Source: Candidatus Saccharimonadota bacterium (GTDB taxonomy: Bacteria > Patescibacteriota > Gracilibacteria > BD1-5 > UBA6164). From it: DNA of 32,000 nt. Under the pieces are notes generated by a model. The model saw only the letters and a list, made by a program, of their open reading frames with translations, was not told the DNA's origin and did not search any database. The translations under genes and the position numbers were made by a program. The stretch is taken from NCBI GenBank assembly GCA_004563595.2, contig CP042461.1:750001-782000 (forward strand). The letters run 5' to 3'. The first letter of the stretch is position 1. Each line of letters begins with the position of its first letter. This document shows positions 1-32,000 of the stretch, piece after piece.

Positions 1-1920
1 ACTGCTTATGCAGTAGAAGAAACAACTGTAGATATTGATGGATTATATATGCCTCAATTTGAAGATCCTCTTTTTAAAGAAAATTTTCTAAACAATATAA
101 TCAAAAATAACTGATTTAATTTACAAGCAGGAGATAACTGAATACCAATTACTACACATGGAGCAAACTATCCTACATACTCTCCTGATGGGAACTATAT
201 TGTTTATTCTAATAAAGATGGTTCACACTATATATATAAAAAAAATAGTTCTGATAATTCAACTGGTATCCAGTTAGGAACAAAAATAAGTCGAGCTCTT
301 GTTTATACTCCTGATGGTAATAATCTTATATATACAAATTATAATGATTGATATGCTATATATAAGAAAAGTGCTAATGATCTTGCTAACTGAAACTGAA
401 TTACAAATTATTATTGATATTACCCTCAAGTTTCACCTGATTGAAATGATTTATATTTTGTAATAAAATGATCTAATACTTATAAAGTCTATAAAAAAGC
501 AATAAATGCACCAATAAATGACTGAGATCTAATAATTGATAAAGAAGTATACTGGATATCACTTTCTCCAGATTGAAATAATTTAATATATAAAGACTGA
601 GCTAATAATCTTTTATACAATAGAGATTTAGTAAATAACACAACTAAACTAATTACAAGTGTTGGTTGAGCAACATTCACATATTCTCCAGATTGAAAAT
701 ACCTAATTTATACAAATGAAAGTGATTGATATAAACTTTACAAAAAAGATCCAAACACCTTGTCTAATGGGACGGCAATAAATAGTGTATCTTCATTCTA
801 CCCTGCATTTTCTCCTGATTGAAAATACTTAGTTTATACGAATATCAGTGATGGATATAAAATGTATAAAATTGAGATGCCTTTTGTCACTGAACTATGA
901 TCAATAACATCTACTCAAACAGTTATTAATTCTAATAATGAAAATTCAGTAGATTTTTCAATTAGCTGAATTAAGGATACAGATAGTGGAAATACAATCA
1001 CTTATAGCTATTCTTTTAATAATTCCACTTTTACAAATCTACCTGTTACAAATACAAGTCCAATATCAAATGGGACTTATAATTTTAATTTAGATTTATC
1101 AAGTAGACCATCTTGAGATATTACGGTATATATAAGAGCAAATGATGGAAGCGAAAATTCTAATGTAGTAAGTATAACTCTTGTAAAAAATAATACCCCT
1201 ATTCTTGATTCATTAACTTCAACTCAAACAGATATAAACTTAGATAATGTTTTAAGTCTAGATTTAAAAGTGAATTGAATCAATGATCCTGATACATCAA
1301 ACACTCTAAGCTATAGTTACTCTTTTGATAATATCGATTTTACTGATTTAACGGATACTTGAATCTCACCAATTTCAGATGGAAATTATAATTTTGATTT
1401 AAATCTCTCATGACAAGATGATGGATTAGTCAACATATATGTAAAAACAAATGATTGATATGAAAATTCAAACACGGTAAGTTTAGCTTTAAATAAAAGT
1501 GCTACATTATTAGTCCCAACTGCACCTTCAGCTGTGAATACAAATAATATATCATTAAACTGAGCAACATATAGTTGGACTGATAATTCAGAAGGTGACA
1601 ATAGAGAGTATAAACATGTCATTAAAGATCAAGATAATAATATTATAGTTGATGAAATTTGAGCAAATGCTACAAATATTATAGAATCATGATTAACTCC
1701 AAATACGTCATATCAAAGAAAAATATGTGCAGTAAATGATGCATGAGAAGCTTGTAGTATACTAATAAATTTTACTACAAAAATAGAAGTAACATGATGA
1801 AAAACAACTACCTTTGACTTTGCATGAATTGTCATCAATATTGTTGAAACACTTGAGATGTTTAAAGTAGAATTTAATATCTGAGAATTTAAAATTAATT
1901 TTAGTATTGAAAAGATATAA
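1..1920 (+). CDS. Secreted/surface repeat protein, 5' end cut by the window edge (639 codons, table 25). It has six PD40/TolB-like beta-propeller blades, two tandem ~103-aa Ig-like repeats and one fibronectin type III-like domain.
   Basis: Frame 1 is open from nt 1 to TAA 1918-1920 only if TGA is a sense codon. The blade motif [FY]SPDG[NK]x[LI][IV]Y ... DG[SY]x[IL]YKK recurs about every 125 nt. A tandem repeat (TSTQT.IN ... SYSYSF.N..FT ... IS[ND]G.YNF.L.LS ... NDG.ENSN) spans about 904-1212 and 1213-1500. An Fn3-like GLTPNTSYQRKICAVNDAG lies near 1690-1750. Confidence 0.8.
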
Positions 1921-2082
1921 AATAAGCCTCTACTACTAGATACATATTTCGTTTACTAAAATAAAGCGCTCTAAAAAAATAATAATATTAGTAAGCCTTT
2001 CGAATCTTTGCATAAGAATATATTGTAATATTAATTAAAAATTGTATAATAATCTCATAATATTATAACCTTAAATTACAGA

Positions 2083-3069
2083 ATGGCAAATAAATTACCT
2101 GATACATTTTGGGAGAGATTAAAACTTATTTATTCTCCTGAAGATATAAAAACAATAGAAAAATGACTCAACCTTGAAACTAGAAAAACAAGTTTTAGAA
2201 TAAATACTATTAAATCGGATGAAGAAGAGATCGCGCATGTATTAAAAGAATACTCACTTGATATGAAAAAAGTAGATTTTCTTGAAAACTGCTATACTCT
2301 TGAAAATGGAATAGAAAAAGATTTATGGGATTTAGATATATTTAAGCAATGAAAAATATACCTTCAACAAATAGCAAGCCAAATACCAGTACCTTTTATG
2401 GATATAAGAGACGGGAATACTATTTTGGACTGTACTGCTGCTCCAGGAAGTAAGACAAGCCAAATGGCAAGTCTTATGAAAAATACATGAAAAATTATTG
2501 CTGTTGATAATAATCAAATAAGAATAGATAAACTAAACTTTACTCTAAAGAGACAGGGGTCAAAGAATGTAGAAGTTATTAAAACTGATGCAAGAAAGCT
2601 TTCAGAACCGCTCTGAGAACTCCTTAAAAAAGAATGAGGAAAAACAACCGATTCAAATGAATACTTTGATAATATACTTCTTGATGCACCTTGTAGCGCT
2701 GAGTGAAGAATGAATCTCAATAAAGAAAAAACTTATTGATTCTGGGCTGACAATATCTTTAAAAGAAATTATAGACTCTCAAAATCCATATTAGAAGAAG
2801 TTATCCCAATGCTCAAGAAATGAGGGACTCTCATGTTTTCTACTTGTACACTTGCACCAGAAGAAAATGAAGCAATAGTTCACTTTGTACTTTCGAACTA
2901 CCCAGAAATAAGTATAGAAGAGATTTCACTTGAAAATAAGAATATAAGACCATGAATTAAATCATTTGGAAAACAAATATTTAGAAATGACGTTATAAAA
3001 TCTATCAGATGTTTACCCTCAGAAGAAACAGAATGATTTTTTATAGCAAAGTTTAAGAAAAATATATAA
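2083..3069 (+). CDS. SAM-dependent RNA m5C methyltransferase, NOL1/NOP2/Sun (RsmB/RsmF-like), 328 aa
   Basis: ATG 2083 to TAA 3067-3069, open under table 25 (checked codon by codon). Motifs: LDCTAAPGSKTSQ (SAM binding), DAPCSAEG (catalytic-Cys motif, with its final Gly encoded by TGA), and FSTCTLAPEENE (second catalytic Cys). Confidence 0.8.
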
Positions 3070-3089
3070 AAAAAAAGAAAAAGTAATAA

Positions 3090-3449
3090 TTACTTTTTCT
3101 TTTTTTGTTTAGTACTTTCAGTATTTTCTATTTTTTTTTGTTCTTCTCTATATATATCAATTTTTTTTTGAAAATCTTGTACTACTTTTTCAAGTTCATC
3201 GGTATCAAATAAATTTGATTGAATGATAGACTTAATAGGATCATCTATAACTGCTTTTAGCCTAATATAGGGTTGTTGTAAAAACAATCCAAATCTCACT
3301 GCATATGATAATTTATCTCATAACAAATTCTTAGATTGAAGAGATGTTACATCAACACAAATAGATACATCTTCTGATAAAGTATTACTTCCATTATTTA
3401 ATTTATTATCAACAGATCCACTAGGATTATTTCAATTATTATCTCACAT
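3090..3449 (-). CDS. Hypothetical protein, 119 aa, with an Asn/Gly-rich N-terminus and a Lys-rich C-terminal tail
   Basis: ATG (3447-3449 on the - strand) to TAA (3090-3092). It extends the supplied 69-aa ORF upstream through 3 in-frame TGA codons. I recognise no family. Confidence 0.4.
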
Positions 3450-3536
3450 ACTATAAAATTATTAACTAAAATATTTCTCCTTTTTTAGTCGACAGTTTTA
3501 TATCTAAATAAAATAATTTGTCAATTTTTTATTTCC

Positions 3537-3573
3537 AAAAAAGATATAATTACAAGTGAATTATATCTTTTTT
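3537..3573. terminator. Bidirectional intrinsic terminator downstream of ychF
   Basis: Perfect 15-nt arms AAAAAAGATATAATT / AATTATATCTTTTTT with a 7-nt loop. The A-run and T-run are part of the arms. Confidence 0.7.
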
Positions 3574-3603
3574 ACCTTAAAATGACCTTAATATTATAGA
3601 GAA

Positions 3604-4689
3604 CTAGTTATTGAATTTAAAAAGAATTACATCTCAATCTTGAACGATATACTCTTTTCATTCAAGTCATACCTTCCCTGCTACTCTTGCTTGAGACCAA
3701 CCTCATGCTTCAACTAAATCATTCCATTTTACAACATCAGCTTTGATAAATCATTTTTCAAAGTCTGTATGGATAACTCAAGCGGCTTGAGGTGCTGTAG
3801 ATCATTTATGTACTGTCCAAGCTCTTACTTCCATTTCTCAAGCAGTAAAATAATACTCTAAACCAAGAGCATCATATGAAGCTTTGATAAGATTATCTAA
3901 ACCAGTAGTAATAAGACCCATTTCATTCAGAAATTCATCTCTTTCATCATCTGACATTTCTATCATATCTGATTCAAGAGTTGCACAAATTGGAACTACA
4001 ATAGTATCAGTTGAAGTAAGACCTAAAAGCTTCTTTAAATCCTCTTCAGACGTATCCATCATATCTTCTGATACATTACACGCATATACAAATTTCTTGT
4101 TTGTCAGGAGGTGTAAATCATATATGTCATCAGATTCTTCTTCTGTTAATCACATATCAGTAACAATACTTCATGCATTAAGTCATTCTAAGACTTTTGA
4201 ATATACTTCCATTGCTCTTGCAATATCTTTATCTGATTTTGCTTTTTTCGAATCTTTTGCAATTCTCTTTTCAACTGAATCCATATCAGCTAGAATAAGC
4301 TCAGAATTAATTACTTCAATATCTTCTTTTGGATCAACTGTTCCATGAACATGAATAATGTCTGAATTTTCAAATACTCTTACGACTTGTAATATTGCAT
4401 CTGCTTCTCTAATATTTGCTAGAAATTTATTTCATAACCCTTCTCAAGCACTTGCTCACTTTACTATTCATGCAATATCAATAAATTCACAAGTAGCTGG
4501 AATTACTTTTTGTCCATCTACTGCTGCTCTGATTTTTTCTAATCTTTTATCAGCTACATTTACTATTCAAGTGTTTGGTTCAATAGTACAAAATGGGAAA
4601 TTTTGTGCATCAGCTGAATAATTCTTTGTTAATGCATTAAAAAGTGTTGATTTTCATACATTTGGAAGTCATACAATACCTATTTTCAT
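3604..4689 (-). CDS. ychF: Ribosome-binding ATPase YchF (Obg-like GTPase family), 361 aa
   Basis: N-terminus MKIGIVGLPNVGKSTLFNALT...FPFCTIEPNTG; C-terminus [40 protein letters not shown]...GKEYIVQDGDVILFKFNN. Ends at TAG 3604-3606. The frame was checked for TAA/TAG from 4021 to 4689. Both P-loop glycines are TGA (4654-4656 and 4669-4671). Confidence 0.93.
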
Positions 4690-4760
4690 ACAAATTTAGT
4701 TTAAAATATAATTTTGGGTAGTATAGTGAAACTTTTACTTTTAGCAAAAAAAAGAAGCTT

Positions 4761-5096
4761 TTAGTAAAAAAGCTCTCTATTGTTATACATATAATTTTTA
4801 TAACTGATTTCCTGTTCAAATTTCATTTCAAAATAATTTCAACATATACTTAATTCACTTTCTGTAAAATCCCTTCTCATATATGCCTGAATATATATTG
4901 ATTCGCAGTGTTGTATGTTATCATCTTCTGATAAAGTATCTAAGTCTTCCCTATCTGGTGACTGAATAAATGCATCCACGTTTTCCATAATATAATCAGT
5001 AGAAAAATCTTCATCATAATATGCTCATACATTTCATAGAGATGTATTTGCAAAAATAAGAAGAGAGAGAATAAATAATCTGATTATATTTTTCAT
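4761..5096 (-). CDS. Small secreted hypothetical protein, 111 aa, acidic
   Basis: ATG 5096 to TAA 4761-4763 under table 25. Signal-peptide-like N-terminus MKNIIRLFILSLLIFANTSLG. No family recognised. Confidence 0.45.
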
Positions 5097-5176
5097 ACCC
5101 AAAGACTATTAACGACTAAGCTATATACTGAATATATCTAAAAGCATCTAATTGTAAAATAAAAAAAGAAGAATTG

Positions 5177-7906
5177 TTAATTCTTCTTTTTTTCTGAAAT
5201 ATATTTTTTAAATATTACTTTAAATTGTAAGTTTACTTTACCTGATATATGAATGACTAATTCCTTTTTGGTTTTTCATTTTATTTTTGGAAGAAGTTTT
5301 TTTAAATTTGATTTCAATTTCTTATAAATTACTAATTGCTGTTTATAAGATTTCTTTGAAATCTTTTCAAAGGCTTTATCAAGTTTAATATCAATTGTAT
5401 CATATTTATAACCTTCTGTTTTCATAGGAGGTACTTTTAAGTCAGCTCAGTTAGACGGTACTGGAGTGGTTACTTTATTCGTTACCTGAGTACTTTTCAT
5501 CTCTTTTTTTTCCGTATATTTCTTATCTGAGAAAAATGCATTACATCATCCATTATCTAATTCAGCATCTACACAAGACTTTTCAGTAGACTTCTTCACT
5601 TCAATATAATTTGCTCATAGGTCTCAATAATGGAAAGAATCAAACTTTGATTTATCGTAATAATCTCTCATTTTTAATGAGTCAGGACTAAATATAATTT
5701 TAAAGTCTCAAGTTTTTATAAAATCTGATCCTTTTATAAGGGTTAACATAGAATCAGCATCTCATTTATTTAACTCGAATACTTTATCAAAATATATCAT
5801 TCAATTTTTATCAACAATTGCAGATCATACTTTTGCTCATCATAGCAGTAAATGAAAGGTTCCGAGATAATCTGTTTTTTTATAATCTAAAACTTTAAAT
5901 GTTATTTTATCAACAATGAAGTCTTGTAACTTATTTTGAATACTTAATTTATATAACTCTTTTGTACTTGTATCAGAATTCATATAAAAAACATGGGAGT
6001 CTAGTTTTTCAGAGTTAAGTGTAATACCATTTTTATAATCATCAGAAACAATGTATATATTAGTACTGTTTGATTTAATTCCATCAATATTTCTAATAAT
6101 AACTGAGTTGTTCCCTTGTTTTATACTATCCGGAATATAAAATGTTCAAATTCAGCTCGTGTTATTAGAAAAGTTTAACGGAGTTATAAGTCCTCCTATT
6201 TCAACTTGATCTCATGAGTACAGTCACTTTCATGATACCCTTACTTCAGTTCAAGCTTTGAATAATCAATTTTTTTCTAATCAGATAAGGTCTTTAACTA
6301 TAGCTCATCATCTGATATTTTTGGTACTTAATTCAGATCCAATGAAGCTGATTCATGTTGTTAATCAAAAATGAGATATACTTATTGATGAGCTTTGATC
6401 CCTATTATAGTTAAATGGTAATCTTCCTGTTATCAATGTATCAGTAATAATTAAATCATCAATACTCTCAAATAGGTTTGATCCAGAAATATTTGCTGAT
6501 TTAAAATGGGATCAACGAATTGAAAATTTTGTTGATCACTTTAAATCTCAAGCAAAAATTACTTCTTTTATATAAGGGGTATTATAAAAAGAGAGATCAA
6601 AGAACATTTTATTTGTCTCAATATATGAATCCCTTCATACTCTAAAATCCCCCGTTATTGTTGATAATGGTAATTCTACAAAACACTTATTTCATGAACA
6701 ACCAATAGGATTTATCAAACCACTATTAAAATAAATCTTATCTGTTGATACTTCAAAATTTTGAATATAAACGGATACAAGCCTCTTTCATTCTTTTACT
6801 GTATCTGTATTAATGCTAGATATATATGGTAATTTTTTATATGTATTTATATTAACGTTAACTGTATTTGAATTTAAGTCACTGACTCATAAATGAATAA
6901 AATTATCTCATTGGTTTAAAGAAGGATTTAAAATAATAATTTTGTTTCATTTTTTTTTGTAAATAGATCTCTTTGAATCATTTACATACACATCTAGATC
7001 ATCATCATGAATAGGTAAATTCTCTGCAATAATATATAATGCTGTTTGATTTACCCCCTCATTTTCAGTATAATTTGCTTGATAGGCATTTACAATATGA
7101 CTTCTATTTCAATATACATTTATATTCAAAGTATTTGATAAAAATCAATTTGATAAAATTTTTATTGTTTTTTCTCCTAGTTTATATCATAAATTAAAAG
7201 TAAGACTTCCATTATTCTTATTATACTTAAAATTTGCTATTTTTTCTCAGTCATAGTTAATTATCGACTTGAAATCTAGGTTTTTTCAATAAATTGTTGC
7301 TTGAGTATTTTGAGAAAAATTATCTTCAGGCACTATAAAATCAATTTTAGGAAAAGGGATACCTAAAGAATATATATTAGATTTTAATCCATCAGCTGTA
7401 ACATATAATTCATTTCATGTTGTAGATTCAGATATATTTCAAATTATAATTCTACTATTTGCTGTATTCTTACTAAATCAGCCTTCTTCAATAGATATTC
7501 ATGGATTATCTCAAAAGCTACTTCATCTTATTGTAATATCTCTATTAGAATTGATAGGATCCAAACCGTCTATACTATCTATATATGGAAAAGAAAAACT
7601 TTGCATCAGTGTATCTCCATCACAAGTAAGATATATAACCCCCGTCGTTTCATTTGAATGAGCAAACTTATAAGTGATTTTTTCAGTATCTCTTGTTAAT
7701 ATTTTAATTTTTTTTGTATTTACTTTAATATTGGTACACAAGTCTAAGTTTGATCCTTGAATACTAATAATGGTAGTATCAGATAAATTATCTGAGTAAA
7801 CAATATTTGATATTTTTGATTCTTGCTCAGTAGAAAAAACTACATCAGAAGTAAAAAGTCATAACATTATAAGCAATATAATCCCTAAAAAAACAATTCT
7901 CCTCAT
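5177..7906 (-). CDS. Large secreted protein, 909 aa, with several IPT/TIG-like Ig-fold repeats and a Lys-rich C-terminal tail
   Basis: I scanned every in-frame triplet from 5177 to 7906 and found no TAA/TAG but dozens of TGA. Signal-peptide-like N-terminus MRRIVFLGIILLIMLGLFTS. Recurrent I[ST]I[QR]GS.[FL]-type strands (ISIQGSNL, ITIRGSSFG, FSIRGSHF, VRVSGKGL) are typical of IPT/TIG domains. The domain call rests on pattern recognition only. Confidence 0.7.
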
Positions 7907-7964
7907 ATAGTTAAATTAATGATTAATAAGAATTACTATATATAACTTTTCCTGAATAAAAAAT

Positions 7965-7993
7965 AAAAAAGACAAGTTTTACTTGTCTTTTTT
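7965..7993. terminator. Intrinsic terminator downstream of valS
   Basis: AAAAAAGACAAGT-TTT-ACTTGTCTTTTTT: a 13-nt arm pair flanked by an A-run and a T-run. Confidence 0.7.
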
Positions 7994-8005
7994 ATTTTTT
8001 ATAAT

Positions 8006-10681
8006 CTAACTTAACTTCCCTAATTTATCAATTAATTTTGATAACTTATCTTTTGCTTGTTCTTTTTTCTCCATTTCTGCTCTTACGAGTTTTTCGGGAG
8101 CTTTATTCACAAAAGCCTCATTTAATAATTTCTTATCTAAAATAGCTATATATTCTTTTGTATCAGTTATTTGCTCTTTGAGTCTTTCAGTTTCTTTTCC
8201 AATATCAAGTGCATTTGCAGTATCTATAAATACTTCCACTCATGCTTTAATAACTCAATATACTAGATTATCATCAGTTGGCTTCACACTCACAAGACTA
8301 ATATCTTCAGCTTTTACAATTCATCAAATAAGTTCTAAAACTTCTGATATAATATCTGCATTTTTATTTTTTGCATATATTTGTAATCCTATAGTCTTAT
8401 TTGGCATAATCTTATTATCAGCTCTCAGACTTCTAATCTCTCTTATTATATCCATAATAAGTTTCTTTTCTTTTTCTATTTCTTCTGATCTTGGAAGTTT
8501 AACTTCTCATAATATTACTTCTATTAAATCTCACTCAAATCATAATTTGTTGTAGATCTCTGTAGAAACAAAAGGAATATATGGATGCCATAATTTTAGA
8601 AGAGTATTTATCACATATGTAATAACTTCTTGTCAAAATTTTGATGTTTCTTTTGTAAGTTTAAATTCTTCAATGTAATAATCACAGAATTCATGTTTTG
8701 TAAATGCCTGTAATTCAAGACCTCATTCAGAAAAATTATTTTCTTCCATAGATTTTGTAACCAGATCGGAAACATATCTCACTCTGCTTAATATCCATTT
8801 TTCATGGAACATAAGAGATTCATAATTTTCTAATAAATTATTCTCTATATCGGATATACTACTCTCTTTTAAACTATCATCTAAATTTACAGATACAAAT
8901 CTAGAAGCATTCCAAAGCTTATTAATAAAGATCATGTTATTTTCAACATTCACCTCATCAAATTTCAAATCATTTCAAGGTGTATTTCAAATACTTAAAG
9001 CTAGTCTTAAAGCATCTGTACCATATTTTTCAATCATATCAAGTGGGTTTATTCCATTCCCAGCAGATTTACTCATTTTTGCACCATGTTTATCTCTTAC
9101 CATTCAGTGAAGATATATTTTTTCAAATGGAGTTTGACCTGTGAACTCATATCAGAACAATAACATTCTAATAACCCAGAAGAAAATAATATCATGTCCT
9201 GTTTCAAGTATCTGAGCTGGGTAAAACTCTTTTACAAGATCTGGCTGCTCTTCCCCCCACATATTATAATCAAGCACTGAAAATGGCCATAATCATGAAG
9301 AAAACCACGTATCAAGAACATCAGTATCTCTTGTAAGAACTACTTCTTTTCAATAATGAGACTTTGCAAGTTCATAAGCTTCCTCTTCGGTTTCAGTACA
9401 AAATGGATGTCCATCTTCTCCATACCAAACTGGGATTTGATGTCCCCACCATAACTGTCTTGATATACACCAATCTCTGAGATTAAAAATCCAATCTTCA
9501 AAAACTTTATTAAATCTTTTTGGAATAATTTCAAATTCTTTTGCTTTGTATCATTTCACTACTTTTTTAACAAGGGGATCAACTTTTACAAACCATTGAG
9601 AAGATATGATAGTTTCAACTTTTGCACCTGATCTTTCACAATATCATACTTTAGAAACATGATCCTCAACTTTGATCAAATTTCATTTTGCCTTTAAAAG
9701 TTCTACAATATTAGATCTTGCTGTTATATAATCTTGTCATTCAAAAATTCAAGCTATATTTGTCATTTTTCCATCTTTTCACAGTACTACAATATCAAGT
9801 GGAAGATCATGCCTTTTCCCAACTTCGAAATCACTTGGGTCATGTGCAGGAGTAATTTTGACTGCCCCTGTTCAAAAATCCATATCTACCATTTCATCAG
9901 CAATAATTGGAATTTCTTTGTTTACTATAGGAAGTATTAATTTTTTTCAATTTTTTAGTAACTTTTTATATCTCTTATCTTTAGGATGAACTGCAACTGC
10001 TACATCTCAGAGAAGAGTCTCTGGTCTCGTAGTTGCAACTACTACTTCATTATCACTCCCTGCAACGAAATAAGTAATATGGTATAATTTCCCTTTTTCT
10101 TCTTTGTATACTACCTCTTGATCAGATAATACGGTATTGAGTGCTGGAGAATAATTTACCATATATTCTCATTTATAGATAAGGTCTTTGTGATATAAAT
10201 CAACAAAGGCTTTATTTACTCTTTTATTTAAATCCGCATCAAGTGTAAATCTTTCTTTAGACCAATCACACGATGCCCCCATTTTTTTAAATTGATCAGT
10301 GATGATATTAGCATGAGTTTCTTTCCAATCCCAGCATTCTTTTAAAAAGTCTTTTCTTCAAAGATCAAATTTTGTTTTTCACTCTTTCGCAAGTTTTTCT
10401 TCTACCTTTGCTTGAGTTGCAATTCATGCATGATCAGTTCAAGGCACCCATAAAGTAGCATCTCACTTCATTCTATGATACCTAGTCATGATATCCTCAA
10501 GAGTACAAGTTAATGCATGTCACAAATGTAATACTCATGTTACATTTGGTGGTGGAATAGGAATATAAAATTGTTCCCCTGTAAGACTTTTTCTCGGTTT
10601 AAACTTTCCTTCCTGTTCCCATTTTTGATATAATGATTCTTCAAAACTCGATGGTGAATATTTTTTTGGAAACTCTGACAT
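8006..10681 (-). CDS. valS: Valine--tRNA ligase, 891 aa
   Basis: All triplets from 8006 to 10681 were scanned: open under table 25, ending at TAG 8006-8008. HIGH motif PPPNVTGVLHLGHAL (its Gly is TGA at 10520-10522), KMSKS motif [22 protein letters not shown], and the C-terminal coiled coil typical of ValRS. Confidence 0.95.
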
Positions 10682-10763
10682 GTACTTTCTTTATATTAAA
10701 AAATAACCTTGCTCACTATTATAGTAAACAAGGTTAAAAAATCAAAGTTTTGTTCTAATATTT

Positions 10764-10964
10764 TTATCTAAATATTAAGTAACCATTCGTAACTAAGTAT
10801 GAATGTTCAGCAACTTCTGGGTTTTTCATTAAAATTTTTGTAGTTTCATATGCAGATGCTTCCGCAAATTTAAAGATAAAAGCTAATGAAGCGAGTATAA
10901 AAATAGACCAACGAAGGCATTGAGTAATTCTTACTTCGTATTTTTTTATTCCATTAAAGTTCAT
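10764..10964 (-). CDS. Possible small membrane protein, 66 aa
   Basis: ATG to TAA ORF with one hydrophobic helix (WSIFILASLAFIFKF), bounded upstream by an in-frame TAA. No homology recognised; it could be spurious. Confidence 0.25.
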   Translation of the reverse strand: MNFNGIKKYEVRITQCLRWSIFILASLAFIFKFAEASAYETTKILMKNPEVAEHSYLVTNGYLIFR

Positions 10965-11023
10965 AAGGTTATAGTAAGTAAATAAACTATACTCTTATTA
11001 AATCATATTTTAAAATACCTGTC

Positions 11024-11053
11024 AAAAAAATAGAGAAATAATTCTCTATTTTT
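11024..11053. terminator. Intrinsic terminator downstream of topA
   Basis: A-run, then ATAGAGAA-ATAA-TTCTCTAT, then a T-run. Confidence 0.65.
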
Positions 11054-11088
11054 CTATTTTTTATCTTGAAAATATAGAATATACTTTC

Positions 11089-13389
11089 TTATTCATCTTC
11101 TCCTACTGATTCTTCTGCAGCTTTTTCGTCTATTCTTCTATTTAACTCCTCCCAAATATCTTTTGGTATATTTTTTGCTATTTTTACAGCTGGATAATTT
11201 TTTGCCGCAAGAAATTGTCATCTTCTCGAGTTTTTTACAACTAACTCTTCTCATGATTCTTGATCAATGAGCAATCATTTTTCTTTTAATATCTCTTCGA
11301 GTAATTCTTCTTTTTCATCTTTAATTTTTCAAATCCATTTTACCTTTGGATATTCACTTGATGTTAAAAATGGTCAATATCTCCCAGTTTTTACGATAAT
11401 AGTCCCTCCTTCTGGACAAGGTTTTCATTCATATTTTTCTTTTAATGCATCCATTGCATCTTTTTCTTCTTTTGGTTGATCTATAAAATTACAGTCTGGA
11501 TATCAACTACATCAAATAAATTTCCCTGCTTTTGAATGTCTATAAATCAGGTCTTGTCCACAGGTAGGACACTCTTTTCAGACTTTTTCTATTACTTTTT
11601 CTGCATTTTCTCATGCATTTTCTAAATCTTTTTTAAGTGATCATTCCCAAAAGTTTTTTAACATAATTGGATATGGTTGATCTCCAGCCGCTACTTTATC
11701 AAAATCTTCTTCTACATCTTTTGTAAACTTATACTCCATCATTTTTGAGAAGTATTGCTCCAAGAAGTCAGTCACAGTAAATGCTATATCAGTAGGTTTT
11801 AAATACTTTCTATCAAACTTTTCTACATACCCCCTATCAATAATAGTAGATATAGTTGGAGCATATGTAGAAGGTCTCCCTATCCCCTCTCATTCTAATT
11901 TTTTTACGAGTGATGCTTCAGTAAATCTTGCTGGTGGTCTTGAAAATCATTGATTCGCTTCCAAATTCTTTCCTGGGAGAATTTCTCAAATTTCAATATG
12001 AGGAAGTGTTGCATTTTCATCATCCCCTTCTTCAGCTTCGTCATCTGTTCATTCAATATAGAGTGTCATAAAACCATCAAATTTGATAACTTCTCATTTA
12101 GTGATCCATGTTTGATTATCTGCTTTCTCAGGTGAAAAGGTAAAAGTAGTCACTTCTACAATAGCATCTTTCATTTGTGATGCGAGAGTTCTTTTCCAAA
12201 TAAGTGTATAAAGCTTTAGTTGAGTAGGATCAAGCACTCCTGCCAGACTTTCTGGTGTTCTTGTAAGATCTGTTGGCCTGATAGCTTCATGTGCCTCTTG
12301 AGCTCATGCTGATTTGGTTTTAAAATCTCTCCCATTATGGTATTCTTTTCAAAAATTAGATTCTATCACTTTTTTTGCATCAGATTTTGCTAAATCAGAA
12401 AGATTTACACTATCAGTTCTCATATATGTAATCAGCCCCTCTCTTTCCCCATTTCAAACATCCATTCATTCATAAAGCTTTTGAGCAATCATCATTGTTT
12501 GCTTTACTCAAAAACCAAATTTTCTTGCCCCTTCTTGTTGGAGAGTGGAAGTTGTAAAAGGAGCTCATGGTGATCTTTTACTATCTTTTTTAATACTATC
12601 AACCAGCTTAAAATCAAGAATTTGATCTGAACTCAGAACGGTATATCATTTCTTATTTTTTGATGTTTTTAGATCTGTTGAAATATTATCAAAGAGAGTA
12701 GCAAGTATTTTTTCTACTTCTTCTTTTGATGTTATTTTCTTTACTTTTCAGTTTATTTTTGATAATTGAGTTTTGAATTTTGACTTTCACCCATGTGTAA
12801 GTTCAATACTTATTTTCCAGCTTTCAACTGGTTTAAAGTCTTGAATTTCTCTTTCTTTTTCAACTATAAGTTTTACAGCTACTGATTGTACTCTTCACGC
12901 TGAGAGTCATTTTCTTATTTTTTTCCATAAAACTGGGCTCACTTTATATCAAACGAGTCTATCAAGAAGTCTTCTCGCTTGTTGCGCATCAACTAATCAC
13001 ATATCAATAGTTCTTGGACTTTCCACAGCTGTTATTATAGCTTTTTTAGTAATTTCATGAAATACAATTCTTTTTGTATTTATAGGATCAAGATCTAATA
13101 TATTACATAAATGCCAACCAATTGCTTCTCATTCACGATCCTCATCGGTTGCTATTAAAACCTGGTTTGCAGATTTTGCTAGTTTTTTTAAACTGGTTAC
13201 TGTTTTTTTCTTATCATCATTAATTTCATACTCTGGAGCAAAGTTATTATCGATATCAATTCAAAGGGATTTTACAGGTAAATCTCTTATATGTCACATA
13301 GAAGCAACTACTTTATAATCGGGTCATAAAAACTTCTCTATTGTTTTTCATTTTGCTGGTGATTCGACTATTACCAAATTTTTTGCCAT
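11089..13389 (-). CDS. topA: DNA topoisomerase I (type IA), 766 aa
   Basis: All triplets from 11089 to 13389 were scanned: open under table 25, ending at TAA. Toprim N-terminus MAKNLVIVESPAKGKTIEKFLG and ATDEDREGEAI. Also RLLDRLVGYKVSP and the active-site region GLITYMRTDS. A C4 zinc ribbon reads CPTCGQDL...CSGYPDC. Confidence 0.95.
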
Positions 13390-13450
13390 ATGTTTATCTT
13401 AAAAATAATGATATATTATTAACACTTATATATTTATTTAAAATTTAGTC

Positions 13451-13485
13451 AAAAAAAAAATCAGATTTTTTGTTCTGATTTTTAT
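13451..13485 (-). terminator. Intrinsic terminator of the gene ending at 13491
   Basis: The - strand RNA reads AAUCAGA-ACAAAAAA-UCUGAUU followed by U10. Confidence 0.7.
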
Positions 13486-13490
13486 TTATT

Positions 13491-14000
13491 TTATGCTGAA
13501 ACTATATTTTTTACTAAGTTTTTATTATCAAATGGAAATTTATAGTTTTCCATATACCTGACAACTGAATAACAAATGCTCCAATGATTACTATCATCAT
13601 AAAAATATGCATTTCATTCATTTTTCATTGGATTAAACTCTTTTAGCACATTTGATAGGTGATTTTCTCTAATAATGATTGGGGCAACTCAAGCTCATAA
13701 GAAATCAGACACTTTTTCTATATTATCATCAGAGACTACAAAATCAAAACCTGATATGATAGATTCATCTACTTTATCCGTCATTACAATATTATTTGAA
13801 ATAAGCTCATTCTTTGAGCAGTCTGAAATAACAACAAATCCAGCATTTAAAAATTTTAATCAATCAATCAAGCTATCTCTCAACTCTTTATTTGTAATAC
13901 AGATAAGTCAGAGTGGTTTATATTTTTGTAATAATCAAAATTTATTTTTTATATTTATATTATTCCTCTTTTTTTCTGTCATAAGGGCAGATATATGCAT
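13491..14000 (-). CDS. Stand-alone GT-B C-terminal-half-like protein (glycogen/starch-synthase-like), 163-169 aa
   Basis: Open under table 25 to TAA 13491-13493. Candidate starts are ATG 14000 or ATG 13982. The segment GAGVAPIIIRENHLSNVLKEFNPMKNEGNAYFYDDSNHWSICYSVVRYMENY resembles the G.VPIV....G......F.P....GNGF.F.....W region of GT4/GT5 enzymes. No N-terminal Rossmann half is present. Confidence 0.4.
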
Positions 14001-14131
14001 AGAAATCAGTTATATAATTAAATCTAAAATAATTTTATCATATAAATCATATAAAATACAAATATTATCGTTTGACAATTTAGATGAAGTTTATAAAGTT
14101 TAAGAAAATTTAAAGAATTTTAATAACATAT

Positions 14132-15136
14132 ATGAAAGATTTTTGGGAAAAACAAATCATAAAGCAGTGAAAACTTTGTTTTCTTGCTCCTATGGATGGA
14201 TATGGTGATAGCGCTTACAGGCAAGCAATGAAAAGGATAGCTCCTCATGTAATCTGTATTAGTGAATTTTATAGTGCTGATGGACTTGTCCATTCTAAAT
14301 TTTTAGCTGATTCTGTTCTTCCTCATCAAAAAATGGAGGATCCACTTATTATACAAATATTTTGAAAAGATCCTGAAAATTTTGCAAAAGCTGCAAAAAT
14401 AATTGAACAAAGTAAGTATAATATCGCTTGAATCGATGTCAATATGTGATGTCCAGCTAAAAAAGTAGTTCGTAGCTGACATGGTTCCAGCTTACTTATA
14501 AACCAAGATATAGCATTTGAAATAATAGATAAGCTAAATAAAGCTACTAAACTCCCTATAAGTGTGAAAACAAGACGTAGTTTTGATGGAAATCAAAATT
14601 TAGTACAATTTGTGAAAGGTCTTGAAAATGCCTGAGCAAAGCTTATTACTATACATGGAAGAACAGCTAAACAAGCCTATACAGGAGATGCAGACTTTAC
14701 GGACATATATGAATTAAAAAGAAATGTTAATATTCCTGTGATATGTAACGGGGATATAAAAAATTATGATGATTGAATGAGTAAAATACAAAATTTAGAT
14801 TGATTCATGATTTGAAGAGCGAGCTTCTGAAACCCCTGGTGTTTCCTGCCTGGAGAGTATCACCCTACACTTTGAGAAATGTTAAGTGCAATGGAGTTTC
14901 ATGCTGAAGAGCTTGTAAAAACTAAATGAGAAAGAAAAGGGTCTTTAGAAATAAGAAAACATCTGGTTCAGTATATTAAAAGCTTTCCATGAGTGAAAGT
15001 ATATAGAAAAAGGCTCGTTACTACTGAAAGCTTTGAGAATTCACAACAGGTTATCAATGAAATACGAGAAACTTTCAAAAATGACTTGGATAAAAAACCA
15101 GGATTATGAGAAATAGACAAAAAAGAAGAGAATTAA
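14132..15136 (+). CDS. dus: tRNA-dihydrouridine synthase, 334 aa
   Basis: Checked codon by codon: ATG 14132 to TAA 15134-15136. Motifs LAPMDGYGDSAYR, IDVNMGCPAKKVV (catalytic Cys), SVKTR and ITIHGRTAKQ. By hand count, 14 of 26 Gly codons are TGA. Confidence 0.88.
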
Positions 15137-15170
15137 AAAAGTCTTATGGTTTTATCCATAAGACTTTTTT
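15135..15170. terminator. Bidirectional intrinsic terminator shared by dus (+) and island ORF A (-)
   Basis: A6, then GTCTTATGG-TTTTAT-CCATAAGAC, then T6. Stem 15141-15149 / 15156-15164. Confidence 0.75.
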
Positions 15171-15175
15171 ATACC

Positions 15176-15550
15176 TCATTTTTGACATTCATAATGATCT
15201 ATGTTCTGTAACATAGATCGATCATATTTTTCTAATTCAGATAATACCTCTAATTCATTACCATTAAAATCAGTATAAAATTCTCTTATTAATGCACTTA
15301 TTGCTTCTTTGCTATCGCTAAGTTGCCCATTACCTAATAGATTAGTTAACTCATCCATATCCATCGACAGTATAAGATTACGAGTATATAAGCCTTTGGA
15401 GGCAGGATATCTCAACGTAACATTTTCACAAGATGGGCACCGATGTGTGTATCCGGTGTAAAAAGCAATTTTTTCTAATGTTTCTCTCCTTTTTTCGATT
15501 AGAACAGGTATTTGACATGTGATAAGGTCATCATTGACTTTAGCGTTCAT
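15176..15550 (-). CDS. Hypothetical 124-aa CPxC protein (island ORF A). Under table 25 it would read through TGA 15176-15178 to TAA 15152-15154, giving 132 aa.
   Basis: ATG 15548-15550 is preceded by AGGAG with a 7-nt gap. Cysteines at C12, C38-P-S-C41 and C122. No internal TGA. The standard-code stop TGA lies 11 nt upstream of the terminator stem. Confidence 0.6.
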   Translation of the reverse strand: MNAKVNDDLITCQIPVLIEKRRETLEKIAFYTGYTHRCPSCENVTLRYPASKGLYTRNLILSMDMDELTNLLGNGQLSDSKEAISALIREFYTDFNGNELEVLSELEKYDRSMLQNIDHYECQK

Positions 15551-15600
15551 ATAAAACTCCTAGAATAGAATACTCAATAAAGGGAATAAACTTGCGGAGT

Positions 15601-15628
15601 ACTATAAGTAATTTAAAAGATAATGCAA
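15601..15628 (-). promoter_or_regulatory. Sigma70-type promoter of ORF A
   Basis: On the - strand: TTGCAT (15623-15628), 16-nt spacer, TATAGT (15601-15606). The CTTATAGTACTC block matches CTTATAATACTC upstream of ORF B. Confidence 0.5.
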
Positions 15629-15631
15629 GAA

Positions 15632-15674
15632 GGAATTAAAAAAAGATATCAAAACGATATCTCTTCTTAATTCC
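15632..15674 (-). terminator. Long hairpin downstream of ORF B
   Basis: 19-nt arms (15632-15650 / 15656-15674) with a 5-nt loop. The two arm mismatches become G-U pairs only in the - strand RNA, which fits an RNA element for ORF B. The trailing U-tract is weak. Confidence 0.5.
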
Positions 15675-15691
15675 CTCATTTTTTGATTCAC

Positions 15692-16066
15692 TTAATTACT
15701 TACTTTAAGAGGTTCAACTTTTACTAGTGTTAGAAGTTGATTAAAGATGTCTTCAATCAATTCACTATCTCCTTTATAGGCACTAAGTAAATCGCTTGAT
15801 CTCATAATATCTCTACGTTTTTCTTCATGATTCACACCATTCACAAAGTACAAGTTCTCTGAATGATAACATCTTTTTATATAATGAACCTGAAATGCTG
15901 CACCTATCATCATTTTTAACAATTTTTCATTACATGGAATATCATGTGATAAATGTGTTGTAGAACAATCGGGGCATTCCTCAATATAGATAGAAAAAAA
16001 TGTTTCTCCTGTTATTATTCCCTCCATTTTCCCGCATAAATCTGTTTTATTGCTTGCTTTGATCAT
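15692..16066 (-). CDS. Hypothetical 124-aa CPxC protein (island ORF B), a probable divergent paralogue of ORF A
   Basis: ATG 16064-16066 is preceded by GGAGG with a 5-nt gap; stop TAA 15692-15694. Cysteines at C11, C31-P-D-C34, C45 and C66. Same length as ORF A, with the same DL.C ... CP.C layout and the same promoter architecture. Confidence 0.6.
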   Translation of the reverse strand: MIKASNKTDLCGKMEGIITGETFFSIYIEECPDCSTTHLSHDIPCNEKLLKMMIGAAFQVHYIKRCYHSENLYFVNGVNHEEKRRDIMRSSDLLSAYKGDSELIEDIFNQLLTLVKVEPLKVSN

Positions 16067-16113
16067 AAAGCCTCCAAAAGATATATAACAAAAGGAAAAT
16101 ATCCTTATAGAGT

Positions 16114-16141
16114 ATTATAAGGTTTTTTTAAAACAATACAA
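16114..16141 (-). promoter_or_regulatory. Sigma70-type promoter of ORF B
   Basis: On the - strand: TTGTAT (16136-16141), 16-nt spacer, TATAAT (16114-16119). Confidence 0.5.
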
Positions 16142-16157
16142 TATAAAATATCAAAAG

Positions 16158-16188
16158 AAAACCCTAGCAATATATTGCTAGGGTTTTT
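16158..16188 (-). terminator. Intrinsic terminator of the lipoprotein gene
   Basis: The - strand RNA reads AAAAACCCUAGCAAUAUAUUGCUAGGGUUUUCUUUU. Confidence 0.75.
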
Positions 16189-16195
16189 ATGGTTT

Positions 16196-17443
16196 TTAGT
16201 TAGCTCCACAACCAACTTGAGTCAAACAAGGGTTATCAATGATAGTAACATTGTGTGAAAAACCTTGATGGGGTGAAATCACATAAATCTTATCATTTAG
16301 AGTAAACAATCTCTGAATCTTATCATCAAGGATAATAGAACTAATTAATGTATAATCTAATAGATTATACGTGTTAATAGAATTATCATACCTTCCTACA
16401 TGCATAACATTATTTGTTATATCAAATGTGAGGTCGCTAATTCCTACCTCAGATAATTGAGAAACATGAGTCATGTCAGATGAGAGGAACATATCTCCAC
16501 CTCTAACAATAACATTTTCACCATTTGGAGTTACCCAAACTTTACCATTTATTGGGTATGTGCCATGATAAGGTAGTTTTCCTAAACTTTGAATATCATT
16601 TCCTATAATAGAAAATTTTTCAAAAGCTGATGGCGAAACATCACTATTAGCAGCAAATACAGTATCCTTAAATGGATGTACAGTTAAACGTGATCTCTGA
16701 CGAATAAAACCTTCGCTTAGAAGCCCACCCCACTCTGAATCATACATAGATATTTTTGTCCATTGACCTGAACCCGATGATATTATTAAATTACCATTCC
16801 CGTTCACAACAATATCATATGGGTCAATATCTACATGCAAAGTATCTATAAGCTCTTGAGTATCACGATCAATAACTGCAATAAAGCCTTCCTGTTGAAG
16901 CTCAGACCATTGATTATTATGTTCTTGCGTTAATAAGGAAACATATAACTCATTTCCATCATCTGAAATAGCCATACTTTCTGGCATAAGTGTGTCAAAA
17001 GTTATAGTATTTATTTTTTGACCTGTAAATGCATCCATAAATAATAACTTACTACTCTTCTTATCAGTAGCATATATTATTGAACGTTTTTTATCATAAA
17101 GCATATCTCCAGCAGGATCATCCATAGGAATATGGAATGCTATAATCTCACAACTAATTGTAACATCAGTTACATTAGCAGTTGGAAAGACCCCTGTATT
17201 ATTCTCAATTAAACAACTATAATTTTCTGGAGCTGATTTAATTGAAACCTCATACGGCTTGCCTGGTAGGTAATTCTTGCTGAAAGAAAAATCTGTAGCA
17301 GATGACAATGTTAATGTCTCATTTCCATCTGATATTTCAATATCCCCTTTCAATCCAGTTATTGTACCACTCAGGTTACAACCAGAAAGAATTCCCAACA
17401 AAACAACTAACAAGCTTAATTTGCAAAACTTTAACATGTACAA
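16196..17443 (-). CDS. Lipoprotein, 415 aa: a lipobox, an Ig-like domain, then a YVTN/lactonase-type beta-propeller
   Basis: Intact ORF in the standard code. AAGGAG lies 8 nt before the ATG. Signal plus lipobox MYMLKFCKLSLLVVLLGILSGC. The N-terminal domain GTITGLKGDIEISDGNETLTLSS..FSFSKNYLPGKPYEVSIKSAPENYSCLIENNTG....NVTDVTISC is a pattern I recall from proteobacterial lipoproteins. Propeller-like repeats include DGNELYVSL, NGNGNLIISSG and PNGENVIVRGG. It has 31 Gly codons, none TGA. Confidence 0.75.
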   Translation of the reverse strand: MYMLKFCKLSLLVVLLGILSGCNLSGTITGLKGDIEISDGNETLTLSSATDFSFSKNYLPGKPYEVSIKSAPENYSCLIENNTGVFPTANVTDVTISCEIIAFHIPMDDPAGDMLYDKKRSIIYATDKKSSKLLFMDAFTGQKINTITFDTLMPESMAISDDGNELYVSLLTQEHNNQWSELQQEGFIAVIDRDTQELIDTLHVDIDPYDIVVNGNGNLIISSGSGQWTKISMYDSEWGGLLSEGFIRQRSRLTVHPFKDTVFAANSDVSPSAFEKFSIIGNDIQSLGKLPYHGTYPINGKVWVTPNGENVIVRGGDMFLSSDMTHVSQLSEVGISDLTFDITNNVMHVGRYDNSINTYNLLDYTLISSIILDDKIQRLFTLNDKIYVISPHQGFSHNVTIIDNPCLTQVGCGAN

Positions 17444-17487
17444 ATCTCCTTTTTTTAATTTTTACCTAACCCAAATTATCAGGTTAA

Positions 17488-17530
17488 ATCCATTTTCGTA
17501 AAACATATCTATGATTTACGAAAATGGATT
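17488..17530. promoter_or_regulatory. Perfect 16-bp inverted repeat overlapping the -10/+1 region of the lipoprotein promoter (candidate operator)
   Basis: AATCCATTTTCGTAAA (17488-17503), 11-nt spacer, TTTACGAAAATGGATT (17515-17530). The right arm overlaps the -10 hexamer by 3 nt and there is no trailing U-run. Confidence 0.5.
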
Positions 17531-17555
17531 ATATAAAAACTAAATCATATGTCAA
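17528..17555 (-). promoter_or_regulatory. Consensus sigma70 promoter of the lipoprotein gene
   Basis: On the - strand: TTGACA (17550-17555), 16-nt spacer, TATAAT (17528-17533). The -35 hexamer sits in the loop of the dnaB terminator hairpin. Confidence 0.55.
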
Positions 17556-17570
17556 AATGATTTAGTTTTT
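17535..17570 (-). terminator. Intrinsic terminator of dnaB
   Basis: AAAAACTAAATCAT-N8-ATGATTTAGTTTTT: 14-nt arms flanked by A and T runs. Confidence 0.7.
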
Positions 17571-17596
17571 ATAATATTTCAGGCAAGATTTGTCTC

Positions 17597-18934
17597 TTAA
17601 AAATCAGCAGGTTGATTCATGTTTCTTTCAATTTCAACAAATTTTTGGTTATTCTTGTTAAACATAAGCTCCATATTCCCTATTGGCCCATTTCTATTTT
17701 TTCTCATAAATATATCTGTAACTCATTTTTTATCCGTGAACTCATCATAATACTCTTCTCTATATATCATCATTATGATATCCGCATCTTGTTCGATAGA
17801 TCCTGATTCTCTCAAATCTGACATTATAGGACGTTTATCCGGTCTTTGTTCTACAGCTCTTGATAATTGAGATAAAGCGATAATAGGAACATCTAGTTCT
17901 CTTGCAAGTGATTTAATTCACCTTGATATTTCAGATATTTCTTGAACTCTATTTATAGAATTTCCACTACTCATTAATTGTAAGTAATCAATAATAATCA
18001 TATCTAAACCTGACTCGATTTTAAGTCTTCTACACTTAGACTTTAGATCTGTAAGATTTCAACCAGCTGAGTCATCAATATAGATATTTGCTTCTCAGAG
18101 CTTTTCCATTGCTTCACCAATTTTTGAAAACTCTTCATCTGCTAATTCTCATTTTGCTAGCTTCCAAGCATCAATTTCCATTGCTGATGCTATCATTCTA
18201 TCTGTCATCTGTTCTTTACTCATCTCAAGAGAGAATATAGCTACATTTTTTCATGAAAAACCTACATTTTGTGCTATATTCAAAGCAAAAGCAGTTTTTC
18301 ACATTGAAGGCCTCGCTGCAACAATAACCATATCACCTCATTTTAGACCACCACACTTATTATCAAAATCATTGAATCATATTTGTGTTCTATGTTTTGT
18401 TATAAGATCTGGATTTTCATGGATTTGCGCAAACTCTTCAAATCTTTGACTCAGTATTTCATTTATATGAACAAGCTTTGTTTTGATAAATGTTTGAGTG
18501 ACCTCAAAGAGTGACTTTTCTGCTTTTTCTAGTAATTCATTTATTTGAGCGTCTTCACTATATCAACATGATATAATTTCATTTCAACTTTTTATTAATT
18601 TTCTTAAAACTGACTTATTTTTAACAATTTGGGCATATTCAAAAATATTTGCAGTAGTTGGGACAATTTCAGTTAACTCTGTTAAATATGTGATTCCTCA
18701 GACTTTATCTAATAGCTTTTTATCGTCTAATTTTTCCTTTACCGTTATGAGATCAATCGGTTTGTTATGCTTGTATAAATCAGACATAACCTCAAATACT
18801 TTCGCATTTGATTCATTATAAAAATCCTCTGGAGATAATATATCTCAGATAGTAATAAATCAATCTTTATCAAGCAATAAACTTCATAAAACAGATTGTT
18901 CAGCTTCAATAGTATTTGGTGGGACTTTTAACAT
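17597..18934 (-). CDS. dnaB: Replicative DNA helicase DnaB, 445 aa
   Basis: N-terminus [22 protein letters not shown]. Walker [17 protein letters not shown] (its Gly is TGA at 18299-18301). Also [34 protein letters not shown] and RKNRNGPIG. Ends at TAA 17597-17599. About 15 of 28 Gly codons are TGA. Confidence 0.93.
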
Positions 18935-18985
18935 ATTATAAGGAGGAGATAAAAAGAAATAATTCAAATATAGAGTATAAAAAAA

Positions 18986-19021
18986 AACATAAAAGTAAAT
19001 AATTTTATACACTTTTATGTT
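18986..19021 (-). terminator. Intrinsic terminator of the TPR gene
   Basis: AACATAAAAGT / ACTTTTATGTT arms. The - strand RNA is followed by a U9 run. Confidence 0.6.
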
Positions 19022-19069
19022 AATAAGTCATTGATTTGTTAAATAGTTAAAAACATGTTAAAAACAGTC

Positions 19070-19864
19070 TTATTTTTTCCTTGTTAAGGCTATAACCTTA
19101 TCACGTGCATCAGTATTATAAGGTTGAAGTTCTAATATTTTTTTATATATTTTAGATGCTTCATCAAGCTCTCAAGTGTTTTCTAGACAACAGGCTGACA
19201 TAAACATTTTTTCTACATTTCTTGGTGTATCATGCAAAAATAATTTTATAAATTTTAATGATTTCTTGTAATCTTTTAGATCATATGTTAAGTCTGCAAT
19301 CATATTAATAACCTCTATATCTCAAGGTTTTTTCTTATGGATTTTTTCGTATATTTTTAATGCATGAGTAAACTCGTTTTGTAAAGCGTATACAAATCAT
19401 AATTTTTTCATAATCTCAGAATTGTCCTCTAAACACTCAACTAAGTCTTTATAGATATAAACTGCATTACTATAATTTTTTTCTTTTTCGTAAATTCAAG
19501 CAAGTATAAGATTTAAATCTCTATTATACTTATCAATGGTAAGTCCCTCAACAATAAGGTTTTTTGCTGTATCAAAATATCATTTTGTTGCATTTAATTT
19601 TGCTCTTTTTATGATTTCTATTAATTGTTGCTTCTCATTATCTGATAATCTTTTTTTATTTAATCATTCTTTATCAATAATACTTTTCTTTTCTATTTTT
19701 ATTTTATTTACCTGAAATGCCTTTTGCATTTTTTCTTGAGGAGTAACAATATTTTTTACTTTAAAGTAAACATTTCAAACTCTCTCAACAGTATAATACA
19801 AAATATAAGCAAAAGAGCTAAGAAGCAATAACACTTCCATTCTAAAAAAAATAGTGTTTTCCAT
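19070..19864 (-). CDS. Membrane-anchored tetratricopeptide (TPR) repeat protein, 264 aa
   Basis: All triplets were scanned: open under table 25, ending at TAA 19070-19072. N-terminal TM helix (VLLLLSSFAYILYYTV), followed by TPR-like units (A..LI..GL..D....L...LA.IYEKEKNY..A..IY..L; F.HALKIYEKI; EASKIYKKILELQPYN). Confidence 0.65.
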
Positions 19865-19933
19865 TGAGTAATCTTTTCAAATTAAATATTGCATCTAGTT
19901 TATAAAGATTCCCCTGTTTGTAAAGAGAAATTA

Positions 19934-21010
19934 TTAATATATTTCATATTTTCATCAGAAGCATTTTTTTATAAATCCTTGCACCTCCATCATACTCAGT
20001 TTAAAAGTAACAGTAGATACATCTAATAGAATTTTACGAGCAATTTCATCAACAGATAAACTTTCTAATAATAGTAAATCGTAAATATTTTTTTCTGTAG
20101 GATCTGAGATATCAATGCATTTATATTCAGCTTTATTATCTGGAATTCAAAAATTATATTCTTCTAAAATATCCGTAACGGAAGTAACTAACTTTGCAGA
20201 TCAAGATTTAATAAGATTATTACATCATTCACTATTTCATTTAAAAATATCCCCCGGAATTACAAACAAATCTTTTCATAAATCCAAAGATAAATTTGCT
20301 GTAATAAGAGTTCATGACTTTTTCTGAGCCTCAATAACCAGTGTGCCAATAGATAATCATGCAACAATTTCATTACGCACTGGAAAGTTATATGGATTCC
20401 CTACTTCTCATACAGGAAAAATTGATAGAACAGCTCCTCCAGATGAGACTATATTATCATACAAAATTTTATTTCCTGTTGGATAATCAACATCTATTCA
20501 AGTTCAAATAACAGATATCGTCTTATGATTTAAGCTCAGGCAACATTTGTGTGCTTCAGTATCACATCCAGCTGCTCATCATGATACGATAACGAAATAT
20601 TTTGATAATCCAGGTACTATATTTTCAATAACTTTCATTCCATATTGAGTAATTTTTCTCGTTCAAACAACAGATATTTTTGGAGTATTATCAATCTCTC
20701 ATCTGAGATAAAAAATATATGGTTTATTGGGAATTTCTTTTAAAAATTCCGGATATTCTTGATCATTATAAGTAATAATACTCGCTCATCTTTCCTTTAT
20801 TTTTTCATCTATTTTTTTTAGATTTAATTTTTGTTTTCTTTCTAAGATTCACTGAATCTGTATATCTGAAAAATGATATAATTTCAAAGCTAAAGGAGAT
20901 AATTTCTCGTAAAAATCTTTATAATGAGATCCGTTAGAAAAAATTGCATGCATTTTTTTCTGGGAAATTCAAATACTATGTAATCATGCTAAATATAATT
21001 TTTCCTCCAT
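19934..21010 (-). CDS. dprA: DNA-processing protein DprA/Smf, 358 aa
   Basis: All triplets were scanned: open under table 25, ending at TAA 19934-19936. Motifs ISVVGTRKITQYG, VSGGAAGCDTEAH, IGTGIDVDYP, FPVRNEIVAGLS..TLVIEA...SGTLITA and a C-terminal winged-helix-like tail. Confidence 0.88.
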
Positions 21011-21024
21011 AAATATATTTAAAA

Positions 21025-21059
21025 AAATATTGTATATACACGAAGTATATACAATATTT
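21025..21059. terminator. Intrinsic terminator downstream of the 324-aa membrane protein gene
   Basis: 15-nt arms AAATATTGTATATAC / GTATATACAATATTT with a 5-nt loop. Confidence 0.6.
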
Positions 21060-21082
21060 AGAATATTAAAAATTTATTATTT

Positions 21083-22057
21083 TTAATATTCTGATTTTGT
21101 TTCTTTGTTCATTATATTTTCTGATAGATTAGAATTTTCATCTTCTAATCTTTTAAAGAAAACATATGTAAATATAATCATAAAAACGGTACCAATATTA
21201 TTAATAATTGCCTTTAATGTGTTTGATATGATATTTCAAATAATTGAAAAATTATCTACTATACTTTTAATATCCTCCAATCATTTTATGTTATCTAGAT
21301 TCATTGGAGGTGTAATAATTCAGATAACTCCTGAAATCATTCAAGTAACTAATCAAATGATCAAGCCGACAAGGGCAAAATTTCATAATACTCTCCACCA
21401 ATTATTCTTAGTTAACTTCAATGCTCAACTAAAATTTTCTTTCGAAAAGTCACCTTTCTCTACAGCATTATATAAAGGAAAAGTTGCCTTAATTCACCTT
21501 ACAATTGCAAAAAAGAAAAACAATATTCAAGCTATTACCATTAATGCTCATCAAATTTTGAGTAATAGACTACTGTTATCATAGTAGAATCATAGATTAA
21601 ATAATATACCTCAAACAATAAAAATCAATGCTGGTATAAGAGCAACGTAAGCAAAAATATACCAGTATGTTTTGAATGAATTGAATAAATTTTTGAAACC
21701 ATAAAGTATATTTTCTTTTGGAGTCACTTGTTCAGATTTACTTGCTTGTTGTATTGATTTTATAAGTCCAAGAATAAATGTAATATTTATTAACAAATAT
21801 GCTATAAAAATAATCATTCCAAATGTTATCATGATTACAACTATTGGATTATTTAACACCGTAAAAAAATCAGGTGATACATCAGTAGATATATTTGATA
21901 ATTTATTTAAAACATAAAATAAACCTAAAGTTCAAAATACAAGTACAGAAAATAAGTTATATAAAAAAATTGGGAGAAATAATTCTAAAAAATTATTTTT
22001 AAAAAGAACGAAACTCTGTTCAATTCTATCAAGTACTTTTTCTTTAGCTGTAAACAT
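21083..22057 (-). CDS. Polytopic integral membrane protein, 324 aa, hypothetical
   Basis: All triplets were scanned: open under table 25, ending at TAA 21083-21085. It has at least five hydrophobic helices. The 159-aa + strand ORF at 21105-21584 in the supplied track is its antisense shadow. Confidence 0.65.
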
Positions 22058-22163
22058 ACAAGAGTAATTATATAATAAATGTTAAATTATTTGATAATTT
22101 AGCCAATATCAATAATATGAAAAAGTCTCTAAATAACAAAATTTATTTTACAAATTACTGTTT

Positions 22164-22664
22164 ATGAATGAAGAAATAATAGAAATAGACTCACTTGGTA
22201 GCTCAAATAATGAAATCATAGACATGATGTCAAATCCAGAAATGATTGAGATTATGTCAAGATTAGGAACTGTATGGCTTATCTTAAATATTCTATTCTT
22301 ATCTGCTTTTCTCCTCAAAGCTTGGTGACTATACAATATTAATAAAAATCTGGGGGAACCATATCCATGGTTAGCTTGGATTCCTGTTTTTCAAATATAC
22401 TCATTTGTAAAAGCTGCATGAAAAGATGCAATATGGATTTTATGGCTTATTCTTTGATTTATTGCATTAATTATCCCATGAATAGTTATAACAGTTATTC
22501 TCTGTCATGAAATATCAAAAAGAACATGAAGGTGAGCATGGTCAACTCTCTGAATATTTTTCATCCCTGCAATTATGCTTCCAATTATTGGTTATAAATT
22601 AGAAGAGAAGAAAAATATAGAAAATAATACTAAAAAAGAAATAAAAAAAGAAGAAGAGTTATAA
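22164..22664 (+). CDS. Small membrane protein resembling the DUF5684 family, 166 aa
   Basis: ATG 22164 to TAA 22662-22664 under table 25. The core LGEPYPWLAWIPVFQIYSFVKAAGKDAIWILWL...EISKRTGRGAWSTLGIFFIPAIMLPIIGY matches my recollection of the family pattern (G.P.W.A.IP..N...L.K..G...WW ... FGKG..F..GL...P.I..PILGF). Confidence 0.55.
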
Positions 22665-22665
22665 T

Positions 22666-22700
22666 AAAAAAAGAACTTACAATTTGTAAGTTCTTTTTTT
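22666..22700. terminator. Bidirectional terminator between convergent genes
   Basis: AAGAACTTACA-ATT-TGTAAGTTCTT flanked by A7 and T7. Confidence 0.75.
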
Positions 22701-23205
22701 ATTCAAATAATTTATCTGAATACTCTTCAAACATAATCTGAAACCGATTTGCATAAATACCTGGATTATTTTTTATATCTTTCTGTATATTTTCTATTTT
22801 CATCCATTTATAATCACATGCTTCTTCTGGATTAAGATTAATTTCTCAATTATATATTCATTCATATATATGTAGATATTCATGTTCAGTTAACTCTCTA
22901 TCAATCTTGGAGTTATAAATAAATTCAGTTTTTTTTATAAATTCAGTATCAAATCACATTTCTTCTTGTATCCTTCTATGAATAGCATGATCTAATCACT
23001 CTCAATCTTCAGGATGTGAACAACAAGTATTCGTCCATTTCAGAGCAGAGTGATATTTAGACTCTGCTCTTTTTTGAAGTAATAATTCTCAACTATCATT
23101 ATATACCAAGAGTGAAAAAGCTCTATGTAATAATCATTTCCTATGAGTTTCCACTTTTTCTGCTATTCCTATCTGATTATCTTTATTATCTACCAGTATT
23201 AACAT
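22699..23205 (-). CDS. idi: Isopentenyl-diphosphate delta-isomerase, type 1 (Nudix fold), 168 aa
   Basis: [44 protein letters not shown] ... RRIQEEMG ... EHEY matches the type-1 IDI signature (H.AFS....G.LL.Q.RA..K....WTN..C.HP..GE). The start ATG lies 2 nt after the glyQS stop. Confidence 0.75.
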
Positions 23206-23207
23206 CT

Positions 23208-24596
23208 TTATTTTAATCTTTCTCTTACAAAATTATTTAAATCTTTTATATCTACTAATTCTTGTTGCATACTATCTCTAAATCTAATAGTAACTTTTCA
23301 GTTTTCATAATTTTCAGTATCAACAGTAACACAAAATGGAGTTCAAATTTCATCCATTCTTGCGTATCTTTTCCCAATTGAAGCAACTTCATCATATTCA
23401 CATATGAAATCTTCTGAGAGTTGAGCAAAAACTTCTTTTGCCAAATGTCCTATTTTTTTCACAACAGGTAGTACTCATACTTTGATTGGAGCAACTTTTG
23501 GAGCAAACTTTAGGTATGTTCTATTATTTTCTTCATCAACAGTATATGCATCACATAATGCAGCAAGTACAATTCTTCATAACCCCATAGCTGGTTCGAT
23601 TACATAAGGTATGAATTTCTTATTATTAATAGGGTCAAAGTAACTCATATCTTGTTTAGAATGAGTCATATGAGCCTTTAAATCATAATCAGTTCTATTT
23701 GCTAGAGTTTCTATTTCTCACCAACCAAAAGGATATTGATATTCGAAATCTCATGCTTCTTTTGAATAATGTGGAAGCTCATCTTTTTTAATAGGAACAA
23801 AACGAACATTTTCTTTTTTTAATCAAATGATATCTGTGAAATACCTTTGTGAATTATCTTTCCAAACTTGAAAATATTCATCATCTTCTCATGGAGTCAC
23901 GAAAAATTCTATTTCCATTTGTTCAAATTCTCTCGTTCTAAAAATAAAATTACCTGGTGTGATTTCATTTCTGAATGATTTCCCTGCTTGAGCAATCCCA
24001 AATGGGAGTTTCCTTCTTGAGCTTCTGAGTACATTTGGGAAATCTACAAATTGTCCTTGGGCAGTTTCTGGTCTTAAATATGCTGCTGATGAACTATCAT
24101 CAGTTACTCATAGATGAGTTTTTAACATCAGATTAAAGCGACGAATTTCAGTAAAATTTGTCTCTTTACAATCAGGACACTTGATTTTCTCATCTTGAAT
24201 ATATTTTTCTAAGACTTCTCAAGGAGTTTTATCACCAGCATATCACTCTGGCTCATTTGCTCATGTGTCTAAAATATGATTGTCGATAATCTTGTCTGCT
24301 CTCCATCTTGCTTTACATGATTTACAATCCATAAGTGGGTCAGAAAAACCTCATACATGTCCTGATGCTTCCCAAACTTTCGGATTCATTATAAGAGCGC
24401 AATCAATCAACATCACATCTGGTCTTTTTTGAATAAATTCTTTCATCCATAAAAACTTCACATTTTCTTTTAGCAATGAACCATATGGTCCATAGTCCCA
24501 AGAGTTTGCTAATCATCCATAAATTTCAGATCATGCATATACAAATCATCTATTTTGAGCAAGATTCACAATATTTTTCATAGTTACTTGTGTCAT
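23208..24596 (-). CDS. glyQS: Glycine--tRNA ligase, class II homodimeric GlyQS type, 462 aa
   Basis: All triplets were scanned: open under table 25, ending at TAA 23208-23210. Motifs [73 protein letters not shown] and [18 protein letters not shown]. It contains 16 in-frame TGA codons. Confidence 0.93.
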
Positions 24597-24790
24597 ACTT
24601 TGATTTTAAAAAATAATTTTTCTACAAAAGAAAAACCCCAAAGGCTTACTATTGTATTGCCTTTGGGGTCCTTTGATAAGTATAGGACGGTTCCACCCAA
24701 ATTCTCTTTATTTTCATAAAAAGCACTTTTATAACTTAAATATATCTTATTAGTTTCCAAACTAATGTTAAAACAATATATTTTTATTAA
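24597..24790 (-). promoter_or_regulatory. T-box riboswitch leader of glyQS (transcription attenuation type) with an unusually short Stem I
   Basis: - strand RNA elements: T-box core AAUUUGGGUGGAACCGUCC (24685-24703). Antiterminator pairing UUUGGG/CCCAAA and GUCC/GGAC around a UGGAACC bulge. A competing terminator ACCCCAAAGGC-N13-GCCUUUGGGGU plus U5 (24635-24669). Stem III CUUUUUAU-GAAA-AUAAAGAG (24704-24723). Only about a 46-nt Stem I candidate (24738-24783). Confidence 0.8.
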
Positions 24791-24794
24791 CTAC

Positions 24795-24822
24795 ATTCTA
24801 TAATTTTCAATAATTATGTCAA
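24795..24822 (-). promoter_or_regulatory. Sigma70-type promoter of the glyQS leader
   Basis: On the - strand: TTGACA (24817-24822), 16-nt spacer, TAGAAT (24795-24800). Confidence 0.55.
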
Positions 24823-24836
24823 TACTACTATCAAGA

Positions 24837-25106
24837 TTATTTTTGTATTCTCATACTTTCTTTATGTATCTTTTCCCATAAATCAAGAATGAAGTCTCTT
24901 TCTAATCATCTTTCATCAGCTTCTTCAAATAACATTGTTAGCAGACTATCCCATCTCTCTTCTTGTAAAATAGGCATATCAGTTTCTTTCTTAATCTTTC
25001 AAATTTCTTTTGATATTCAAAATCTTCTTGATAATAAATATACTATTTCTAGGTCGATAGTATCGACTTGATCTCTATAATGCTGTAATAGTTCGTGGTG
25101 TTCCAT
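24837..25106 (-). CDS. Chorismate mutase, AroQ class, 89 aa
   Basis: MEHHELLQHYRDQVDTIDLEIVYLLSRRFGISKEIGKIKK....ILQEERWDSLL fits the AroQ pattern (R..ID.ID..I..LL..R......IG..K). Open under table 25, ending at TAA 24837-24839. Confidence 0.6.
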
Positions 25107-25115
25107 GATATTTTA

Positions 25116-25718
25116 TTATAAAGTTTCATCTGAGTAAGTTCCTTCTTCCTTCATTTTTTTAATTTCTTTATCTTTCTTTATTGTAGTATCAGCTACTTCG
25201 AAAACCCAACCTCTTGTTGCATCTGAATTATAATCATAAAATCTATCTATTACTCATTTTGCAACTGCAAAATCAACAATTTGTTCTTGCCATCATTTAG
25301 ATGAAGCAGTATTATATGAATAATCGAATCCAATTGCCTTAATAAGCATACCAATGGTCTCAGCTTTTGTGATCTTATCCTCTGGTCTAAATGTAGTATT
25401 TTTTGATATTAAGTTATTATCTACAAGCACTTCAACGTTTACACAAGCCCATGAGTTTGGATTTGTAGCAGACAAATCAGTAAAAATATTATCACATGAT
25501 GATTTTTTTGATAATCATGCTACTCATCTTGCAACCGCAGCAATTTCTTGTCTGAGTACATTGTCATCTAAATTATAAAGACTTGTGTTATCAGAATGAT
25601 CATTAATGATTCCATCAGATGCTAAATTATTTGCAGCTTCTATCATATCATTATATGATGCTGATACAGCAGCAACGGATAGAGAAACTACAACAAGTGA
25701 AATTATTTTTTTATACAT
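25116..25718 (-). CDS. Secreted protein with two SLH-like (S-layer homology) segments, 200 aa
   Basis: Signal peptide MYKKIISLVVVSLSVAAVSA. The segment FTDLSATNPNSWACVNVEVLVDNNLISKNTTFRPEDKITKAETIGMLIKAIG looks like an SLH unit. ATG 25718 (a TTG at 25724 is also possible); stop TAA 25116-25118. Confidence 0.55.
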
Positions 25719-25779
25719 AGTCAATTTTATTAATATATAATGTCCTCTTATTATAAATATTTACACAGTAAAATCAAAA

Positions 25780-25810
25780 GAAAACTCCAAGTAAAATACT
25801 TGGAGTTTTC
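25780..25810 (-). terminator. Intrinsic terminator of htpX
   Basis: GAAAACTCCAAGTA-AAA-TACTTGGAGTTTTC (14-bp stem), followed by a U-rich tract on the - strand. Confidence 0.75.
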
Positions 25811-25827
25811 TTTTGTAGTTCATAATA

Positions 25828-26715
25828 CTATATTGATAATTCTTCTAATTTTTTTATTCTATCATCTAAATCTGGATGAGAAGAAAATAAAGCCATAATT
25901 CATCATTTTTTCTTTGTTGAAATTTTCATAGATGCAAGTTTAGACTTCTCTCATCATGCTAAATGTTGCATTTTCTTTAAAGCTTGTAATCCAGCAATCA
26001 TTTTTTCTTTTCATACAAACTTTGCACTTCATTCATCAGCTTTGAATTCCCTATGTCTTGAAAAAGCCATAACGATAATTGAAGCAAATATTCCAAATAT
26101 TATTTCAAGCAAAATAACTACTCCATAATATGCTAACCAAGATAATTCTTCATCTAAGAAATTAGAAATGATATTAGCAACTACTCTGGCAAAAAATATT
26201 ACAAAAGTATTGAGTACTCATTGTAAAAGTGTCATAGTTACCATATCCCCATTTAATATATGTGCCATTTCGTGTGCTACTACTCATTCAATTGCAGCTT
26301 CATCCATTGATTCTAATAATCAAGTAGATACAGCAACTAAAGAACTATTTTTTGTTGCTCAGGTAGCAAATGCATTTGGATCCATATCTTTATAAATACC
26401 AACTTCCGGCATTTTGATATGATTTCTATCTGCTAAATCACTTACTACATCCCAAACAATTCTTTCTTTTTTATCGAGACTAGATATATTATCAGATGTA
26501 ATAAGTACTATATTATAAGCTCTTTTTGCCATCCATTTTGATAATGCGAGACTTATAAAAGCTCAACCAAATCAAATCACAATTGCAACTACAAATATAT
26601 ACCCATTTCAACTGAGAGATATTCAAAAGAATCTCTCTAGAATAAATACAACGATACTTAACAGTACCATTACGGCGATATTTGTTAACAGGAATAATCC
26701 TACTCTTTTAAACAT
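25828..26715 (-). CDS. htpX: Membrane zinc metalloprotease HtpX (peptidase M48), 295 aa
   Basis: N-terminal TM helices, NAFATG, the HExxH motif in [23 protein letters not shown] and [12 protein letters not shown]. Ends at TAG 25828-25830. Confidence 0.9.
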
Positions 26716-26747
26716 ATTTTTTTATATTAAAAATTATTTTTTATATA

Positions 26748-27425
26748 TTATTTTTCTACATTTTCTTCTGTAATTTCTGCTGAATTATCAACATAATATT
26801 CATTGTACATATCAACAAAATCATCGAACCTATACAATTTTGATTTTATTTTATATGCTTTAGATTTTCTTAACTCTACTTCTTCTGGAAATGATTCATC
26901 AGTTCCATAGTTCCAATTTCATGTTATGTATAATCATTCATATTGTTCGAATGGTCATTCTGCGACATTTCAATATGCCTCAATTGTATTATTTGGAAGT
27001 TTGTCTATATATTCTTCTTCTCAGTACAGCATATATTCAGATATATATATTCCTCATGTCGGATTTAAGAGAGATTTCGTATCAAGTGATTTCTTTTCAA
27101 AGTTTCATACTATTTCTCAATTCATTTTTACAGTATATTGTCATGATCAAAGTCTTATTACTTCATTAGAGTATGCTGCGATTGTGATCACTTCCATATC
27201 ATCTATTTGTACAGTAATTCAAGAACCTGTTGGATTATCTATAAATTGAGTATGTGTTGCTGTGTAAAATCAAACTGAAATAGTTCATACTACAAATATA
27301 GCAATACAAGCAATAAAAATATATTTCAATTTTGAAAATAATCACATTTTAGGTTTCTGGATAATTGTATTCTCATTTATTTCCTGATTACCTTGGTTGT
27401 TCCCCTCCCTATCAACTAATGCCAT
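26748..27425 (-). CDS. Membrane-anchored hypothetical protein, 225 aa
   Basis: ATG 27425 to TAA 26748-26750 under table 25. One TM helix (YIFIACIAIFVVGTISVGF). The + strand ORFs at 26891-27249 in the track are antisense shadows of this gene. Confidence 0.5.
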
Positions 27426-27472
27426 CTATAATATATTAAGATATATAAGGAATAGATTTTACCGAGAAGGCA

Positions 27473-27509
27473 TAGATTGTCAAAAAAATATTATTTTTTT
27501 GACAATCTA
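27473..27509. promoter_or_regulatory. Perfect 18-bp palindrome in a divergent intergenic region, carrying a TTGACA on each strand
   Basis: TAGATTGTCAAAAAAATA (27473-27490), 1-nt centre, TATTTTTTTGACAATCTA (27492-27509). On the + strand: TTGACA 27499-27504, 16-nt spacer, TATTAT 27521-27526, upstream of the 27568 gene. Confidence 0.55.
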
Positions 27510-27567
27510 AACTATATCTCTATTATATTTTTCGAAATTTAAATGACATATAATAATATATATAAAC

Positions 27568-28557
27568 ATGACACTAAAAGCTCCTAATAAGTCTAGAACT
27601 GCAAGTAATAAAGTAAAGTCAGATTTAAAAACAACTGTTAACAAATCATACATAAAAAACCATGTTTCATATGATAGTAAAATTGATGATTTATTTTTGA
27701 ACTATGGAGTGTATAAAAATGATGATTTTGATAATCATATGCTTACTCTCTCTTCTACAATGTTTCAAAAAATGTCAGAAGCCAAACATAAATCTCAGTA
27801 TAGACAGTATAAAAAATTCGAGACTGAACCTGATCAAAAACTTTTAAATGATGTAAAAAACTGTAATTTTGATGAAAATACTACTCAATTTATTATTTCA
27901 TATATAATAACAGAAAAAGAAAAGCAAAAAAAAGAAGCTATTATTTTATCACAGCAAAAAGCTACAAAATCAAGAATTTCACAGTTACTAAAATTCAAAA
28001 GTCCTCTCAAAAACATAGCAAGCAAAGCAAAAAAAATTATTTCAAATACGAAGACAGCTCTCAGTTCTATTCTTTGATGAGCTCTCCTTCTAACGACTGT
28101 TGCAGCGACTTCGGGAGATCAAAGTAATCAATCTGTATTACAAGAAGATACTTCTCATAGTACAGTGAAAACAACTCTTAATTTACAAGAACAACCAGCA
28201 GATTATACTGCTCTTCCTGAAATACAGACTCCAGTTAAAACTCTTAATAGGGAACCTGTCCCAGTTCTCAAAAGCCTTATAGAAGTATCAGAAAATGTGG
28301 GTGAAGTACCAGAAATTACTCCAAAAAATAAATATCAAATGCTTTTAGATGATATCCAACCATCAGAAGGGTTATGGAAATCTGCAGAACGTGCAAAGAA
28401 ATTATTTTGAATGGAAAAAAGTAATAGAATAGATTTACAAAAATTATTAAAGTTTGCATTATCAGAAGGTGCTGAAACTGAAAGAACTATGACAAAAGAA
28501 TTTCAAGCAAAAACTCTCATAAAATATTTAATCATAAATAAACAGATCAAATACTAA
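27568..28557 (+). CDS. Hypothetical Lys-rich protein with a central TM helix, 329 aa
   Basis: The supplied ORFs 27568-28077 and 28165-28410 are in one frame, joined through TGA codons. It ends at TAA 28555-28557. Central hydrophobic segment ILGGALLLTTVAATSG. Confidence 0.5.
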
Positions 28558-28584
28558 AAAAACTGAGCTTCGCTCAGTTTTTTT
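28556..28584. terminator. Bidirectional terminator between convergent genes
   Basis: A-run, then AACTGAG-CTTCG-CTCAGTT, then a T-run. The polA-like stop codon (28583-28585) lies in the T-run. Confidence 0.7.
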
Positions 28585-29872
28585 ATATCCCAATAGTCAT
28601 TTGCAATCCTTCAGGTTCAGTTTTGTGTAATATCTTTGTATTTTTTCTATATAACTCAAGTATTTCTAAGTCATACTTTAAGTTATGTCATACTATAAAT
28701 TTATCCGATCAAAATAAGAAATCTAAAAAGCTATGTAAATCATCATCCGTCACTTGTGGTCAGTTATGTCATCTATTTATATAATAAATATGAGAATCAT
28801 CTAAATAAATACTTATTCATACAAGCTCTGCTTCTATAACATTTAGCGAAGTAGTTTCAGTATCTAAAATAATATTCTCATAGCTCTTTATGCTTTTTTT
28901 CAGATCATCAAGTCCTTGTTTATCTCAAACAATTTGTACTTTCAATCATAAGTCAGCCCATTTTTTTGTTTCATCAAGTTGATCTTTAGGAACTAAGGAA
29001 TGAAATTCTAACGATTTAAAATATTCTATCACTTTTTCATTTTGTAATTCTACAGGATCAAAGGCAAAGTTTTCTAAAGAAAAATCTTCTAAGCTTACAT
29101 CTAATGCTATGGTCGCAAGTTTTTTTGATAAAAAAGCATTTTCTTTAGACAACTCTAGTTTTTCAATATTTTTTCCTTTGAATACTTTTTTTACATCATC
29201 ATCTAAACTCTCAAAGTCTCATTTTTCTAATATTTCATATATTTCCTCTACTCCTCAAATTCCATTAATGAGACTCACTGCTTTTTTTGGTCAAAACCCC
29301 TCTATTCATGGAATATTATCAGCTTTATCACCTACAATAGCAAGATAATCAATAATCATCTTTGGTTCAATTTCAAATTTTTCTTTTGTTTCATTAATTC
29401 AAAATATTTTTTTCTTCATTGTATCATAGATTTTGACATTCTCCGAAACCAGAGAATATAAATCCTTATCTCATGTAAGAATATATATGTCATTTGTTTT
29501 ATCCTTTCAAAGACTATCAGCTAGCGTTCAAATTACATCATCTGCTTCGTATCAATCAATTTCAATGATATCAACTCCCATCATTTTTATCATTTTTTCA
29601 ATATCAGATATTTGATCTCTGAGATTATCTGGCATTCTATCACGAGTTGCTTTATAGTCATCATATAAGTCATGACGAAAGTTCTTTCACTTCGCATCTT
29701 TTACAAAGATTAGATAATCAGGGTTTTCTTTTACCAGTTGGCCTACAAAGAATTTTGCCATACCAAAAATAGCATTTACTATTTTTCAGTCTTTTGTTGC
29801 AAACTCGGGTAAAGCAAAAAACATCCTATAAATAAAATTATTCCCATCCACTAAATAGATTTTTTTTGACAT
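28583..29872 (-). CDS. polA: DNA polymerase I N-terminal fragment, 429 aa: a 5'-3' exonuclease (FEN) domain plus only the first half of the 3'-5' exonuclease domain, with no polymerase domain
   Basis: All triplets were scanned and the frame is open. MSKKIYLVDGNNFIYRMFFAL, GYEADDVIGTLA, LTGDKDL and IVGDKADNIPGIEGFGPKKA belong to the FEN domain. ILDTETTSL (ExoI) and VGHNLKYDLEIL (ExoII) follow, then TAA about 25 codons later. Confidence 0.8.
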
Positions 29873-30019
29873 ATATTCTGATTAAATTAAGTATTTCTCT
29901 TATCTTAATGTTTTAAAATAAAACGCAAGAAAATAAAAACTTGACTTTTTATTTTTTTAGTTAGAATACAGTTACGTTTTACAAAACAACATGCAAAATC
30001 AAAAAGGAGTTTATGGATA

Positions 30020-30283
30020 ATGATTGATAAAACGATAAAAAAAATTCAAGAAAAAACACCAGAATTGATAGAATTAGAAGAAGTAAAAGACAGAATTACT
30101 GGAATCTTATTCTGGAAAAATGCACGTTTTAAATATCTAAAAGCTAATGTGCAAGAAAAATTTTATAAAGAATGGGTAATATTAGCAGAAAAAAGTGTTA
30201 AAATTGGAAATAGAAGACTAGAAATGATTGAAGCATCTCGAAAACTAACTCGAGATGAAGCTAACTATGAAGAAATAGAATAA
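30020..30283 (+). CDS. Hypothetical protein, 87 aa, predicted helical and charged
   Basis: ATG 30020 is preceded by AAGGAG (30004-30009). Possible promoter TTGACT 29941-29946 / TAGAAT 29962-29967. Ends at TAA and is followed by a hairpin. No TGA, though it has only 2 Gly codons. Confidence 0.5.
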   Translation: MIDKTIKKIQEKTPELIELEEVKDRITGILFWKNARFKYLKANVQEKFYKEWVILAEKSVKIGNRRLEMIEASRKLTRDEANYEEIE

Positions 30284-30310
30284 ATCATCTCAGTAGTAAG
30301 TTATTTATAC

Positions 30311-30342
30311 AAAAAAAGCCGGAAAGTAATTTTCGGCTTTTT
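30311..30342. terminator. Bidirectional terminator between the 87-aa ORF and ahcY
   Basis: A7, then GCCGGAAA-GTAAT-TTTCGGC, then T5. Confidence 0.65.
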
Positions 30343-30359
30343 GCTATTTTGAGTTCTTT

Positions 30360-31763
<1,404 letters not shown>

Positions 31764-31782
31764 ATTTATTATAATAATGTAA

Positions 31783-32000
31783 TTAAAATTTTATATCTAT
31801 TTGGTAATTTTCTTTCATTGTTTTTTCAATCATTTCAAGATGGATTGAATGGTTTTGACCTCCATGGGATTGTACACACTCAGCTCAACAGATTGATCAA
31901 ATTTTTGCTGATGTTTCAAAGTCATATCATCACTTCAATCATATAATTAATCCTGCTCTAAAAGCATCTCATGCACCTGTTGGGTCAACAACTTTTTCAA
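31783..32000 (-). CDS. PfkB-family (ribokinase/adenosine kinase-like) kinase, C-terminal 72 codons; the 5' end lies beyond the window
   Basis: [50 protein letters not shown] contains the PfkB signature DPTGAGDAF. Ends at TAA 31783-31785. Confidence 0.7.

Follow-up and report, generated by a model that had tools for sequence, protein, structure and literature searches.

How do three genes that are intact in the standard genetic code come to lie in a chromosome in which TGA means glycine? The window, i.e., the whole stretch of 32,000 nucleotides that was analysed, belongs to Ca. Gracilibacteria bacterium 28_42_T64, whose closed genome uses code 25 (TGA = Gly) and was curated with paired-read support checked for every region (Sieber et al., mBio 2019, PMC6851277). 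When the 15 TGA codons of its dnaB were aligned pairwise with five DnaB homologues from standard-code organisms, the resulting 75 comparisons gave Gly 37 times and Trp never. Between dus and dnaB lie three minus-strand ORFs (Table 1), as predicted, with lengths of 413 aa from the ATG (within a 415-aa ORF), 124 aa and 124 aa. Nine ORFs of at least 110 aa are open in the standard code across the window, the 415-aa ORF being by far the longest; the six outside the island overlap code-25 gene calls by their coordinates and are either antisense to native genes or pieces of them, confirming that the island genes are the only substantial ORFs intact in that code. The claim that all three read the same in both codes holds for genes 1 and 2 and fails for gene 3, which ends in TGA and gains eight residues in code 25. 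A tRNA scan of the window found none, and an Rfam scan gave no matches.

Table 1 Features of the island between dnaB and dus, with positions counted from the first nucleotide of the window
Feature	Position	Strand	Remarks
Island as a whole, ~2,460 bp	15137..17596		between dnaB stop (17599-17597) and dus stop (15134-15136)
dnaB-side hairpin, perfect 17-bp stem (100% complementary)	17532..17573	-	-17.6 kcal/mol, z = -5.4
Gene 1 promoter-like site TTGACA-16-TATAAT, 12/12 consensus	17528..17555	-	pattern match only
Two adjacent stem-loops, gene 1 5' leader	17464..17527	-	-27 kcal/mol, z = -6.6
Gene 1 SD AAGGAG, 8 nt before ATG	17446..17451	-	-8.7 kcal/mol
Gene 1 (A9Q91_03590), predicted lipoprotein, 413 aa	16196..17437	-	0 TGA/31 Gly; TAA stop
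Gene 1 intrinsic-terminator-like hairpin, after gene	16158..16187	-	-18.1 kcal/mol, z = -5.7
Gene 2 promoter-like site TTGTAT-16-TATAAT	16114..16141	-	pattern match
Gene 2 SD GGAGG, 4 nt before ATG	16071..16075	-	-9.3 kcal/mol, best of window
Gene 2 (A9Q91_03585), 124-aa cytoplasmic Cys-containing ORFan (CPDC)	15692..16066	-	0 TGA/6 Gly; TAA stop
Gene 2 terminator-like hairpin, 22-bp stem, after gene	15629..15677	-	-28 kcal/mol, z = -6.5
Gene 3 promoter-like site TTGCAT-16-TATAGT	15601..15628	-	pattern match
Gene 3 SD AGGAG, 6 nt before ATG	15557..15561	-	-6.8 kcal/mol
Gene 3 (A9Q91_03580 region), 124-aa Cys-containing ORFan (CPSC)	15176..15550	-	0 in-frame TGA/5 Gly; stop TGA (15178-15176)
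Read-through tail, eight codons GGIKKSYG, to TAA at 15154-15152	15152..15175	-	first Gly = TGA 15178-15176
Gene 3 terminator hairpin, 16-bp stem	15134..15171	-	-22.5 kcal/mol, z = -7.5

The island is anomalous in its TGA usage, its oligonucleotides and its Shine-Dalgarno (SD) sites. Standard-code genes are by nature without in-frame TGA, and a recount of the island's Gly codons (31 + 6 + 5 = 42) confirmed that none is TGA, whereas TGA makes up 59% of the 581 Gly codons of the native window genes. The probability of 0/42 is 0.41^42 (~5e-17) at this native rate and still only 0.76^42 (~1e-5) at the rate of ahcY (9/38), the most TGA-poor native gene; the counts given earlier for ahcY and for the flanking genes dus (14/26) and dnaB (15/27) were right. 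Moreover, in a survey of 316 genes from code-25 loci, 228 of them with at least ten Gly codons, zero TGA among at least ten Gly codons occurred only in gene 1 and in a foreign-looking MlaA lipoprotein gene present in two genomes. TGA-poor native genes still have several TGA codons and are without SD sites; over the genes compared, the correlation between TGA fraction and SD strength is weak (rho 0.14). The Trp codons of the island are TGG four times and TGA never, which speaks against a code-4 donor, and this candidate was dropped.

With respect to composition, the GC contrast suggested in the original prediction (32-37% against 23-28%) did not survive: the island has 31.0% against 28.3% in the rest of the window, the adjacent dus has 32.3% and dnaB 30.3%, and about 11% of equal-sized windows reach or exceed the island's value. 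GC was dropped as a discriminator. Across the window, the island is the most extreme segment in both dinucleotide delta* (0.115 vs 0.055 +/- 0.016) and tetranucleotide distance (0.268 vs 0.185 +/- 0.029), and its genes are three of the bottom four in non-Gly codon likelihood under the native model. ATA accounts for 39% of Ile and AGA for 47% of Arg codons, while GC3 (0.21) is, like GC, near native values, as would be expected from a low-GC donor and equally from long residence.

The SD sites, scored as duplex energy with the canonical anti-SD for 26 window genes, bear out the strong sites predicted for all three genes, which rank as the three best of the 26 (chance of such a ranking 1/2600); among native genes only g15_TPR comes near (-6.5 kcal/mol), and no other falls below -3.1 kcal/mol. 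In a clade survey, 8 of 331 genes reach -6 kcal/mol, five of these eight being TGA-free genes. Each island gene also has, as had been proposed, a correctly placed TTGNNN-N16-TATANT match, which is a pattern match only (11 in the whole window against 5.3 expected), and is followed by a strong terminator-like hairpin (z = -5.7 to -7.5). In the loop of the dnaB-side hairpin, probably the present dnaB terminator, lies the -35 hexamer of the putative promoter of gene 1. Downstream of this hairpin, the first leader stem-loop of gene 1 (~17490-17527) is a near-perfect 21-nt palindrome; neither of the leader stem-loops matched an Rfam family, and they are possibly an operator or an mRNA-stabilising element.

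The syntenic dus-dnaB loci of relatives show that the island is an insertion. In the closest relative found (L065; amino acid identity 94% for DnaB, 89% for Dus and 92% for TopA), the two stops lie 46 bp apart around one hairpin, a common terminator, so the site is empty there, as it is in L078 (20 bp) and in L081, L085 and L091 (42 bp each), against 2,460 bp in the window. Homology to L065 stops at the dnaB stop and starts again at ATTCTCTTCTTTTTTG, at the dus stop. One arm of the native dnaB/dus terminator of L065 has given way to the gene 3 terminator hairpin, by which the convergent dus is now terminated as well. The gap is a variable hotspot: L071-73 have a different 1.75-kb insert and L069 has another gene there. 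In line with the prediction that integrase, transposase and flanking direct repeats are absent, scans of the three island proteins with Pfam, NCBIfam, PHROGs and PADLOC gave no match above curated cut-offs, with defence-system, transposase and integrase domains all absent, and repeats were found only at the chance level of 12 nt. The insertion is thus younger than the split from L065. The acquisition had been called recent, but this split is itself old (53% of four-fold sites differ), so that the age is only loosely bounded. By a clock based on TGA gain the island would be much younger, but the MlaA gene, in two other Gracilibacteria, has stayed TGA-free through 28% four-fold divergence, which makes that clock unreliable.

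Gene 1, whose product matches its NCBI protein at 100%, encodes a signal peptide with the lipobox LSGC (in MLKFCKLSLLVVLLGILSGC), read from the sequence and conforming to [LVI][ASTVI][GAS]C, followed by a ~75-aa N-terminal domain and a seven-bladed beta-propeller (residues ~98-404). The propeller fold is well supported in the AF2 model (block-mean pLDDT mostly 75-94, mean ~85, over residues 110-400), for which Foldseek gave probability 1.0 to seven-bladed WD40 propellers with target-normalised TM-scores of at most 0.75, i.e., generic WD40-like fold matches. Like YncE/YVTN-type seven-bladed surface propellers, gene 1 places a propeller behind a secretion or anchor signal, in its case a predicted one. 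It also has a local match to NF052280 (YncE-type; residues 112-176), but at 36.8 bits against a cut-off of 400 it falls outside that family. DPYD, SSGSGQW, SP and PYHG are conserved motifs that mark out a separate, uncharacterised family, whose members carry a lipobox in Proteobacteria and, in Bacillota, SLH or cell-wall-binding domains, in each case as a fusion. The N-terminal domain has a single PHROGs match, the unknown-function phrog_24736 (E = 1.4e-5).

The affinity of gene 1 lies outside the CPR. Its relatives are found in marine Gammaproteobacteria (37-45% identity), the best being Alteromonadales and Vibrionales including Colwellia, and then in Bacillota (~30%), whereas CPR homologues were absent from 185,579 species genomes and from the eight significant matches of a 5.8-billion-cluster search. 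Among ~15 billion proteins none exceeded 45% identity. The idea that the donor was a host or prey agrees with these nearest relatives, which fit the host proposed in PMC6851277; it is weakened by the 37-45% identity, by the long branch of gene 1 at the base of the gammaproteobacterial clade and by the GC3 of the homologues (0.27-0.82 vs 0.21). Colwellia as the direct donor was rejected because of 39% identity and a GC3 of 0.30-0.33. Genes 2 and 3, being ORFans, are uninformative on the closest lineage, and as gene 1 has no close homologue either, BLASTP and phylogeny cannot name the donor; codon usage points to a putative low-GC, standard-code, SD-using and unsampled source.

For neither of the two small proteins is there a credible homologue. 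Among 5.8 billion clusters gene 2 matched only itself, and its single-sequence AF2 model (pLDDT 33) was unusable; a phmmer search of 1.84 billion representatives with gene 3 returned the protein itself and a marginal eukaryotic PHD-like match (E = 5e-4), judged probably spurious. In 64 loci, no small-protein homologue lay beside a lipoprotein homologue. The two proteins were also considered as paralogues, and with a BLASTP match at E = 0.024 that is out of register this is treated as unproven. Gene 3 carries a further trace of its history: its terminal TGA immediately precedes the terminator hairpin, as expected of a former stop codon, and looks like a fossil stop. The tail behind it, translated in code 25 only and encoded within the terminator stem, is included in the NCBI and JGI gene calls, and gene 3 with this tail is also recorded, in JGI, ENA and Logan data, on a second contig that is separate and 418 kb long.

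Taken together, the empty site, the non-CPR homologues, the rarity of zero TGA, the fossil-like TGA and Trp as TGG support acquisition from a source in which TGA is a stop, as originally predicted. We consider it probable that the island is ~2.46 kb of foreign DNA from a TGA-stop, SD-using organism or mobile element, inserted in the dnaB/dus intergenic terminator. The source would be an organism or element with Shine-Dalgarno-led translation, presumably of low GC, and the landing point the short convergent dnaB/dus terminator of a code-25 Gracilibacterium, reached presumably in a single transfer. The cargo would comprise three self-contained units, each with a sigma-70-type promoter, SD, ORF and hairpin terminator, whose products would be a beta-propeller lipoprotein anchored at the surface and two small Cys-containing proteins of the cytoplasm. 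The DNA may have been taken up by the cell and recombined illegitimately into the terminator, as suggested by the absence of recombinase and repeats and by the pili and competence genes reported for the 28_42_T64 genome (PMC6851277). Since standard-code genes are free of in-frame TGA, the recipient can translate the island genes unchanged, and they may well be expressed; the code difference would matter only at the end of gene 3, where Gly is inserted at the TGA stop and eight residues are added until the back-up TAA. The further claim that TGA-free cassettes cross a code barrier most easily was a logical slip, because every standard-code donor gene is TGA-free and no filter is implied. The code barrier is asymmetric: standard-code genes are read correctly in code 25 except for read-through of TGA stops, of which gene 3 is a case.

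That standard-code DNA is readable in Gracilibacteria was already published in 2023 for phages (Liu et al., mBio 2023, PMC10746230): 34 of 38 predicted Gracilibacteria phages have no in-frame TGA, and TGA stops have another stop close behind them. The island could accordingly be cargo of such a code-11-compatible mobile element, e.g., a phage, with moron-like units instead of direct cellular DNA. We regard this as rather unlikely, even though the TGA...TAA of gene 3 repeats the back-up-stop pattern, promoter and terminator are separate for each gene, two of the three are ORFans, the phrog_24736 match lies in gene 1, and AT-rich, recipient-like codon usage would suit an element adapted to hosts of low GC. 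Phage hallmark genes, an integrase and att repeats are all missing from the island, comparisons of its proteins and DNA with 50,697 phage records, 72,556 plasmids and IMG/VR contigs gave no match, and the integrated Gracilibacteria prophages in PMC10746230 are all TGA-rich. While the published code-11-compatible phages of Gracilibacteria and Absconditabacteria share with the island a code-25 host, absent in-frame TGA and backed-up TGA stops, they are whole genomes linked to hosts by CRISPR spacers, and the island is a 2.4-kb chromosomal insert without phage genes. Similarly, it resembles classical genomic islands and phage morons in its strain-specific hotspot insertion, atypical signature and autonomous promoter-ORF-terminator units, and differs from them in having three genes only, with no tRNA target, integrase, direct repeats or prophage context.

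A second comparison is offered by the TGA-free MlaA (PF04333) gene (L089, 12926-13660; L090, 13703-14437), of a family typical of diderm Proteobacteria. Like the island it combines zero TGA (0/20), a very strong SD (AAGGGAGGAA, -11.3 kcal/mol) and its own terminator in a code-25 genome; it is a single gene at a different locus, with clearly elevated GC3 (0.43), and as it is common to two diverged genomes it is not very recent. Its persistence is one argument for the view that the island genes are native or long resident, their TGA-free, SD-bearing state being selected for high expression or for readability in a standard-code partner: MlaA kept this state while native genes of L089/L090 show 19 GGN/TGA-discordant against 35 GGN-concordant sites (estimated P ~0.01), TGA use varies by gene (as in ahcY), and island GC3 is near native. 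Nevertheless, the empty site in all close relatives, the lack of the gene 1 family in CPR genomes, the SD-less and never TGA-free native TGA-poor genes and the weak correlation of TGA fraction with SD strength make this view improbable. An assembly artefact, in which a contaminating standard-code fragment was joined into a Gracilibacterium scaffold, would explain why coding signals change abruptly and exactly at gene boundaries, but it is highly improbable, as it needs two chimeric joins inside a 46-bp spacer with the dus-side half of the native terminator kept, in a closed genome with paired-read support throughout, by a fragment whose AT-rich codon usage (GC3 0.21) is unlike any sampled homologue and whose gene 3 and code-25 tail recur on the separate contig.

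Within the same organism, PMC6851277 describes a putative laterally acquired region beside the PTD-repeat gene, with genes most similar to non-CPR bacteria including Colwellia and 'the expected alternative coding throughout', so that TGA = Gly is already used there. This region, too, was read as acquisition from a possible host lineage; the island differs in its zero TGA and its retained donor-type SD sites, and text searches indicate that it is apparently not mentioned in that paper. It is conceivable, though quite unlikely in our estimate, that code-25 Gracilibacteria actively maintain foreign genes in a TGA-free and SD-bearing state instead of letting them drift to host usage, with the dnaB/dus gap as a landing site for such genes. 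If so, the foreign genes may form a code-neutral pool exchanged with standard-code hosts via DNA uptake or code-11-compatible phages, or SD-driven high expression may disfavour the recoded codon.

In conclusion, acquisition from a TGA-stop source makes the island a clean, though not unprecedented, case of gene transfer across a genetic-code boundary, and shows that genes in the ordinary code can enter a recoded genome, where they presumably work without any change. The lipoprotein may have a cell-surface binding role in an epibiotic lifestyle, and as a surface beta-propeller with its nearest relatives in the marine Gammaproteobacteria proposed as hosts it is a candidate host-interaction factor. 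The combination of a missing recoded codon and donor-type ribosome-binding sites provides a sharp, annotation-free marker of foreign DNA, which could be applied genome-wide in code-25 and code-4 bacteria in order to map what uncultured epibionts acquire from host cells, to put dates on transfers and to see whether a change of code really isolates a lineage genetically.

A foreign origin of the three-gene island between dus and dnaB is likely and well supported, and the island itself is real and has clear limits. Scanning public metagenomes with DnaB yielded about 30 related Gracilibacteria loci, which we compared by tblastn under code 25; inspection of this site in relatives, as suggested in the original prediction, showed it to be empty in the closest one, with the gene order conserved. 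In this relative (L065; DnaB 94%, Dus 89% and TopA 92% identical) the convergent dnaB and dus stops lie 46 bp apart around one hairpin terminator, and further empty sites were found in L078 (20 bp) and in L081, L085 and L091 (42 bp), with a gap of about 240 bp without ORF in L066 and L067. In the junction alignment, homology stops at the dnaB stop and restarts with the arm of the native hairpin on the dus side, ATTCTCTTCTTTTTTG; the extent of the island follows from this, and its own terminator replaces the other arm. The dnaB/dus terminator holds a foreign 2.46-kb segment of three units, each comprising promoter, Shine-Dalgarno (SD) site, ORF and terminator. This gap is a hotspot into which DNA has inserted repeatedly. 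An ankyrin-repeat gene, adjoined by an Mrr-type restriction endonuclease gene with 18 TGA codons, occupies it in L071-L073, and a TGA-rich membrane protein gene in L069.

Coordinates of the island, its neighbors and features of related loci
Feature	Sequence	Position	Strand	Remarks
dus	window	14132-15136	+	
Island	window	about 15137-17596		2.46 kb
Gene 3	window	15176-15550	-	124 aa
Terminal TGA of gene 3	window	15178-15176	-	
Gene 2	window	15692-16066	-	124 aa
Gene 1 (lipoprotein)	window	16196-17437	-	413 aa
Gene 1 leader	window	17464-17527	-	two adjacent strong stem-loops
dnaB	window	17597-18934	-	
Stretch without code-25 ORF, tRNA or Rfam match	window	24597-25115		~0.5 kb
329-aa gene	window	27568-28557	+	TGA in 3/8 Gly codons
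Stretch without code-25 ORF, tRNA or Rfam match	window	29873-30359		~0.5 kb
ahcY	window	30360-31763	-	TGA in 9/38 Gly codons
Ankyrin-repeat gene	L071	3152-3712		186 aa; TGA in 0/5 Gly codons
Ankyrin-repeat gene	L072	11380-11940		186 aa; TGA in 0/5 Gly codons
Ankyrin-repeat gene	L073	3988-4548		186 aa; TGA in 0/5 Gly codons
MlaA/VacJ-family (PF04333) lipoprotein gene	L089	12926-13660	-	244 aa; locus coordinates
MlaA/VacJ-family (PF04333) lipoprotein gene	L090	13703-14437	-	244 aa; locus coordinates

The gene 1 protein matches A9Q91_03590 of Candidatus Gracilibacteria bacterium 28_42_T64 at 100% identity; the 1.34-Mb genome of this organism is closed and read-curated, has no prfB and uses code 25 (Sieber et al. 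2019, PMC6851277). Text searches of this genome paper revealed no reference to the island. Opposite the 15 TGA codons of dnaB, five pairwise alignments with standard-code DnaB homologues placed Gly in 37 of 75 cases and Trp in 0 of 75. Gene calling with TAA and TAG as sole stops gave about 26 genes in the window, and in 23 native genes TGA makes up 24-100% of the Gly codons (pooled, 59% of 581). The predicted 42 Gly codons without TGA were recovered in the island, with 31, 6 and 5 GGN codons in genes 1-3 and no in-frame TGA, for which our own arithmetic gives a chance of about 5e-17 at the pooled native rate (0.41^42) and of about 1e-5 at the rate seen in ahcY, which has the lowest TGA share of the native genes (0.76^42). 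ahcY itself deviates from the clade mean (binomial P about 1e-7), and has no SD site; it may have been acquired earlier or be highly expressed. Among the ORFs open under the standard code, which had been described as substantial in the island alone, nine in the window reach at least 110 aa, the 415-aa ORF being the longest by far.

The strong SD sites described for the island (AAGGAG, GGAGG and AGGAG) have duplex energies of -8.7, -9.3 and -6.8 kcal/mol, the three best of 26 genes, as computed against the canonical anti-SD, from which the 16S anti-SD of the clade may differ. Apart from g15_TPR (-6.5 kcal/mol), no native gene falls below -3.1 kcal/mol, and the native genes of the clade essentially lack SD sites. 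Across the gene starts of the window and loci L065-L092 and L095, only 8 of 331 ORFs have an SD energy of -6 kcal/mol or lower, 5 of which are the TGA-free foreign genes. Each island gene also carries the expected promoter, TTGNNN-N16-TATANT, correctly placed and in one case a perfect TTGACA-16-TATAAT, which is no foreign mark because native genes of the window share this pattern, and each is followed by a strong hairpin, as predicted (z = -5.7 to -7.5). One of the leader stem-loops of gene 1 is a near-perfect 21-nt palindrome that begins directly 3' of the -10 box; the stem-loops match no Rfam family and may serve as an operator or as an mRNA element.

The proposed GC contrast proved small, the island having 31.0% compared with 28.3% for the rest of the window; about 11% of equal-sized window segments are equally GC-rich, and dus (32%) and dnaB (30%) are similar. 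The compositional signal is real, and it lies at the oligonucleotide level, not in GC: the dinucleotide-signature distance of the island is the largest in the window (0.115 vs 0.055 +/- 0.016), as is its tetranucleotide distance. Under a native model of non-Gly codons, the island genes have the lowest, second-lowest and fourth-lowest likelihood, and CGT makes up 32% of their Arg codons vs 6% in native genes. The proposal that the island reads the same in both codes holds for genes 1 and 2 and fails for gene 3, which ends in a TGA directly preceding its own terminator stem and under code 25 reads on via GGIKKSYG to a TAA within the hairpin. Judged by its position, this TGA appears to be a former stop codon and adds to the evidence for a source in which TGA is a stop. 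Overall, the coding signals of the island match a source that has the standard code, as had been proposed, and uses SD sites.

Regarding the donor, the lipoprotein has eight significant relatives in total among 5.8 billion protein clusters (best, 43% identity); across 185,579 species genomes, 62 loci were detected, none in CPR. The best are marine Gammaproteobacteria at 37-45% (Enterovibrio, Psychromonas, Alteromonadaceae, Catenovulum, Pseudobowmanella, Microbulbifer, Colwellia and Pseudoalteromonas), followed by Bacillota at about 30%, and in a neighbor-joining tree the Gracilibacterium protein sits on a long branch basal to the proteobacterial clade and apart from the Bacillota clade. Codon usage suggests that the donor was probably low in GC, with an island GC3 of 0.21, ATA in 39% of Ile and AGA in 47% of Arg codons; all sampled homologues range from 0.27 to 0.82. 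The source is a donor lineage or vector outside the sampled genomes. A less probable but live variant of this reading is that a code-11-compatible mobile element left the island behind as a moron-like remnant; island DNA and proteins showed no similarity to phage, plasmid and IMG/VR collections. Colwellia, which PMC6851277 put forward as a host candidate, is not the direct donor because its homologues have a GC3 of 0.30-0.33, above that of the island, and a code-4 donor is ruled out, Trp being encoded four times by TGG and never by TGA.

The lipoprotein domain shares the motifs DPYD, SSGSGQW, SP and PYHG with its relatives, and its fusion partners, lipoboxes in Proteobacteria and SLH, copper-amine-oxidase-N or cell-wall-binding modules in Bacillota, point to an extracellular role. 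AF2, run on a shallow alignment, modeled residues 98-404 as a 7-bladed propeller (pLDDT block means mostly 75-94, about 85 on average over residues 110-400), for which the PDB fold matches are generic WD40 propellers. In several Gammaproteobacteria (L005, L007, L012 and L015) the DPYD/SSGSGQW domain forms two or three tandem copies 3' of the primary match, as adjacent paralogues or a multi-domain protein. Neither 124-aa protein has a credible homologue in any resource searched.

The acquisition had been called recent, which is likely but not established: the insertion is younger than the L065 split, and the TGA clock is shaky. This split is deep (83% nucleotide identity; 53% of four-fold sites differ), with GGN/TGA switches at 18 of 69 conserved Gly sites, and our two-state model (equilibrium 0.6, input 0/42 TGA) would imply that the island has been resident for under about 0.3 of the period after the split. 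The clock is shaky because an MlaA gene in L089 and L090 stayed TGA-free despite divergence. Among 331 ORFs of the window and related loci, it is the one gene besides the island's lipoprotein gene with at least 10 Gly codons and zero TGA in code-25 contigs (TGA 0/20; SD AAGGGAGGAA, -11.3 kcal/mol; GC3 0.43; GC-rich terminator). Its two copies differ at 28% of four-fold sites and neither gained TGA, so foreign genes may resist TGA acquisition; native orthologues have 19 discordant vs 35 GGN-concordant Gly sites (estimated P about 0.01). MlaA is an outer-membrane protein family, which is odd because this lineage reportedly has no outer membrane. Two whole contigs, L093 (4.2 kb) and L094 (10.6 kb), apparently come from low-GC relatives with the standard code: their DnaB is 53% identical to that of the window, their GC is 28-34%, and none of their genes has in-frame TGA or an SD site.

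The recipient would translate the island genes unchanged, since standard-code genes by definition lack in-frame TGA, and read-through of the gene 3 stop would be the sole effect of the code difference. A preferential crossing of the code barrier by TGA-free cassettes, as had been argued, is neither needed nor logical. The two directions differ: import into code 25 comes at almost no cost, whereas export is blocked. The DNA may have been taken up and then inserted by illegitimate recombination; neither a recombinase nor repeats were found at the island. Four genes away in the window lies an ORF that we take, from our own reading, to be dprA. The lipoprotein would act at the cell surface, plausibly in attachment. 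Pili and competence genes are reported in the genome paper (PMC6851277), which also proposed lateral acquisition elsewhere in the same genome, in a region 'with the expected alternative coding throughout', whereas the island retains all donor-type signals. Liu et al. 2023 (PMC10746230) found most predicted Gracilibacteria phages without in-frame TGA and with TGA stops backed up, and argued that standard-code DNA meets no translational barrier in these hosts; the island, in contrast, is chromosomal and non-phage. The readability of standard-code DNA in Gracilibacteria had already been published for phages; the empty-site evidence for the island is new. Secondarily, our data hint that such foreign genes may remain without TGA for longer than expected from drift; the main value of the data lies in the combination of TGA-free genes and SD sites as a marker of horizontal gene transfer in recoded genomes.

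Follow-up and report, generated by a model that had tools for sequence, protein, structure and literature searches.

The window (the whole 32,000-nucleotide stretch of DNA that we analysed) has a G+C content of 28.5% and is readable only when UGA is taken as a sense codon; with translation table 25, long genes are found across it. Among them is glyS, which codes for a glycine--tRNA ligase (GlyRS) of the dimeric type. Its product scores 615 bits with NF003211 (cut-off 312), also matches TIGR00389, and shows 100% identity to GlyRS from Candidatus Gracilibacteria bacterium 28_42_T64, an organism with a closed genome of 28.87% G+C, code 25, 33 tRNA genes and no prfB, described in a paper that makes no mention of riboswitches (PMC6851277). 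Of the 625 glycine codons in the window genes, 344 (55%) are UGA, followed by GGA (120), GGU (91), GGG (62) and GGC (8), and the glyS genes of close relatives have no GGC codon at all. Because 24837 is the last position of the chorismate mutase gene upstream, the leader of glyS is confined to at most 24597-24836. Within it, positions 24626-24822 of the minus strand carry a sigma-70-type promoter, a hairpin, Stem III, an antiterminator and an overlapping terminator, all of which are present, as listed here in the direction of transcription:

24837-25106, minus strand: type II chorismate mutase, the upstream gene (gene call with table 25, family match)
24817-24822, minus strand: -35 box TTGACA (promoter scan; 11 of 12 matches together with the -10 box, 16-nt spacer)
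24795-24800, minus strand: -10 box TAGAAT (promoter scan; aligned with TAGACT in L202, the closest relative)
24776-24783, minus strand: 5' arm of the lower helix of Stem I, AAAUAUAU (RNAfold; relatives have a helix of different sequence in the same place)
24767-24775, minus strand: 5' side of the Stem I internal loop, UGUUUUAAC, at the position of a degenerated K-turn (homologous to UGU-GA-AA in L202)
24761-24766, minus strand: 5' arm of the upper helix of Stem I, AUUAGU (RNAfold, closing helices of relatives)
24755-24760, minus strand: apical loop UUGGAA, with GGA at 24758-24756 flanked by U (5') and A (3') (comparison with glyS and thrS leaders)
24749-24754, minus strand: 3' arm of the upper helix of Stem I, ACUAAU (RNAfold, relatives)
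24738-24748, minus strand: 3' side of the internal loop, AAG, then the 3' arm of the lower helix, AUAUAUUU (RNAfold; the homologous stretch of L202 is GUUGA-AGAU)
24724-24728, minus strand: AAGUG, the RRRNG motif 5' of Stem III (AAGUG, AAGCG, AAGAG or GAGUG in most relatives)
24702-24723, minus strand: Stem III, CUUUUUAU-GAAA-AUAAAGAG (24704-24723), then AA (fold; arms complementary across lineages)
24662-24701, minus strand: antiterminator, with helices A1 (UUUGGG/CCCAAA) and A2 (GUCCU/AGGAC) and bulge UGGAACC at 24695-24689 (model R1 match, covariation)
24626-24668, minus strand: intrinsic terminator, CCCCAAAGGC...GCCUUUGGGG plus UUUUUCUUUU (U5CU4) (RNAfold; the 5' arm overlaps the 3' strand of A1)
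23208-24596, minus strand: glyS, the regulated gene, dimeric-type glycine--tRNA ligase of 462 amino acids (NF003211, TIGR00389; 16 in-frame UGA codons for glycine)

An earlier reading of the bare letters (hereafter the original prediction) had proposed a T-box with a minimal Stem I at this place, and most of its anatomy is borne out. The promoter (TTGACA-16-TAGAAT) and the hairpin of ca. 46 nt are both there, and transcription would start at about 24788, judging from the promoter consensus. The hairpin runs from 24783 to 24738 in two tiers, AAAUAUAU/AUAUAUUU and AUUAGU(U)/(A)ACUAAU. Its apical loop had been drawn as a heptaloop, UUGGAAA, which was mistaken: it has six nucleotides, or only the four of a UGGA tetraloop should the U-A pair close, in which case GGA would sit in a tight turn. 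This GGA is the sole GGN between the -10 box and Stem III, in agreement with the earlier statement that the region holds a single glycine codon. Only 14 nt (AAGUUAUAAAAGUG, RRRNG included) separate the hairpin from Stem III. Further downstream, the T-box sequence AAUUUGGGUGGAACCGUC at 24703-24686 conforms to the consensus AANNNGGGUGGNACCGNG, comprising the 5' side of the antiterminator and the 7-nt bulge. The 5' arm of the terminator reuses the 3' strand of A1, making terminator and antiterminator mutually exclusive, with RNAfold energies of -22.7 kcal/mol for the former and -15.0 kcal/mol for the domain of Stem III plus antiterminator. The terminator had been given an 11-bp stem; it exists, its stem consisting of 10 strong pairs extended by A-U and G.U. 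What alternates with the antiterminator is a G+C-rich hairpin with a U-run behind it, at a distance of 30 nt from the start codon, and there is no sequestrator/anti-sequestrator of the ribosome binding site (RBS). The whole leader folds more stably than its own shuffles (z = -4.5).

Conservation of the 3' domain

Rfam 15 gave no match to the window at the gathering thresholds, and RF00230, the T-box family, gave none even at E<=10 over 601 bases. A match to the trpB motif (24.9 bits, E=0.37) is due to chance and merely aligns Stem III and the terminator. The gathering score of RF00230 is 93 bits; the relatives of the window score 25-48 bits, all below it, and canonical Firmicute glyS leaders that have no Stem II (L007, L011 and L021) reach only 58-76 bits with a full Stem I. 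The search with RF00230 that had been suggested as a check was therefore blank for the window itself, and informative through a relative, L152, as described below.

Comparison with homologous leaders was more rewarding. The core GGGUGGAACCG, followed by a terminator, lies upstream of the GlyRS gene in 6/6 of the closest loci (54-63% identity, Gracilibacteria and allies, from species-representative genomes), and the same core is common to the window, its Gracilibacteria relatives and the Firmicute T-boxes that RF00230 recognises (L007, L011, L021). All of L202-L209, with GlyRS 72-89% identical, have the discriminator domain. Metagenomes scanned with a degenerate T-box pattern added at least about 45 further leaders among the matches listed, although these matches also include many chance ones in high-GC coding DNA and the size of the family is not estimable from them. 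The window has AAGUG-Stem III-AA, that is, the RRRNG-Stem III-AA motif of the domain that senses aminoacylation (PMC7778990). Between lineages the arms of Stem III are unrelated in sequence while their complementarity is kept, the two outer pairs being 100% paired; the GAAA cap that had been noticed in the window is real there and is not conserved in relatives.

The A1 and A2 helices show compensatory changes across relatives. When the covariation analysis that the original prediction had called for was carried out, 94.1% of cells were paired in a 16-sequence alignment of relatives, against 81.5% in shuffles (0/500 as high), eight pairs had changes on both sides, and pairing fell to 59-64% if the partner was slid by one column. 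We then used a covariance model, R1, built from 16 relatives with the window left out. It covers the 3' domain only, because full-length MAFFT alignments misaligned Stem I, which was analysed by an anchored script instead. R1 matched the window at 24661-24728 with 58.4 bits (E=2e-13), the sole significant match in 32 kb. It is beyond reasonable doubt that the 3' half is a T-box discriminator domain, as first proposed, and the glyS leader element as a whole is almost certainly a T-box.

A two-tier hairpin with a conserved apical triplet

Each of the relatives has one two-tier hairpin between promoter and Stem III. U-GGN-(R/U) is found within the apical loop, which is 6-10 nt long, in 26/26 non-redundant glyS leaders, 46-79 nt upstream of GGGUGG; the triplet is GGA in 17, GGC in 7 and GGU in 2, and the base that follows it is a purine except in the Parcubacteria locus L080, which has U. 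The loops of L202-L209 read U-GGA-A, with the exception of U-GGU-A in L203. The helices that close these loops are widely divergent (AUUAGU, GUCAU, AGAAUAU, GCGCC, ACCGA, GGAAGGG, ACGAA, GGGG and others), with 4-6 pair types at every closing-pair position of the 26 leaders. Even so, 93.8% of the cells in the first five closing pairs are paired, against 38-50% in slid registers; the script picks the best register and biases the first figure upward, which the slid-register and shuffle controls offset in part. Of the shuffled leaders, 3.4% yield a UGGNR loop closed by 5 bp or more, and the combined probability is p = 2e-7 under a conservative position-wise null. Taken alone, the hairpin of the window is unexceptional in AT-rich DNA (p ~0.11 under the position-wise null), and hence the case for it as a real Stem I rests on the relatives.

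A sister class of leaders identifies what the triplet does. At least 16 leaders from the metagenome have the same 3' domain and UGGA bulge, and a first hairpin loop that reads C(U/C)ACCAA. Where the next gene was readable it was a threonine--tRNA ligase gene in at least 11 (called from tRNA_SAD, the class II core and the anticodon-binding domain, and by TIGR00418 at 629 bits). Within each class (GGN with glyS, ACC with thrS) variation is limited to the third codon base. As GGN accompanies GlyRS and ACC accompanies ThrRS while the bulge remains constant, we take the apical triplet for the specifier, and the GGA of the window very probably has this role. The minimal Stem I with an apical specifier, with a GGN conserved in homologous leaders, was what the original prediction had put forward, and it has held up well. 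Two other candidates were considered and rejected. Against the idea that the apical UGGA imitates the bulge, or gives NCCA a second place to bind, loops with UGGC and UGGU occur, always together with an unchanged UGGA bulge. UGA triplets elsewhere, such as AUGAAAAU in Stem III, might act as specifier; they are not conserved in other code-25 leaders.

What the hairpin lacks is equally consistent. That of the window ends in its 6-nt loop, with no AG bulge, no distal-loop motifs and no platform for binding the tRNA elbow, and no sequence is left for a platform between promoter and Stem III. In most leaders strong promoters (picked automatically, with several leaders read by hand) are found 24-45 nt upstream of the specifier U, so that there is room only for the 5' half of the hairpin. 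RF00230 makes sub-threshold matches in several relatives (L152 with 48 bits and E=6e-8, L163, L180, L089 and L179), and in its alignment of L152 the K-turn and base helix are in register, a 9-nt loop with GGA stands in for 75 positions of Stem I, and Stem II and the IIA/B pseudoknot are deleted. The relatives have a linker of 8-15 nt before RRRNG in place of Stem II and IIA/B, and the window likewise has no Stem II S-turn and no IIA/B pseudoknot. The absence of a distal platform, and of a longer Stem I upstream, had both been anticipated.

The absence of a K-turn had been claimed too, and this is correct for the window only, where UGUUUUAAC faces AAG and no tandem G.A pairs are formed. A K-turn that fits the consensus (C-stem, three-base bulge, GA facing GA) lies between the two tiers in many relatives, among them L202, the L006 group (UUC-UGU-GA-A...G-GA-GAA), L152/163, L169, L161/197, L148 and L080. 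The closest of them, L202 (GlyRS 89% identical), has UGU-GA-AA / GUU-GA-AG at the very loop where the window has UGUUUUAAC / AAG, and the upper helices of the two differ by compensatory changes. By this comparison the window carries a degenerated K-turn. The architecture reads as that of a glyQS-type T-box truncated just above the specifier, whose specifier loop has turned into an apical loop.

Which tRNA-Gly would be read, and the alternatives

GGA is the Watson-Crick complement of the anticodon UCC. Among genomes whose glyS contains TGA, GGA is found in the leaders of the window, L202, L205-L209, L001, L003, L004, L005, L152/163 and L192, and other triplets are GGU (L180) and GGC (L095, L148); UGA does not occur as specifier in any of the leaders from UGA-recoded genomes. 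Bacterial tRNA-Gly has U73. The features that mark tRNA(UCA) genes as glycine acceptors are G1:C72, C2:G71, G3:C70 and U73 (PMC8629427); because these genes also have U73, the UGGA bulge cannot tell the isoacceptors apart and only the specifier can. On these sequence grounds it is likely that the sensor does not monitor tRNA-Gly(UCA), as had been suggested at the outset. A single UCC isoacceptor for all GGN codons is plausible, given the 33 tRNA genes and the near-unused GGC. If UCC is the sole canonical isoacceptor, the GGU specifiers of L203, L180 and L193 imply a wobble or mismatch at the third position. No tRNA-Gly gene was found by ARAGORN in the window, L001-L006, 21 metagenome loci or L201-L209; a 91-nt call of 'tRNA-Asp(atc)' in L209 is probably spurious. 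Nor do PMC13092985, PMC4032931 and PMC6851277 contain a list of tRNA-Gly genes.

We consider it very likely that glyS is controlled by a transcription-attenuating T-box riboswitch with a truncated Stem I, in which GGA is read by canonical tRNA-Gly. Here we infer tRNA binding, the isoacceptor bound and the regulatory outcome from the anatomy found by computation. The nascent leader would fold into the short hairpin and its loop GGA would pair with the UCC anticodon of canonical tRNA-Gly; the conserved U and A bordering the triplet may lengthen the codon-anticodon helix or stack on it. Stem III and the antiterminator would check the 3' end of the tRNA, the UGGA of the bulge pairing with U73-C-C-A. 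An uncharged tRNA would stabilise the antiterminator and let RNA polymerase enter glyS; with charged tRNA the more stable terminator would form. In tRNA-Gly(UCA), A36 would be opposite the first G of the specifier, a G.A mismatch, and this tRNA would escape monitoring, the charging of canonical tRNA-Gly serving as a proxy for all GlyRS substrates. How the tRNA might be captured co-transcriptionally is more speculative: the flanking U and A could permit a loop-loop helix of UGGAA with UUCCA of the anticodon loop, or else the discriminator domain could cooperate, a protein cofactor could help or the polymerase could be slow. Several points speak against this mechanism: RF00230 finds nothing in the window, the hairpin of the window is statistically unremarkable by itself, a closed U-A pair would force GGA into the tight tetraloop, a GGU specifier would pair imperfectly with a lone UCC isoacceptor, and function with neither platform nor Stem II may need a cofactor, given what the literature says of these elements (PMC7583486).

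There are other ways to explain this leader. One would be that it is a canonical full-length T-box in which the true start lies further upstream and the GGA hairpin is a part of a long Stem I with platform. The start is placed only by the promoter consensus, and the -35 box is preceded by ca. 40 nt of non-coding DNA; however, the chorismate mutase gene sets the limit at 24837, most relatives have strong promoters directly before the hairpin, RF00230 itself aligns relatives with a 75-position deletion in Stem I, AG-bulge and distal-loop motifs are absent, and the full-length Firmicute leaders (L007, L011, L021) score 58-76 bits with a model that finds nothing in the window. We regard this explanation as extremely improbable.

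Another alternative accepts a working discriminator and sees in the hairpin a scaffold for folding or for the K-turn, the loop triplet not being read and specificity coming from the acceptor end alone. It would fit with the discriminator domain being the best-conserved part and with loops that vary from 6 to 10 nt, but hardly with a U-GGN-(R/U) kept in 26/26 loops on unrelated stems, in which only the third codon position varies, or with a triplet that becomes ACC exactly where the gene is thrS and the bulge is still UGGA; we judge it very unlikely. The leader might also be a decaying relic, i.e., a constitutively leaky terminator or a plain attenuator that has lost the elements for tRNA capture and no longer senses tRNA. 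The K-turn consensus is indeed lost in the window, and platform and Stem II, elements which the literature calls needed (PMC7583486), are absent. Against this, lineages that share only 47-63% identity in GlyRS have maintained the same reduced design, with compensatory changes, in code-25 and standard-code genomes alike, and a relic would not jointly retain specifier, RRRNG, UGGA bulge and the overlap of A1 with the terminator. We hold decay to be a highly improbable account.

Comparison with known T-boxes

A short Stem I is considered a feature of translational T-boxes, transcriptional ones generally needing a long Stem I with an elbow-binding motif, and truncated Stem I's scarcely bind tRNA without Stem II (PMC7583486). 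The class II search of TBDB was confined to Actinobacteria. We found no paper on a terminator-type T-box that lacks both elbow platform and Stem II, and full-text searches for T-box together with Gracilibacteria, Patescibacteria or candidate phyla radiation returned none either. We lean slightly towards the view that the truncated T-box works without compensating elements and is unreported. With similar, modest preference we see in it a natural minimal transcriptional T-box, devoid of elbow contact and Stem II, that is widespread in Patescibacteria/CPR and responds only to the canonical isoacceptor in the lineages where UGA is glycine. Under the latter reading the design spans glyS of Gracilibacteria and relatives, a Parcubacteria MAG and the thrS sister class.

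If this is true, a short codon hairpin, Stem III and an antiterminator would suffice to capture and proofread a tRNA during transcription. Conserved terminator-type leaders lacking both elements would define the smallest natural tRNA sensor, make it testable which contacts are essential (anticodon and 3' end alone, a protein cofactor, or slow transcription), and offer compact parts for engineered tRNA-responsive switches. The element also places T-boxes in the candidate phyla radiation, where the current Rfam threshold misses every member. Moreover, UGA has been reassigned and is now the commonest glycine codon, and the feedback sensor of the synthetase would still be tied to the canonical tRNA; because the sensor stayed with that tRNA, the new isoacceptor would be regulated by proxy only.

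The nearest known system is the glyQS/glyS T-box of Bacillus, Geobacillus and Oceanobacillus (RF00230), the simplest transcriptional T-box. It likewise precedes a gene for glycyl-tRNA synthetase, has no Stem II or IIA/B pseudoknot, and shares RRRNG-Stem III-AA, the UGGA bulge, the overlapping intrinsic terminator, a glycine specifier followed by a purine next to a helix and, with the relatives of the window, a K-turn below that helix. In contrast to the window, its Stem I continues beyond the specifier with an S-turn, an AG bulge, a distal loop and the platform of interdigitated T-loops that stacks on the tRNA elbow. Its specifier is in an internal loop, whereas that of the window is in an apical loop over a degenerated K-turn, and scores here fall far below the Rfam threshold.

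In Staphylococcus aureus, a single T-box likewise controls the sole GlyRS gene for several tRNA-Gly isoacceptors, but it has a full-length Stem I and responds to the GCC and UCC isoacceptors (PMC4574755). In the window the isoacceptor left unmonitored would be the UCA recoding tRNA, which differs opposite the first base of the specifier.

The ultrashort Stem I T-boxes of actinobacterial ileS genes (Mycobacterium, Nocardia; class II in TBDB), to which the window had been likened, also have the specifier in an apical loop and no elbow platform (PMC7583486, summarising Sherwood et al. 2015). The likeness holds for the apical-loop specifier only. Those T-boxes are translational, acting by RBS sequestration, and keep Stem II (PMC7583486), whereas the window has a terminator and neither Stem II nor the IIA/B pseudoknot, its relatives having an 8-15-nt linker instead; gene and phylum differ as well, ileS in Actinobacteria against glyS in Patescibacteria (CPR). 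An apical-loop specifier was previously known only from these translational ileS T-boxes, and its occurrence together with a terminator and without Stem II appears to be a new combination.

Loop triplets and Stem I in related glyS leaders

The apical-loop triplet of the minimal Stem I is not the same in every glyS leader that we compared. In L203 (9400-9500), a close relative whose GlyRS is 80% identical to that of the window and whose glyS contains no in-frame TGA, the triplet is GGU instead of GGA, and GGU was also found at two further loci, L180 and L193. A GGU specifier would need a wobble or a mismatch with the UCC anticodon, and likewise with GCC.

The same minimal glyS leader was also present in a MAG of the Parcubacteria group (L080:2090-2260), with a textbook K-turn (CAGC-GUU-GA-U / U-GA-GCUG) and a 4-bp helix (GGGG/CCCC) closed by the loop UUUGGCU, in which the triplet GGC is followed by U and not by a purine. 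Adjoining this leader on its upstream side is a sequence that resembles a tRNA and, on visual reading, would be a tRNA-Arg(CCG).

Gene context of the leaders

Gene order around glyS is partly kept among the Gracilibacteria relatives, the neighbours including a small type II chorismate mutase, a peptidase M48 and an SLH-domain protein.

Regions of the glyS neighbourhood compared
Window 24837-25106
L203:5612-5881
L206:1761-2039

In several relatives (L205, L208, L207, L192, L095 and L106) other genes separate the T-box from glyS. Across these relatives they comprise an asparaginase, a dCMP deaminase, a CYTH-domain protein, a DUF5655 protein with a Y1 transposase, and an unknown 288-aa ORF. From this arrangement it seems that either the leader controls a small operon or insertions took place.

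Regions concerned
L205:9314-10001
L208:9373-10001
L207:8121-10001

L168:3500-4600 likewise holds a minimal leader, with the apical loop AAUUUGGCA, the UGGA bulge and a terminator; here the gene on its 3' side encodes an APH-family phosphotransferase (PF01636, E=1e-8) and not an aminoacyl-tRNA synthetase. At L209:9652-9742, on the strand opposite to the T-box discriminator domain (9862-9921) and ca. 120 nt upstream of it, ARAGORN called a 91-nt "tRNA-Asp (atc)"; in AT-rich DNA the call is probably spurious.

Glycine codons at 15152-17437

The stretch considered lies on the minus strand of the window at 15152-17437.

16196-17437, minus strand, lipoprotein-like ORF of 413 aa: 31 GGN glycine codons, 0 TGA

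Its neighbours have 6 GGN and no TGA, and 7 GGN and one TGA. Over the whole window 55% of the codons for glycine are TGA (0.45^31, about 2e-11). By its codon usage, this stretch looks like an island recently acquired from a standard-code organism.

A sister class preceding thrS

Among the matches listed, terminator-type T-box leaders that form a sister class precede thrS in low- to mid-GC metagenome contigs (L085, L098, L110, L116, L122, L130, L138, L167, L176, L178 and L200; L097, L112, L114, L135 and L174 are given with them). In some of these loci a small ORF, GIY-YIG-like or other, lies between leader and thrS. C(U/C)ACCAA lies in the apical loop of the first hairpin 3' of the promoter, which makes this hairpin an ultrashort Stem I with the specifier ACC. 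Unlike the Gly class, the thrS class carries one to three extra hairpins between the first hairpin and Stem III.
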